From: a candidate division WOR-3 bacterium
Lineage (GTDB): Bacteria > Hydrothermota > Hydrothermia > JBDRYB01
Direction: 5' to 3'
NCBI GenBank assembly: GCA_039803205.1
Contig: JBDRYB010000005.1
Coordinates: 49,671-113,670, forward strand
DNA: 64,000 nucleotides
Below the pieces are notes generated by a model. It did no database searches, was not told the origin of the DNA, and saw only the letters and a program-made list of their open reading frames with translations. Shown piece after piece: positions 1 through 64,000 of this stretch (its first letter is position 1; the number at the start of each line of letters is the position of its first letter). Both the position numbers and the translations under genes were made by a program.

Positions 1-1
1 T

Positions 2-559
2 TTTCCAGGAGGCGTTCACTCTCCCGGCGCTCTCGCGGACATAGACGGAGATGGAAGGTTTGAATTTTTAGTTTCTCAAATCGGTGTATCTCCTGATACC
101 CTCTACTGTATAAACGCTGAAAACGGTTCCATAGCCTGGAAAAGGGCTCTAGCTTATGAAGTCAACTCACCTTTTGCCGGGGATATAGATGGAGATGGTT
201 GTATAGAGGTGATAGCGACGACCTTAGAATCTGATCCTCAGGGTTACAGTGTTTTTGCTATTGATGATCCTGGCAATACAACTAATTGTGGAATCCTATA
301 TGGAGACGCAAAAGAGGGTTCAAACCGTGGCTCTCTTGAGTTCAAGGCCAAGGGGAGTTCTATATACCTTTCTATCCCATCCGAAGCTTGGGTTTCCCTT
401 GTTCTGTATGATGTTTCGGGTAAGTTATTCCAGAAAATATATGAGGGTGTCCTGAGCCAAGGGGATCACATCCTCATAGCTAGAACAGGGGCCAAAGGGG
501 TCTACTTCGCGGTTCTTAAGTATCAGGGAGAGGTGAGGATCCTGAAAGTGGTAAGGTGA
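2..559 (+). CDS. 5'-truncated secreted FG-GAP/beta-propeller protein with T9SS-like C-terminal sorting domain
   Basis: Frame open from base 2 (FPGGVHSPGALADIDGDGRFE...GDIDGDGCIE FG-GAP motifs); C-terminus ...LYDVSGKL...GVYFAVL...KVVR. Confidence 0.75.
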   Translation, partial: FPGGVHSPGALADIDGDGRFEFLVSQIGVSPDTLYCINAENGSIAWKRALAYEVNSPFAGDIDGDGCIEVIATTLESDPQGYSVFAIDDPGNTTNCGILYGDAKEGSNRGSLEFKAKGSSIYLSIPSEAWVSLVLYDVSGKLFQKIYEGVLSQGDHILIARTGAKGVYFAVLKYQGEVRILKVVR

Positions 560-671
560 ACATGACCAACACAAAGGAAAGGAGCCTCGTAGTTTCTCAG
601 GGCCGGTGCATATCTACATATCTCTGGAAGGCCTGGCCACTTGTTAAGATAAAAACAACGGAGGTTTTATC

Positions 672-2186
672 ATGACAGGGCTTTTGATCTTAGCCGCAGT
701 AGGGCAGTTGTCCCAATTCGTCACGCGCTTAGGTGCAGGAATAAGCCGCCATTTCTCCGTTTCCCAGTTGTCCGACGGAGGATATGTCTGCTCGGGGAAC
801 ACCGTGGTAATGGGTTACAGGTTTGTCATCTGCAGATTCGATCAGAACGGCAACCTATCCTGGTATTACAACATAAGGAGAAGCCCCTCGGCGAGCGAAG
901 ACCCAGGGGGCCAATCGTTCGCAAGAACATCCGATGGAGGATTTGTGGTGACTGGCCAGGTCGCATACATGAACACCAATGATCTCGGCCTCGCTAAGTT
1001 CACCTCTACAGGGACCCTCAGCTGGATGATCTCGCTTAGCTTGAGTAATTCTTCGGACTTTGGCTATTCGGTGATAGAGACATCGGACAACGGTTTGGTT
1101 ATCACGGGATACACGGATACTGATATACTTCTAACCAAATTTAACTCATCCGGAACGCACCTGTGGACCAAGACCATCGGCGGTTCGGGGACAGAGGGGG
1201 GCCGAAGCGTTATAGAGACATCTGACGGCGGCCTGGCTCTGGTTGGATATACGAACAGTTGGGGAGCAGGAAACTATGACATCATCCTTTGCAAGCTGAA
1301 CTCCGCGGGCGATCTTCAGTGGACGAGGACGCTGGGTGGGCCAGAAGACGATCTGGGATACTGCGTAGTTCAAAGTGCCGATGGCGGATTTGTCATTTCC
1401 GGATACACGGAGAACTTTGGCGCTGTGGGCGGCGATAACATACTGGCCAAGTTTGATGGGTCAGGAAATTACCTTTGGAGTGTGGTCTTTGGCTACGGAA
1501 CAACACTCGACACCCTCTCCTCCGTAGCTGAGGGAGCCGGCAGTATACTTGGTGTTGTCTCCTGGAACACGCCCGATGTCTTCACCTTGCACATCCCTTT
1601 TGCCCGGTTTGACGCAAATGGCAACTTCATTAGCGCCTGGAACCCTATGGTAAACGCGGTCGGACCTTCGGAAACCCGTTATTGTTATCCTGGTATAGCA
1701 AAGACCTCTGACGGTGGTTTTGTGACCGTTGGGAGGGATCTTCTCATAAAATACGACGCTTCAGGCTCTACATGCATGGGTTCTGCCGTGACCCCAAACC
1801 TGATTTATCCCAGTCCGACCATAACAACTCTCACATTGTCCGCAACATCCACTACGCCGAGCGTGAGCCCCCTCAGCTATTCCAGGGAGAACCCCTCTCC
1901 TGGCCAGACATGGCCTTGTAATCCTCTTGGGGAAGAGGAAAGCTCGTCTGGTCAGAGCGTTGCTCTTATTTCAGAGCATGGGGTGCTCCGAGTCAATCTA
2001 CCCCAGGGAAGCTATGTTCGGCTTTCTTTATATGAATCTACGGGTCGACTGGCGGTAAACCTATACGAGGGTTTTATGAGCCAGGGGGAACACATCTTCA
2101 CGCCCGAACTTGAGAGTGGAGAGATATACTTGGCTGTGCTCGTATATGGGGGCAGAATTGCGACAACCAAGATAGCGAGTCCATAG
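672..2186 (+). CDS. Secreted beta-propeller repeat protein with T9SS-like C-terminal domain
   Basis: SD GGAGG, signal peptide, repeated W.KT.GG...S.IETSDGG motifs, CTD LYESTGRL...IYLAVL; paralog of 31456-32964. Confidence 0.75.
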   Translation: MTGLLILAAVGQLSQFVTRLGAGISRHFSVSQLSDGGYVCSGNTVVMGYRFVICRFDQNGNLSWYYNIRRSPSASEDPGGQSFARTSDGGFVVTGQVAYMNTNDLGLAKFTSTGTLSWMISLSLSNSSDFGYSVIETSDNGLVITGYTDTDILLTKFNSSGTHLWTKTIGGSGTEGGRSVIETSDGGLALVGYTNSWGAGNYDIILCKLNSAGDLQWTRTLGGPEDDLGYCVVQSADGGFVISGYTENFGAVGGDNILAKFDGSGNYLWSVVFGYGTTLDTLSSVAEGAGSILGVVSWNTPDVFTLHIPFARFDANGNFISAWNPMVNAVGPSETRYCYPGIAKTSDGGFVTVGRDLLIKYDASGSTCMGSAVTPNLIYPSPTITTLTLSATSTTPSVSPLSYSRENPSPGQTWPCNPLGEEESSSGQSVALISEHGVLRVNLPQGSYVRLSLYESTGRLAVNLYEGFMSQGEHIFTPELESGEIYLAVLVYGGRIATTKIASP

Positions 2187-2461
2187 GCTCTTACCCGACC
2201 CATTCCATACCCCCCAGGATTAAAGGCCTGGCCCATGGACTTCGCAATCTGGTAGGGCTTCTGAGATTATGGCAAAGACCAGAAGCCTCTCGGCTGTCTC
2301 TCTCAGGCATGGCGGTCCATGAGGCGGGTGAACATTTTATTATGAGGACATAATTTCAGACCGGGCTCAGAGGCCAACTTTTCTGCTAGGGGGTTAAATA
2401 TGTGTCATCAAAGGTTCCTTAAGTGTTGTTTTCGGGCCCCTCTGCTCCTTAAAATTTCACA

Positions 2462-3199
2462 GTGGGAATTGATACAGATGAGATCACTCTCTTCTCTATC
2501 CACCTGAAGCTGGCCGGGCCATGGAAGCCCAGTAATTTTCCGGGCGAGACCCTCCACGGTTTCCTGTTTAGCCTTCCTGGCTTAAAGGATTATCACGAGG
2601 CTGAAACAAAGCCCTTCTCTCTGAGACTCGTAAAACATGAAGGGAGAACCCTCAAATTGGAGGTTTGTTCCCTTCGCTTTGACCTCGCCGAAAAGCTCTC
2701 GTCTGCAGGCCTGGCACGAGGGGCCCGGATAGGGAATGTGGGGGTATCCGATATGCTAATAAGCCCCTTATCCTCAACGAATTTCGGACGCCTGCTGAGA
2801 ATCAGACCACGAACCCGGTTCACATTCCGTTTCAGAAGCCCCACCTCTTTCAGGAGCCAGGGCCAACAGATCCTTTTCCCTACGCCAGAGCTTCTGTTTG
2901 GCTCACTCATGCAGAAATGGAATGCTTTTGCCAGAAAGAAGATAACCCGTGAGATAGCCGATGACTTCAGGAATATACTGGTCACGAGATATAGCCTTGA
3001 AACGCAAGAGGTTTCGTTCTCTGATTACAAGATAATCGGGTTCACCGGAGAGATTTCATATAGATTTCCCACTGGGATTGATCCCATGGTCAAGATTGTT
3101 GTCAACGCCCTGGCTAGGCTCGCGCCTTACTCAGGCGTGGGATACAAGACCCCGATGGGGCTAGGATGGGTAGAGGTGAAAGGTGATCGCAAAGCTTGA
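2462..3199 (+). CDS. cas6: CRISPR endoribonuclease Cas6
   Basis: C-terminal Gly-rich loop GVGYKTPMGLG; F.SPTSF motif; first gene of cas operon. Confidence 0.92.
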   Translation: MGIDTDEITLFSIHLKLAGPWKPSNFPGETLHGFLFSLPGLKDYHEAETKPFSLRLVKHEGRTLKLEVCSLRFDLAEKLSSAGLARGARIGNVGVSDMLISPLSSTNFGRLLRIRPRTRFTFRFRSPTSFRSQGQQILFPTPELLFGSLMQKWNAFARKKITREIADDFRNILVTRYSLETQEVSFSDYKIIGFTGEISYRFPTGIDPMVKIVVNALARLAPYSGVGYKTPMGLGWVEVKGDRKA

Positions 3200-3263
3200 A
3201 CCAGGCCGGCATCTTGAGTCATTTAGTGCACAATCCCATCCCAGAAGCGAAAAGGAGGAGCGC

Positions 3264-4889
3264 ATGAGCGCTTTTGACGACTTTTTTAAGAAGATAACGG
3301 GCCACGAGCCATACGGGCACCAGTCCGATATGGCGGCCAGGCTCTGGAATAATGGTGATGGGCCAGATGATCAGCCTCTTCTTCTCAGGGCCCCAACGGG
3401 CTCAGGCAAGACAGAGGCCATTGCTCTGCCCTTTCTCTATCAATGGGATGAGGGCAAATGGCCCATCGCACCCAGGCTCATATATGTCCTGCCGATGAGG
3501 GCTCTGGCAAACCAGATATGCGACAGAATAAAGAAATACGCGGATAAGGTGGACAAAAGGATCAGGGTCTCGGTTCAGCACGGTGAGCGCCATGACGACG
3601 CGATGCTCTTTTCTGACATCGTGGTGACGACCCTTGACCAGGCAATTTACGCCTATGCCCGCTCCACGACTATTCACAGACACGCGGAGGTTCCGGCCGG
3701 AGACCTTGCGAACTCCCTGCTCGTTTTTGACGAGGCCCACATGTATTCCCCTTATACCTACGGCATGATCCACGCTTTCCTGGAGATTCTCAGAACCGCG
3801 CGCGTCCCATTCGTGTTCATGACAGCAACTCTGCCGGATAGCCTGAAGAATGACTTTCAGCAAGGAGTCCTCGGCCGAGGGTTTGAGTTTTCCGGCCCTC
3901 GTGTTCAACCTCCGGCGATTGAGAGAAGGATAACCCTTGAAACCAGGCCTGATCCCTTGCTCTCCGAAAACGGAAGCCTTAACCCCAAAGCCCTTGATCT
4001 CATCGGCGACAAAAAGGCCCTCGTTGTCCTCAATCAGGTTGGTCGGGCACAAGAGGTCTATCGGCAGATGAGGAACAAGTTTGGAAAGGATAAGATCGTC
4101 CTCATACATGGCCGATTCACAAAAGAGGACAGGGCAAGGCTTGAGAAAGAGGTTGAAGGGAGGCTGGGCAGAAATGGATCCGGCGGCGTAGTCGTCGCCA
4201 CACAGGTTTGCGAGGTTGGCCTTGACATATCCGCTGATGCCCTTCTGACCGAGCTCGCGCCAGCGGATTCCATCGTCCAGAGAGCTGGCCGGGTCGCCAG
4301 GTGGGGAGGGGAGGGGGAGGTTTATGTTTTTGGGGTCAAGGAAGGCATGGAGAAGGAGGACTTTTGGAAATCGGATGAGGTAGAGAAGGAGGCCCTGCCA
4401 TATGAGGCCAAGCATATCGTTGAGACTCTCAGGGCATTGGAGAACAAACCAGACCTTGCCTCGTGGGATGATGTTCAAAAGTTCACCAAAGACCTCTCCT
4501 ACAGGGTTGACCACTCCGCTTGCTCATCAGCGGCCTGGCACCTACTTGAGGACAGCATCCTCTTGGCAACCGAGAGGCCAAGGCCCGAGGATGTGGCAGT
4601 GAGGGAGGGCAAAAGCATAACGCTCGTGCCTGTGGAAGTAGCAGAGGGAGATATTGACTTGGACAAAAAGGCCATCGGGGTCAGTTTTAACCTTGCTTAC
4701 TTCCACTTTAAGGACGACAAAGGGAAGCTCAAAAAGGTTATGGAGCCAAAGGAGAAAAAGGCCAAAAAAGGCGAAGAACCAAAGAAGGTCTGGGAATCGC
4801 GGGACGCAAAGGCCTCCGATTTCAAGCCTTTTGATGTAGTCTATATCCCTGGTTCCCTTTACAGCAACGAGGAGGGATTACTCCTATGA
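3264..4889 (+). CDS. cas3: Cas3' helicase (no HD domain)
   Basis: APTGSGKT, FDEAH, MTAT, QRAGRVAR; start moved to ATG 3264 after SD AGGAGG. Confidence 0.93.
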   Translation: MSAFDDFFKKITGHEPYGHQSDMAARLWNNGDGPDDQPLLLRAPTGSGKTEAIALPFLYQWDEGKWPIAPRLIYVLPMRALANQICDRIKKYADKVDKRIRVSVQHGERHDDAMLFSDIVVTTLDQAIYAYARSTTIHRHAEVPAGDLANSLLVFDEAHMYSPYTYGMIHAFLEILRTARVPFVFMTATLPDSLKNDFQQGVLGRGFEFSGPRVQPPAIERRITLETRPDPLLSENGSLNPKALDLIGDKKALVVLNQVGRAQEVYRQMRNKFGKDKIVLIHGRFTKEDRARLEKEVEGRLGRNGSGGVVVATQVCEVGLDISADALLTELAPADSIVQRAGRVARWGGEGEVYVFGVKEGMEKEDFWKSDEVEKEALPYEAKHIVETLRALENKPDLASWDDVQKFTKDLSYRVDHSACSSAAWHLLEDSILLATERPRPEDVAVREGKSITLVPVEVAEGDIDLDKKAIGVSFNLAYFHFKDDKGKLKKVMEPKEKKAKKGEEPKKVWESRDAKASDFKPFDVVYIPGSLYSNEEGLLL

Positions 4890-5635
4890 GCGAGAAAATA
4901 GAACTCCTATCAGCACCGAGCGAAACCCTTGTTCAGCACCTTGACCGGGTTCTTGGCAAGTGGGACAAAATAAAAAGCCGCTTTTCTTACACACTTCCCA
5001 GGCTTTTCGGAACACCCTGGGAGGAAATTGAAGAAGCCATCAACCGGATGTTCCTCCTACATGATTTGGGTAAGGCTACAGAGAAGTGGCAAAAGTTTAT
5101 CACCGCTCAGAAAGAAGAGCGGGATAACGAAACAGAGCGAAAAAGCGGCGCTCCCCACGCCCAGCTCGGCGGCGCGTATCTCTGGTGGGCATCTGATCCA
5201 AAAGACGATCTGGTTATGGCCTCCGCGTTCGCCATAGCCATCCACCACACGGACAGCGCTCTGGCTAGGCCTGGCCTTGAGGACCCAGCAACCATGCTGG
5301 TAACCAGCTGGTTGGTCAACGAGGACGATGATACGATCAGGTGGCACAACGGACTGGATGGTTTCATGGGTTGGTTGAGGGACGAACACGGGCTTGACTT
5401 GCCCCATCCTAGGGATATGGGTCTCTATGATGTTTCCGAGTTCGCTTTGGAGCTCCGAAAGTGGGCACGGGGCGCGGAAATCCTTGAACTGCACAGGCGC
5501 CGTCTTCAGGTCGCGGCCCTGCACTCGGTAATCAAGGTCTGCGATATCAGGGCCGCTATAGCTCGCTCGGAGGAGCCGGTCACCCCGGCAAACACCTTCA
5601 CTTGGACAATAGTCAACGGAGGCATGATACCATGA
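4886..5635 (+). CDS. cas3'': Cas3'' HD nuclease (separate gene)
   Basis: ETLVQH, LLHDLGKA, HAQLG, AIHH, CD motifs; ATGA overlap with cas3'. Confidence 0.92.
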   Translation: MSEKIELLSAPSETLVQHLDRVLGKWDKIKSRFSYTLPRLFGTPWEEIEEAINRMFLLHDLGKATEKWQKFITAQKEERDNETERKSGAPHAQLGGAYLWWASDPKDDLVMASAFAIAIHHTDSALARPGLEDPATMLVTSWLVNEDDDTIRWHNGLDGFMGWLRDEHGLDLPHPRDMGLYDVSEFALELRKWARGAEILELHRRRLQVAALHSVIKVCDIRAAIARSEEPVTPANTFTWTIVNGGMIP

Positions 5636-7206
5636 GCAAGATAACCCTATACACGCCGAACACCGGCCTGCCTGACCTTGAGCTCAAGATAGCCTACGGC
5701 CTCTGCCGGGTCGCTTTTGAGGCAGGCCTGGAATTCGTTATGAGGCCGAGGGAGGGGTGGTGGGAGGTGGAGGTGGAGGGAGAAGGTCTGGACTCTGAAA
5801 AGATCAAAGAGCGAATGAAGGGAATCTTTAAAGGTATCCTGAGGCGGTTCCTTTCAACTGAACTAGCCTATAACATGGCCGGCGTAGACCAGCAAAATGA
5901 TGTAAAGCGCTACCAGTATAGTGGTCAAGAGATTACTAGCGATTTTCCGGAAGGCCTTTATGGGCCAGAAAAGGGTGACGGAGATACCCTGTGTGGGCAC
6001 AAAAAACCAACCTCAAAAGAGCCTTTTGATCGGGTATTGCCAACCTTTCTGGGTTATGGTTTTGGAAAGAGCGATAGGAATGACGCGGTGGGAGACAGGG
6101 TTTGCCCGGTCTGCTCGTGGCTTGGGGTGCTAGGCCTCAATTCAACTGTCCTGGAAATTCAAATAAAGGATCAGAAGGAAAAAGCTATCGTCATGCTTGA
6201 GCCTTTATATCCCATAGGATCTCAGGATTTAGCCGAGGTTTTGTCACTTCAAAAGGCTCTCAGTGTAGACATGGAGAGAGAGAAGGAAGCCCTTTATCAA
6301 TCAATAGCCAGTGTGGCCTTGCCTTTGGCCATCCTCGGCAAATACCCGAGCACCATAGGACTACTCTGGAGTTATAACAAGCCAAGATTTGCCATGAGGG
6401 TATACCACCTCAAGAAAGGGAACCGTTGGCAGCTAAAAGGGGAGTCCGAGGCCAAGCTGGAAGATGTGAGGGGGTTCTTGATCTCGTCAAAACATAGCCT
6501 CCCTAACCCATACAACCTTGCCCTACTTAGCAGAATGCTCGAGGTTCGGTGGAGTTCAAAATCCAAAAAATACAAGCCGGTTTACAACTCCGAAAGATTA
6601 TGGGAACTTCTTGCCAAGGTTATCTTCTCAATCCCAGAACAGGAGCAGGCTTCTGTAATAAGCTTTATGCGGGAAGCTTTGGTGTGCCTCGGGAGCCCCC
6701 AAGATGAACCACATCTTTTTAAACCGTATCTTTTTAGCAGGAAAGTCACCCTTTATTTTGCCAAGGAGGTGATTAACATGAGAGTAGAGTTCTTTGACAC
6801 CACAACCGAAGAAGGAAAAGCCATAGAGGCGGTATCCAAGCTTCTGCGATACTTCGTGCGGCAGAAGGATTTTGGATACCTAAACGATCTGATGTCCTCC
6901 AAAAACCCGGAGGACCTCCAGAGGGTTCTCATTCACATGATGAGAACTGCAAATTCCCTTGCCGATAGAGAGGATGAGAAGGGCATACTCTACATACCGG
7001 TTTGCAGGAATAAGACGAAAGAAGAGATCTACCGTGTCTATCTACCACGGAAGGATTATGTGGACTGCTTGATGAGACTCGCCGCCGGGCCTGATTTTGA
7101 GGATCTGAAGTGTGCCCTTTTACTTTCAGGAATGAGCAGAGCACCCAAAAGCTTCGGAGAAGAACCCGTATTAGAAGACGAAGAGACAGAAACCAAGGAG
7201 GATTGA
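5632..7206 (+). CDS. cas8a: Cascade large subunit Cas8a-like with C-terminal Cas11-like region
   Basis: Position between cas3'' and cas7; Cys motifs (LCGH, CPVC); ATGA overlap; 524 aa. Confidence 0.75.
   Translation: MSKITLYTPNTGLPDLELKIAYGLCRVAFEAGLEFVMRPREGWWEVEVEGEGLDSEKIKERMKGIFKGILRRFLSTELAYNMAGVDQQNDVKRYQYSGQEITSDFPEGLYGPEKGDGDTLCGHKKPTSKEPFDRVLPTFLGYGFGKSDRNDAVGDRVCPVCSWLGVLGLNSTVLEIQIKDQKEKAIVMLEPLYPIGSQDLAEVLSLQKALSVDMEREKEALYQSIASVALPLAILGKYPSTIGLLWSYNKPRFAMRVYHLKKGNRWQLKGESEAKLEDVRGFLISSKHSLPNPYNLALLSRMLEVRWSSKSKKYKPVYNSERLWELLAKVIFSIPEQEQASVISFMREALVCLGSPQDEPHLFKPYLFSRKVTLYFAKEVINMRVEFFDTTTEEGKAIEAVSKLLRYFVRQKDFGYLNDLMSSKNPEDLQRVLIHMMRTANSLADREDEKGILYIPVCRNKTKEEIYRVYLPRKDYVDCLMRLAAGPDFEDLKCALLLSGMSRAPKSFGEEPVLEDEETETKED
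6778..7206 (+). CDS. cas11: Putative in-frame internally translated small subunit (Cas11/Csa5-like), 142 aa
   Basis: AAGGAGGTGA-ttaac-ATG in frame inside cas8; helical protein with acidic tail; no separate small-subunit gene in operon. Confidence 0.65.
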   Translation: MRVEFFDTTTEEGKAIEAVSKLLRYFVRQKDFGYLNDLMSSKNPEDLQRVLIHMMRTANSLADREDEKGILYIPVCRNKTKEEIYRVYLPRKDYVDCLMRLAAGPDFEDLKCALLLSGMSRAPKSFGEEPVLEDEETETKED

Positions 7207-7208
7207 AC

Positions 7209-8201
7209 ATGAGCGAGAACGGACCAAAGATAAAAGCCTTCGCAATAGGCGTGAAGATGGAGCTGAATCTTCACGACCTCAACAACGAACTGGCCACTGG
7301 AAATGTATCTGCTATAAGGGTGGCCAAGATGCTCGTTAGGGACGAAAACGGAAAACAAAAAGAGGTGCCTGTCCAGGCAGTATCTGGCAGGATGATCAAG
7401 CACTGGCACTGGGAGCACTACCGTCGTAGATTCACGGCAGAAGAGCTCTGTGGTGCTTGCGCTGTTGGTGAAACCATAAGGCCAGTTCGCCTTGAGAATG
7501 GGATATGGAAGTTTATGGAACCCGAAGATGCTGTGAGAGAATGCGCGGCCTGTGATGTACACGGTTTTCTGATCCCGACCAAGTCCCTGCGGAGAAATTC
7601 ATTGGCTCTTTTTTCATGGCTTCTGCCACCATTGGACTCTCTTGAGTATGCTCTTACTTCAGCTACGCACTCAAGAGTAGCAGCTACTGACTACCCCGTA
7701 GAAAAGAAGAGAGAATCAGAAGAAGAGTCAAGTGAAGGGAAGACAGGCCAGATGATTTACAACAAGGTCTATGCCTCTGGGACCTATGCCTTTGTCTCTT
7801 ATCTGGATGTGGAACACATAGGCTATGGCGAGAAAAGAGAAGGTCAAGAAAGGGTAAGTTTTGTCCCGCTGGTTGAGGAACCCCGAAAACGACTCGCCAG
7901 AGCCAAAGCGGCCATCCTGGCTTATCAGGATATGCTCACCGGTAGACTGGGGGCTTCGCAGGCTTTTGCTCTGCCACACGCTAAAGTCCTTTCGTTTCTG
8001 GCCTGCTATTCCTGCTTTGGTCAATTCCCTGTGCCCGTATCGCCCATATACCCGGACTTTGTGCAGAAGACCGTCGAGCTGATGCCGAATGAGGTTAAAA
8101 TCCTGGGTTATGGAATTGAGAGCCACGACAGGATAACAGAAAAACCTGTTTCTGAGATCTTCAATGAGATCATTGGAAAACTTGAGGGGAGCTGCCAATG
8201 A
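7209..8201 (+). CDS. cas7: Cas7 (DevR/Csa2-like backbone subunit)
   Basis: LNLHDLNNE, AVSGRMIKHWH, CDVHGFL, RRNS motifs; SD AAGGAGG. Confidence 0.9.
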   Translation: MSENGPKIKAFAIGVKMELNLHDLNNELATGNVSAIRVAKMLVRDENGKQKEVPVQAVSGRMIKHWHWEHYRRRFTAEELCGACAVGETIRPVRLENGIWKFMEPEDAVRECAACDVHGFLIPTKSLRRNSLALFSWLLPPLDSLEYALTSATHSRVAATDYPVEKKRESEEESSEGKTGQMIYNKVYASGTYAFVSYLDVEHIGYGEKREGQERVSFVPLVEEPRKRLARAKAAILAYQDMLTGRLGASQAFALPHAKVLSFLACYSCFGQFPVPVSPIYPDFVQKTVELMPNEVKILGYGIESHDRITEKPVSEIFNEIIGKLEGSCQ

Positions 8202-9037
8202 AGGTTTTGGGATTCCACATAAGGGTTTCTTCTTTTTACTCTCCGGGGGTGCCCTGGTCTCGTAGCTCTGCCTATCCTATACCTCCACCTTCGGCAATTT
8301 GCGGGATGCTCGCAAATGCCCTCTGGCTTAGTAGCCACATTCTCAAAACAGACGAACACCCGGCTGTTGCTTGTCTAAGAAGGATTATAGATAAAGCAAA
8401 AGGCATTTGGGCAGGTATGGCAGACGGGATAGCCGTCTCAACTACCGGAACTGTGAAAGATGTCTTTGGGGGCAGTACCGTATACAAAGATGACAGTGTA
8501 ACCAAAGGTGGGAAAAAGGTAAAGGGTATTCGTGGCAAACTTCTCCCAATCCAGGCTTTCATCCAGGATAACCCCGAAGCAAGATCAGGAGAGATCATCC
8601 AAACCGATATCCTCCCCCGCCAGTTCCTTTTCGCGCCTGATGGTTTCAGGGTCTTCGTGGCTTCGGAGGACGGGGAGTTTCTTGAGAAGGTGAAGTATGC
8701 TCTCCAGCACGCGCCTGTTTATCTTGGGGATTCCGAGGGACTGGCAAATGTGATGAATGTTGAGGTGGTGGACGCGACCGAAGAGAAACCAAACGGAATG
8801 TGTGATGTCTCGGTCTATTTCAGGGATGACCTCGCGAGCGGCATAGACGGCGATGGCGGAACATTATACTGGGTCAACGAGAGGGCGATCCTTCCGGGCG
8901 AAAAGAAGGAGCCTATGGTCTCCTACCTGTTTCCCGTGATCCAGCGAGGGAAGACATTCAGGCCCTCCAAGCTCTTGGTGAGGTTCAACGGCAAAGCAAA
9001 GCTTCTCAAGGCTTTCGGCGAGATCCTGCCCATGTAG
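8198..9037 (+). CDS. cas5: Cas5
   Basis: YPIPPPSAICGMLANA and YLGDSEGL motifs. Confidence 0.9.
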   Translation: MKVLGFHIRVSSFYSPGVPWSRSSAYPIPPPSAICGMLANALWLSSHILKTDEHPAVACLRRIIDKAKGIWAGMADGIAVSTTGTVKDVFGGSTVYKDDSVTKGGKKVKGIRGKLLPIQAFIQDNPEARSGEIIQTDILPRQFLFAPDGFRVFVASEDGEFLEKVKYALQHAPVYLGDSEGLANVMNVEVVDATEEKPNGMCDVSVYFRDDLASGIDGDGGTLYWVNERAILPGEKKEPMVSYLFPVIQRGKTFRPSKLLVRFNGKAKLLKAFGEILPM

Positions 9038-9076
9038 GCCTAGGGCCAGCTCTTGTGCCTGCCTTTTCGGGAGGAT

Positions 9077-10354
9077 ATGGAAGACCCCCTCCTCCCCGTG
9101 ACCGCGGTCGCGGAGATGGAATATTGCCCCAGGAGCTTCTGGTATCAGGTGGCATTCGGCAGGCGCAAGCTCAGCAACGAGCACATAGCCGAGGGGCTTG
9201 AGCAGGACGAGGCAAGGGCCGAAAGGTCTGATTCGCCCAATGTGATATACGGGGTGAGGGCCTTTTCCGAGGAGCTGGGCCTTATCGGTTATCTGGACGC
9301 GGTGATGACCGAGGCAGGGGAGCTCGTCCCTGTTGAATACAAGAAGGGAAAGAAAAAGGAATCCGGGACGGACAAACTGACTCTCTGCGCTTTAGCCATG
9401 TGCATAGAGGAGACAACCGGCCGGGTTGTTCGGCGCGGGTATCTCTATTACACAGCATCCCGAACCCAAATTGAGGTGAGTTTCACGGATGTGAACGCAT
9501 CCTCGTCCGCCATGCGCTTCTTCATGCAGGAAGGCATTGACCTGGTCTTCATGTCCGCGCACGGCAGGTTTCAGGGACGCCTGCAGGCCCAAAGCCCCAG
9601 GAACATAATGCTCAGGATAGCCCAGTTTCAGAGGTGGAGGGACGAGGCTTTTGCCCAGGAGATGTGCAGGGCTTTTGTCATTGGCAAGATACGGAACATG
9701 CGGATCCTCCTCCAGCGTCAGCTCCGAAAGCTGGGCCTTGCGGTCCTGAAGGAGGCCGACGATGCGATGGCATTTGCTCTCAGACTGGCCGAGCGGGCCG
9801 AAAGCAAGCAATTGCTCCTCGGTATAGAGGGAACCGCGTCCGCGGCCTACTTCAAGGGCCTCGCGGAGCTGTTCTCTCTTGAGGGTTTTGATTTCCCGAC
9901 CAGAACAAGGCGCCCACCGCTTGATCCGGCAAACGCGCTTCTGTCATTCCTTTATTATCTCCTTGGAAAGGATGTTGAGTCCGCGCTGCTGGCCGCAGGA
10001 CTTGATCCCTATCTCGGGTTTTATCACTCCCTGAAATACGGGAGGCCAGCCCTGGCTCTGGACCTCATGGAGGAATTCAGACCCGTTATTGCGGATTCAG
10101 TGGCCCTTACCCTAATCCGAAAGCGAATCCTCACCCCCGAGGACTTCAAATGCACCCTTGGCGTCTGGGAAATAAAAGATGGGGCTAGGAAAAAGGTCTA
10201 CCGGGCATACGAGGAGCGGCTTAACAGCGTGGCTGAGCACCCGGTTCTGGGCAGGAAATACTCAGCCCGGCGGATCATAGAGGCGCAAGCGAGGCTCATG
10301 GCAAAGGTAATAGAGGGAGACTGGCCTCGTTATGAACCTTACACGATAAGATGA
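9077..10354 (+). CDS. cas1: Cas4-Cas1 fusion, internally shortened (425 aa)
   Basis: Cas4 YCPR, GYLD, VEYKKG; Cas1 LGIEG, RRPPLDPANALLSF, GFYH, LDLMEEFR; SD GGAGG before ATG 9077. Confidence 0.88.
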   Translation: MEDPLLPVTAVAEMEYCPRSFWYQVAFGRRKLSNEHIAEGLEQDEARAERSDSPNVIYGVRAFSEELGLIGYLDAVMTEAGELVPVEYKKGKKKESGTDKLTLCALAMCIEETTGRVVRRGYLYYTASRTQIEVSFTDVNASSSAMRFFMQEGIDLVFMSAHGRFQGRLQAQSPRNIMLRIAQFQRWRDEAFAQEMCRAFVIGKIRNMRILLQRQLRKLGLAVLKEADDAMAFALRLAERAESKQLLLGIEGTASAAYFKGLAELFSLEGFDFPTRTRRPPLDPANALLSFLYYLLGKDVESALLAAGLDPYLGFYHSLKYGRPALALDLMEEFRPVIADSVALTLIRKRILTPEDFKCTLGVWEIKDGARKKVYRAYEERLNSVAEHPVLGRKYSARRIIEAQARLMAKVIEGDWPRYEPYTIR

Positions 10355-10638
10355 GCGGATTGGTTCACTTTATCCTCGGATATGACATCCAGGACGATGA
10401 CCGTAGGAACGCGCTCTTCAAGGCCCTGGGCAGGTTTGGATACAGGGTGCAGTTCAGTGTGGTTGAGGGGAGGCTCACCCCAACCGAGTTCGTTAAGCTC
10501 AAATACACGGTCAAACGGCTCATCAATCCGAGGGAGGACAGGGTTCTCATAGTTGTCCTCTGCGAGAAGTGCCGAGAGAAGATAATACGTATGGGCACAC
10601 AGTCTGACCTGCCCGACCAGGACATCGTGATCATATAG
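10351..10638 (+). CDS. cas2: Cas2
   Basis: YDI.DD.RR, RVQFSV.EG, D.V.I..LC..C motifs. Confidence 0.93.
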   Translation: MSGLVHFILGYDIQDDDRRNALFKALGRFGYRVQFSVVEGRLTPTEFVKLKYTVKRLINPREDRVLIVVLCEKCREKIIRMGTQSDLPDQDIVII

Positions 10639-10849
10639 CCGCGAGGATAGACTGGGGACGATTTATAAGCCGAGATGAAATCGGCCATCTCGCATTTGAG
10701 TTTTTCCCTGGAGATGGCCGATCAAAGACTACATAAGGCACAGAAGGTAAATTTTCGGTTGCAAAACCCCCTTGACATGGACTATAATTTGGAGGTGGCC
10801 GAAAAAGCCATTTGAGCTCTTTGATAAATCGTGTTTTGCTGATGGGTAT
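10639..10849 (+). promoter_or_regulatory. CRISPR leader with putative promoter TTGCAA(10759)-N18-TATAAT(10783) and 12-bp inverted repeat
   Basis: Non-coding gap between cas2 and first repeat; motifs read directly. Confidence 0.7.
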
Positions 10850-13800
10850 CCGACAACTTCTCTAATTCCCTCCGGGGAATGGAAACACGATAATTGTGGG
10901 CGCCGCTGGAACGGGAAAAACTACCGACAACTTCTCTAATTCCCTCCGGGGAATGGAAACAGCAAGAGAAACAGGATTATGGCGCCGGCTATGAGCCGAC
11001 AACTTCTCTAATTCCCTCCGGGGAATGGAAACACCGCTATCACACCGTCAGCGCTCGTTCGCTTCCAACCCCGACAACTTCTCTAATTCCCTCCGGGGAA
11101 TGGAAACGGCTATATCCACTGGCAACGAAGTTCCGTCAAATAGCTCCGACAACTTCTCTAATTCCCTCCGGGGAATGGAAACAATAAGATGACACCTGAG
11201 CTGTGGGAAATGTTAGATAGCCGACAACTTCTCTAATTCCCTCCGGGGAATGGAAACGATTGTGGGAGGCAAGGCCCGAGTGCAGGCCAATTGCCGACAA
11301 CTTCTCTAATTCCCTCCGGGGAATGGAAACGGACTGCTGGATGTCCCTCATGGGCTACGCGGCAGTGCCGACAACTTCTCTAATTCCCTCCGGGGAATGG
11401 AAACTTTTCCCGTTTTCGAGTTTGTCAAGGTGCTTAGAAGATCCGACAACTTCTCTAATTCCCTCCGGGGAATGGAAACAATAAAAGTGCCAGTAGGCTC
11501 AATGCCATTCTCTTTCCGACAACTTCTCTAATTCCCTCCGGGGAATGGAAACATTCCTATGTGATTTTCCCTGGCTCAGAGAGTATTCCGACAACTTCTC
11601 TAATTCCCTCCGGGGAATGGAAACTGAACTCTTGGCAAAACAGTTCTCTATTGCTGTAGTCCGACAACTTCTCTAATTCCCTCCGGGGAATGGAAACGAC
11701 CATCTTTCGACCAGGCACGGGTCTATTTTGAAATCCGACAACTTCTCTAATTCCCTCCGGGGAATGGAAACTCTCCTTTTTACGCGCTTCATTTGTTGAG
11801 GGGTTGAACCCCGACAACTTCTCTAATTCCCTCCGGGGAATGGAAACAGGAGCTACTTCAACATTTTCAGATGTAGCAATAGAATCCGACAACTTCTCTA
11901 ATTCCCTCCGGGGAATGGAAACTATGTCATCAACCGGGTCTTGCGAGCGTCCGGCTATTCCGACAACTTCTCTAATTCCCTCCGGGGAATGGAAACAACC
12001 TATAATCCCTCCACGAGAAATTTGGAAGCGAGTGACCGACAACTTCTCTAATTCCCTCCGGGGAATGGAAACCGTAATAGCTTTGGCTCTTGCGGTCTGG
12101 GGTGCAAGGACCCGACAACTTCTCTAATTCCCTCCGGGGAATGGAAACCATAGCCATCAGAACTGCTTCAGCTTCTGCCTGGCTTTCCGACAACTTCTCT
12201 AATTCCCTCCGGGGAATGGAAACTGTCTTATAGTATATATCATAAAGAAGCTTTGTTGCCCGACAACTTCTCTAATTCCCTCCGGGGAATGGAAACACAG
12301 ACATAGCAAGAAGCATAGAACGCCGTGGAACCAAAGCCGACAACTTCTCTAATTCCCTCCGGGGAATGGAAACATCTGCTGTCTCAGCAGTGGCCCGGGC
12401 TAGAAGAGCACCGACAACTTCTCTAATTCCCTCCGGGGAATGGAAACCTGGCGATCTTTCACTTATCCGCCAGCCCGAATATTATACCGACAACTTCTCT
12501 AATTCCCTCCGGGGAATGGAAACGCCACTATGGATATGATGTCATATGTTGCTTTCATTCCGACAACTTCTCTAATTCCCTCCGGGGAATGGAAACGGTT
12601 CTCTCAAGTATTTGAGCATAGCTCCATCCCCCCGACAACTTCTCTAATTCCCTCCGGGGAATGGAAACGGATCATAGTAGGCATTAATACGCTTAGGCAA
12701 CAAACCGACAACTTCTCTAATTCCCTCCGGGGAATGGAAACATTGACCCTCAAACCCGACTTTCTGGCCTAGTTCCGCCGACAACTTCTCTAATTCCCTC
12801 CGGGGAATGGAAACCGGTTGGGGCAACGCTGGCCGGGTTGGAGGCTGGCATATTCCGACAACTTCTCTAATTCCCTCCGGGGAATGGAAACGGATAGTGG
12901 ATGAGGGAGGGGCGGCTTTCTACGACCCCGACAACTTCTCTAATTCCCTCCGGGGAATGGAAACAATTACAACTTTTTCTGCTTGTTCTAGTGGTAGATC
13001 CTCCGACAACTTCTCTAATTCCCTCCGGGGAATGGAAACCTCCGGCTGTAAAGGAGAATGTAATCTCGGCCTTGCGCCGACAACTTCTCTAATTCCCTCC
13101 GGGGAATGGAAACTGATTACTAATGCTGGTGCCCGGTTTATCCGCAATATCCGACAACTTCTCTAATTCCCTCCGGGGAATGGAAACCTGACTTTCTGTC
13201 AGCCCGAACATTATAAAGCTAAACCGACAACTTCTCTAATTCCCTCCGGGGAATGGAAACAATACTGGCTACTTGAGCTTTAAGAGTATCAATCTCAACC
13301 GACAACTTCTCTAATTCCCTCCGGGGAATGGAAACAAAAAAGAGCAGTCTGGCTCCAGAGCTGGCTTTAAGCTGGCCCGACAACTTCTCTAATTCCCTCC
13401 GGGGAATGGAAACCCAATGACTCTAAATTTATAATCAATATCATCATTAGCCGACAACTTCTCTAATTCCCTCCGGGGAATGGAAACGCAGGGTTTCGAT
13501 AGGCGATGATGTCCTTGCGGCTCTCCGACAACTTCTCTAATTCCCTCCGGGGAATGGAAACGCGGTTTCCTCGCCATAAACCGAGCCAACGAGCCCCGAC
13601 AACTTCTCTAATTCCCTCCGGGGAATGGAAACTCGCTCATCGAGCACACACTCGTCCATTTATCTTTTGCCCCGACAACTTCTCTAATTCCCTCCGGGGA
13701 ATGGAAACAAATTGCCTCACTAATGCTTCGGCTATCTCTTGGGGGCCGACAACTTCTCTAATTCCCTCCGGGGAATGGAAACACATAGTAGTTAAATGCA

Positions 13801-14004
13801 CTATACCTGGTTCAATAGGCCGACAACTTCTCTAATTCCCTCCGGGGAATGGAAACTTCTTAGGGAAGCTAGTTTGGGATCAACGAAGTCAGCCGACAAC
13901 TTCTCTAATTCCCTCCGGGGAATGGAAACGCATCCGGTTTCACAGGCAATAGGTATTTTGCCGTTCACCGACAACTTCTCTAATTCCCTCCGGGGAATGG
14001 AAAC
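10850..14004 (+). CRISPR. CRISPR array: 43 repeats CCGACAACTTCTCTAATTCCCTCCGGGGAATGGAAAC (37 bp), 42 spacers of ~34-41 bp
   Basis: Repeats counted by eye from 10850 to 13968; hairpin ATTCCC-TCCG-GGGAAT; 3' ATGGAAAC handle gives + orientation. Confidence 0.98.
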
Positions 14005-14178
14005 GATTATCTCCCGCACAATTTCAAGCCATTTTCTGCGCGAACGAGTCTCAATAAGAGAAAGGGTGGCATGGGAGTTCCTTACTCCACGAGGTGAGGA
14101 AATGGGTAAGGGCCAGGGATTTGACCTCTCTTCCCTAGATGATGCTCGGTCTGAGGCGTAGGTGCCCAGCCTGCGCTA

Positions 14179-15444
14179 TCAGAATCCGTTCCTCCGCAAT
14201 GCCTCCCTCTGATACCTCAGAAACCTCTCTTTGTGCCTGAAATCCTGGGCCTCATCAACCACGGCCAGCCCCCTCTTTATCAGGTGCGCGTTTATGAAGG
14301 TTCTGTTCCACAGGTAAAGGTAGACAGGGGTTATCTCGTTTTCAGGGGGGAGCGCGGGGTCTTCCTTAATGAAAACCCTCTGGCCCCCGGTCTTCTTTAT
14401 GAGAAAGTCCAGGGCTTCCGAGCGCTTTTCGGGCCTCTCCTTTACACCTATGAGCCTGATGGTTCGCCCATCGGACAGGATCATTCGCTCCGGACTCAGA
14501 ATCTCCCCTATCCGGAAGTATTCTGGTTCCTCTCGCCTGAAATCCGAGAGCTTCCGAAAGCCTTGCGGGTCCTTGTAAATATAAGGCAATCTAGAGAGAG
14601 CCGCGCCCCGGTCAAACGGTTTTGGTTCTTTTCTCAAAATCTCCAATTGGCCATCAAACCCACCTATGTATGAAAGCTTCTTCTGAATAATCGGTATGTA
14701 GTCAGGGTTAATCTCATATCCAAGTGAATTCCGACCCAAAGCGGCCGCGGCGAGAGCGGTCGTCCCTGAGCCGAGGAATGGGTCAAGAACCGTCTCCCCA
14801 GGGAACGAGAACATCCTAATGAGCCTCCGGGGCAGTTCCAAGGGGAACATGGCGATGTGCCCGCGCTGTTTCTCGCCAGGGAAACTCCAGTGGCCGGAGA
14901 AGAACTCTTTCCACTCGGTTTTGGAGAGCCGGGCGCCTGATTTTTGCTCTGGGGTGGGGGAAGGGGCCTTGCCCGGTTTCCTGAATATCAGGATGAACTC
15001 GTAATCTATTTCAAGGATGCCATTGCGGGGATATGGGAAACTGCCCATGAGTGAGGCTCCGCCGCTGGTCTTCATGGTCGTCCGCTTCTGCCATATTATC
15101 GTTCCCATGTGGTCAAATCCAAGCGCGAGCATGAAACGGAGTATCTCCTCTCTGATGGGAATAACAGCGTATCTGCCGTATTCTTCGGTTCTAGCGAACT
15201 GATCGCCTATATTCACACAAATCCTGCAACCTGGGTGCAAAACCCTCGCGCACTCAGCCCAGACCATGTTGAGGTCGTTGATGTATTCCTCGTAGGATTG
15301 TCCGTGGCCGATCTGCCCTGGGATCCCATAGTCCTTTATGTGCCAGTATGGTGGAGAGGTTATTATGAGGTGGACGGCATTATCCGGAATTTCGGACATC
15401 TCCCTCGCATCGCCGATGATCACTCTGTGGAGGGTCTGGGGCAT
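14179..15444 (-). CDS. Beta-class amino-DNA methyltransferase fused to C-terminal SNase/thermonuclease-like domain
   Basis: TSPPY precedes LDPFLGSGTT; C-terminus IRLIGV...YLYL...FINAHLIKRGLA. Confidence 0.85.
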   Translation of the reverse strand: MPQTLHRVIIGDAREMSEIPDNAVHLIITSPPYWHIKDYGIPGQIGHGQSYEEYINDLNMVWAECARVLHPGCRICVNIGDQFARTEEYGRYAVIPIREEILRFMLALGFDHMGTIIWQKRTTMKTSGGASLMGSFPYPRNGILEIDYEFILIFRKPGKAPSPTPEQKSGARLSKTEWKEFFSGHWSFPGEKQRGHIAMFPLELPRRLIRMFSFPGETVLDPFLGSGTTALAAAALGRNSLGYEINPDYIPIIQKKLSYIGGFDGQLEILRKEPKPFDRGAALSRLPYIYKDPQGFRKLSDFRREEPEYFRIGEILSPERMILSDGRTIRLIGVKERPEKRSEALDFLIKKTGGQRVFIKEDPALPPENEITPVYLYLWNRTFINAHLIKRGLAVVDEAQDFRHKERFLRYQREALRRNGF

Positions 15445-15447
15445 CTC

Positions 15448-16317
15448 TCAATCGTATTCGGCCTCCGAGAGCAGGATGTATTTCTCCGGATTGCGCGGGA
15501 TTCCGTTAACCCTCACCTCATAGTGAAGGTGGGGGCCAGTTGCCTTGCCCGTTGAACCAGTGTAAGCAATTATCTCTCCTCGTTTGACCTGCATCCCCGG
15601 CGAGACAGCGAGCCTTGAGCAATGGGCGTAATATGTGGTAATTCCCTTCCCGTGGTCTATCTCAACAGCAAGGCCGTAGCCCTTGTCCCATCCAGCTGAT
15701 ATGACTACCCCATCCCCAGCAGAGATTATGGGTGTGCCAGCGGGTCCCGCTATGTCAAGCCCAGAATGAAACCTCCATCCACCATAGACCGGGTCCCTCC
15801 TGTAACCGAAGCCGGATGTGACTACTCCGGCCGCTGGCATTATGCAAGGCATATTTTTTTGGTCGCTTATTCTGGATCTCAACTCCTTCTCTAAGGCCGC
15901 GAGGTCCTCAGCCTCCTGTTGGGCCAAAGCCAGGAGTCTTTCTAACTGCCATGTTTCAGGGGATTCTGTCCCTATGAAACCGCCCCTTGGCAATTCCTCG
16001 TATCCCTCAGGTTTAAGCGGAAGCCCGAGTATGAGCCTTATTTCTCTCTCTCTGGCAAGGGCCTCCGAGAGCCTCTCCTCAGCCTCAGCGACGCGTCCAG
16101 CCCTCGCCTCCGCGTCCTGATACTTTGCGATGAGAACTCGTTTCTCTGCGTAGGCCGCGAGGCCATAGATTACCCCACCTAGGCCAAGTATGCCCAAAAG
16201 CACGAGGAGTAGCAGGGAACCAGCGCCCATCCATATTGTCCAGAGGGGAAGCCGGATATCCCGTGTCTTATCCTTCCCTATGAATACCTTTAAATACACC
16301 TCACCATTTCTAAACAT
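15448..16317 (-). CDS. M23 family peptidase
   Basis: TM + coiled coil; HSGLD, YAH, TGPHLHYEV. Confidence 0.92.
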   Translation of the reverse strand: MFRNGEVYLKVFIGKDKTRDIRLPLWTIWMGAGSLLLLVLLGILGLGGVIYGLAAYAEKRVLIAKYQDAEARAGRVAEAEERLSEALAREREIRLILGLPLKPEGYEELPRGGFIGTESPETWQLERLLALAQQEAEDLAALEKELRSRISDQKNMPCIMPAAGVVTSGFGYRRDPVYGGWRFHSGLDIAGPAGTPIISAGDGVVISAGWDKGYGLAVEIDHGKGITTYYAHCSRLAVSPGMQVKRGEIIAYTGSTGKATGPHLHYEVRVNGIPRNPEKYILLSEAEYD

Positions 16318-16408
16318 TGCCCAAAGTATAAGCCCCTCGCGCGGAGCCGATCAACCCGCGCCACACTTGCACTTACCCGCGCCTATGGCGTATATTATGG
16401 AGCTCACG

Positions 16409-16813
16409 ATGAAAAAAGGAGTTTTATTATTTGCCCTCATAGCACCAGCATGCCAGAGGGGGGATCCTGTTCAGGTAGGCCTTGATTACCTTACCCTCAT
16501 AGAGGAGGGCAAATATGACCAGGCATACGAGCTCATAGACAAGATATCCAAAGAAAATACCAGCAGGGAGGATTTCAGGAGGTTCTGGGAGGAACAAGAA
16601 GCCAAGTATGGAAAACCCTACAAACACGAGATCGTTGAGACCGGAACGGACAGCGGAATGATAGTCATAGATTACAACTGGTATTACCACCCCCCGGTTG
16701 ACACTCACTTTTACGAGCCCATGAGAAGCTACAGGCTCAAGCTCAAGAGGGATTTTCAGGGATGGAGGGTGAAGTTCCGCAAATACAAGATAATAAAGAC
16801 GCCCCGTGGATGA
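16409..16813 (+). CDS. Lipoprotein (NTF2/DUF4878-like)
   Basis: MKKGVLLFALIAPAC lipobox; GKYDQAYELI. Confidence 0.65.
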   Translation: MKKGVLLFALIAPACQRGDPVQVGLDYLTLIEEGKYDQAYELIDKISKENTSREDFRRFWEEQEAKYGKPYKHEIVETGTDSGMIVIDYNWYYHPPVDTHFYEPMRSYRLKLKRDFQGWRVKFRKYKIIKTPRG

Positions 16814-18537
16814 ACAGAGAGGAGCTCATCAGTCGTTTATCCCACTTGCCAGAGAGCAGGAAACGGGTCTTTACGGATGAGGAGCTCGATGTGATAGCCC
16901 GTCTCATGTCCGCGTGTGCTGAAACAGGCCAGCCCCAGATTGATATAAGGAAGACGGCTGATGGCGAACGCCATTCTTACCATTTCCTCATAGTAGCTCC
17001 CGACTGGGCAGGCATGCTTGATGCTGTTTCCGGAATAATTCACGCGGCAGGGCACAACATAAGCTACCTGACGGCTATGGTGGACTCCTCCGGCAAGCTG
17101 GCGGTCATAATGATGCTCCTCTCGCTGGCCGCTGAGGAAGCAAAGCGATTTGAGAACCAGAAGGCTGAGTTCATCTCCCTCCTCAAGATGGCCGCGCAGG
17201 GCGGGCTTTCGGTAAGGAGGATGGTGACAATAGGAGCGACGAAGATAAGGGTTTTCAGCGCTGTTCTCAGGGAGCTCAAACACCTTGCTCCTCCTGATGA
17301 ATTCGCTGAGATCATCGCTCCGGGCGGTGAGCTTGAGCAGTTCATAACTACCCGCTCAGAATCATACCTCACAGAGCGTCTTCCGGGGGACATAGCCCTC
17401 ATAATACTCACCCAGAGACGCTTCCAGAAAAAGGTGAAGGAAGGAGCAGGGGTTCAGGTCAAGGTATCAAACATAAAAACCACAAAGGAACACCTGACCG
17501 GCGTGACGGTAGCGGGACTTGATAGGTTCCTCTCCCTTGACGCTGTTCTTGATGCCATAAGGGAGTTCCTCCCGGATTACAAGCGCAGGTATGACAAGGA
17601 GTTTGTCACGGAGGACGGGGTCTCGGTTGTGAGGGTTGAGATAACGGATGCGGATTACAACCCCCTTTCGGCCAGCGATTGCTTGTCCCTTGAGAACTTC
17701 CTGAGAACCCGGCTTGAGGAATCAAGGGTTCAGAGAAGGGACCTGAGGCTCAAGTCGGGCGCGGAGCTCATAGGCAGAATACTCGTTCCAAGGCTCATAG
17801 AAGAGACCGATTTAACCGAAAGGCCCCAACTCCTCATCCTCCCTGAGGGCATGGAAGAAGGGGTGGTGCAATTCAGGCTCATCTTGGTCAACAGAGGGGA
17901 GGATCTCTCCGATGGAATAAGACGAAGACTAGATGAAGTCAAGGGAATAGTGGTTTCAAGCCTTAAAGTGAGCCCAGCGAGGGACAAGAACATATGCCTT
18001 TTCTCCCTTTATGTTGATTCCTCTTATTTCGGTTCAGAGGAAGAGATATACGCCGCGATAAAGAAGGCTGTTCAGGAATACTTTCCGGATGTCCGCGACT
18101 TTGATGAGGGAATGAGGCGAATGGGTGTTGAGCGCCTCAGACGCATAACCGAGATAGTGGTAGAGAGGGGAATAAGCCCCCGTTTTGCGAAGAGGGTATT
18201 CTACGCCATGGACGACGCTTACAGGGTGACAACCCCTCCCGAGGAGATAGCTGAGGAGATAGTGTTCGTTCAGGATATCCTGAGCCGGTTCCTCTCAAAG
18301 GGGGAGGTTGTTGCTGATTACATAGCCCAATCCGATTCTTACTTCTTTGGGGTTGCTGGGCCGCGAGGCCTTCTTTCCCTTGAGCCATTCGTGGAACTGC
18401 TCAGGCCCTACGATCCGATCTTCACGGGCCTGGAGATGATGGGGGTCAACATATACCTCTTCAAGCTCAAGAAAACAAAGGCTCTAAAGCCTAAACTGCT
18501 ATTGAAAGAAATGAGACAAAAGGAGATAGCGAGATGA
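16810..18537 (+). CDS. Multi-ACT-like domain protein of unknown function
   Basis: FLIVAPDWAGMLDAVSGII...NI resembles GlnD-type ACT domain; ATGA overlaps at both ends. Confidence 0.55.
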   Translation: MNREELISRLSHLPESRKRVFTDEELDVIARLMSACAETGQPQIDIRKTADGERHSYHFLIVAPDWAGMLDAVSGIIHAAGHNISYLTAMVDSSGKLAVIMMLLSLAAEEAKRFENQKAEFISLLKMAAQGGLSVRRMVTIGATKIRVFSAVLRELKHLAPPDEFAEIIAPGGELEQFITTRSESYLTERLPGDIALIILTQRRFQKKVKEGAGVQVKVSNIKTTKEHLTGVTVAGLDRFLSLDAVLDAIREFLPDYKRRYDKEFVTEDGVSVVRVEITDADYNPLSASDCLSLENFLRTRLEESRVQRRDLRLKSGAELIGRILVPRLIEETDLTERPQLLILPEGMEEGVVQFRLILVNRGEDLSDGIRRRLDEVKGIVVSSLKVSPARDKNICLFSLYVDSSYFGSEEEIYAAIKKAVQEYFPDVRDFDEGMRRMGVERLRRITEIVVERGISPRFAKRVFYAMDDAYRVTTPPEEIAEEIVFVQDILSRFLSKGEVVADYIAQSDSYFFGVAGPRGLLSLEPFVELLRPYDPIFTGLEMMGVNIYLFKLKKTKALKPKLLLKEMRQKEIAR

Positions 18538-19628
18538 AAACGACCATATCCGTAATCAAGGCTGATGTAGGCGGCTATGTGGGCCACTCAAGCATGCATC
18601 CTGCCCTCATTGAAAAGGCAGAGGAAATGCTTAAGAAGGCCAAAGACGAATCTCTAATCCTGGACTTTTCCGTTCTCAGGGTCGGCGATGACCTTGACCT
18701 CGTGATGACGCACACCCATGGCGCTGACAGCCCAAAGATACACGGTCTCGCGTGGAAGGTATTTGAGGAATGCACGGAGATAGCAAAAGAGCTTGGGCTT
18801 TACGGCGCCGGTCAGGACCTTCTCGCCGACAGCTTCTCCGGCAATGTGAAGGGAATGGGGCCTGGGGTCGCTGAGATGACCATAGAGGAGCGCCCGTCCG
18901 AGCCCATAGTGATATTCTGCGCGGACAAGACAAGCCCATCAGCCTGGAACCTGCCCCTGTTTGAGATGTTCGGAGACCCACAGTGCACAGCCGGCCTCGT
19001 CATAGACCCGAAGCTCCACGATGGGTTTGTGTTCCATGTCCTTGATGTTTATGAGGGGGACCTCTTCAGCCTCGCTTGCCCTGAGGAGATGTATGACCTT
19101 CTCGCGATAATAAGCGGAACTGGCCGTTATGTGGTTAAGGAGGTCACGAAACGCGACGGAACCCCCGCGGCCTCGGCCTCTGTTCAGAAGCTCAACTTCA
19201 TAAAGGGCGAGTATGTGGGGAAGGATGACCCCGTGCTCATCACGAGAGGCCAGAGCGGTTTTCCCGCGATAGGGGAACTGCTTGAGCCCTTCGCGAGGCC
19301 CCATCTGGTTGACGGGTGGATGAGAGGAAGCCACATAGGCCCCTTGATGGCCGTTCCTTTCCACCAGGCAAACCCATCCCGTTTTGATGGACCGCCAAGG
19401 GTAATAGCCGCCGGCTACCAGCTCAAGGATGGCAAGCTGGTAGGCCCGCGCGACCTCTTTGATGACCCTGCTTTTGACAACGCGAGAAGGGTTGCCACCG
19501 AGATGGCGAACTTCATGCGCAGGCAAGGTATATTTGAGCCCCACAGATTGCCCGAGAGGGAAATGGAATACACGACCCTACCCCTTGTTTTGGAGCGCCT
19601 AAAGTCCAAGATGAAGAAGGAGAAGTGA
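18534..19628 (+). CDS. fbp: Bifunctional fructose-1,6-bisphosphate aldolase/phosphatase (class V)
   Basis: IKADVGG.VGH, GLYGAGQDLL, YVGKDDP, GWMRGSH.GPLM, EYTTLP. Confidence 0.95.
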   Translation: MKTTISVIKADVGGYVGHSSMHPALIEKAEEMLKKAKDESLILDFSVLRVGDDLDLVMTHTHGADSPKIHGLAWKVFEECTEIAKELGLYGAGQDLLADSFSGNVKGMGPGVAEMTIEERPSEPIVIFCADKTSPSAWNLPLFEMFGDPQCTAGLVIDPKLHDGFVFHVLDVYEGDLFSLACPEEMYDLLAIISGTGRYVVKEVTKRDGTPAASASVQKLNFIKGEYVGKDDPVLITRGQSGFPAIGELLEPFARPHLVDGWMRGSHIGPLMAVPFHQANPSRFDGPPRVIAAGYQLKDGKLVGPRDLFDDPAFDNARRVATEMANFMRRQGIFEPHRLPEREMEYTTLPLVLERLKSKMKKEK

Positions 19629-19629
19629 G

Positions 19630-20766
19630 TTGGAGGAGGTAAGCCTTTCCGAGTTCCGGGAATATGTGGCCCAGGTCGCTGAGAGGGAGATAGCTCCGCG
19701 AGCAGTTGAGGCTGACAGGAACGAGGTGTTTCCGTGGGATAGCTGGAGGGCGCTGGCCGGGAACGACCTTCTTGGGGTGAACGCTTCGCCTGATTTCGGT
19801 GGGATGGGCCTCAGCAATCAGCACTACGCTGTAATGATTGAGGAGATAACCAAAGCGGATCCCTCGGTGGCCGTGACGGTTGCGGTTCACACCGGCCTGG
19901 TTATCCACATGATAGAAACCTTTGGGACCCATGAACAACAGAATAAGTATCTCCCCGGCCTGATAAGGGGCGATCTCCTCGGCGCGTTCTCCTTATCCGA
20001 ACCGAACGCCGGATCCGACGCAGGGGCCATAAAGACAACGGCAAAAGAGACCCCCGATGGTTTCATCATAAACGGGTCAAAGATCTTCTGCACCTCCGGA
20101 AACATCGCCGACATCATAATCACATTCGCGGTCACAGACCCGGAACTCGGCAAAAAAGGAATATCAGCCTTCATAGTTGAAAAGGATACGCCGGGATTCT
20201 CCGTTCCAAGGCTGGAGCACAAGCTCGGCTGGAGAGGCTCCCCCCTGGCTCAGTTGGCGTTTGATGACGCTTTTGTCCCAAAGGAGAACATGCTTGGGGA
20301 GCGCGGGGCCGGGATGAAGCTCGCCTTAACCGCGCTTGATACTGGCAGGGTCGGGATGGCCGCGATGGGAACGGGCATCATAGCAGAAGCCCTCCGCCTC
20401 TCCTCTCAATACGCGAAGGAGCGCCATCAGTTTGGCCAACCAATAGGCTCTTTTGGCGCGGTTGCTGACATGATAGTCGGGATGGCTGTAGCTTACGAGG
20501 CCGCACTTCTTCTTACCCTGAACGCGGCCAGGCTCAAGGACGAAGGCAAGCGCTTCACAAAAGAGGCATCGGTAGCCAAGCTCTTTGCTACGGAGGCGGC
20601 CATGAGGGCCGCGATAGACTGCATACAGGTCTTCGGGGGATACGGATACACAACCGAATACAAGCCGGAGCGCCTTTTCAGGGATGCGAAAGCGCTTTCC
20701 ATCGTTGAGGGGACAAACCAGATACAGAGGATAGTGATAGCGAGGGAGGTCCTGGGGAGGTTTTAG
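19630..20766 (+). CDS. Acyl-CoA dehydrogenase
   Basis: FSLSEPNAGSD, NGSKIF, QVFGGYGY, IVEGTNQIQR. Confidence 0.95.
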   Translation: MEEVSLSEFREYVAQVAEREIAPRAVEADRNEVFPWDSWRALAGNDLLGVNASPDFGGMGLSNQHYAVMIEEITKADPSVAVTVAVHTGLVIHMIETFGTHEQQNKYLPGLIRGDLLGAFSLSEPNAGSDAGAIKTTAKETPDGFIINGSKIFCTSGNIADIIITFAVTDPELGKKGISAFIVEKDTPGFSVPRLEHKLGWRGSPLAQLAFDDAFVPKENMLGERGAGMKLALTALDTGRVGMAAMGTGIIAEALRLSSQYAKERHQFGQPIGSFGAVADMIVGMAVAYEAALLLTLNAARLKDEGKRFTKEASVAKLFATEAAMRAAIDCIQVFGGYGYTTEYKPERLFRDAKALSIVEGTNQIQRIVIAREVLGRF

Positions 20767-20832
20767 GGCCGGTTGACCCAGGCCCCTTAGGAACTGGTGC
20801 AGGGACACTAGCCTATCCGTTATAATTTCGTC

Positions 20833-21573
20833 ATGCCAACCCTTGAGAACTTGTTGAATGTTGATATTTCTTCGGTATCTTTCTGGGCCGCTTGCGGATT
20901 TTCCCTCATAGGAGGCGTTCTCTCGTTCCTCTCGCCCTGCGTTTTACCCCTCATCCCCGCCTATGTCTCGTTCATATCCGGAATATCCGTTGAGGAGCTC
21001 ACGGGCCAGGGCCTCGGGAGATCAACCGCCCGCGTCGCGATAGCCGCATTGCTTTTTGTTCTCGGCCTCTCAACCATATTCGTCGTGGCTGGGGGCATAT
21101 CTGGGGCCCTCTCCTCATTCGTGGCAAATTACATGAAGATAATAGAGAAGGTAGCGGGGGTTCTGATCGTCCTCTTCGGCATATACCTTCTCGGCTTCTT
21201 CAAGTTCGGTTTCATGGAACAGGAACGCAGGCTTAGGCTATCAAGGCCGGTGAACCTGGTTGGCGCATACCTTCTTGGCCTCGCCTTCGCTTTCGGTTGG
21301 ACCCCGTGCATAGGCCCCATAATTGCTGGAATACTCCTCATTGCCGCAACCCAGGGCGCCGTCAAGGGAATGATACTCCTCCTCTTCTACTCCCTCGGCC
21401 TATCCATACCATTCATAATTTCAGCCCTGGCACTGAACGCCTTCTTCTCGGTCTTCAAGAGGATAAAGAAGGCCTTCAGGGTAATAGAGATAATATCGGG
21501 CGTTCTCCTTATTGTCGCTGGCATCCTGGTCTTCTTCGGGATTCTCAGTCAGGCGGTGTCGCTTTTGCAATAG
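20833..21573 (+). CDS. ccdA: Cytochrome c biogenesis protein CcdA
   Basis: SFLSPCVLPLIP and GWTPCIGP motifs; multi-TM. Confidence 0.93.
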   Translation: MPTLENLLNVDISSVSFWAACGFSLIGGVLSFLSPCVLPLIPAYVSFISGISVEELTGQGLGRSTARVAIAALLFVLGLSTIFVVAGGISGALSSFVANYMKIIEKVAGVLIVLFGIYLLGFFKFGFMEQERRLRLSRPVNLVGAYLLGLAFAFGWTPCIGPIIAGILLIAATQGAVKGMILLLFYSLGLSIPFIISALALNAFFSVFKRIKKAFRVIEIISGVLLIVAGILVFFGILSQAVSLLQ

Positions 21574-21596
21574 GAAAACCGTAGCCGCTTTCGCTC

Positions 21597-21630
21597 ACAA
21601 AAACCCCGATCTTGTTTATATCATCGGGGC
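21597..21630 (-). terminator. Intrinsic terminator between convergent genes
   Basis: CCCCGAT/ATCGGGG stem with T-run on minus strand. Confidence 0.5.
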
Positions 21631-21637
21631 TCTCGTG

Positions 21638-23914
21638 CTATTTTATAAGCACAACCTTCGCTACCCTGGACTCCCTGCCGGCCGTAAGCCTGATGAAATA
21701 GACCCCTTGACCCAGCTCTCCGGCCCTCAGATCCACCGCGTATGTTCCGGCCTCCATCTTGCCCTCCGCTAGGACCCTTAGTTGTCTTCCTGAAGCGTCG
21801 TAAATGGAGAGCTTGATATCGGATTCCCTTGGTAGGCCGAAGCTTATGGTCCCCCTGTCCCTCAGTATGCCTGGGCTTTTGAGGGTTAGCATTCCCGGCA
21901 GTGGACCCTTCTCATAGACAGGCACGCTGGCTATGCCAGCGAGAACTATTAGGCTATAGGGCTGGGGGCCCTGGGGAACATTCGTGCCCTTTACGGTTAT
22001 GGTGTATGTTCCTATCTCAGCGGTTGATGTCCTGACCATCTCCTCAACATTTTTGCTGTCCGCCGAGCCTCCGGGCTGGGACTCGTAATTGGAGAGGTTG
22101 TTTCCTCTGTATAATGTGCCGCCAGGGCTCAAAACCTCAAGGTCAAGGTTGTTGACTATGGCTGGGTTCGCGCCCGTAGCCGCAGGGGCATCACTCCAGA
22201 CGAGGACCGCCTTGAAGCCCAAAGAAGCGTTGTCAACGCTCAGTTGATACTGGTGCTGTTGCCCAGTTGAGAGCCCGGTTCTCTCGTCAACCACGAACAT
22301 CTCCTTCGGTATGTTCTCATCGCCCCCAAAATACAATGCCTCGTCCAGCAATATCCTGCCGAATCCCTGAGTGCTGTCTATGGGATATGTTGAGACGCCG
22401 GTCATCCGGACAGCTGAGGCTATGAGCGTGGCCTTTATCAGGGAACCCTGGGGGATGAAAGCGTTTCCGGGAACCGGAGAACCGGTTGGATACCACCCCT
22501 CAGCGTAATACTGCCTGACGATGGCCGCGGCGCCAGCAACAACGGGCGTTGCCATGCTCGTTCCCATGAACGGGTTGCCCTGGATGTTGCAGGTTGGCTG
22601 TTGGTTTGGGTTGTTGTCAGCGGAGTTAATGTAATTGCTCCCATCGCCTCCTGGCGCTGTTACGGTTGGCTTTATCCTTCCGTCGTAAGCCGGGCCCCTG
22701 CTTGAGTAGCTGGCTATCGCCTCATCCGAGGGAAATGCACCCGTAGCCCCCACGGATACGCAGTTCTTCGCGCACGCTGGTGTCCCGACCGTGTGGTAGT
22801 TAGGGCCGGAGTTCCCGGCCGCGAACAGAATTAGAGCGTCCGGATTATCCCACATGAACCTGTCAACATCGCGCGCGTATGTGTCGTAGCTGGTTGAGGT
22901 TGAACCCCAGGAGTTCGTCATCACCCTCGCGCCATATGCATAGAACTCAGAGTATATGGTGTATAGGTCAGAGTTTATGTCCAGCGAACCCAGATTGCAC
23001 GACCAGGCATCATTGCCCTGAACATCCCCGCATCCTATCTTTGCCATATAGGCCATGCCGTTATACTGCTGGTTTGATCCGTATATGTCGTTCCCGGCAG
23101 CTGTTCCAGCCACATGGGTTCCGTGGTCCGTTTGGCAAGAGGCAAAATCGTCTCCCGATGAGTTATAAACCTCGTAGAAGGGAACCTTCCTGTGGTTTGG
23201 GCCTATGGGGTTGCTCTCATCCCGGAAGAAGCAGTGGAAGTAATCCAAACCGCTATCCAGCATCCCTATCACCTGGCCCTCTCCGTGAAGCCCGTGGCGC
23301 CAGATGAGGCTATCCCCCTGGATGTGGGTCTGGAAAGACCACCTGTCGTTGTTGTTCATGAGATAGCTCTCTGGCTCCTCCTGGACCCACATTACGCCCT
23401 CTGTTCTGGCTATCTCCTTGATCACATCGCTGGCGGCAGACCAGGGGACCCTGATCCTCATCCTCGGTTCGTATTTTTCCGATGAATAAAGGATCTCGGC
23501 TCCGAGACTGGTGAACCTCGTTTTGATCCCCTGAAGATCAGCATCAGGAAACAGGGAAACGAGAAGGTAGCAGTGCTCCGCGTATTTCGGGTTCTCGTGA
23601 TCAACTGAGCCGGTCCCGGGCTGGATCCTGAAGGCGGGATGATAGGGAATTATCTCTGATACGAAGCCCATAGCCATGAGCTCTGCCCTCTTATCCGAAG
23701 GGAGTTTCGCCAGAAAAGCGTTATCGGGTATGTAGCTGTATAGAGGAATGCCCATCTCCGCGAGCGCGGTCTTTTCTGGGTCAGCGATCCCGTCCTTGAA
23801 GACCAGTATGGCGTATTGGGTGTTGGGATCGGTGAGCTCAGGGGCTGGGTTTGGGCTATACGACGAGAGGCCTATGCCTCCAACGACGCTGAGTAAAAGC
23901 ATGTTCGCAAACAT
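21638..23914 (-). CDS. Secreted S8 subtilisin-like peptidase with T9SS-like CTD
   Basis: LDSG, HGTHVAG, GTSMATP triad; CTD IYDASGR...GVYFIRL; SD GGAGG before ATG 23914. Confidence 0.92.
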   Translation of the reverse strand: MFANMLLLSVVGGIGLSSYSPNPAPELTDPNTQYAILVFKDGIADPEKTALAEMGIPLYSYIPDNAFLAKLPSDKRAELMAMGFVSEIIPYHPAFRIQPGTGSVDHENPKYAEHCYLLVSLFPDADLQGIKTRFTSLGAEILYSSEKYEPRMRIRVPWSAASDVIKEIARTEGVMWVQEEPESYLMNNNDRWSFQTHIQGDSLIWRHGLHGEGQVIGMLDSGLDYFHCFFRDESNPIGPNHRKVPFYEVYNSSGDDFASCQTDHGTHVAGTAAGNDIYGSNQQYNGMAYMAKIGCGDVQGNDAWSCNLGSLDINSDLYTIYSEFYAYGARVMTNSWGSTSTSYDTYARDVDRFMWDNPDALILFAAGNSGPNYHTVGTPACAKNCVSVGATGAFPSDEAIASYSSRGPAYDGRIKPTVTAPGGDGSNYINSADNNPNQQPTCNIQGNPFMGTSMATPVVAGAAAIVRQYYAEGWYPTGSPVPGNAFIPQGSLIKATLIASAVRMTGVSTYPIDSTQGFGRILLDEALYFGGDENIPKEMFVVDERTGLSTGQQHQYQLSVDNASLGFKAVLVWSDAPAATGANPAIVNNLDLEVLSPGGTLYRGNNLSNYESQPGGSADSKNVEEMVRTSTAEIGTYTITVKGTNVPQGPQPYSLIVLAGIASVPVYEKGPLPGMLTLKSPGILRDRGTISFGLPRESDIKLSIYDASGRQLRVLAEGKMEAGTYAVDLRAGELGQGVYFIRLTAGRESRVAKVVLIK

Positions 23915-23963
23915 ATTAAACCTCCGTTGCCACATAAATTATAACGCGGGCAAAGGGTTTTTT

Positions 23964-24542
23964 TCAATCCGAGGCCTCGCGCACAACCCCCTCTATCATA
24001 CGATACCTTCTCCCGCAGGAGCATGTCGCCTCGTTTCCCGAGAAGGAGAGGCGTCTCCCGCACTCGCACATGTAGCCGACGAGCCTAGCTGGGTTTCCGA
24101 CAACTATGCCGTAGTCAGGGACATCCCTCACAACGACCGCGCCAGCCCCGACCATGGCCCATCTTCCTATTGTTATGCCGCAGAGTATGGTTGAGTTAGC
24201 GCCTATGCTAGCGCCCTCCTTAACCAGGGTCGGAACCCATTGGCCTCCCTTGGGATACTTTGCCCTTGGGTTGAGGTCGTTCGTGAAGACAGCGGATGGT
24301 CCAACGAAGACCCAGTCCTCAAGGGTCACAAGGTCATAAACGGAAACATTGTTTTGGAGCTTAACTCCGTTGCCCAAAACCGCCCTTCCGCCTACGAAGC
24401 AGTTCTGACCGATAACGCAGTTCTCGCCTATCTTGGCTCCTGCCATGATGTGGGAGAAGTGCCAGATCTTCGTCCCGCCGCCTATCTCACAGGGCTGGTC
24501 AACAACAGCAGTCTCGTGAACGAAATAAGGCTTCTCGCTCAT
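23964..24542 (-). CDS. Hexapeptide-repeat sugar N-acetyltransferase (WbpD/WlbB-like)
   Basis: IWHFSH, GPSAVFTND, GNPAR, C-terminal Cys motif. Confidence 0.85.
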   Translation of the reverse strand: MSEKPYFVHETAVVDQPCEIGGGTKIWHFSHIMAGAKIGENCVIGQNCFVGGRAVLGNGVKLQNNVSVYDLVTLEDWVFVGPSAVFTNDLNPRAKYPKGGQWVPTLVKEGASIGANSTILCGITIGRWAMVGAGAVVVRDVPDYGIVVGNPARLVGYMCECGRRLSFSGNEATCSCGRRYRMIEGVVREASD

Positions 24543-24577
24543 GATGAGATTATAAAGAATCGCGCTCTCCGGGTGCA

Positions 24578-25492
24578 TTAAAAGAGGAGCCTTTCCGAGC
24601 GCTCCCTGATGAACCTTTCTCCCTCATCAGGCCCGTGCAGGATTCCCAGCCTCCGCATGAAATAGATCTGCCTCCGGGCAAACTCCCTCGTGTTCCTCTT
24701 TATCAAAGCCACAGCCTCCTCAAGGCTCATTTCGCCGAGGAGGTGCTTCACGAGCTCCTGATAGCCTATTGCCCTCATTCCTGGCGCACCCGGCCCGTAT
24801 TTCTCTAGGAGGCCCCTGACCTCATCAAGGAGCCCCTCGCTCATCATTTCTCCAATCCGCTCGTCAATCCTCCTGTAAAGGCTCTCCCTATCAACCGGCA
24901 GGGTTATGTAGAAAGGCCTGAAAAGCGGCTCTCTGCGCTCAGCCCAGAGCTCTGAGATGGGCTTTCCGGTCTGATAATAAACCTCAAGCGCCCTCTCTAT
25001 CCTAACCCAATCGTTCGGATGAATCCTGGCCGCTGATGCTGGGTCTACCTCGGAGAGCTCTCGGTGGAGGGCTGGCGCGCCCTCATTGGCTACCCTCTCA
25101 AGGAGCCTCTTCCGCAGATTCTTGTCAACAGGAGGAGCGGGAAAGAATCCCTCAAAAAGGGCCTTGAAGTAGAGGATCGTCCCGCCAACCAGAAGGGGTA
25201 TCTTTCCTTTCTCTAGAAGATTTTGGATGATGGCCTCAGCGTCCCGAGCGAAGTCCTCAGCAGAGTAATGCTCGTCCGGAGTGAGGATATCCATAAGGTA
25301 GAACCTCTTTCGGGTCTCATGGCGAGGTTTTCCGGTTCCTATGTCCATCCCTATGTATATCTTGCGGGAATCAACGGATATCAGCCCTATTGGAAATCTA
25401 TCGGCCAGAGCAAGGGCAAAAGCCCCCTTTCCGGAGGCTGTTGGCCCAACTATTGCTGGAATCAGGTTATCCCTTGGGCCAGATCCTTCCAT
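24578..25492 (-). CDS. miaA: tRNA dimethylallyltransferase
   Basis: GPTASGK, DSRKIY.GMDIGTGKP, VGGT.LY, AIGYQE. Confidence 0.95.
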   Translation of the reverse strand: MEGSGPRDNLIPAIVGPTASGKGAFALALADRFPIGLISVDSRKIYIGMDIGTGKPRHETRKRFYLMDILTPDEHYSAEDFARDAEAIIQNLLEKGKIPLLVGGTILYFKALFEGFFPAPPVDKNLRKRLLERVANEGAPALHRELSEVDPASAARIHPNDWVRIERALEVYYQTGKPISELWAERREPLFRPFYITLPVDRESLYRRIDERIGEMMSEGLLDEVRGLLEKYGPGAPGMRAIGYQELVKHLLGEMSLEEAVALIKRNTREFARRQIYFMRRLGILHGPDEGERFIRERSERLLF

Positions 25493-26034
25493 CTGAACCT
25501 CACTGCTACCATTCCTCCGCCAGGCGCTATAAACGGATTGTCCGAGGAAAAAAGCGCGTCCGCGATCTCCGCCGCGGCGCGGGGCGAAATCGGCCTTTCT
25601 GGCGAGAGCGCTAGCCTTTCGCGCGCGAGGGCAATAGCCTCATCCAAAGCTAGGGGAGGGAGGTCAACGATCCCAGCGAAGAAGGATTCTAGAGCCTCAG
25701 GGGTGATGTGCCAAGGGAACCTGGGGAGGGACTTCACCACAGCAAAATTCCCAGATACCTCAACCGCAAAGCCCATCCTGCCCAGGAGCCCGACGCGGTC
25801 CCTGAGTCCCGGAACACAAGGGATCTTCAATGGAAATATTGGGGTTTCTGTCCTCGGCGTCCCAGAACAAAGGGTATCGTGTATGATCCTCTTAGAGGCC
25901 TTCTCTGGGTCTATGAGGAGAAATCCATCGGAGAGAAAGGCCAGGATGAACCCGCCTGGGACCTGGATTATCTGGGGAAGGTTCGGGGGGTCCGGTTCCC
26001 TGACTATCTCTCCGAACTCAAGGGGCCTGGGCAT
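25462..26034 (-). CDS. Stand-alone degenerate MutL C-terminal domain
   Basis: Q...FIL...DGFLLIDPEKASKRIIHD aligns by eye to MutL DQHAAHERILYE; directly upstream of miaA. Confidence 0.65.
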   Translation of the reverse strand: MPRPLEFGEIVREPDPPNLPQIIQVPGGFILAFLSDGFLLIDPEKASKRIIHDTLCSGTPRTETPIFPLKIPCVPGLRDRVGLLGRMGFAVEVSGNFAVVKSLPRFPWHITPEALESFFAGIVDLPPLALDEAIALARERLALSPERPISPRAAAEIADALFSSDNPFIAPGGGMVAVRFRWKDLAQGIT

Positions 26035-26960
26035 CACCCGCCTCCCAAAAGCCTCCTCAGCCTCGCGGCAAAGGCCTCCTCCGCGCTCTCGCCCCTGGCC
26101 CTCGCCAGCGCGTCCAAAGCGAGAACCTCAACGATTGTCGCCATGTCCCTTCCCGGTATCATGGGATACCTTATTAGTGGTATCTCAACCCCCAGGATAT
26201 TTTGGGTTCCCCTATCGGGTTCAAGAGGGACATCTGCCTCCCTTTCGGAGAGCTCCAGCACGAGGTTTATCTCCTTGATCTCCCTGAGAGCGCCTCTTCC
26301 GAAATGCTGAGTCACATCAACCATTCCAACCCCCCTTATTTCCATGAATCCTCTGAGCTCCGGAGGGGCAACGGGGACCCCCTGTAGGTGGCCCTCGGGA
26401 AACGCTATCGCTTTTACTATGTCATCCGCTACGAGGGAGTGTCCGAGCCTCAACAGGCACAGGGCGGTCTCGCTCTTGCCGATCCCTGGTTTCCCCGTTA
26501 TCAGGACCCCTGTTCCAAAAACATCCACGAGGGTTCCGTGGATCACGGTTGATGGAGCGAGCTGAAAACCCAGGTAATCGGAAAGGAGGTGAGTGAACGC
26601 GCTGGTTTTCAGGGATGTCGCTATTGTCGGAATCCCAGAGGCCTCGGATTCTTCGCAGAGTTCACCCGGGGGGAGGAGCCCTCTCGTCACGAACACACCA
26701 GGGATCCCTGTTCCATAGAACTCTCTGAGAATTCGCCTCCTTTCCCTCTGGGGCCTTGAACCGAGAAACGCTATCTCTGTCTGGCCTATTATCTGAACGC
26801 GCTTTGATGGGAAGAACTCCCTGTAACCGAGAAAAAACATGCCTGGCCTGTGGAGATCCGGTTTGGTTATCTCCCTATCTAGCCCCCCCTCTCCCGCGAT
26901 AACACCAAGACGCCAGGCCTTGGATTTCTCAGAAAGTATCTGCCGAAAGGAGACCGTCAA
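26034..26960 (-). CDS. hprK: HPr kinase/phosphorylase
   Basis: HGTLVDVFG.GVLITG..GIGKSE, LVADD, MEIRG.G. Confidence 0.95.
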   Translation of the reverse strand: MTVSFRQILSEKSKAWRLGVIAGEGGLDREITKPDLHRPGMFFLGYREFFPSKRVQIIGQTEIAFLGSRPQRERRRILREFYGTGIPGVFVTRGLLPPGELCEESEASGIPTIATSLKTSAFTHLLSDYLGFQLAPSTVIHGTLVDVFGTGVLITGKPGIGKSETALCLLRLGHSLVADDIVKAIAFPEGHLQGVPVAPPELRGFMEIRGVGMVDVTQHFGRGALREIKEINLVLELSEREADVPLEPDRGTQNILGVEIPLIRYPMIPGRDMATIVEVLALDALARARGESAEEAFAARLRRLLGGG

Positions 26961-27241
26961 TGCCTCAGTTTTTCCTCATATGACTTGAGGTTGTTGGCCA
27001 TGATGTCCCTGAGCTCATCAACGAGGGCCATGGGGTCCTTGTTTGATGAACGGGCCTTCAGGGTCCTCCCCTTGACCTTTACGATGAACTCCCCGGTATA
27101 AATACCCCTCTGTTCCTCTAAGAGGAGCTCTGTGTGGATTATGTTCTTTGAGAAGCGGTCCAGCTTGGCAAACCGCTTCTCGGTATATTCCTTCAGAGAC
27201 GGCGTCAGCTCAAGGTTCTTAGTGCGGATGGTCAAGGTCAT
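26957..27241 (-). CDS. hpf: Ribosome hibernation factor (short HPF/RaiA)
   Basis: KNLELTPSLKEY.EKR..KLDRF; precedes hprK. Confidence 0.88.
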   Translation of the reverse strand: MTLTIRTKNLELTPSLKEYTEKRFAKLDRFSKNIIHTELLLEEQRGIYTGEFIVKVKGRTLKARSSNKDPMALVDELRDIMANNLKSYEEKLRH

Positions 27242-27314
27242 CTCTTGCCTCCTCGCGGGAGAAATTATAATAGGGAGAGGGGGACTGGGTCAAGCGCGCC
27301 AAGCCCCAGGAGGC

Positions 27315-28463
27315 TTACTCAAACACGAATTCCTTCGCTAGCCAAGCCCTCACGGAGACAGCGTCCTCGTAGCCCTCCTCGGCCATGAGGTATCCGCCGG
27401 AAAGCCCGAATTTCACGGCATCTTTTACCTCAAACACGAAAGAGATGTCAAACTCGTTTCCTATGCCCCTGGAAGAGTCCGCAGTAAAAGCGCTTGCGAG
27501 CCTATAATAATCAACCCTCGTCATCATGTTGAGGTCTGGTCTCAGGAACTCAAGGTATCTCCCGTAGCTGGCGTGGGCGTTTACGGCCGAGATGTCAGAA
27601 AGGCCCCTGAGGAATGGGTCCGGAGCGAGGCCGAATGTGAAGGCTTCGCCTAGGCCGCCCCAGCCAATCTCATCGTAGCTGTAAGCGATGTTCTGACCAA
27701 ATGGGTTCACCCACTTGGGGTCTATGGTGAAGAGAGCGGCGCCCAAACCAAATGAGCCGCGGGCGAGCTCAGCTATCCCCAAGCCGGATACAACGCTTAT
27801 GGTATCGGAGATGTAATCTGCGCCCTCAAGAGCGAGGCTCAGGATCCCCCACTTGAGCTCGCCCCTTCCCCCTGCCCAGAGGTCATACTTGTCGTTGGCC
27901 GAGGGCGTTGGCCTGCTGAGGGCATAAAGGGAGAACCCCAGTAGACCAAACCATGCCCCGCCATTGGCACCAGCCATCCAGGATGGGGTTTCCCCAATAG
28001 CCACGGGCTCGGTGTATAAGGCGTGAATGTTAAGGTAGACCTTATCCCCGAACAGGAGGGAGAGGGCTGGATAGCCCTTCAGCCTGTCTGACCAAACAAG
28101 GCCATTGCCGTAGATGAGCAACTGCTTTCCGGCCCTCAGAGAGAACCAATCCGAGAGATACGCCTCAGCGTATGCCTCAGGGATGTTGAACCTGTTGTAG
28201 GCATCCTCCGCGCCCCATGACTGGAGCCTCACAACCCCTGAAAGCCACGAACCGAAGGTCATGTCAAACGCCAGCTCAACGCGGTGCATGTAAAGCGGTT
28301 CTATCGTGGTATCTACGGATGTGCCAATTCCCCAGAGGCTAAGGTTTCCCGTGAGATTGTAGGTGCCGGTCTCTCCAACACCGACAACCTCCTCTTCCCA
28401 TGCGCCGACGCTTTCCTGCGCCATCGCGATTCCCGGTATCAGAAAAAAGACGATGTATCTCAT
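27315..28463 (-). CDS. Outer-membrane beta-barrel (alginate-export-like)
   Basis: Signal peptide; LRAGKQ...G.G, GNEFD motifs; amphipathic strands. Confidence 0.6.
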   Translation of the reverse strand: MRYIVFFLIPGIAMAQESVGAWEEEVVGVGETGTYNLTGNLSLWGIGTSVDTTIEPLYMHRVELAFDMTFGSWLSGVVRLQSWGAEDAYNRFNIPEAYAEAYLSDWFSLRAGKQLLIYGNGLVWSDRLKGYPALSLLFGDKVYLNIHALYTEPVAIGETPSWMAGANGGAWFGLLGFSLYALSRPTPSANDKYDLWAGGRGELKWGILSLALEGADYISDTISVVSGLGIAELARGSFGLGAALFTIDPKWVNPFGQNIAYSYDEIGWGGLGEAFTFGLAPDPFLRGLSDISAVNAHASYGRYLEFLRPDLNMMTRVDYYRLASAFTADSSRGIGNEFDISFVFEVKDAVKFGLSGGYLMAEEGYEDAVSVRAWLAKEFVFE

Positions 28464-28626
28464 AGGGGTAAATGTTAAACCGAGGAGATGCCGGGTTTCA
28501 ACCCGGGTTCTACTCTGTAATAGGCCTCTCGGGCCATTACCGCTATGTGCTTCTGTCACAAGAACAAGGTTAGAATTGGACATAGGCAGATTGATCAGGT
28601 CTCCGAGCGTAGGTTATAATTTTACC

Positions 28627-29907
28627 GTGATCAGGGAGTTTTGTATTCACAACTTCAAGGCCTTCAGGGAGGCGGATCTGGATTTTGCGCCTCTGACGCT
28701 TTTGGTTGGAGCCAACTCCACGGGCAAGAGCACGATTTTGCAGGCCCTCCTATTGTTAAAGCAAACTGTGGATTACGGGGATCCAGGGGTGCCGCTGAGA
28801 TTTGAGGGGCCGCTGATTAATCTTGGTTCCTTTAAGGAGACGATCCACAGGGAACAGAATTATTCACCCAAACGAATTGGCTTCAGATTAGTGCTCACCG
28901 GAGAATACCCCAAGGAGTATGCTGAAGGTGATGATGGGGCAATAATATCCGAGGTGCAAAGCACTGATTACGATTTGCGCTTTGAGGTTGATATTATTCC
29001 CCGAGCCGGGCTAAGGGTTCCTCCCGGGAGCTTTTCGGCCAAAATTGTTGAAGGGCCATACTCAGAAGATTATAAACTCAAACACAAATCCCCAAGCCTC
29101 CAGGGGCTAAGGCCACGCTTTTTCTGGTTCTGGCCATCCAATCCCTCTGACAAGCGATATGGATGGCTTTTTCAGGTTGCCGACGTGTTAATGGGAATCT
29201 TCAAACGAATATTTTACCTCGCGCCCCTGAGGGATTATCCGGAAAGGGATAAGATTTACTCGTCTCAGCGTCCTGCCTGGATGGGCATACGGGGCGAGGA
29301 ATTGCCAGCGTTTCTTCACTCTCGTCCTGAGATCATAGCCTCAATAAACAAGTGGCTAAGAGAAAATAAATTTCCCTCCAAGGAGGCTCTATTTTCAATT
29401 GAGACGGTTCTCAGACAAGAAAAAACCAGATTATCCCTTTTGGTCAAAGAGGGCGGCAGGAAATACAACTGGGCAGATGTGGGATTTGGATTATCCCAAT
29501 TCCTGCCTGTTGCCGCGGCTGTTTTTGCCGTGCCGGATGATTCTCTCTTGCTGGTTGAACAACCGGAGATACACCTTAATCCCAGGATGGAAGTCCTTCT
29601 GGGACAACTCCTTGTTGATGTCGCGAGGGAGGGCAAGAAGATAATATTGGTTGAGACCCACAGCGAGCACTTAATAATGCGTGTGCGGAGGCTGGTGGCT
29701 GAAGGCTACATTTCGCCGGACAAAGTCAAAATTTACCACACTGAGAGGGATTGGAAGGTCGGGAACTCCACAATAAGAGAGATAAAATGGAGAGACGACC
29801 TACCAGGCGCCATTGAGGGTTGGCCGGAGGGCTTCATGGATGAGAGCATTACTGAGGCTTTTGGCATCTCAAGAGCTCAGAGACGGAATCGTAGCAAGGA
29901 AACATAG
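28627..29907 (+). CDS. ABC/AAA ATPase (AAA_15/21-type, DUF3696-like tail)
   Basis: NFKAF, GANSTGKS, DVGFGLSQ, VEQPEIHL, ETHSEH, WPEGFMD. Confidence 0.88.
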   Translation: MIREFCIHNFKAFREADLDFAPLTLLVGANSTGKSTILQALLLLKQTVDYGDPGVPLRFEGPLINLGSFKETIHREQNYSPKRIGFRLVLTGEYPKEYAEGDDGAIISEVQSTDYDLRFEVDIIPRAGLRVPPGSFSAKIVEGPYSEDYKLKHKSPSLQGLRPRFFWFWPSNPSDKRYGWLFQVADVLMGIFKRIFYLAPLRDYPERDKIYSSQRPAWMGIRGEELPAFLHSRPEIIASINKWLRENKFPSKEALFSIETVLRQEKTRLSLLVKEGGRKYNWADVGFGLSQFLPVAAAVFAVPDDSLLLVEQPEIHLNPRMEVLLGQLLVDVAREGKKIILVETHSEHLIMRVRRLVAEGYISPDKVKIYHTERDWKVGNSTIREIKWRDDLPGAIEGWPEGFMDESITEAFGISRAQRRNRSKET

Positions 29908-29909
29908 AT

Positions 29910-30368
29910 TTGACAACCCTCGTGATAGATACCAACATCTTCACCTTGACAGACAAACCCGATGATCCTGGCTGGCAGGAATCCCTTGATCTTATGGAGT
30001 GGATCGGGCGTGAAAGGTTTTGCAATTATATCCTGGCTGTGGATGAAGAGGGTTTGATTGAAGAAGAATATGAGAAAAAAGCAAAGGAGGGTTATCCGAA
30101 TTCGCTAGGGAGTTTTGTCTTGGCGAAATTTGCCGAGTGGGACAAGATCGTCCATGTCCAGGGAAGAAGCTACCCCTGCTTCAGAGATCTACCCCCTGAG
30201 CTTGACAGACACGATAGGGCTTTTCTCAAAGTGGCCTGTCAGACACCAGAGCACATTCTCATAAGCCAGGATTCGAGGTTTTATGAGAACAATTCCTGTC
30301 TTAATAGGCTAAAATCCGAGACGGGTCTCAAAATCTACCGGGTTCAAGAAGCAATAGCAAATATATGA
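29910..30368 (+). CDS. PIN-domain protein
   Basis: VIDTNI, EEY, D..D..F..VA, ISQD acidic residues. Confidence 0.75.
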   Translation: MTTLVIDTNIFTLTDKPDDPGWQESLDLMEWIGRERFCNYILAVDEEGLIEEEYEKKAKEGYPNSLGSFVLAKFAEWDKIVHVQGRSYPCFRDLPPELDRHDRAFLKVACQTPEHILISQDSRFYENNSCLNRLKSETGLKIYRVQEAIANI

Positions 30369-30400
30369 CCCCCACAGGATTACTGCTCCATCCGTGGATT

Positions 30401-31345
30401 TTACTTCCCCCCCGCCTCCTCTTGCCTCTGTAGCCAATCTATGTAGTAGTTCAAAAGGGTGTTAGCGAGGTTCTGCGCCTCGGTTGTCAGGGTGAGGCCC
30501 GAAACGCGAGCCCTTCTGGTTGTCTTCTGGATTAATGTGCCATCGTCAAGATAAATTCCAACCTCAAACTCAGCGTCCTCTCCGGTTTTCTTGACCGTGC
30601 CATAGATGAATATGTTTCCGCCCATCTCAGCGGTTATCCTTTTGGCATCGTCAATGCTTATGGTCGCGGTGGTTATGTTCTGCGATTCAAGGGAGGAGTT
30701 AACCTGCGCGTTATTAACGACATCAAACCTCGGCGAGCGCTCAAACACGGAGCTCATCGCGTCCTGAATGGATCTCCCAAGGCCAGCGCTCTTTGCCTCC
30801 TCGGTCGTTTCTTTCAAAGGGAATATTAAAAGCTTTCTCTTTTGAATGGGCCCGCCGGATACATACTCCTTGTTCAGTTCCCCGAGAACGAGACCCGTTA
30901 TGTCCTTTTTCGGGTCAGCATAGACAAGGGTCTTCTGTGATATATCAAGAACCATCTCAAGGCCCAGGTCTTTCGCTATCTTTCTGACCGTCGCTGTTAT
31001 CTTATCGGTATAAGGGGTCAATATCTCCTGGCTCTTCTGTTCAAGAGCCGCGACCATCTCCCTGAGGACCCTCTCGTATTCAGCCTCTTTCTCATCTATC
31101 TCCATCTCACGGGATATGCGCTCCTGATCCGTGAGCATGGGGCGCTTTTCCTCATAATCCCTTCTGAGGCTATCCAACTGCGCCTTAACGCTGTCCGCTT
31201 TCAGCTCCCACTGGGCCCTGTATCTGTCAAGCTCGTCCTTTGCCTCCGCGAGCTCCTTGTAGTTGTCCATTATGACCTGGAGGTCTATGTATCCGACCCT
31301 CGTGCCCTGTTGGGCAAGGAGAGACAAAGCCAGAATCGCGGTCAT
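30401..31345 (-). CDS. OmpH/Skp chaperone with extra C-terminal CsgG/TolB-N-like domain
   Basis: RVGYIDLQ.I, coiled coil, LVYADP..DIT..VL; then ~150-aa extension. Confidence 0.75.
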   Translation of the reverse strand: MTAILALSLLAQQGTRVGYIDLQVIMDNYKELAEAKDELDRYRAQWELKADSVKAQLDSLRRDYEEKRPMLTDQERISREMEIDEKEAEYERVLREMVAALEQKSQEILTPYTDKITATVRKIAKDLGLEMVLDISQKTLVYADPKKDITGLVLGELNKEYVSGGPIQKRKLLIFPLKETTEEAKSAGLGRSIQDAMSSVFERSPRFDVVNNAQVNSSLESQNITTATISIDDAKRITAEMGGNIFIYGTVKKTGEDAEFEVGIYLDDGTLIQKTTRRARVSGLTLTTEAQNLANTLLNYYIDWLQRQEEAGGK

Positions 31346-31455
31346 GGCGTTATGATAAGGCAGGGGGATGTGGCTATGCCACCAGATGAAAAGCCCCGGC
31401 CAGGAATGGGAGGTGTATAGACTTCACCTGGTCGGGGCTACTGGCTACAATGGGA

Positions 31456-32964
31456 TTATCTCACAACCGCCTTGCCTTTGTGGTTCCTCGTCGTCCAGAG
31501 ATAAACGCCTTGGTCAAGGGAGATCCTGTTCTCGCCCTTTTGCAGTTTGCCGGAATAAGATAGCCTGCCATCAGGGGCGTAGAGCCTGAGATCGGTATCA
31601 GCCTCTGACCTGAAGACGAGGCCTCCAGGAACAGATAAGCAGGTTATCGGCGGGCCGGATTCAAGGCCTCTCTCCTCAACATACTCGTAAACGGGTGCGC
31701 AGATATTGGTTATTACAGGAGTGGGCGAGGTGACTATGGGGTTTGGTGACGATGTGTTCGGAGAACAATTCGCTCCAGTTGAAATCGAGGATATGCTCGG
31801 CGATGGCGTTCCAACGACTGGCGAGCAATCCTGAACACAGCCGGGATAATTTCCGTTCTGATCCAGCTTGAGAACAAGTACATCCCATCCGCTGGGACCC
31901 GTTAGCACATAGCCGCCGTCCATTGTCTGGACTATGGAGCGTGGTTCTTCATAGCCCGTTCCCCCAAATGTCCTTGCCCAGGCGAGAGAGCCGTCCGGGT
32001 TTAGCTTGAGGACGAGGTAATCAGTGTTGCCAGCACCGAAACTATATGTGAATCCCCCGACAGCGTAGCCTCCATCTGAGGTCTGGGTTATGCACTCGGC
32101 ACCATCCCATTTCGGTCCGCCAAAAACCTTGGCCCAGGCAAGAGAACCATCAGAGTTCAGCTTGACGACGAAGATATCGTAAGTGTCGGCAACGGCAAAA
32201 CTTATTGTGTATCCCGCTAAAACACAGCCACCGTCCGTGGTCCGGGTCATGCAGTAGGCCTCTTCAGACTTCGGTCCACCAATGATCCTACCCCAGGCCA
32301 CAGAGCCATCAGAGTTCAGCTTGAGGACGAAGAAATCATTCGCGGTGCCTGTTCTCCGTCCACCAACAAAACAGCCACCGTCCGTAGTCGCGACGACGGA
32401 GTAGGCATAATCAGTGGCCCCTGCGTCATATGTCTTGACCCAGGCAATAGAGCCATTAGAGTTCAGCTTGGCGACGAAGAAATTAATCTCAGTGGGGGGA
32501 AAACTGTTTGTGTTTCCCGCGACAACATAGCATCCATCCGTGGTCTGGGTTATCGACCAGATCTCATCATTTTGTATTCCGCCAAAAACCCTGGTCCAGG
32601 CCACAGAGCCATCCGGGTTCAGCTTGAGGACGAAGGGATCATATTGGCCAGCACTGAAGGTATATGTCATTCCCGCGACAGCATAGCCTCCATCCGTGGT
32701 TTGGATTATAGAAGTAGCGAACTCTATGCTCGTTCCGCCATATGTCTTGGCCCAGGCCACAGAGCCATCCGGGTTCAGCTTGAGGACAAAGAAATCATTC
32801 CAGCCGCCACCAGCACCAAAACTATATGTCTCTCCCGCGACAGCATAGCCTCCGTCTGCTGTCTGGATTACCGAATAGCCGCGGTCAGCGCTCGACCCGC
32901 CATATGTCTTGGCGAACAAGCCTTGCCCTACCAAGATATTTGTTATTATATAGAGACTCAGCAT
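31456..32964 (-). CDS. Secreted beta-propeller repeat protein with T9SS-like CTD
   Basis: Repeats VLKLNPDGS.AW.KT.GG...QT.DGGYAVAG, near-identical at DNA level. Confidence 0.8.
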   Translation of the reverse strand: MLSLYIITNILVGQGLFAKTYGGSSADRGYSVIQTADGGYAVAGETYSFGAGGGWNDFFVLKLNPDGSVAWAKTYGGTSIEFATSIIQTTDGGYAVAGMTYTFSAGQYDPFVLKLNPDGSVAWTRVFGGIQNDEIWSITQTTDGCYVVAGNTNSFPPTEINFFVAKLNSNGSIAWVKTYDAGATDYAYSVVATTDGGCFVGGRRTGTANDFFVLKLNSDGSVAWGRIIGGPKSEEAYCMTRTTDGGCVLAGYTISFAVADTYDIFVVKLNSDGSLAWAKVFGGPKWDGAECITQTSDGGYAVGGFTYSFGAGNTDYLVLKLNPDGSLAWARTFGGTGYEEPRSIVQTMDGGYVLTGPSGWDVLVLKLDQNGNYPGCVQDCSPVVGTPSPSISSISTGANCSPNTSSPNPIVTSPTPVITNICAPVYEYVEERGLESGPPITCLSVPGGLVFRSEADTDLRLYAPDGRLSYSGKLQKGENRISLDQGVYLWTTRNHKGKAVVR

Positions 32965-33003
32965 CGTTCACAACTCCTTTTATAGCCTCTTAATTATACG
33001 GAA

Positions 33004-33025
33004 ATAACTAGAGCATAACTAGAGC
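33004..33025. promoter_or_regulatory. Tandem 11-bp direct repeat (ATAACTAGAGC)x2, putative regulator operator
   Basis: Perfect repeat 5 nt upstream of minus-strand TATAAT (32993-32998). Confidence 0.65.
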
Positions 33026-33077
33026 AAATTCGGAGATCAAGTTGATCCCTACTGGGTTTGCGCCTTAAAATATGTGT

Positions 33078-34667
33078 GTGGACACATACAAGCTGGTTCT
33101 TGAAGGAACACACCTCGTAAGGGAAGGTAATAGTGCTAAATTAACGAAGTATCTCCAATGGGTAAGGCGTAAAGACCCTTTGGCCTGGGCCATTCTCAAT
33201 ATAGTCGTAATGGTCTTGCGGTCAAGATTGTCTGAAGCGATCAAAAAGGGGGTGGGCTTATTGCCAAAGCTCTCAGAGGACCCCAAGCTATTCGAATTCC
33301 TCCTTAACATCATAGGCATAGCCTATATGAACATGGGGGAGCTTTTACTCGCTGAGAAATATTACAACAAGGCCCTGGAGGTAGCTGAGATAATCGGGAG
33401 ACCAGAACGCGCAGGCGTTATCAAGCTGAATCTCTTTTTTCTTATGATGCATAGAGGCGAATACCAGATGATTCGCGAGAAGATAGTGGGGTTTATTAGA
33501 GCAGCTTCTATCTTCACTTCCCCATCCTTCAAATATGATCCGCTCTATATACTGGCTGCTGCAGAAATAGCTCTAGGAAAACCTGACAATGCTCTCAGAA
33601 AACTTGACTACCTTAATGGGACTGGTGTGCCTAACCTTTATTGGCGTAGAGGGATGGAAACCAAAGGGCTGGCTATGCGCATGCTATATAGGTTTAATGA
33701 GGCACGGGACTGTTTCATAGCGTCGGCCCAAAGCTTTGTAGATTTTAGCCACGCCTATGCCCCCTTCCCATGCGCCAAGGCCCTCCAACTGAGCAGGTTC
33801 GCGGGGGCCGAGCTTCCTCCAAAATCCCTGATAAGGAAATGCCTGAATCTAGCCAAGAAGGGAAGTTGGGGCGAACAGGCCGCGGCTCAGGAAATACAAG
33901 CCCTGCTCATTGAGGATGACAAAACATGCGCGGAGGCGCTTTTTGCCGCGGCCCAAAGCTATCAGAGAGCCACTCAGCCTCTGGAGGCCTGCCTCTCGGG
34001 GCTTCACTCCGCGTATCTCGCTTGGAAAACCAGCAGTCCTGTTTTTCCGGATGTTCTCAAGTTTCTGGCGCCGCTTCTTCCAATTCACCCAGGCTTCAAA
34101 AAAGACCCCATTCTTGGGGATTTCGCGACGAGAATAGAGCCTTTGCTGGCAACGGAGACCTCCTCCAGCGAGAGCAAGGGAATAAGGGCCTACCTCATAG
34201 GGGAGTTTAGGGTATTCGTGAACGGAGAGAGGCTATCGCTCAAAGGTTGGCGCAACAACAAGGCCATACTCGCGCTCGTATATCTCCTCCTTTCTCCCCA
34301 GCACAGGATCCCTCGCGATCACCTGTTTTACCTTCTCTGGCCGAGGAGGAGCTATCGCTCGGAGGATAACAGAGTCCTCTTCTACAAGGCAATATACCTC
34401 ATCAGGAGAAACCTGAGGGACCCCCGGCTTCTCACCAAGCACAGGGATTTCTATCAGCTGGAGGATACTTGGACCGATCTCGGCGAGATTGAGAACCTAG
34501 CGCGCCTCGCTGACGCGACCCGTGATCCCAGAGAAAAAGAGGAATACCTCTCCAGGGCAAAGGAGCTTGCTAAGGGGGATTTGCTCCCCGAGTTTCCCTA
34601 TGACCGGCACATTGACGAATACAGGCAATACTACTATAGGCTGAGAAAGAGACTGTTCGGAGAATAA
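33078..34667 (+). CDS. TPR + SARP/BTAD-like transcriptional regulator
   Basis: N-terminal TPRs; C-terminal IGEFRV.VNG...W...KA..LVYLL...RD.L...LWP wHTH and WTD...GDLLPE. Confidence 0.75.
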   Translation: MDTYKLVLEGTHLVREGNSAKLTKYLQWVRRKDPLAWAILNIVVMVLRSRLSEAIKKGVGLLPKLSEDPKLFEFLLNIIGIAYMNMGELLLAEKYYNKALEVAEIIGRPERAGVIKLNLFFLMMHRGEYQMIREKIVGFIRAASIFTSPSFKYDPLYILAAAEIALGKPDNALRKLDYLNGTGVPNLYWRRGMETKGLAMRMLYRFNEARDCFIASAQSFVDFSHAYAPFPCAKALQLSRFAGAELPPKSLIRKCLNLAKKGSWGEQAAAQEIQALLIEDDKTCAEALFAAAQSYQRATQPLEACLSGLHSAYLAWKTSSPVFPDVLKFLAPLLPIHPGFKKDPILGDFATRIEPLLATETSSSESKGIRAYLIGEFRVFVNGERLSLKGWRNNKAILALVYLLLSPQHRIPRDHLFYLLWPRRSYRSEDNRVLFYKAIYLIRRNLRDPRLLTKHRDFYQLEDTWTDLGEIENLARLADATRDPREKEEYLSRAKELAKGDLLPEFPYDRHIDEYRQYYYRLRKRLFGE

Positions 34668-34684
34668 CCGCCTTTGACCCGAGG

Positions 34685-35254
34685 CTACCCTTTCCCTTTC
34701 CCCCTCACGGTTATGGGAACCCCATCCCGGCAAAGGGGGCATTCCTCTGGTGGCCAAGCGGTCATGTCCAGCCTGAGGGCTGATAGAACCGGAACCCCCA
34801 GGTCTTTTCCCCCTGAGCGGTCAACCAGAAGCCCTACTCCAACAACAACTCCGCCTTCCTTTCTCACGGCCTCAATCGTATCAGAGACCGATCCCCCTGT
34901 GGTCATCACATCATCAACAACGAGGACACGCTTGCCTCTTATCGGGAAATCCCTACGAAATACTCGTCCCTTGCTCCCGTCAGGAGGGAGCTCAGCGTAG
35001 GCCGCTTCAAGGCCGAGCATCTCCGCGAGCGCGAAAGCGACCAGGATGCCGCCTGTCGTTGGCCCGGCTATCATCTCAGGGCTCAGCTTTCGGACATCAT
35101 CCGCTATTAGGGATAGAAGCTTCCTCGTCATATCAGGGCTCTCAAGGACCCTGAACTTCTCAAAGTATGCGTCAGAATGCAAACCGGATGTGAGGAGGAA
35201 ATGGCCCCTGAGAAGGGCACCGCGTCTCTCAAGCTCTCTGAGGACCTCGCTCAT
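34685..35254 (-). CDS. pyrE: Orotate phosphoribosyltransferase
   Basis: GHFLLTSG.HS, VLVVDDVMTTGGS. Confidence 0.95.
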   Translation of the reverse strand: MSEVLRELERRGALLRGHFLLTSGLHSDAYFEKFRVLESPDMTRKLLSLIADDVRKLSPEMIAGPTTGGILVAFALAEMLGLEAAYAELPPDGSKGRVFRRDFPIRGKRVLVVDDVMTTGGSVSDTIEAVRKEGGVVVGVGLLVDRSGGKDLGVPVLSALRLDMTAWPPEECPLCRDGVPITVRGKGKG

Positions 35255-35272
35255 GATGATATTATAGGGCAA

Positions 35273-36328
35273 TCAGCGCTCCTCGCTCACCGCCTCGGCC
35301 CTCCTCTCGTGCCAAGCAACGCGAGCCTGCGGCCTTGGGGGCTTTTCGCTGAGACTCGGCAAGAACCTTCCGTCCTCCCCAAAGGAGATCCCGCCTCCTC
35401 CAAGATCCTCCTCCGTGAGGGCCTTTATCAGCTTGAACGCCTCGGCCTCGGGGTCTATTTGCGGGTAATGGGCTTTACGCTGAGTAAAAGAGACGATTCG
35501 CCCGCCCAGAAAATTCCCGGCAGAATCAACATCAACAAGGAGCATGGGCGCGATGCCCCCGAGGCCTGATACATTTATCCCGTTCCAGGTGCAGAAGTTT
35601 CCGAGGGAATAGGCTATGAGTCTCCCCTTGTATAGCTCCATGGCTCTGGGCACATGGGGGCCGTGGCCAACCACCACATCAGCGCCAGCATCAACGCATG
35701 CCCTCGCGAACTCCACCACATTTCCCCGGTTCTCGCTGTAGAAGGTCTCGGTTTGAGCTTTAAGGTGAAGGGCCGAAGGCCCCTCAGCGCCTCCGTGGAA
35801 GGTAACCACAACAATATCAGCCGAGGAATCCGCCATGGCCACTATGGCCTTTGCCTTTCCGATATCCCTTATGTCATTACACCCAGGGGAGTGGCCGAAG
35901 CCAACAACAGCGACCCTCAGGCCTTCAGCCTCAAGATACGCTATGTCTCCGAGGAACCCCGTGTGTTTTAATCCCAGCGAATCGAGAACAGCGATGGTCT
36001 GGCGTTTTCCTTCCTCCCCGAAATCATTCGCGTGGTTGTTCGCTGTGTTCAGAACATCAAAGCCCGCGTCCAGGAGGTTCACGGCAAGCCAAGGCGGCAT
36101 CCTAAAGGCGTATGACCTGCCCTTCGCGGTCCTCTTGGTGCACGCGGAGGAGGTAGTGAGAGGCCCCTCAAGGTTTCCAATTGCAATATCAGCCGAGTCC
36201 AGAAACGGCCTTGCCTCCGAGAACAGAAACCGTCCGGAGTCCGGCGGAGGGCTCAGGCCCCCCCAGTCAGAACCCATCATTATGTCACCAACGAAAGCGA
36301 GGCGGAGGGAGACTATAACGAGGATCAC
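35273..36328 (-). CDS. CapA family metallophosphoesterase
   Basis: VGDIM, GNLEG, ANNH..D, GHGPHV, YSLGNF. Confidence 0.9.
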   Translation of the reverse strand: MILVIVSLRLAFVGDIMMGSDWGGLSPPPDSGRFLFSEARPFLDSADIAIGNLEGPLTTSSACTKRTAKGRSYAFRMPPWLAVNLLDAGFDVLNTANNHANDFGEEGKRQTIAVLDSLGLKHTGFLGDIAYLEAEGLRVAVVGFGHSPGCNDIRDIGKAKAIVAMADSSADIVVVTFHGGAEGPSALHLKAQTETFYSENRGNVVEFARACVDAGADVVVGHGPHVPRAMELYKGRLIAYSLGNFCTWNGINVSGLGGIAPMLLVDVDSAGNFLGGRIVSFTQRKAHYPQIDPEAEAFKLIKALTEEDLGGGGISFGEDGRFLPSLSEKPPRPQARVAWHERRAEAVSEER

Positions 36329-36414
36329 GGAGAAATTATAAGGTTCCCATCTGGCCTGGCGCTTGGTTAAAGCGTTGGCATCAGGCCATCTTCATGCAAT
36401 ATAATATCGCCCGC

Positions 36415-36488
36415 GCGCCCGTAGCTCAACTGGACAGAGCGTCGGACTACGGATTCGAAGGCTGGGGGTTCGACTCCCTCCGGGCGCG
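36415..36488 (+). tRNA. tRNA-Arg(ACG), CCA not encoded
   Basis: GCGCCCG/CGGGCGC acceptor stem, CT-ACG-GA anticodon loop, GGTTCGACTCC T-arm; TATAAT upstream. Confidence 0.96.
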
Positions 36489-36500
36489 TTTTTCACGCGA

Positions 36501-37499
36501 ATGCAAATGATCCTTCTTAGCCTTATATCGGAGATAACCCTCACGGTTGAAAACGGCTCTCAACCGGGCAGGGTTCCTGACACCCTGATGGGCATAATAT
36601 ACAGCATAGGGCCAGAGGGGGGGATGCCCACAGATACCATAAGAATACTGAATGGCAAGGCGGTCATCACGGAGCCAAAGGGCGCGCAGGCCGTAGGAGT
36701 TGAGGTCATATACGGCAAGGGAAGCTTTTTCTCTGATCCTATACCCCCTGGGGGTCAGGGAAGGGTCCTCATATACGAAGGGGGTGGCTCGCCCGAGGAG
36801 ATAGCCGTCAAGCAGGTCAATGTCGCCTTCACGCGGAGGGGGGATACCCTCGTTGTCGTGGAGGCCCTGCATATAGAGAACAAAGGGAACCGGATAATAG
36901 CAGGGGCGGACATAATGGCCTTGCCCCTTCCTAAGGGCTACTCTGATTTCTTCTACATGGGGCCACCTGAGGATTACCTTATTGCAAAGGACACGCTTTA
37001 CCTAAGGCCCCAGCTCACCCCTGGCATATCCTCCCTCGCTTTCTCCTATGTGATGCCCAAATCCTTCACATACGAGAGGGACATAAACCCCAAGCCTGAG
37101 CAGTTCACCCTCTACGCGGAGCCCGGGTTGAAGCTGTCCGGAAAGAACCTGGTATCCATGGGCGAAACGAACATAGGAGGGATACCGGTTGCATCATACG
37201 CGCCGAAGGACCTGGCCCAGAGCCTAAGGATCAGCGTAGGCGGAGGGAGACAGCGGCCGTGGCTCATGGCCTTACTCGCGGCCATAGGAGCAATAGCCCT
37301 CGTCGCGGTCGCCTGGTTCTTCGTTCAGAGGTATACCAAACGCCAGAGGCTCCTTGCTGACCTGGGAACAATAGAGTTCCTATACGCGAAGGGAGAGATG
37401 ACTGAGGATGAGTATCGCGAGCAGAGAGATTACCTCATGGAGGAGATAAAGAGGGCATTCGCCAAGAAGGAACCCGGAAGCGAAGGGGAGTTGTCGTGA
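36501..37499 (+). CDS. Exported protein with C-terminal TM and SHOCT-like tail
   Basis: Signal-like N-terminus, [10 protein letters not shown]...R..L. Confidence 0.6.
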
Positions 37500-37553
37500 G
37501 GAAATGGCGCCACATGGGAAATCAATAACCGCCCACCATTATAATTTCCTTCC

Positions 37554-37916
37554 TTGAAAGAGCCACAGGACCTGGCGCGGGAGATAGCGCTCGCCCTCCT
37601 GAAAAAGAAAGCAGAGGGTGTCCTGGTTATGGATCTGAGAGAGGTCGCGCCTTTCATAGCGGATTTCTTCGTTCTTGCCACAGCTCTCACCCGTGACCAC
37701 GCGAGGGCTTTGGCGGACGGGGTAGAGGAGACTCTTTTGGCAAACGGATATGCCCCTCATCACACAGAGGGCTATGGATCAGGAAGGTGGGTTCTCGTTG
37801 ATGCGGATGAGGTCGTGATCCACATAATGACCAGGGAGGCGAGGGAGTTCTATGCGCTTGAATCCCTTTGGGGGGATGCCAAGCAGGAGAGGTATGAGGA
37901 CGAGGATCAGTCTTGA
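37554..37916 (+). CDS. rsfS: Ribosome silencing factor
   Basis: KKAE...DL, DFFVLAT, WVLVD...VIHI...RE.Y.LE.LW. Confidence 0.93.
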   Translation: MKEPQDLAREIALALLKKKAEGVLVMDLREVAPFIADFFVLATALTRDHARALADGVEETLLANGYAPHHTEGYGSGRWVLVDADEVVIHIMTREAREFYALESLWGDAKQERYEDEDQS

Positions 37917-39459
37917 GAGACTGCTTTCCGAGGGATTCGGGGTGAGCGACATCAAGCTTGAAGAGCCCCGCTCGGAGGAATTCGGCGATTACACGACCAA
38001 CATAGCCTTCAGGCTCGCGAGGGCCAGGGGCCAAAGCCCGGAATCAGCGGCAGAAGAGGTGGCAAGGCTCCTTGAGGATCACCCGGATGTCAGAAGGTGC
38101 GAGGTGGCCAGAGGATTCGTGAATATCTGGCTCACCGAGGAAGCCCTCCGGCGGTCCGTCGCGGAGATCATCCGGGACCCGAGCTCCTATGCCTCATCAG
38201 ATCTTGGCAAGGGCAGGAGGGTCCTCTATGAATTCGTCTCAGCGAACCCAACAGGCCCCCTGAACATGGTATCAGCGAGGGCAGCGGCCTTTGGGGATTG
38301 TCTCGTTAGGCTCGCCCGCAGGTGCGGCTTTAGGCCCGAGGCTGAGTTCTACTCAAACGATGCTGGGGGCCAGATAGAGGCCCTTGGCCAGAGCATAGCC
38401 TTTAGGCTTGGCGAAAGAGACGCGCTCCCTAAGGACGGCTACGCTGGGGATTATATCATTCCCGTTGCCGAGAGGCTGAGGGCCGAAGGGGTTTCCCCCC
38501 ACGAATACGGTGCCAGAGCCGCTGAGATCTTCCTCAAGGAGCAGATTGAGACCCTCTCTCGCTTCGGGGTGAGGTTTGACAGGGTCGTGAGGGAGAGCGA
38601 AATAAGGGCTGGAAGGTATCGGGACGAGGTGCTGGCCAGGCTCTCAGGCAAGACCGAGATGAAGGAAGGCGCGCTCTTTCTCATCGCTGAGGCAATAAGG
38701 GACCAGAAGGATAGGGTTCTGATAAGGAGCACCGGGGAACCAACATACCTTTTTTGGGACATAGCCTATCATCTTCACAAAGCGGAGCGGGGCTACGACG
38801 AGATGGTGAACCTTCTGGGCCCGGATCACCACACCCACGGTAGGGTTCTGACCGAGGCCATGAAGCTGATGGGCATCAGAAACCTCCGTATAAAGATAAT
38901 CCAACAGGTTCACATCCTGAGAGGGGGTTGGATAGCACCGATGTCAAAGAGGAAGGGCGAGTTCTACACTATGGAGGAGCTCATGGAGGAGGTCGGCGTG
39001 GACGCGGCGAGGTTCTTTCTTCTCATGCGAGGTTCCTCACAGCCACTTGAGTTTGACATAGACTTGGCCAAGACCCTGGCATCGGATAACCCAGTCTATT
39101 ATGTCCAGTATCTCCACGCGAGGTGCTCGTCTCTTGAGGGCTTTGCCAAAGAGCACGGGGTTTCCCCTAAAACCGAAAACCTTTCCCTCCTCACCGATCC
39201 TTCCGAGCGCTCCATCATGAGAAAGCTCCTTTATCTTCCGGATACGATTGAGTCCGCTTGTGAGGCTGAGGAACCCCACCTCATTCCCCATTACCTTCTG
39301 AGCCTAGCAGGGCTGTTTCACGGGTATTATCAGCGCCAGAGGATAATCACGGACGACAGGGAGCTCTCCTCCGGCCGGCTCGCTCTCAGCCTCGCGGTTA
39401 GGGCCGCGATAAGGGAAGGGCTATCAGTTATGGGGGTTTCGGCTCCGGATAAGATGTGA
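37894..39459 (+). CDS. argS: Arginyl-tRNA synthetase
   Basis: EFVSANPTGPL, MSKRKG, NPVYYVQY.HAR, MGVSAPDKM. Confidence 0.95.
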   Translation: MRTRISLERLLSEGFGVSDIKLEEPRSEEFGDYTTNIAFRLARARGQSPESAAEEVARLLEDHPDVRRCEVARGFVNIWLTEEALRRSVAEIIRDPSSYASSDLGKGRRVLYEFVSANPTGPLNMVSARAAAFGDCLVRLARRCGFRPEAEFYSNDAGGQIEALGQSIAFRLGERDALPKDGYAGDYIIPVAERLRAEGVSPHEYGARAAEIFLKEQIETLSRFGVRFDRVVRESEIRAGRYRDEVLARLSGKTEMKEGALFLIAEAIRDQKDRVLIRSTGEPTYLFWDIAYHLHKAERGYDEMVNLLGPDHHTHGRVLTEAMKLMGIRNLRIKIIQQVHILRGGWIAPMSKRKGEFYTMEELMEEVGVDAARFFLLMRGSSQPLEFDIDLAKTLASDNPVYYVQYLHARCSSLEGFAKEHGVSPKTENLSLLTDPSERSIMRKLLYLPDTIESACEAEEPHLIPHYLLSLAGLFHGYYQRQRIITDDRELSSGRLALSLAVRAAIREGLSVMGVSAPDKM

Positions 39460-40829
39460 TGAGGATAAGTTTTCTGGGCGCTTGCAAAACGGTCACGGGC
39501 TCAATGCACCTCGTTGAGGCCGGTGGGCTTAGGGTTCTCGTTGATGCCGGGATGTTCCAGGGAGAGGTTGAATTTCTGAACTGGGCGGATTTCCCTTTTG
39601 AGCCTGAGAGCCTGGATTTCGTCATAATAACGCACGCGCACCTCGATCACCTTGGGCTTTTGCCAAAGCTGGTCAAGGAAGGCTTCAGGGGGAAGGTCAT
39701 AGCCCACAAGGCCACCCTTGATCTCTCAGGGATAATGCTTGAGGACTCGCTCAAGGTCCAGAAGGAGGACCTCCAAACAGAGAACAGGCGCAGGATCAGG
39801 AGGGGAATGCCTGAACTGGAGCCCCTTTATGACGAGAACGATCTGAGGACTGCCGTGGGGCTTTTCGTGAGGGGAATTGACTACGGCCGCGAGATCGGGC
39901 TCGGCAGTGGGGTTTCTGTGGTGCTTCACGATGCTGGCCACATTCTCGGCTCCGCGTTCGTTGAATTGAATCACGAGGGCAAGAGGGTGATCTTCTCAGG
40001 GGATATCGGGAACACGAACAAACCAATAATCAGAGACCCTTCCCTGCCTAAGAAGGCGGATGCTGTAGTCCTTGAATCAACATATGGCGGTAGAACGCAC
40101 GAGCCCATAGATGAAACAGCGAAACGCTTTGGGGAAATAATATCCGAGACATTCGCCCGGGGCGGGAATGTGATCCTGCCCTCTTTTGCCCTTGAGAGGG
40201 CGCAGGACATTCTGTATTACCTCAGGGAAATGCACGAGAGGGGAAGCCTCCCCAAGGGCAGATACTTCCTGGATAGCCCCCTTGCTATTGACTCCACGGA
40301 GATATTTAGGAACCATCCGGAGTGCTACGATCAGCAGGCAAAAGAGCTTTTCATGTCGGGCAAGGACATATTCTTTTTCCCTGGGCTCTGTTTCACGAGG
40401 ACCCCTGATGAGTCAAAGGCGATAAATCGGATAAACGAGAGGGCTTTGATAATAGCCTCGGGCGGGATGTGCGCCGGCGGCCGCATAAAGCACCACCTGA
40501 AGCACCGGCTCTGGAACGAGAGGAATTCAATAGTCTTCACTGGGTATCAGGCAAAGGGAACCCCTGGCAGATACATAGCGGATGGAGCGGAGGAGATTGA
40601 GATCTACTGGGAGAAGGTTGCGGTTAGGGCAGAGGTCCACATCCTTGAGGGCTTCTCCGCGCACGCGGATCACAACGCGCTCCTTGAATGGTGCGCGCAC
40701 GCTGATCCTGCAAGGATCTTCCTGGTCCACGGGGAGCCTGAGGCCCAGGAGGCCCTGGCCCGCTCCCTTGATGATGGTGGGGCGAATGTCATGATCCCGG
40801 AAAGGGGCGACGAGGTGGAGATCAAATGA
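39456..40829 (+). CDS. MBL-fold beta-CASP ribonuclease
   Basis: THAHLDH, AGHILGS, FSGD, ESTYG, FSAHAD. Confidence 0.92.
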   Translation: MMRISFLGACKTVTGSMHLVEAGGLRVLVDAGMFQGEVEFLNWADFPFEPESLDFVIITHAHLDHLGLLPKLVKEGFRGKVIAHKATLDLSGIMLEDSLKVQKEDLQTENRRRIRRGMPELEPLYDENDLRTAVGLFVRGIDYGREIGLGSGVSVVLHDAGHILGSAFVELNHEGKRVIFSGDIGNTNKPIIRDPSLPKKADAVVLESTYGGRTHEPIDETAKRFGEIISETFARGGNVILPSFALERAQDILYYLREMHERGSLPKGRYFLDSPLAIDSTEIFRNHPECYDQQAKELFMSGKDIFFFPGLCFTRTPDESKAINRINERALIIASGGMCAGGRIKHHLKHRLWNERNSIVFTGYQAKGTPGRYIADGAEEIEIYWEKVAVRAEVHILEGFSAHADHNALLEWCAHADPARIFLVHGEPEAQEALARSLDDGGANVMIPERGDEVEIK

Positions 40830-42015
40830 GCCTCTTCCTAACCATATCAAGCGCGGTCTTGGCTACGGAAAGCTTGACCCCGGACCTCGTGCCTCCGAAC
40901 CGGAACCCCGAGGATTCTGTTCTCCCCTTAAACCAAAGCCCTATGTAGCTCTCTCCGGCCGGATGCTCTCCATCAGGTCCTGGCCCAGCAACGCATGTTG
41001 AGGAGAGGGCGATATCCGATCCGAATAGCTCAGCGGCCCCCATCGCCATCGCCTCTGCGACCTCAGGAGAATACACACTGCACCTTTCTATTATCTCCAT
41101 AGGGACACCGAGGACACGGTTCTTGGCATCCGGGGTATACGCAACGACCCCGCCCCTCATGTAATCCGAAGAACCAGGGACCTGGGTGATGAGATGGGCA
41201 ATCAGGCCGCCGGTGCAGCTTTCGGCTGTTGCAATAGAAACCCCTCTTTCTCTGAGGAGCCTCCCCAGAGCGGCCTCAATCCCCTCATCCTCTAGACTGT
41301 AAACAGCCTTGCCGAGCTCATCGCTTGCCAGCTTAATAAGCCTTGATAGCTCATCCTCATTGGGGGACCCTATTTTGAGGATAACCTCAACGAGCCTCGG
41401 ATAATACGCTATCCTCCCGGAGAGCTCGGGAATCCTCTCAAGCCTCTCAGCTATCTCTGCCTCCTTCATCCCGGCCACGCTTATGGTTCCGATGAACAAG
41501 GGCTCTTCCGCCAGATCCCTCAGAAGGTCCAAAGCCCTCGGCAGAAGGCCAGAGACCTCATCCGGAACCCCTGGAAGCGCGAGCGCGAACCTCCTCCCCT
41601 CCCTCCAAAGTAGGCCTGGGGCTATGCCAACTGGATTAGGGATAATTGCAAATCCCTTTGGAACCAGGGCGTAATTCCTGTGGATCCCGAGCTCCTCGTG
41701 GCCCAAAGCGGACAGCCTTTCCTTTATCCGCATGTAGAGGGATTCGTCAAACGCGATCTCGGTTCCGAGGGCACGGGCCAAAGCCTGTCTCGTCTTGTCA
41801 TCTGCTGTTGGGCCAAGCCCTCCGGAGAGAACAACCCGGCCATCTTCTGATAGCGCGCGGTTTATGGCAGAGGATATCGCATCCTCATCATCAGGGAGGA
41901 CCTCCGCTCGGCTGATGCGCACGCCCAGATGTGAGAAACCCTGGGCTATGAGGGCCAAGTTCGCGTCCCGAACCCGACCGGATAGGATCTCATCGCCTAC
42001 GAGGATAACGCGCAC
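40822..42015 (-). CDS. cinA: CinA / NMN deamidase
   Basis: GDEILSG..D.N, GGLGPT.DD, AESCTGG, PGSS. Confidence 0.92.
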   Translation of the reverse strand: MRVILVGDEILSGRVRDANLALIAQGFSHLGVRISRAEVLPDDEDAISSAINRALSEDGRVVLSGGLGPTADDKTRQALARALGTEIAFDESLYMRIKERLSALGHEELGIHRNYALVPKGFAIIPNPVGIAPGLLWREGRRFALALPGVPDEVSGLLPRALDLLRDLAEEPLFIGTISVAGMKEAEIAERLERIPELSGRIAYYPRLVEVILKIGSPNEDELSRLIKLASDELGKAVYSLEDEGIEAALGRLLRERGVSIATAESCTGGLIAHLITQVPGSSDYMRGGVVAYTPDAKNRVLGVPMEIIERCSVYSPEVAEAMAMGAAELFGSDIALSSTCVAGPGPDGEHPAGESYIGLWFKGRTESSGFRFGGTRSGVKLSVAKTALDMVRKRLI

Positions 42016-42128
42016 GGGAAAATTATATCGGGTAAGCCAGGGTCCTCGCCAGTCAAGGAGAGGAGGCAGAATTTGGTTGATCCCTCCGGCGAATTCGTCT
42101 TATAATTATGAGGCCTTAGGAGGTAAGC

Positions 42129-42812
42129 ATGAGAAAGCTCACATACATAACAGGAACGATGGCCCTCCTCCTTGCCCTGTCCTGCGGCAAGGGAGGAGAG
42201 GAAGAGGCTCCCGATCCCATGCCACTCTCGGTAGGGAACTGGTGGCTCTACCAGGGTTTCCCGGACACCACTAGGTGGTCCAAGGACAGCATCGTGGCCC
42301 AGGAGGCCTTCGGGTCTCATCCTGATGCCTACAAGGTAGTAGAGACAGGTAGTGACAAGTGGCTTGGCAAGCTCTTGAGACTCCCCTATACCGATACCCT
42401 GTGGTTCTTCTACGACGGTGACTACTTCGTGGTCGGGAGTATCATAATGGGAGATACCTTTGAGTTAAGGTTCTTCAAGAAGAACCCCGCGGTTGGAGAC
42501 AGCTGGTTCACGCGGTTCCTCAAGTCGTATGACATGGACTCTGATGGCACGCCCGATACCGCGATCACCCGCTTCAACGGAAGCATAGTGGGACAAGAGG
42601 ATGTCACGGTCCCTGCCGGAACCTTCACTGACGCCTACAAGGCCTTCTACACCATCCTTGACAGCGTATGGCTCTCCAGCCTTGGTTCCTGGGATGTTCA
42701 GCAGGATACGATGGGATGGTCATATGTGGCTCTGGGAATCGGCCCGGTGAAGAACACGGATCCCCCTGACGAATCAACGGGATCAGTCCTCAAGGCATAT
42801 GAGGTGAAATAG
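42129..42812 (+). CDS. Lipoprotein of unknown function
   Basis: LALSC lipobox; PLSVGNWW.Y, VTVPAGTF. Confidence 0.7.
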   Translation: MRKLTYITGTMALLLALSCGKGGEEEAPDPMPLSVGNWWLYQGFPDTTRWSKDSIVAQEAFGSHPDAYKVVETGSDKWLGKLLRLPYTDTLWFFYDGDYFVVGSIIMGDTFELRFFKKNPAVGDSWFTRFLKSYDMDSDGTPDTAITRFNGSIVGQEDVTVPAGTFTDAYKAFYTILDSVWLSSLGSWDVQQDTMGWSYVALGIGPVKNTDPPDESTGSVLKAYEVK

Positions 42813-42835
42813 GCTCTAGGCCCCCGAGAAAACCG

Positions 42836-42861
42836 GCCGCCCTCCACGGGCGGCTTTTTTT
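42836..42861 (+). terminator. Intrinsic terminator
   Basis: GCCGCCC-tccac-GGGCGGC followed by T7. Confidence 0.85.
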
Positions 42862-42923
42862 GATTTGAAAAACGAAAAGCACCTTGCTTTATAATTTCCA
42901 AAACACCCCTTTTGGAGGAAGAT

Positions 42924-43829
42924 ATGAGGTTATTTTTAACTACTCTACTAATAGCCGTGCCCCTGGCGGCTCAGCGCGTTGCGGTGGCGAGTTTCCAGGC
43001 CGTTGGCCTGGACGAGGCAACCGCCAGGGCCACGACCGAGCTGGCCGGAGGGGCGCTCGCGTCTGAGGGATACTCTGTTGTTGAGGCCGAGGGCCTCAGC
43101 GATGCTGACCGCTACAACGCGCTCATCCGCGCGGAGGAGGCTGGCGCCGAGATGCTCTTCACTGGCTCCTTGACCCGTATGGGCAGGAACATAGTGCTCT
43201 GGTGCTCCCTGCTGAGGACAGACGGCTCTGTTGTCTATCAGGACAAGCTGATCCTCGGGTCCGAGGACGAGATCTCAGAAGGCCTTGAGGCAATAGTGAA
43301 GGCCACGAGGACAGGCCAAAAGGCAAGGGTTGTCCTTGAGGAGCGCAGGCTCTCTGAGAAGGGCATAACCGGCGCGAAGAGCTCCTATGTGACAACGGGC
43401 CTCACGATGGGCTCGGTCATACCCTTTGCCGGATTGTCCGAGAAAAACCCGCTTAACGGAGGCTCCATAAGCGCTAACTTTGAGATACCGAAGGGCACTT
43501 TCCAGCTGGGAACGGGGCTTTATGTGAGCGAGGACGCGCTCCTTTGGAACATAGCCGGCCTCAAAGCGAACTACATACCAATGGGCATCTCTGACTTCTC
43601 CCCATACATAGGAATGGGCGCTGGTTTCGCTGTGCTGAATTCCTGGGCAGGCGATACCGTTGAGAACACCCACGGGTGGATCTTTGAGCCCGGCTTCGGC
43701 ATGATATTCTTCAGGACATATGAGGTTAGGCTCGTTGTGGATGTCCGATACGCTTTCCTCTTGGGCCGCGAAAACCCCAACGGCCTCGTGCCTTCCATAG
43801 GCTTCTCTTATCAGACAGGAGGGTTCTGA
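42924..43829 (+). CDS. Exported protein: CsgG/TolB-N-like domain plus C-terminal beta-barrel-like region
   Basis: Signal peptide; RVAV..F, GSLTR.G; SPYIG.G.G strands. Confidence 0.55.
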   Translation: MRLFLTTLLIAVPLAAQRVAVASFQAVGLDEATARATTELAGGALASEGYSVVEAEGLSDADRYNALIRAEEAGAEMLFTGSLTRMGRNIVLWCSLLRTDGSVVYQDKLILGSEDEISEGLEAIVKATRTGQKARVVLEERRLSEKGITGAKSSYVTTGLTMGSVIPFAGLSEKNPLNGGSISANFEIPKGTFQLGTGLYVSEDALLWNIAGLKANYIPMGISDFSPYIGMGAGFAVLNSWAGDTVENTHGWIFEPGFGMIFFRTYEVRLVVDVRYAFLLGRENPNGLVPSIGFSYQTGGF

Positions 43830-43830
43830 G

Positions 43831-44829
43831 ATGATGACGGCAATAGCAATTTTGCTCTCGGCGGGCAACATAGTTGTTGAGGATTTCCAGGTCATAGGCG
43901 CTGATACATCGCTGGCTCCTGTAGCGGCTGAACTGCTGAGGGCCTCGCTAGCATCGGTCGCTGGATACAACATCATAAAGACCGAGGAGAAAGACAAGAA
44001 GGCCCTCGAGGGTATGGGGGTGGAATTCACGGCAAAGGGCTCTGCGACCCAGCTTGGGAACCAGATATCCATAAGGGTTAGGGTGGAACGACTCGCCACG
44101 GGCCAAGCGGTCTTTGACGAGAAATACCAGGTCTCGTCATACGAGGACCTGGGCTTTGCCATAGACATGCTGTGTCTGAGCCTGAAGACAGGCAAGAAGC
44201 CCCAGGAGCTCGCGGCCGAGGCCATCCTTGAGGAGACCGGCATGCGGCCCAAGCGCCAGAGCTACACATCCTTAGGCGGAACATTCGGCTCAATAACCCC
44301 CTTAATGAGCAGTTACGGCAAGGATGTTGGTCTCATATACGGGGGGATGCTGACCTTCAACTATGAAACCCCTTATTTCATGGGCCAGTGGGCAACGGGC
44401 ATATATGGCGGGAGCGGCATCCTCATGTTTCCCCTTTCCATCATATCCCTGAACTGGCTCCCCAAAGGGGTTTCTACGGTCTCGCCTTACCTTGGCTTTG
44501 GCGGAGGACTGAACCTCCTGAATGTGCCGGACAGCCAGATGGTATACGACCCGTGGTATGGGGATTCCGTTCTGACAATTGATTGGCATAACATATACGG
44601 TTGGGGTGCCTATGCTGGGGTCGGCGCGGTCTTTCTCAGGGAATACGACTTCAGGCCGTTCTTTGAGGTCAAATACGGCTATCTCTTCGGCAAGAACCCC
44701 ATTACGGACAAATATCCCCAGGGCATCCAAATATCTTTGGGCCTAACCTGGCATTCCACAGCATCACCCGGCTGTTGCGGCGGGGGCATAAGCACGGGCA
44801 TGGACACGGGAGGGTGCCTGAGCTACTAG
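43831..44829 (+). CDS. Tandem paralog of 42924-43829
   Basis: Shared FQ..G.D, SY...G.T.GS..P, SPY.G.G.G, F.R.Y..R motifs. Confidence 0.55.
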   Translation: MMTAIAILLSAGNIVVEDFQVIGADTSLAPVAAELLRASLASVAGYNIIKTEEKDKKALEGMGVEFTAKGSATQLGNQISIRVRVERLATGQAVFDEKYQVSSYEDLGFAIDMLCLSLKTGKKPQELAAEAILEETGMRPKRQSYTSLGGTFGSITPLMSSYGKDVGLIYGGMLTFNYETPYFMGQWATGIYGGSGILMFPLSIISLNWLPKGVSTVSPYLGFGGGLNLLNVPDSQMVYDPWYGDSVLTIDWHNIYGWGAYAGVGAVFLREYDFRPFFEVKYGYLFGKNPITDKYPQGIQISLGLTWHSTASPGCCGGGISTGMDTGGCLSY

Positions 44830-45244
44830 CCATCCTACGAGGCCAAACCGCGCACCATTAATGTCCTATGGCGCGCGGCAATTTGTCCTCACAAGAGGCA
44901 AAAGGCGCGGAACCAAATGAGGTCTTTTTCGGCCCAGAAAGGGGAACGAGACTGAGCCCGAAAAACCGGATTCCCCTCCCGAACCGGGCAACCAAACCCG
45001 GTTTTAAGCTCCCCATTCGGGAACCAAAAGCGGCTTTTGCCCCCCAGAAACCGAGAGCCATAATCGGCTTTTTGCGAGGAATTACTGGGATTCCAGGGGA
45101 TCATCCTGAGAGGGTTCCAGAGATCTCCTCCGTAAGGAAAGCTTCTAAGTCTAGATTTTTTAAAAATAATCTAGAAAAAGGATCTCCTTACGGATGCGCG
45201 ACCAAGGTTTTCGGCCGAGAACGGGGCTGTCATAGGCCCACGGC

Positions 45245-46603
45245 TCAGAGAAACCGCAATTTGGGATTATCGGAGCGTTTTTCACAGATTATCACGCTTT
45301 CGCCCCTTATTGCCCTGTTCCTGGTGCCCAGGAGGGGGTTGAATATGAGCCTTTCAAACCTGAAACCAGCTTCCTCGCAGAACCTCTTGGTCATCATGGT
45401 TGTTGGGATCTTCTTACCAGCAACACTGCTATCGCCGACTATGATCGCGAGCTTGGCCCCTGGTTTTAGCGCCCAATATATGTTACTGATGGATTCCCTC
45501 AGGTCCTCGTAATACATGGCTACCCTCGTGGGCAACGAACCGTAACGGCCCCTGAGGCCCGCATCGGTTCCCCCCTTCATGCCGAGATACCTTGATTCAA
45601 TCCTCTTCATGTCCACGCCGAGATACTCATAGGCTATCTTGTCCTTGCCAACATAGTCAATTGAGAAATAGTATGGGGGGCTCGTGATGCAGGCGTCGAA
45701 CCTCTCCTTGAAATCTTCAAGACTACGGAGTTCCAGAACATCTCCCTCAACTATCTCAGCAGGCTCAAACCTAAGGTTTTCCGCATCCCTTATCTCCATG
45801 GTAATTCTGTGACAATTCCTGATATAGTTCAGCTTTTCCACGAAGAGCCCGAGCTTTCCCTTTCTGTGATATCGCGAAGTCCTAGCAAAAGCGTCCACCG
45901 TATCAAAGTAGATAAGCCACATTAGCTTTTGAATGAGGGGGTCTGGATGATCCCAGCGTTTGGCCTCAATATCCTCAAGAACATCCTGAAGCTCAGCAAG
46001 GGTAAAATCAAGCCGTTTGCCATCACTGAACAGGAGGTCGTTTTTCAACTGGGATATGATTATACCTATTGGGGTTACATCTATCCCAATGCTTTTTATG
46101 CCCATGAGGCTCGCCTCGTGGGTGGCGGTGCCGGAGCCGTTAAATGGGTCGAGAAGCAGGGAGCCTGATTTCAAGCCAAAGGCGTTTATGAGGGTTCTCA
46201 CCACCCTCGGGTAAAACTTTCCCTTATACGGATAAAGGTTGTGAAAGGCATAGGCATTTGTGTCCCCGAAACCATCCACGAATCTCGTATAGAGGGTGGG
46301 TTTCCCCTTAACCTTCTCAAGATGGGCAACCCTCAGCCTGAGAAACTCCGCATCCCCCGAAAATGAAACCGTTCTGGCAATCGGGTCTATCTCATAGTCT
46401 TCGGTTAGGCCCATGAGCTCCAGGTCAAGAAACTGAAGATCAGCTATGGTTTGCATCCAGAACCCGAAGACCGTGTCCCCGCGAGGGGCGATGTAATTTG
46501 CGAATTCCCTGGAATAGGCCTCAATTATCTCGGCTGAGGTGGGAAAATCAGAGGTGCTTAGCGTGGTTTGTTTCTTGGCCTTATTCCTAACTTTCTCCTC
46601 CAT
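45245..46603 (-). CDS. Amino-DNA methyltransferase (SPPY, probable N4-C; motif I before IV)
   Basis: H.LYPYKGKF, LDPFNGSGT, ITSPPY, IVGDS. Confidence 0.88.
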   Translation of the reverse strand: MEEKVRNKAKKQTTLSTSDFPTSAEIIEAYSREFANYIAPRGDTVFGFWMQTIADLQFLDLELMGLTEDYEIDPIARTVSFSGDAEFLRLRVAHLEKVKGKPTLYTRFVDGFGDTNAYAFHNLYPYKGKFYPRVVRTLINAFGLKSGSLLLDPFNGSGTATHEASLMGIKSIGIDVTPIGIIISQLKNDLLFSDGKRLDFTLAELQDVLEDIEAKRWDHPDPLIQKLMWLIYFDTVDAFARTSRYHRKGKLGLFVEKLNYIRNCHRITMEIRDAENLRFEPAEIVEGDVLELRSLEDFKERFDACITSPPYYFSIDYVGKDKIAYEYLGVDMKRIESRYLGMKGGTDAGLRGRYGSLPTRVAMYYEDLRESISNIYWALKPGAKLAIIVGDSSVAGKKIPTTMMTKRFCEEAGFRFERLIFNPLLGTRNRAIRGESVIICEKRSDNPKLRFL

Positions 46604-46994
46604 TCAAAACCTCTCTTTATGCGCACAATATAAATCTCTCTGTCAGGCTCCTTCAACTTCAGCCCGCTTCCTGGAAGGAGCCTTAAACCGCCAGGGGAGT
46701 TTTTAGGCAAGCATTACGGAGTGGAGGTATAACAACCCTGAAAAGCCCTGATAGGAGCCAAGCTGAAGCCAGTCGTAGGAAGGCATCAGAGCCCCAGGTG
46801 GCCTCTCAAGGCCGAGGATTATCATGATGGCCAGCGCATCCTCCCCCGGAGTCATCCAGGCCTGAACTGGCTCCTTGATCTTAACCCGGCTCCCAGCGCG
46901 CAATAGCATTTGACGAGAAAGCTGATTTATACTTTTACGGTGGCACACTTTCTGTGTTTTGGCCTCTTATTAGGTTATAACGGAGCCAAGAGAG

Positions 46995-48092
46995 ATGAGA
47001 AAAGCCATCTTAGCCATAGCCCTCACCGGAGGGATGAGCTGGGCTCAGGTAGAAGCTAGCGAATCCCGTGTGGATTCCCTTTTGAGGGAAGCGAGCAGGG
47101 CCGAGAGGGCCGGGGAATACTACAAAGCAATAGATCTATGCGATTCAGCCTCCAGCATTGCTGTGGAGCTCTGGGGCCCAGAAAGCGCCATAACATTTTT
47201 CATCACAGAAGCCCAGTCAGCTGAGAAGGCTGGGGATTACGGAACCGCAAAGTTCTCATGCCGAGCCGCGGCAAATCTCCTAAGCGAGCGGGGTTCGTCT
47301 GATTCGGCTATTTCTCTTGTTGCCCAGTTTGGTAAGAGGTGTTCTCAATCAAGGTATCTTGAGCATGAAGCCTGGGCATACAGGTGGATGGCTGTGGAGC
47401 TCCTTGAAGCTGATAGAACCCGAGAGGCTCTCAGATACAGGGACACCCTTGAGGCTTTGGCCATAACATTCAGCAGGGATTCCTCAACCTACTGGTCATC
47501 TGGATTGGCCTGGCGGGTAGTTGGAGACCTTGAGAAAGCAAGGGACAGCCTTGATAGAGCTGTGAGAGCTTACAAGCTTGGAGGAGAAAATCTTGAGAAG
47601 GCCGGGGAATACGGGGATGCCGCATACGCATACTGGAAAGCCGCGGATGTTCTCGAGAATGCTGTCAAACCTGATGAGGCAATAGAGCTCTGTAAAATAT
47701 CTGGCCAGCTTTTTGAGAAGGCTGGAGATTACAAGTGTGCCGCATTGGTATACGAGGAAGCCGCAGATATTTTCATGGTGTCCGGCAAACCTGATGAGGC
47801 AATAAAGCTCTGTAAAATATCTGGCCAGCTTTACGAGAAGGCCGGGGACTACTGGAATGCCGAATGGACATACGAGAAACTCACAAATATTCTCAAGGAG
47901 GCTGGCAAACCTAAAAGAGCGGTAGCAATCTGGAAATCCTTTGCCCGAAGGGCCGAGAAGGCTTGTGAATACTGGTATGCCGCAGAGGCATACAGGAAGG
48001 CCGCGGATATTCTCGTGGAGGCCGGCAAAGCCATAGAGGCCAACGCGCTTTACATGAAATACTGGGAGCTGAAGAACAAGAGAAACAAATGA
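46995..48092 (+). CDS. Exported SNAP/TPR-like helical repeat protein
   Basis: Signal peptide; 40-aa repeats EKAGDY..AA..Y.KAAD. Confidence 0.75.
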   Translation: MRKAILAIALTGGMSWAQVEASESRVDSLLREASRAERAGEYYKAIDLCDSASSIAVELWGPESAITFFITEAQSAEKAGDYGTAKFSCRAAANLLSERGSSDSAISLVAQFGKRCSQSRYLEHEAWAYRWMAVELLEADRTREALRYRDTLEALAITFSRDSSTYWSSGLAWRVVGDLEKARDSLDRAVRAYKLGGENLEKAGEYGDAAYAYWKAADVLENAVKPDEAIELCKISGQLFEKAGDYKCAALVYEEAADIFMVSGKPDEAIKLCKISGQLYEKAGDYWNAEWTYEKLTNILKEAGKPKRAVAIWKSFARRAEKACEYWYAAEAYRKAADILVEAGKAIEANALYMKYWELKNKRNK

Positions 48093-48243
48093 GAAATATA
48101 AGGAAGGTCAACATGAAAAGGGGTATCATAGTGCTGATCCTGATGGTAGGGCTAAGGGTTGCTTATCGGCTCTCATCCCTGCGCTCTCCCGGCATTCCGG
48201 AAACCCCATAGCTGGCTAGATATCTGAGCCCACCGGAGGCCAG

Positions 48244-48410
48244 GTGCTATTTGAATTCTGCCAAAGCCATCCAGTATCATTTGCCTTTGTGGCTATGGGT
48301 CTCTATACTGGTATGAGGCGCGGGGAGACCGTCTCCTCGCGTTGGGAGAATGATGCTCCTGAACTGGGCGCGCTCCGAGGAACATCCGGAGAGGACCCGC
48401 GAAACGGGGG
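48244..48410 (+). pseudogene. Tyrosine integrase fragment
   Basis: FVAMGLYTGMRRGE....RW matches integrase box I (TG.R.GE); rest of catalytic domain absent. Confidence 0.65.
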
Positions 48411-48517
48411 TAGGGTCAGTTTACGGTCATTTTCTAAAGCTAGGGAGACGGAAGGATGATGAGGGCTGTGATAACAGCTGGGAGCCCCGGGTTCAAATCC
48501 CGCGGCTTTCAGATTGA

Positions 48518-49087
48518 TTGAGACATATGCTTCCCTTTCTTCTGTTCATGGCCTACGGAGCGCCCTACACTGACCTGGAGTTTCTGGAGCAGGGCCTCAT
48601 GATCAGCTTCGATCGTATCCCCTGGGGGAGCTTTTCGGACACAATAAGCATAGTGGAGGAGGAATCGGCAAGCCCTTGGGCTTGGCTTGTGGGGGAATGC
48701 CTAACTGAGAAAGCGAGGGAATCAGGCAAAGAGGTGTTTCGGAGTGGGAATCCTGGTGTCACGATCAGATACAGGGTCGGGGATCTGGCTGTGACCTATT
48801 CAAAGAAAAGGGGGATATTTCCATGGTCTGGGGTCACATTGAAAAGGGAATCAAGGCACAGGATCTACATGACTGCTTTCAGCGGGGATACGGTTCTCCT
48901 TTGGAGCGAGACCCTCTCTGGGAGACAGACCCAGAACCTGGAGTGGAAGTGGAAGGATGCGATAAGGGTTGAAGGGCTTTCCCCTGATGTGGAAGCAGAA
49001 CCCAATATGGGCCTAGCCGAGCCCCTTCTTACAGCGCTTATACTTGGGGGGCTCCTCTATGTGTTCTACTACTTTGAAAGCCAATGA
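48518..49087 (+). CDS. Hypothetical exported/membrane protein
   Basis: Hydrophobic N- and C-termini; 189-aa ORF. Confidence 0.55.
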   Translation: MRHMLPFLLFMAYGAPYTDLEFLEQGLMISFDRIPWGSFSDTISIVEEESASPWAWLVGECLTEKARESGKEVFRSGNPGVTIRYRVGDLAVTYSKKRGIFPWSGVTLKRESRHRIYMTAFSGDTVLLWSETLSGRQTQNLEWKWKDAIRVEGLSPDVEAEPNMGLAEPLLTALILGGLLYVFYYFESQ

Positions 49088-49168
49088 AGAAGACCGCGAA
49101 AATGCCCGGATTTTCGGCGGGGAGCAAGTGTCTCCCCGGTATCCGGAAACGAAGAACAGAGAAGTAAT

Positions 49169-52012
49169 ATGGACTACAAGAACACCTTGAACCTTCCTAA
49201 GACCGAGTTTCCCATGAAGGCAAGCCTGCCCAGAAGGGAACCGGAGATAGCCAAGATCTGGGACGAGAGAAATGTGGTCAGGCGACTTGCTGAGCGCGAG
49301 GCACCCTGGTTCGTCCTGCACGATGGCCCTCCATATTCAAACGGGCACATCCACTTGGGCCAGGCCCTCAACAAGGTCCTGAAGGACATGGTCAACAAGT
49401 TCAGGGTCCTTGAAGGCATGAGGATCAAATACATTCCTGGCTGGGATACCCACGGAATGCCCATAGAGAACGAGGTCACCAAGCACGATCCGGAGTTCGC
49501 CAGGCTAAACGCCGCGCTCAGAGAAGAGCTTTCCCCTGAGACGAGGATAAGGATAAGGGAAAAGTGCAGGGTCTTCGCCTTGCACTGGGTTGATGTTCAG
49601 AAAGAGGAGTTTCGTCGCCTCGGTGTCCTTGGCGACTGGGCTGAGCCTTATTTGACCATATCAAAGAAATACGAGTCCCAGGAACTGGAGATCCTTGCCC
49701 TTCTGGTTGAAAGGGGCTACATCTACAGGGGGCACATGCCGATTCACTGGTGCCCTACATGCAGAACAGCCCTCGCGATGGTTGAGATAGATTACAAGGA
49801 CAAGACATCCCCATCCCTTTGGTTCTTGGCGAGGCTCAAGAGAGACCCGAGCGGGATGTTTCGGGGCGAAGAAACCTTTGCCCTTGTCTGGACAACAACC
49901 CCTTGGACACTCCTCGCGAACAGGGCTTTCGCTTTTGGGCCTGATATAAGATACATAGCTTTATCAACCGAGCGCGGCCTCGTGATCCTAGCTGAGGCAC
50001 TCCTGAGGCAAGCGGCTGATGTAATGCCCTCAATAAGCTCTGCGCCTGTTGCCATTACATTCTACGGGAGGGATGCTGAGGGCCTCGTGTTTGAGAACCC
50101 CCTGTTCTCTGACCTTGAATCGCCCGCCATCCTCTCCGAATATGTGAGCCTGGACGCGGGATCAGGCATAGTCCACACCGCGCCAGGCCACGGCAGGGAG
50201 GACTACGAGGTTGGCAAAAGGTATGGGCTTCCCATATTCTCTCCCGTGGATGAGGGGGGAAGGTTCACCCGTGAGGCTGATGAGCAGAGCGCTGAGCCCT
50301 TATCTGTTGAGGGATTGCCCGTTGACGATGGGGGAAAGAGGGCTGTCGAAAGGCTCGCGGAAAAAGGGCTCCTGGTTCAGTTTGGCGAGGTCGTTCACCA
50401 GTATCCCTATTGCTGGCGGTGCAAAAAGCCCCTCATATTCAGGGCAACGAGCCAGTGGTTTCTGAATGTGGATCACCTTGATCTGAGAAAGAAGGCGCTT
50501 GGCTTCATAAAGAATCTCAAGTGGGTTCCCCCCTCATCAGAGGCCAAGATATACGCCTCGGTCTCAGAGAGGCCGGATTGGTGCATATCCCGACAGAGGC
50601 ACTGGGGTGTCTATATACCAGCCCTCATTTGCTCAGATTGTGGGGCTGATATACTCGATCCCCGTGTTATACGCCTCACAGCCAGGATATTCTCCGAGGA
50701 GGGCTCTGACGCGTGGATAACCCAACCAACCGAGAAGTTCCTCCCGGAGGGGTTCTCTTGCCCATCGTGCGGGGGCACGAGATTTGAGAAGGGCAACGAC
50801 ATCCTTGATGTGTGGTTTGACTCAGGGGTGACATCCCTCGTTGTCCTACCTGAGGCCGGACTTCCTCTGCCTTCGGATGTATATCTTGAAGGGCCTGACC
50901 AACACAGGGGCTGGTTTAATGCCTCTCTCATGATCTCCGTTGCAACAATAGGCCAGCCACCATATAAGGAGGTCATAACCCACGGATGGGTCCTTGATGA
51001 GAAGGGATATACAATGCACAAGTCCCTCGGAAACGCCATATCCCCGCTTGAGGTCGTGGAGGAGCACGGCGCGGATGTCCTCAGGCTATGGGTCGGTTCA
51101 ACTGACTACACCCAGGATATAAGGCTCGGAAAGGAGATACTCTCAAGGACAGTTGACGCCTACCGGAAGATGAGGAACACCTTCCGTTTCTGCCTCGGGA
51201 ATCTCTATGACTTCAACCCGGGAACGGATTCCGTTGCCATTTCGGAAATGCCTCCTTTGGATAGGTTCATCCTTCACAGGCTCAGCGAGGTCCTCGGCCA
51301 GATGAAAGCCGCTTACGAGGATTACGAGTTTCACAGGGCAGTGAGGTCTGCGATGAATTTCATGTCAACCGAGGTCTCTGCCCTATATATGGATGCGGTA
51401 AAGGACAGGTTATACACATGGGCGCCAAGGTCTCTGGGCAGGCGCTCCGCGCAAACCGTGCTTTACCATGTGGCGCGCACCCTTGATATTGCCCTTTCCC
51501 CAATAATCTCCTTCACCGCGGAGGAGGTTCACTCCCATCTCCCCGGGGATAAAGCTGACAGCGTCTTCCTTGAGCTTTGGCCGGATGTTCCCCCGGAATG
51601 GAGGGATGACGCGCTCGCTCGCGATTTTGAACTCATTCTGGGGATGAGGGATGTGGCCCTTTTGGCACTTGAGAGGGCCAGGGCCTCAGACATGATAGGC
51701 AACTCGCTTGAAGCCAGCCTCGCTATACACGCTAAAACCGAGGAAGGTCTCGCGCTTATCAGAAAATACAAGAGGTATCTCCCTGAACTGCTCATTGTAT
51801 CAGGGGTTAGGTTCTCAGAACAGCCCCACGGTTCCCCGATCCAGGAGAACGATTCCTGGGCTATCGGGGTAGAGCGTGCGCCCGGCGCGAAGTGCGCGAG
51901 GTGCTGGGTCTGGCATCCGGATGTTGGGGCTAACGAGGAGTATCCGGATATCTGTCCCAAGTGCGTTTCAGCGATAGAGGAGTCCCGTGGAACCAGTAAG
52001 GATCAGGCTTGA
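49169..52012 (+). CDS. ileS: Isoleucyl-tRNA synthetase
   Basis: TLNLPKT.FPMKA, HDGPPY.NG, WTTTPWTL, WCISRQR, MHKSLGN, C-terminal Zn finger. Confidence 0.97.
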   Translation: MDYKNTLNLPKTEFPMKASLPRREPEIAKIWDERNVVRRLAEREAPWFVLHDGPPYSNGHIHLGQALNKVLKDMVNKFRVLEGMRIKYIPGWDTHGMPIENEVTKHDPEFARLNAALREELSPETRIRIREKCRVFALHWVDVQKEEFRRLGVLGDWAEPYLTISKKYESQELEILALLVERGYIYRGHMPIHWCPTCRTALAMVEIDYKDKTSPSLWFLARLKRDPSGMFRGEETFALVWTTTPWTLLANRAFAFGPDIRYIALSTERGLVILAEALLRQAADVMPSISSAPVAITFYGRDAEGLVFENPLFSDLESPAILSEYVSLDAGSGIVHTAPGHGREDYEVGKRYGLPIFSPVDEGGRFTREADEQSAEPLSVEGLPVDDGGKRAVERLAEKGLLVQFGEVVHQYPYCWRCKKPLIFRATSQWFLNVDHLDLRKKALGFIKNLKWVPPSSEAKIYASVSERPDWCISRQRHWGVYIPALICSDCGADILDPRVIRLTARIFSEEGSDAWITQPTEKFLPEGFSCPSCGGTRFEKGNDILDVWFDSGVTSLVVLPEAGLPLPSDVYLEGPDQHRGWFNASLMISVATIGQPPYKEVITHGWVLDEKGYTMHKSLGNAISPLEVVEEHGADVLRLWVGSTDYTQDIRLGKEILSRTVDAYRKMRNTFRFCLGNLYDFNPGTDSVAISEMPPLDRFILHRLSEVLGQMKAAYEDYEFHRAVRSAMNFMSTEVSALYMDAVKDRLYTWAPRSLGRRSAQTVLYHVARTLDIALSPIISFTAEEVHSHLPGDKADSVFLELWPDVPPEWRDDALARDFELILGMRDVALLALERARASDMIGNSLEASLAIHAKTEEGLALIRKYKRYLPELLIVSGVRFSEQPHGSPIQENDSWAIGVERAPGAKCARCWVWHPDVGANEEYPDICPKCVSAIEESRGTSKDQA

Positions 52013-52511
52013 GGACATCAAGGGCGACGGATTATCCCTTGAGCTTCAGCTTGAACTCACGGATCTTGATACCGTCAAGCTCTCCGGCCCAGTGATAATT
52101 CACGCAAAAGCTATCAGGGCTGGCAAAAAGATACGACTCAGGATGGATCTGAGTTTCACCTTGATCTTGCCCTGCTCAAGGTGCCTCAAGGAAACAGAGC
52201 ACATGTTTTCGGAATCGGAGGAGTTCATCTTCATACGAGCCCCAGCGCCCGTTGTCCCTGAACAGCAATTGGAGGATGAGGACCTGGTTACCCAGTTCTT
52301 CACGGGTGAGGAGATAGACATAGCTCCCCTCATAAGGGAGACAATCATACTCTCGGTTCCTATAAAGCCCCTTTGTAACCCTGATTGTAAGGGGCTTTGC
52401 CCCGTATGCGGCGCGGATAGGAACGAGGAGGAGTGCGAGCACGAAGAGCAGGAAGGGGGGATTGATCCGAGATGGGCAGGGTTAAGGGCCTTCAAAAAAG
52501 GGAAGGGCTAG
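51987..52511 (+). CDS. yceD: DUF177/YceD family protein
   Basis: CSRCL, P.KPLC.PDCKGLCPVCG, DPRW. Confidence 0.9.
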   Translation: MEPVRIRLEDIKGDGLSLELQLELTDLDTVKLSGPVIIHAKAIRAGKKIRLRMDLSFTLILPCSRCLKETEHMFSESEEFIFIRAPAPVVPEQQLEDEDLVTQFFTGEEIDIAPLIRETIILSVPIKPLCNPDCKGLCPVCGADRNEEECEHEEQEGGIDPRWAGLRAFKKGKG

Positions 52512-53861
52512 ATGAGGGATAAAGGCTTCAAGTGGTGGCTCATTGCTATTGGGCTAACCGCGGCCCTCCTGAGATTCGGTTTTCTTTCATTCCTTCACCA
52601 CCAATACATGCAGAGCGGCGTGACCGCCTGGCACGGGGTCCACGCTCTTTGCATAACGAAGGGTAAGCCATTCAATCTTGATTCAGCCCTTGCCTACCGA
52701 ATTCAAACCACTCAAAACGAGAGGAACCGTTTGGTTGACCCAGAGGAATTTATCAGGCAGGGATGGAAACTCAGGCCCGATATGCGGTGGCCAAGCATGG
52801 ATGTGCCGGGCTACTCATTCCTACTCGCTTTCTTCTGGGGTTTTTTCCCAGCGAAATACATATTTGCCCAGATAACTCTGATAACCCTGGATATCCTCGC
52901 CGCGCTCGCCTTAACCATAGGAATCAGAGGCCTTTTCGGGACAGTGTCCGGGATTATCAGCGGGCTACTATACGCGATCTTTCCCATAAACGCCATGTTC
53001 TCTTGTTTTGCCAGCAGGGATCACTTTGGGCTTCTCGGTATAGTTTTTTCATTCTCTTTCCTTCTTCTTTACTTGAAGGAGAAGCGCCTGGTTTACCTGA
53101 TTGCGAGCGGCCTGATCCTCGGCCTATTCTCCTGGATCAGGCCCTTCGGGGTTCTTTTGCCCTTATTTTACGGATTCGGAATCGCCATGCACCTCGGTTT
53201 CAGGAAGGGCCTGAGGGATCTTCTTGTGATGTTTTGTGTCCTTGGAGCCGTGTTTCTTCTACCCTTTTCCCTGCTCAATAAGGCCCTCTACAATAGGTTC
53301 TCGCCCTCAACTCCATACATCCCTATATCGCAGGGCCTTGGGGAGATCCCAAACTCATACGGGTTTCAAAACAGCGATGAATACTGCGTTCAGGAGGCAC
53401 AGAAGGCTTTGGGGCGCGAGAGCATAAGCCTCATGGAGGTCGGAGACTACTGGAAGGAAAAGGTCCTTTCTGTTGCAAAAAGCGACCCCGCATTCATCGG
53501 GAAGGTCCTGCTCCACAGGGCAATGACTGTCCCAATTATGGGCTACACCCCGTTTCTCAAAATCCCAAGAGAGCACATAGGAGGTTGGTGGAGCCTAATA
53601 GAGATTCCACTCAGGTGGTTCCTGAAATTGACGGTTCTTTGGATGCTCCTCTGTTTCGCCCTCACATTCTGGAAACGGGGCTGGCGCACTCCGACGCTCC
53701 TTCTTATCCCAGGCCTAGGATACTTCTTCTCCATATTTTTCTATAGGTGGCCGGATCCCAGGTATTATTATCCTTGGCTCATCTCACCGCTTCTCATCTT
53801 GGCGGTTACCATAGGGATCCTGTGCGAGAACATGCATTCAAAAGTATGCCGGAAAGGATAA
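52512..53861 (+). CDS. ArnT/PMT-like (GT-C) membrane glycosyltransferase
   Basis: PGY..LLA, multi-TM, W.RP, PRY. Confidence 0.7.
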   Translation: MRDKGFKWWLIAIGLTAALLRFGFLSFLHHQYMQSGVTAWHGVHALCITKGKPFNLDSALAYRIQTTQNERNRLVDPEEFIRQGWKLRPDMRWPSMDVPGYSFLLAFFWGFFPAKYIFAQITLITLDILAALALTIGIRGLFGTVSGIISGLLYAIFPINAMFSCFASRDHFGLLGIVFSFSFLLLYLKEKRLVYLIASGLILGLFSWIRPFGVLLPLFYGFGIAMHLGFRKGLRDLLVMFCVLGAVFLLPFSLLNKALYNRFSPSTPYIPISQGLGEIPNSYGFQNSDEYCVQEAQKALGRESISLMEVGDYWKEKVLSVAKSDPAFIGKVLLHRAMTVPIMGYTPFLKIPREHIGGWWSLIEIPLRWFLKLTVLWMLLCFALTFWKRGWRTPTLLLIPGLGYFFSIFFYRWPDPRYYYPWLISPLLILAVTIGILCENMHSKVCRKG

Positions 53862-54070
53862 CTCCGGAGATGAGCATAGAGGATGTCCTCCTCCGGTGGC
53901 CCTCCACCGCGAAGGTCTTCGTTAAGTGGGGCATGAGGGCAATGGTTTGCGGAGAGCCAGCCTGGGGAACAATCAGGGAGCTCGCTGAACGCTCAGGGGT
54001 ATCAGACCTTGATGGGCTTTGCAAAGAGCTCTCCGAGGCCGCGGAAGGGCCTCAGGTCTTCTTGGAATGA
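53846..54070 (+). CDS. DUF1858-like small protein
   Basis: ITPEMSI.DVL..WP....VF...G...C. Confidence 0.75.
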   Translation: MPERITPEMSIEDVLLRWPSTAKVFVKWGMRAMVCGEPAWGTIRELAERSGVSDLDGLCKELSEAAEGPQVFLE

Positions 54071-55128
54071 AGGTCCACATGGATGTCACGCCGGTCTGGA
54101 ACCCCAATCCCAGGGGCATAGGGACATACATAATCAACCTGATAGAGGCCCTTTTGGGTCTCGGGATTGAGGTTCACGCCTCTTTCAAGTTCTCCAGATT
54201 GCAAAGGTTCATGCTCGCGAAAAGGCTACCCCCCTTGGCAAAAAAGAAGCTCATGCCCTTCTGGGTGGGGAAGGTTGAGCTCTTTCACGGCACGAACCGC
54301 TTCCTTTTGCCCGGCAGGTTCCCAAAGGTCTTGACCGTCCACGATATGGTTGAGTTCTACGACCGGACAGATTTCTGGTTCCCGCCGGGGAAAAAGCGCA
54401 GGATGAGGGAGAAAACCGAAAGGTGTTTTTTGATGGAGCCGGAGGCCGTCATCGCGGTCTCAGAGTTTGCCAAATCCGAGGTGCTCCAGTTCACAGGTTA
54501 TCCGGCCCAAAGGGTCCATGTGATATACCACGGCCTACCGGATTGGGCGAGACCGTATAGAAGGGAGGAATACCTGCCCGTCCTCCGGAGATACGGGCTC
54601 ACTGAGAGGGGGTTCCTCGTTTTCGTTGGCCAGCCGGAATCAAGGAAGAACCTCTCCCTGGTTCTTTTGGGAATGGCCAGGATAAGGGGGATAAGGCTTC
54701 TTGTTGCTGGCGGGTTTCTCGAGCCAACCGAGGCCTCGCTGGCCTCGCGACTGGGGGTTTCCGAGAGGATAGTTCAGGTCCCATTCGTGCCAGGAGGGGA
54801 GTTGGGGGCACTCCTGTCAGGCTCCCTGGCCCTCGCGTTTCCCAGCAAATACGAGGGGTTTGGATTGCCAATTATTGAGGCTATGGCATGCGCGGCGCCC
54901 GTCATCACATCCGATCACCCAGCCACAGCTGAGGCGGCTGGCCGAGCGGCTATCCTGCTCAGTCCGGATGATGTGGAGGGCTTCGTGGAGAGCGTGAGAA
55001 GGCTCTCCGAGGATGAGGGCTTTGCGAACACCCTGAGGGAAAGGGGACTTGAGAGGGCCAGGCGTTTCTCGTGGAAGAAGTGCGCCGCCCAAACCTTGGA
55101 GGTCTACGAGATTGCCCTTGAAGGATAA
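54067..55128 (+). CDS. Glycosyltransferase family 4
   Basis: RKNL, FPSKYEGFGLPIIEAMAC, FSW. Confidence 0.92.
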   Translation: MKVHMDVTPVWNPNPRGIGTYIINLIEALLGLGIEVHASFKFSRLQRFMLAKRLPPLAKKKLMPFWVGKVELFHGTNRFLLPGRFPKVLTVHDMVEFYDRTDFWFPPGKKRRMREKTERCFLMEPEAVIAVSEFAKSEVLQFTGYPAQRVHVIYHGLPDWARPYRREEYLPVLRRYGLTERGFLVFVGQPESRKNLSLVLLGMARIRGIRLLVAGGFLEPTEASLASRLGVSERIVQVPFVPGGELGALLSGSLALAFPSKYEGFGLPIIEAMACAAPVITSDHPATAEAAGRAAILLSPDDVEGFVESVRRLSEDEGFANTLRERGLERARRFSWKKCAAQTLEVYEIALEG

Positions 55129-56113
55129 GCTCGTCCTCGTAATCCAGTCGACCAGGTATCTCGGCGATTTCCTCCTCAGCCTGCCCGTCGCAAGGGCGCT
55201 TTTGGATGGCGGTGCCAGGCCAGTTTTTCTCTCGCACGAGAAGTTCAGGGAGCTCTTCGCCCTGTCAGGCCTCAATGCCATATATTGGGACAAGGATGGA
55301 AACGAGAGGGGATTGAGGGGAATGAGGGTGGTCGTGAAAAGGATAAAATCAACGAGGCCTGATGCCGCAGTTATGCTCCACAAATCACACAGGAGCGCGC
55401 TGGTTGCTTTCTCAGCTGGGATACCGGAGAGGGTTGGGTTCTCTGATTCGCCAGCCAGAGCCCTCTACACCAAAAGGTTCCCGTATGAGCAAGGGCTTCA
55501 CGAGACTGTGAGGTTTCAGAGGCTCCTTCTGCCCCTGGGTCTCGAGGAGGGCCTCGTGCGGGAGGAGATGTGGTTCCCTGAGAGGGGAAAACTGCTTGAA
55601 GCGGCAAGGCCCGTGGCCCCGAAAGAGCCCTTTGTTCTAATCGCCCCTGGAAGCTCCTGGAGGGTAAAGAGGTGGAGTCCGGGGAATTTCGCGGAGGTGG
55701 CCGAGCGCTTTCTCGGAAAGGGCTTTAGGGTTATACTGAGTGGCGGAAAAGCGGACAGGGGGGTTTCGGCTGAGGTTGCTGATAAAGCAAAAGGGGTAGC
55801 AGACCTTGCCGGGAGGCTTTCTTTTCCGGAATTTCTCGGTTTGGTTGGGCTTGCAAACCTAGTCGTCTCCGGGGATTCAGCGCCCGTCCATGCGGCAGGC
55901 ATATTCGGGACGCCTTGCATCGCTATATACGGCCCCACTGTGAGGGAAATGGGTTTCTGGCCCCTATCCCCTCGGAGCAAGATAGTTGAGGTTCCTCTTC
56001 GGTGCAGGCCTTGCAAGGCAAGAGCAGAGAGGCCTTGCCCCCTGGGGCATCACGATTGCATGACAAAGATAACGCCTGATATGGTGATCCGGGCGGCCGA
56101 GGACCTCCTTTAG
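55118..56113 (+). CDS. Glycosyltransferase family 9 (LPS heptosyltransferase-like)
   Basis: LGD.LL..P, APGS.W..KRW, DSAPVH.A, YGPT; start approximate. Confidence 0.9.
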   Translation: MKDKLVLVIQSTRYLGDFLLSLPVARALLDGGARPVFLSHEKFRELFALSGLNAIYWDKDGNERGLRGMRVVVKRIKSTRPDAAVMLHKSHRSALVAFSAGIPERVGFSDSPARALYTKRFPYEQGLHETVRFQRLLLPLGLEEGLVREEMWFPERGKLLEAARPVAPKEPFVLIAPGSSWRVKRWSPGNFAEVAERFLGKGFRVILSGGKADRGVSAEVADKAKGVADLAGRLSFPEFLGLVGLANLVVSGDSAPVHAAGIFGTPCIAIYGPTVREMGFWPLSPRSKIVEVPLRCRPCKARAERPCPLGHHDCMTKITPDMVIRAAEDLL

Positions 56114-56403
56114 CCCGCTGTCTTTTCCCAGGCCACCCCATCAATCAAGGATATTACCGATACGATAACCCCCACGGCAAGGTTGTTCCACAGGTTATGG
56201 AGAAAGAACCCTGAGACCACGAACCAGAGGCCCAGGGCGAAGTTTATCCACTCAAGCCGAGCCCTTCTCGCGGCCCAGAAAGAGAAGCCAGCGATAAGTG
56301 CCCCAAAGAATATGCTGTGGCCCCCGTGGGCGACCGCGCCCGGCACGAAAGCGGATATGAAAACCCAAAGCCCCAGAAGAAACACGATCCAGACCTTCCA
56401 CAT
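56110..56403 (-). CDS. SPW-repeat membrane protein
   Basis: Repeated W...LGLW..S, WNN..VG. Confidence 0.7.
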   Translation of the reverse strand: MWKVWIVFLLGLWVFISAFVPGAVAHGGHSIFFGALIAGFSFWAARRARLEWINFALGLWFVVSGFFLHNLWNNLAVGVIVSVISLIDGVAWEKTAG

Positions 56404-56433
56404 GGTTAAATTATAGGGTTTGGGCGCGAGGGA

Positions 56434-57519
56434 TCACAAATAGCTCCAAAACATCCCCTTTTTGGAGCGGGCCATCCTCGGGAGATTGATGTCCCTGAAT
56501 CCCGCAAGGAGATCTGAGAGCTTTGCGAGGTTATCTGTCCACGGGCCGAGCCCATGGATGAGGTGCCGGTTGAGGGCCCGGGCGTTTTCAACCAGCTCTC
56601 GGCCCCTGAGCGCGTTTTCTAGGGCCTGGGCCACGGACTCAGGGGACCTGGGATCGACCAGAAACCCATTTACTCCATCAAGAACCCATTCCCTCATAGC
56701 GGGAAGATCAGGAACGATCGGAAACGCTCCGAGGGCCATGGCCTCAAGGAGGGAAACCGGAGTAGCATCTGATAGAGCGAGGGAGAGATAGATCCCCGAG
56801 CTTGCCATGCTCATCAGGTAATCCTGTCTGGCCAGGGGGCCCTTGAATTCAGCGAAGATCCCCAGCTTCTTTGCGAGCGCTTCGCACTCTTTCGCCATCG
56901 CGCCGGGCATGGTAAAGAGGATTCGCAAGCCGTGGCCCTTTTCCGAAAGCGCCCCGAGCGCCTTTATCGCAACCTTCGGGCTGTATATGCTCTCTAATGC
57001 CCTCGGAAAGATAACCTGGTTCTCGTGTTTTTGGGTTTGGGGGAATCTCAAAGCGTCCTCATCTGGCCCGAAGGGGAAAACAGAAACCCTCTCCGGCGGA
57101 TAGCCGAAATTCAGCTGGAGAACCCTTCTCACGGTGAAGGAATCCGCGATCGCCCAGCTCGCTGATGCGAGAACCGCCTTAGCTATCCCGAATCTAATTC
57201 CATCCCTGAATGGCCAGGTCAAGATGTCAGAGCCCCAGAGAACCATAGCGAAGGGGACCCCCGCTCGCCAGGCCGAAACCCCGTATGCTGGGAGAAAGTG
57301 CGCTAGAACCGCATCGTGTTCCTCCGAGAGCCTCCTTATCTCCGGCCCCGCCATCCAGTATTTTGCCCTGCCTTTGCCCCTCAAGGGGATCATCCTGAAG
57401 ATGGGCTGGGAGGGTTCCTGGAAGGACGCGATCGTTACCTCATGGCCCAGCGATTCAAAGCCACGAACCCACCTCTCAGCGTGAGGAGATGAAGCATCGG
57501 CCAGAATTAGTATCCTCAT
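56434..57519 (-). CDS. Glycosyltransferase family 4
   Basis: S.H..RW, WGSD, SLLEAMA.G, NGFLV. Confidence 0.9.
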   Translation of the reverse strand: MRILILADASSPHAERWVRGFESLGHEVTIASFQEPSQPIFRMIPLRGKGRAKYWMAGPEIRRLSEEHDAVLAHFLPAYGVSAWRAGVPFAMVLWGSDILTWPFRDGIRFGIAKAVLASASWAIADSFTVRRVLQLNFGYPPERVSVFPFGPDEDALRFPQTQKHENQVIFPRALESIYSPKVAIKALGALSEKGHGLRILFTMPGAMAKECEALAKKLGIFAEFKGPLARQDYLMSMASSGIYLSLALSDATPVSLLEAMALGAFPIVPDLPAMREWVLDGVNGFLVDPRSPESVAQALENALRGRELVENARALNRHLIHGLGPWTDNLAKLSDLLAGFRDINLPRMARSKKGMFWSYL

Positions 57520-58736
57520 GTCAACCCGGATAGAAGATCCGCGAGGGCCTTTGTCCTCACCGGGGCTGAGTATTTCTCCGTGTTTTTCGGAACCCGGAGG
57601 CTTTTCCTTCTCAGATCATCGTAGATCTGACAGACAGCCCAATACACAGCCTCAGGGTCATCCGGGGGACAAAGGTATGAACCCGTTTCCCTGGCTAGCC
57701 TTGCCGCATCCGTGTTCTCGGGAGCCGCTACGAGCAGAGCCCTCCTCGCGCCGAGATAATCATACGCCTTAACTGTTGAGACCTCCGGCCCTTCCTCTGG
57801 CCCAACCAGGGCCCAGAGGAGGTTGTGCTCCTCCATGAGCCTGCACGATGCCCTGTGACTGGTGTAGGGTATGTGCTGAAAGACATCGGAAAACCCCCTG
57901 CTCCTTATCATTTCCTCAACCGGATAAGAGCCTATTCCGGCCCAGGTTAGCGTGAAACATAGCTCTGGCCTTCTCTGTTTCACCAGGGCGAGCCCATCCA
58001 GGAACCGGGTTGGGTCCCTCTTTCCGAAGAACGAGCCCGCGTAGAGGATCCTGAGACATCCGTCTTCTGGTGGCTTCTGGCCCGAGAAATCCGCTGGGTC
58101 ATAACCCTGATGGATGACGAAGGGCCTTATGCCAAAGGATTCGCTGAGGATCCTTCCCATTACCTCGTTTATAACGATCGCCGAGGACGCTCTCCGGAGA
58201 ACCCTTGCCTCTGCCTTTTGGTTCCAAATAGCGTGGAACCGGGTTGGATAGGCTCTGTATGGGCTACCATTCCAGAGGTCCCTGTAATCAACAACGAGAG
58301 GCAGGCCCGTCCTTTCCGATAGCTTCCGCCCAAGGATCAGGGAGCTGTAAGGGGGGGATGTAGCGAGTATGACCGATGGGTTCTCCTTCTTTATTATCTC
58401 AAGCCCCCTCCTTAACCCTCGTGTTATCCACAGAGCTCTGGTGTCCGGGAACGAGAGCCAGCTTGCTATGCCCCTGCCCATCTCCTTTGTTTTCGGCGAG
58501 GGTCTTCTGCTTGCCAGGGAATAGGGTTCTGGCACATCCACCCGCTCAATTGCGACCTCGGTGGGTAGTTCGGGAATGAGGGTTTCATCCTCCGCTAGAT
58601 AACGGAACCCACCCCCGCAGAGAACCACAGGCCTCCATCCGTATCTTGGCAGGTATTTGGCGAACTTGAAGGCTCGCATGACCCCCGAAAGCCCGCAGGG
58701 AGGAAAGTAATAAGATACATAGAGAAGGGTCCTCAG
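57516..58736 (-). CDS. Glycosyltransferase family 4, probable CTG start
   Basis: Frame extends upstream of ATG 58679 to (M)RTLLYVSYYFPP..GV.R..KFAKYL; TSPP, DYRD.W. Confidence 0.85.
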   Translation of the reverse strand: MRTLLYVSYYFPPCGLSGVMRAFKFAKYLPRYGWRPVVLCGGGFRYLAEDETLIPELPTEVAIERVDVPEPYSLASRRPSPKTKEMGRGIASWLSFPDTRALWITRGLRRGLEIIKKENPSVILATSPPYSSLILGRKLSERTGLPLVVDYRDLWNGSPYRAYPTRFHAIWNQKAEARVLRRASSAIVINEVMGRILSESFGIRPFVIHQGYDPADFSGQKPPEDGCLRILYAGSFFGKRDPTRFLDGLALVKQRRPELCFTLTWAGIGSYPVEEMIRSRGFSDVFQHIPYTSHRASCRLMEEHNLLWALVGPEEGPEVSTVKAYDYLGARRALLVAAPENTDAARLARETGSYLCPPDDPEAVYWAVCQIYDDLRRKSLRVPKNTEKYSAPVRTKALADLLSGLT

Positions 58737-58832
58737 GCTGATAATTATAAGTTGGGACTCTTCGTAGTTGCAAAGATCAGTAGGGCGTGCGTTATAATAT
58801 TCGCCTTGATGAGGTCTCTACGGAGGTTGAAT

Positions 58833-59918
58833 ATGAAGAAAGCACTGGCAGGACTCGCACTAGCAGCTGGCGTCGCCCTCGCGACCGAGGCAAGGGTTGA
58901 GGGCATGGGAGGCATATACGGGTATATCCTGGACGATGAGGCTCTGGTGATCCTCTCCAACCCAGCTTGGGCTGGCTACTTCACGGGGAGGAGCCTCCTG
59001 GAGCTCAACAGCCAGGATGTCTATCAGGCTGGAGGAGCCTACGGCGGCATTCTGTTCAACATGAGCTCCCTCGCGATGGGACTCTACCTCAACAACCCCA
59101 TATACGAGTATCCGCTGGCCACCGGAGACTACGATATGGCACACGGATTCACATTCGCTCTCGGCTCCACTGGCGAGGGAATGAAATGGGGCGTGAGGCT
59201 CGGGGCCGCGATGGAGCAGTATGGAGATACCAGCTACACCATCAAGGGAACCCAGGTCAAGCTCGCACCAGGCGTGCTTCTTCCCCTTGGCGATGCGACC
59301 ATTGACGCAGTCCTCATGGTTGACGCTGGCCTCCACTCCGACGACTCTCAGGGTGATAATAATGTCCTTGAGCCCATCTCACCCTTGGATCGTATAGCGC
59401 TCGGGGTTCGCTACATCGGCGCCGGAGACTTCAAGTGGATATACGGGCTGGGCGTCTACATGACAGACTACGGCACAAAGCAGGGCAACACAGAGGATGT
59501 TGATAAGACAATGGGCGGAGGCCTTAACATCGGCTTCAATACCAAACCCACCGAGAACAGCCTCATAGGCGGCGGACTTTCTCTCTCGGGCTTTCAGTGG
59601 AAGGATACCGACACCACTTCATCTCTGGGGGTAAGCCTCACAGCGAGCCTGGGCGGAGAGCTTGGCCTCAACGACTGGTTCATTCTCAGGGGCGGCCTCA
59701 ACCACTCTCCCTTGGTGATGTATAATGATGATCCAGACAAGGAAATAGGCGGCTCCGGGCTCGCGGTAAGCCTTGGCGCTGGCATAGCCAAAGGCCCTGT
59801 CCGCTTTGACGCGACTGTGAGCGAAGATCTCCTTTACAACTGGCCGTATTTCTTGACCGGCAACACCTCAAGCGCTGTTGGAAAGCTCGCCTTGCTCTAC
59901 CAGTTCAGAACCCAGTAG
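58833..59918 (+). CDS. Outer-membrane beta-barrel protein
   Basis: SD GGAGG, signal peptide, R..GMGG...NPA N-terminal motif, terminal Y.F. Confidence 0.65.
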   Translation: MKKALAGLALAAGVALATEARVEGMGGIYGYILDDEALVILSNPAWAGYFTGRSLLELNSQDVYQAGGAYGGILFNMSSLAMGLYLNNPIYEYPLATGDYDMAHGFTFALGSTGEGMKWGVRLGAAMEQYGDTSYTIKGTQVKLAPGVLLPLGDATIDAVLMVDAGLHSDDSQGDNNVLEPISPLDRIALGVRYIGAGDFKWIYGLGVYMTDYGTKQGNTEDVDKTMGGGLNIGFNTKPTENSLIGGGLSLSGFQWKDTDTTSSLGVSLTASLGGELGLNDWFILRGGLNHSPLVMYNDDPDKEIGGSGLAVSLGAGIAKGPVRFDATVSEDLLYNWPYFLTGNTSSAVGKLALLYQFRTQ

Positions 59919-59940
59919 CTTCAGAAACCCAGAAAAACAG

Positions 59941-59969
59941 GCCCCGGGGGAACCCGGGGCTTTCATTTT
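59941..59969 (+). terminator. Intrinsic terminator
   Basis: GCCCCGGG-ggaa-CCCGGGGC-TTTCATTTT. Confidence 0.8.
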
Positions 59970-60064
59970 GGAACCCTTGCAATAGAAGCCCTGCGTAGAG
60001 TTTCATACCTGAAGAGGTATACAAGGGTTGCCTCAAAGGGCCTGTTTCTCTTATAATATTAACC

Positions 60065-61450
60065 ATGAGATTCCCGGACAGCGTATTCAGGATGTATGAC
60101 ATAAGGGGCAGGGTCCCTGATGAGATAGACGAGGACTTCGCGCACAGGCTCGGCCTCGCTTTCGGCGCCTACCTGAGGGGCAAGGGGCTTTCCGGCTCCG
60201 TCGCCATAGGCAGAGACACGAGGCTTCATTCCCCAGCTCTCCAGTCTGCTTTGGCCGATGGGCTCATGAAGGCTGGCTACAACGCGATTGACCTCGGCAT
60301 GGTTCCAACCCCTCTGGTGTATTTCGCGCAGTTCCACCTTGATGTAGTCGGTGCCATACAGGTATCAGCGAGCCACAACCCGCCCGAGTTCAACGGGTTC
60401 AAGATCGGTGTTGGCCACGAGACCATATACGGGGAAGAGATACAGGTCCTCAAGGAGATAATGAAAGCAGAAGCCTGGGCTGGGCCGGGTGGGGGCCGAG
60501 AGGAGCACTATGACATCATATCCCCTTACTTGGATTGGATGAAGAGGAACATAAGGATCAAAAATCCGATCATCCTCGGGGTTGACCCGGGAAACGGCAC
60601 TGTCGGCCCTGTTATTGAGAAGCTTTATCCGCTTTTCCCGGTAGAATTCATTGGGATAAACATGGAACCCGACGGGAACTTCCCCGCGCACCTGCCTGAC
60701 CCGACCGTCGTGAAATACACCGAGCAACTCAGGGAGCTGGTTCTCAGAGAGAAGCTCCCCCTGGGGCTCGGTTTTGATGGGGATGGTGACCGTTTGGGTG
60801 TTTTGGACGAGAGGGGGAACCTGATTTTCGCGGACAAGATACTCGCTGTTTTCGCTGAGGAGATAATATCTGCTCAGCCCGGAGCGCAGATAGTCATGGA
60901 TGTTAAGTGCTCAGCCGGGGTAATGGAGTTCATAAACTCCATAGGAGGCCAGGCCATCCTTTCAAAGACGGGCCATTCGCTCATAAAGGCGAGGCTAAAG
61001 GAGCTGGGCGCGGCAATGGCTGGAGAGATGAGCGGCCACATGTTCTTCGCGGACAGGTTTTTCGGTTATGACGACGCGATATACGCCAGCATGAGGCTCT
61101 GCGAGATAATCTCCCGGACAGGGAAGAGCATATCCGAGCTCATAGCCCCCATACCGGTTTACTACTCAACCCCTGAGATAAGGGCAGAGGTATCCCCTGA
61201 GGAAAGGAAGTTCGCCATTGTTGAAGAGCTGGTGAGGTATTTCAAGTCCCAGGGCTACAATGTCATAGACATAGACGGGGTCAGATTGCAATTCCCGGAC
61301 GGGTTCGCTCTGGCCAGGGCATCCAACACCCAAGCAGTGATCGTCCTGCGCTTTGAGGGAAAGACCCCCGAGAGGCTTGAGGAGATAAAGGAGATAATGT
61401 ATAAAAAGCTCCGGGAATATCCAGAAGTGAGCATAAAGGAGGAGCAATGA
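60065..61450 (+). CDS. Phosphomannomutase/phosphoglucomutase
   Basis: FR.YDIRG, SASHNP, FDGDGDR, GEMSGH, RASNT. Confidence 0.95.
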   Translation: MRFPDSVFRMYDIRGRVPDEIDEDFAHRLGLAFGAYLRGKGLSGSVAIGRDTRLHSPALQSALADGLMKAGYNAIDLGMVPTPLVYFAQFHLDVVGAIQVSASHNPPEFNGFKIGVGHETIYGEEIQVLKEIMKAEAWAGPGGGREEHYDIISPYLDWMKRNIRIKNPIILGVDPGNGTVGPVIEKLYPLFPVEFIGINMEPDGNFPAHLPDPTVVKYTEQLRELVLREKLPLGLGFDGDGDRLGVLDERGNLIFADKILAVFAEEIISAQPGAQIVMDVKCSAGVMEFINSIGGQAILSKTGHSLIKARLKELGAAMAGEMSGHMFFADRFFGYDDAIYASMRLCEIISRTGKSISELIAPIPVYYSTPEIRAEVSPEERKFAIVEELVRYFKSQGYNVIDIDGVRLQFPDGFALARASNTQAVIVLRFEGKTPERLEEIKEIMYKKLREYPEVSIKEEQ

Positions 61451-62640
61451 TAGGCCAGAACAAAATCCCTTCAAGGCATGTTAGGAACATAAGCCCAGCG
61501 CCCTCAACCTTTGGCATGCTCGCTAAGGTTAAGGAGCTGGAGAGGCAGGGAAAACGCGTCATAGACATGGGAATAGGCGAGCCGGACATGGACACCCCTG
61601 AACCCATAAAGGAGGCCGCCATGAGGGCACTTCGGGAGGGGAAGACCCACTACTCTCCATCTGCGGGGATCCCGGAGCTCAGGGAGGCAATAGCGGAATA
61701 CGAGACAGAGCGAAAGGGGGTCCAGGTAACTCCAAAAGAGGTCTTGGTCATGCCAGGGGGCAAGCCCGTCCTTCTCTACATGCTCCTTGCTTTGGTTGAT
61801 GAAGGGGATGAGGTTATATACTTTGAGCCAGCCTGGGGCTCATACAAGGCCATGATCGAGATGATGCTGGCGAAACCCGTTCCCATCCAGACGAGCGAGG
61901 CTGAGGGCTGGAGGATAAACCCCTCTGAGCTTGCAAAAAGGATAAGCCCCAAAACGCGCATCGTCATAATAAACTCCCCGAACAACCCGACGAGCGCGGT
62001 CGTTTCCCTCCGAGAGCTTGAGGAAATAGCCGAGATAATCAGGGAGCACCCGAACCTTTTCGTGCTCTCGGATGAGGTCTACTCAACCTTGATCTACGAA
62101 GGCTCGCATCACCACAGCATTCTCTCCCTTCCTGGGATGAAGGAGAGGACGGTCCTCATGGAGTCCTTCAGCAAGGTATTCGCCATGACGGGATGGAGGC
62201 TCGGCTACGGTATATTCCCTGAGTTCATGATCAAGGATGTCATAAACCTGGTCTCAAACACCCTGAGCTGTGCAAATACCTTCGTCCAGTATGCTGGGGT
62301 GGTTGCTCTCAGGGAAGCCCTACATGAGATGGAGAGGCTCAGGGCTGTATTCCAGAAGAGGAGGGACCTCATAGTGAAACTGCTGAGAGAAATACCCGGA
62401 ATCACATTTGTTGAGCCTCGTGGGGCCTTCTATGCCCTTGTTAATATAAGAAAGACCGGAATGCGATCCGAGGAGTTCTCGGATTACCTTCTCTCCGAAT
62501 ATGGCGTAGCAACTGTTCCGGGCACATCCTTTGGCCCGGCTGGCGAAGGATACATAAGGTTTTCCTTTGCCACAGGAACGGAGAACATAGAGGAGGGCAT
62601 AACTAGGTTTGGGGAAGCGGTGAAGAGGCTCTCTGCCTGA
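61447..62640 (+). CDS. Class I PLP aminotransferase (aspartate aminotransferase-like)
   Basis: GEPD, NSPNNPT, SDEVY, SFSK.FAMTGWRLG. Confidence 0.93.
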   Translation: MIGQNKIPSRHVRNISPAPSTFGMLAKVKELERQGKRVIDMGIGEPDMDTPEPIKEAAMRALREGKTHYSPSAGIPELREAIAEYETERKGVQVTPKEVLVMPGGKPVLLYMLLALVDEGDEVIYFEPAWGSYKAMIEMMLAKPVPIQTSEAEGWRINPSELAKRISPKTRIVIINSPNNPTSAVVSLRELEEIAEIIREHPNLFVLSDEVYSTLIYEGSHHHSILSLPGMKERTVLMESFSKVFAMTGWRLGYGIFPEFMIKDVINLVSNTLSCANTFVQYAGVVALREALHEMERLRAVFQKRRDLIVKLLREIPGITFVEPRGAFYALVNIRKTGMRSEEFSDYLLSEYGVATVPGTSFGPAGEGYIRFSFATGTENIEEGITRFGEAVKRLSA

Positions 62641-62855
62641 ATTTACCTGAGAGCGCGGCTTGTTCCACCCCCGGAAACTCAGGGCGCACACTATTGGGGG
62701 TGGTGAAAGAGATGAATCTGAGAATCACCCGGCTCGCTCTCAGGACCCCGCCCATCATCGCAGATCTAGCTGGTTCCGGGCAACGCTCTCTCTCATCCCC
62801 ATGGTTTCTCTCCTCCGAGCTCTCCCCCGTCTTTTGGGGAGAAGGGGACATCTTA

Positions 62856-63395
62856 ATGATTGATGGTTCATACAGAGACCCCATACGCGGTTATAGGTTT
62901 AAGGGGATGCTTCGTTCATCAGCAGTTGACATCAACGATTACGGAATACTAAACGAGTATAGGCGCACAAGCACACCGTTCAGGTTTTACCCCTGGGGCA
63001 CTGATAGACCCTACTGGGAGGTCTACATCCCTGGTTCGCTTTATCGGTTTGCCAAGGATACCCCCTATACCATGCCAGCAGAATTTGAACTGCTCGGAAC
63101 AAAGATAATCTCAGTTGAGGAAAGCAAGGAGCTGGCAATAATCCTTGACCCTGAGGTGAGCTACACCGAGGGAGAAGCACCCGGCTCTTGGAACATAACT
63201 GCGACCTGGCTCCCTATGATAACCGAGGGGAGGATAACGGTTATCGTTGAGGATGAAGGGGAGAATACCGATTCAGCTGAAGGACCTCTATACTATGGAA
63301 GCCTCAGGTTCACGACCACGAACATAACCCAACCGCCAGTAAAGGCAATTTTTACCCATAACTTATCACCATACCAAAAGGAGATAAAGCTATGA
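62856..63395 (+). CDS. Hypothetical phage-like protein
   Basis: SD-like AAGGGG before ATG 62856; beta-rich; ATGA overlap with next gene. Confidence 0.45.
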   Translation: MIDGSYRDPIRGYRFKGMLRSSAVDINDYGILNEYRRTSTPFRFYPWGTDRPYWEVYIPGSLYRFAKDTPYTMPAEFELLGTKIISVEESKELAIILDPEVSYTEGEAPGSWNITATWLPMITEGRITVIVEDEGENTDSAEGPLYYGSLRFTTTNITQPPVKAIFTHNLSPYQKEIKL

Positions 63396-63781
63396 GCTGT
63401 TGCGATAAAAAGAGGATACTCAAACTCCTCAGGGGTCAGAAGGCTCTTCCCATATACATAACCCTTGAGGGCTTGGGAGACTGGGACTTGACAAACCCCC
63501 CGTCCGGCAAAGAGTTTGTGATAACCATAAGAGCCGAGAGGATGGGAGGAGGGGGGATGTCCATAAACGGCTCAGTCGCCAATTCAAACACGGTCAGCTT
63601 CAACCTAAACGCATACGAGGCAGGCGATCTCTTCTACGATTATCCTGGGGTCTATGGTTTCTATGTGGAGGTGGCTCTCTGGGATGTCCCTCACGGAGAA
63701 GACCCGGATGAGGTAAGGGTCTTTGACACGGATACATGCATAGAGATATACGAGAAACCAACCTGTCCACCACCATGTTAA
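63392..63781 (+). CDS. Phage-like protein (BppU N-terminal/Ig-like, tentative)
   Basis: SD AAGGAG; V.F.L....DL...PG.Y...VEV pattern; context. Confidence 0.45.
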   Translation: MSCCDKKRILKLLRGQKALPIYITLEGLGDWDLTNPPSGKEFVITIRAERMGGGGMSINGSVANSNTVSFNLNAYEAGDLFYDYPGVYGFYVEVALWDVPHGEDPDEVRVFDTDTCIEIYEKPTCPPPC

Positions 63782-63792
63782 GAGGAGGAAAG

Positions 63793-63996
63793 ATGAGCAA
63801 AGAAGAAGTGACTGAGATACTTGAGCGCTTAGCCCGGATTGAGGCTAAGCTTGAGAATGGGCTCTGCCAGGATATAGAAGACCACGAGAAGCGCCTGAGG
63901 GTCTTGGAGAGAGCATACTGGGGAGCGGTTGGAGTGATAACCTTCCTTCAGATAACTCAGATAGTCCTCAATATAATAAAGTTCTGGTGGAGGTGA
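63793..63996 (+). CDS. XhlA/holin-like phage membrane protein
   Basis: SD GAGGAGG; ERLARIEAKL...DHEKRLRVLE coiled coil plus C-terminal TM. Confidence 0.65.
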   Translation: MSKEEVTEILERLARIEAKLENGLCQDIEDHEKRLRVLERAYWGAVGVITFLQITQIVLNIIKFWWR

Positions 63997-64000
63997 GATA

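Follow-up and report, generated by a model that had tools for sequence, protein, structure and literature searches.

A type I-A CRISPR variant of bacteria whose fused cas8a-csa5 gene probably also encodes a free Cas11a from a conserved internal start

Where does a type I CRISPR effector obtain its small subunit when its operon has no gene for one? This question is raised by a cas operon in the window, the whole 64-kb stretch of DNA that was analysed. From the letters and reading frames of the window, a sequence-only reading had recognised type I-A traits (a split Cas3 and a Csa2-like Cas7), had seen no separate small-subunit gene and had proposed that a Cas11/Csa5-like protein is nested in frame within cas8. 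The features concerned are as follows.

2462..3199, + strand: cas6 (TIGR01877, 69 bits, over the cut-off; start codon uncertain)
3264..4889, + strand: cas3' helicase (TIGR01587, 230 bits), with a Shine-Dalgarno (SD) sequence and an ATG at 3264
4886..5635, + strand: cas3'' HD nuclease, a separate gene (TIGR01596, 55 bits, over the cut-off)
5632..7206, + strand: cas8a-csa5 fusion gene, 524 aa, 59.9 kDa (PF09703 and predicted fold)
6744..6774, + strand: predicted RNA hairpin that could mask the internal SD, -10.4 kcal/mol (weak, not significant)
6763..6773, + strand: internal SD, AAGGAGGTGAT, codons K-E-V-I, including AAGGAGGTGA at 6763-6772
6778..7206, + strand: predicted internally initiated Cas11a/Csa5, 142 aa, 16.5 kDa, pI 4.9 (profile and fold)
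7209..8201, + strand: cas7, Csa2-like (TIGR02583, 146 bits; TIGR01875 over the cut-off)
8198..9037, + strand: cas5a (TIGR01874, 37 bits, cut-off 23.05)
9053..10354, + strand: cas4-cas1 fusion, apparently shortened at the joint (Cas4 and Cas1 profiles)
10351..10638, + strand: cas2 (TIGR01573, over the cut-off)
10759-10788: sigma-70-like site in the array leader
10850..14004, + strand: CRISPR array, 43 exact 37-nt repeats

Of the two I-A traits, the split Cas3 is borne out, and Cas7 most resembles Csa2. The two parts of Cas3 match TIGR01587 and TIGR01596 in separate genes, and TIGR02583 is the best model for Cas7, with a score like those of five relatives (121-158 bits) but below the cut-off of 212.6; TIGR02585, the model for the I-B Cas7/Cst2, gave no match to the window's Cas7 at E 0.1. 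Cas5a passes the cut-off of TIGR01874, which the Cas5 proteins of three relatives miss. No separate small-subunit gene was found in the operon or elsewhere in the 96%-complete genome: the family's C-terminal profile and PF21681 each match only the cas8a-csa5 gene, and a TIGR01878 scan for a separate csa5 returned zero matches.

Other features of the genome deserve mention. In the cas4-cas1 fusion, Cas4 is aligned up to profile position 139 of 180 and Cas1 from position 41-46; apparently lacking the end of Cas4 and the first ~40 residues of Cas1, the locus may be impaired in spacer acquisition despite its 43 repeats. A third cas1 match lies on contig C14. At 39456-40829 of the window, adjoining argS and away from the cas genes, a beta-CASP ribonuclease falls short of the cut-offs of both the type VII Cas14 model (403 bits against 800) and aCPSF1 (281 against 580), and is probably a housekeeping nuclease. 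Finally, contig C36 of the same genome (G000) holds a second CRISPR locus, of type I-B (L132, 4499-12024), with Cas7/Cst2, a single Cas3 and Cas1b. Its Cas7 passes TIGR02585 with 240 bits. Its cas8 (492 aa), for which a search of NCBIfam models at 1e-8 gave no match, has an internal SD-ATG of its own near 6491-6508 of L132 (caggaggttctcaagATG); this signature is of the same kind as that in the window's cas8a-csa5 gene and, as a comparison within one genome, speaks for an internal start there.

The N-terminal part of the fusion matches PF09703 (Csa4) with 27 bits, over the cut-off of 25, while TIGR01914 gives the window's large subunit 14.8 bits, far under its cut-off of 232.5. A search of PDB sequences with the N-terminal profile yielded nothing meaningful, and the assignment of this half to type I-A comes from the fold and from family models, among which PDLC01216 (Cas8a, I-A) matches all 40 N-terminal parts. 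Two AlphaFold models reached fair quality (pLDDT 79.7 and 78.5). Residues 3-382 of the full model superpose with a Z of 18.5 on 7r2k_Y, a 333-residue chain of an I-A Cascade that we take to be Cas8a from the entry title and its length, and Foldseek matches the full model to the I-A large subunit 7tr6_C at E 3.3e-5. Large subunits of types I-B and I-G follow behind at Z 7-9 (I-B 8fcj_I, Z 9.0). The match to the I-A large subunit stops at residue 382, directly before Met383, which indicates that an entire Cas8a precedes an entire Csa5.

The C-terminal domain of the window protein lies under the curated cut-offs (TIGR01878, 14 bits against 53; PF21681, 21.5 against 30.3); the proteins of six of nine scanned relatives pass that of TIGR01878. 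A profile of 24 family sequences finds the Cas11a 7r21_A of an I-A Cascade as its best PDB sequence (E 1.5e-4). Residues 393-519 of the full model superpose on Cas11a chains at Z 9.7-10.9. When the short product was used as the query, the top ten Foldseek rows were all type I-A small subunits (best E 2.5e-3), and VIA-align placed three I-A chains (Z 10.7, 10.1 and 9.5) ahead of I-E Cse2 (5.6-6.8), an I-B Cas11 chain (4.9) and unrelated rows (at most 4.7); a Z of about 10 is moderate, as values below ~13 can be common among helical bundles. The Csa5/Cas11 identity proposed for 6778-7206 was thus recovered by profile, Foldseek and VIA-align. By profile and predicted fold, both halves are of type I-A, a Cas8a2/Csa4-like protein joined to Csa5, so the locus is not a hybrid of I-A and I-B. 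The earlier idea of I-A traits combined with a nested Cas11 is supported as far as the nested Cas11 goes; a mix of I-A and I-B parts is not, every effector part being of I-A type.

The ATG at 6778 is in frame with the ORF of 5632-7206 and corresponds to Met383 of the 524-aa protein. A spacer of 5 nt, TTAAC, separates it from AAGGAGGTGA at 6763-6772, a 10-mer that occurs twice in the 64-kb window and has an ATG downstream at this copy only. The host's 16S gene is full-length and bacterial, its 3' end GGATCACCTCCTTT is the canonical anti-SD, and 11 nt of this end pair with the internal SD. With -18.7 kcal/mol, the site ranks first among 8049 internal in-frame ATGs genome-wide (median -3.7), a set drawn from frames of at least 300 codons that includes spurious antisense frames. 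It also outscores every scored gene start of the operon. The near-perfect SD noticed from the letters is therefore exceptional in its own genome. The product, MRVEFF...FGYLNDL...LPRKDYVD...EDEETETKED, has the expected 142 residues, and the helical protein that had been foreseen is mainly helical in the model, plus one beta-hairpin insert.

An N-terminal search returned nine relatives other than the window protein, each 468-556 aa long and with E-V-x(0-2)-M where the two halves meet. Besides the window, the set of loci then considered comprised 28 from genomes and the best 80 of 141 metagenomic ones, 109 in all. Every locus that covers the joint (91/91 in this set) has a single frame with the ATG, and 90 of these 91 have an SD of -8 kcal/mol or better; 17 others run into a contig edge, and in L075 a stop lies 60 nt short of the edge. 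The one exception, L098 (968-2428), is fused and has the joint Met and an otherwise complete-looking operon, but its SD is degraded (agagaaagtagccATG). Among the named hosts are Thermodesulfobacterium thermophilum (L024) and Caldicoprobacter oshimai (L019), both cultured, as well as Thermodesulfovibrio, Nitrospirota, Aerophobetes and Omnitrophota. In the host's own phylum, 12 of 272 genomes match, and the fusion and SD-ATG are present in all 11 other loci that cover the joint, at least four of which come from genomes already sampled in the earlier search. This is a widespread family rather than a one-off locus, within which the window protein forms a divergent branch (31% identity to the nearest row of the tree). 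A plasmid search with one relative as the query gave zero matches. Cas7 lies downstream in 62 of the 63 loci with room, Cas3' and Cas3'' are in separate frames in all 52 loci where both were detected, and cas3 genes lie upstream in 31-32 of the 43 loci with room.

Small genes that by eye resemble toxin-antitoxin or nucleotidyltransferase/HEPN pairs often interrupt the cas3''/cas8a or the cas8a-csa5/cas7 junction (L002, L006, L007, L012, L014, L017, L023, L098, L110-L112). In L008, L012, L014, L021, L022 and L024, what is by eye a type III-like module, and not cas3, precedes cas8a-csa5/cas7/cas5, which suggests module shuffling.

Conservation at the nucleotide level was assessed on 54 diverse loci with less than 80% identity; as these loci are related, the counts below overstate their independence, and no p-value is given for that reason. 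Leaving aside L019, whose SD is in another register, the Glu within the SD is encoded by GAG in 53 of 53 loci (background 0.33). The preceding residue, when Lys, is AAG in 37/37 (background 0.28) and, when Arg, AGG in 9/9 (background 0.25). As a control, 27 other conserved Glu/Lys columns gave 0.09-0.60. Upstream of the joint Met, 53 of the 54 loci have an SD of -8 kcal/mol or better; among other in-frame Mets, only 12 of 277 have one. The residue before the Glu varies (K, R, E, L, Q) with the final G of its codon nearly always kept, and the change from K to R recurs on scattered branches of the tree, always as AGG. In L019, the SD is preserved in a shifted register by different residues (RRVFM). 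Furthermore, the internal SD is stronger than the best SD of the main start in 51 of 53 loci, and it is retained across branches more than 2 substitutions per site long. Since the SD codons are fixed while the control columns vary, the constraint acts on nucleotides. The conservation in homologues that the nested-gene proposal called for thus exists for both the SD and the ATG.

The SD-ATG is real across the family, and the predicted internal start is very probably functional. The cas8a-csa5 gene is highly likely, in our view, to yield both the 60-kDa fusion and, from the start at 6778, a free Cas11a of 16.5 kDa. By analogy with types I-B, I-C and I-D, we infer that ribosomes initiate afresh at 6778 on the operon mRNA.

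Among the other explanations, the one that survives best is that the fusion protein alone is made, its single Csa5 module forming a short minor filament, with the SD-ATG a relic of fusion or a by-product of residue conservation. Types I-F1 and I-G provide a precedent, since their fused C-terminus resembles a small subunit and no internal start is conserved in them (10.1101/2020.04.18.045682), and the loss of the SD in L098 and the predicted hairpin over the window's SD point the same way. This hairpin has a z of -1.73 and was equalled by 14 of 200 shuffles; the predicted probability that the window's SD is unpaired is 0.17 at 37 C and 0.25 at 65 C, and mRNA accessibility at the joint in general is nothing unusual. 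Across the family, the upstream codons pair the SD more than synonymous shuffles do in 38 of 52 loci, which are kin and not independent; masking by these codons is favoured only weakly, and we do not claim it. Against a fusion made alone, synonymous codons are fixed solely at the SD, GGAGG stays while the residues change, and the SD persists over branches of more than 2 substitutions per site. We consider this explanation improbable.

Less probable still is that the SD-like sequence owes its conservation to something else, such as a ribosome pause, and that free Cas11a arises by proteolysis. The site does lie exactly at the domain boundary, and short Cas8b fragments were formerly attributed to cleavage (excerpts of PMC11899642). 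A pause, however, needs no Met 4-7 nt downstream, and all 91 loci have the ATG at a spacing compatible with initiation; moreover, the fragments of I-B, I-C and I-D turned out to be initiation products. There is very little to recommend a shorter transcript of its own for Cas11a, from a promoter inside cas8a, as a consensus scan found no sigma-70-like site on the + strand within the gene and such a transcript would itself depend on this SD and ATG. An assembly or sequencing artefact that deleted the stop of a separate cas8a can practically be dismissed: a 357-aa relative (P0120) does stop right at the joint, but none of the 91 loci is split, and contigs of two runs, possibly the source of the window's DNA and hence given no weight as independent evidence, cross the joint with no difference.

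The internal start remains our preferred reading, and known effectors suggest how its product would be used. The full-length protein would serve as the PAM-reading large subunit with a first small-subunit module tethered to it, and several free copies of Cas11a would stack on this module along the Cas7 backbone and hold the R-loop, after which target cleavage would fall to the separate Cas3'' and Cas3', as elsewhere in type I-A. A fusion with free copies extending the minor filament has been proposed for types I-B, I-C and I-D by McBride et al. (10.1101/2020.04.18.045682). This arrangement calls for an excess of Cas11a, which agrees with the internal SD being stronger than that of the main start, and the unusual strength of the internal SD fits the five Cas11 copies reported for the archaeal I-A Cascade (excerpts of PMC11899642 and PMC11127173).

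A scan of representatives at 50% identity with an HMM yielded 117 matches. In 28 full-length representatives of the family, the residue near the joint is Met in 23, Val in 4 and Ile in 1. The five without Met tell against the preferred reading; at the level of the protein sequence, E-V is retained in all of them. The same scan picked up stand-alone Cas8a2/Csa4 (350-393 aa) and numerous Csa5-like proteins encoded on their own (~100-140 aa), a link by sequence between the family and ordinary type I-A. The relative P0120 (357 aa, E 1e-49; one record) ends at the joint, where the DNA behind its final residues could contain an SD-like stretch and, out of frame, an ATG. Judging from this protein record, it may be a split, overlapping cas8a-csa5 form or else a frameshifted fusion. 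P0117 (656 aa) comprises Cas8a followed by two scored Csa5-like domains in tandem; P0075 (630 aa) has one scored Csa5 domain and a second similar stretch seen by eye, unscored by the profile. Short proteins named Csa5 were rejected as proof of split genes, as they are mostly on short contigs. A stand-alone Csa5-like frame was found at 1051-1470 of L114 (genome G064), between transporter-like and cyclase-like genes (by eye), with no cas genes seen in the 3-kb locus.

The fusion itself has probably already been noticed by profile builders, since the PADLOC profiles PDLC01216 (Cas8a) and PDLC01215 (Cas11) tile a relative over residues 1-339 and 341-470 (E 1e-100 and 3e-65); the portions consulted of the PADLOC profile descriptions do not mention an internal start. 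NCBI and JGI name fusions of 452-485 aa 'type I-A CRISPR-associated protein Csa5' (six named matches), a name for the whole protein by which its Cas8a part is overlooked. Makarova et al. (2011) predicted a small-subunit-like C-terminus in Cas8a1, Cas8b, Cas8c and Cas10d; their list, in the part of PMC3150331 consulted, names Cas8a1 and not the Csa4-like family, and makes no mention of an internal start. The main text of McBride et al. examines I-B, I-C, I-D, I-F1 and I-G and lists I-A with a separate Cas11 (10.1101/2020.04.18.045682), and type I-A is said to carry a separate cas11 gene in excerpts of PMC13199841 (2026) and PMC11899642 (2025). In the literature searched, which covered openly available papers and part of their supplements, an internal Cas11 start in type I-A was nowhere described; the portions examined of PMC12669027, PMC10910872, PMC3737334 and PMC5965380 do not mention one.

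Gene order hints at how the fusion may have arisen. The module of Thermoproteus tenax is ordered csa5, cas7, cas5a, cas3', cas3'', cas8a2 (excerpt of PMC4005679), and the order cas3'-cas3''-cas8a/csa5-cas7-cas5a is a circular permutation of it that makes cas8a and csa5 neighbours, providing a simple route to fusion. We suggest, as a tentative account that may well prove wrong, that type I-A evolved its one-gene-two-proteins arrangement independently, by circular permutation and by loss of a stop that fused cas8a to csa5 while the ribosome-binding site of csa5 was kept. Stages of such a path would persist as the split P0120, the standard fusion and the tandem P0117 and P0075, and the pyrimidine-rich SD hairpin may couple the output of Cas11a to ribosomes crossing cas8a. 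The tree, having long branches and a midpoint root, is silent on the direction, fusion or fission. Such an origin, if true, would amount to a direct example of independent fusion, which is among the two alternatives left open by McBride et al. The internal start itself would extend internal translation to a fourth type I subtype and correct the statement that I-A always has a separate Cas11 gene (as worded in excerpts of PMC13199841 and PMC11899642). Since stand-alone counterparts with solved structures exist for both halves, whether Cas8-Cas11 fusions arose once or repeatedly becomes tractable to test. In practice, compact I-A systems would need Cas11a as a gene of its own in eukaryotic cells or after codon optimisation.

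Compared with canonical I-A Cascade (T. tenax; 7TR6/7R21/7R2K, 9CRO-9CRQ, 3ZC4), the locus has the same six components, and both halves of the fusion find their best structural matches there. Unlike it, cas8a and csa5 form one ORF and the host is bacterial; with the small subunit lacking a separate gene (91/91 in one ORF), this is an I-A variant rather than canonical I-A. It differs from type I-B with Cas8b1/Cst2 in that its Cas7 does not match Cst2 and its Cas3 is split. Internal translation of Cas11 is established for I-D (cas10d), I-B (cas8b) and I-C (cas8c) (10.1101/2020.04.18.045682; for Haloferax Cas11b, excerpts of PMC11899642). The internal start of the T. maritima I-B system stayed silent in E. 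coli (PMC13199841). As in those three types, the large-subunit gene codes for the small subunit as its C-terminal domain, both the ribosome-binding site and the in-frame start are conserved, there is no separate cas11 gene, and the product, here predicted, is of ~12-17 kDa. Unlike those types, both domains are I-A and are accompanied by a split Cas3, a Csa2-like Cas7 and Cas5a, all known here from sequence. In its probable workings, the locus is akin to the I-B, I-C and I-D systems with their nested Cas11, and its components make it a variant of type I-A, neither canonical I-A nor I-B.
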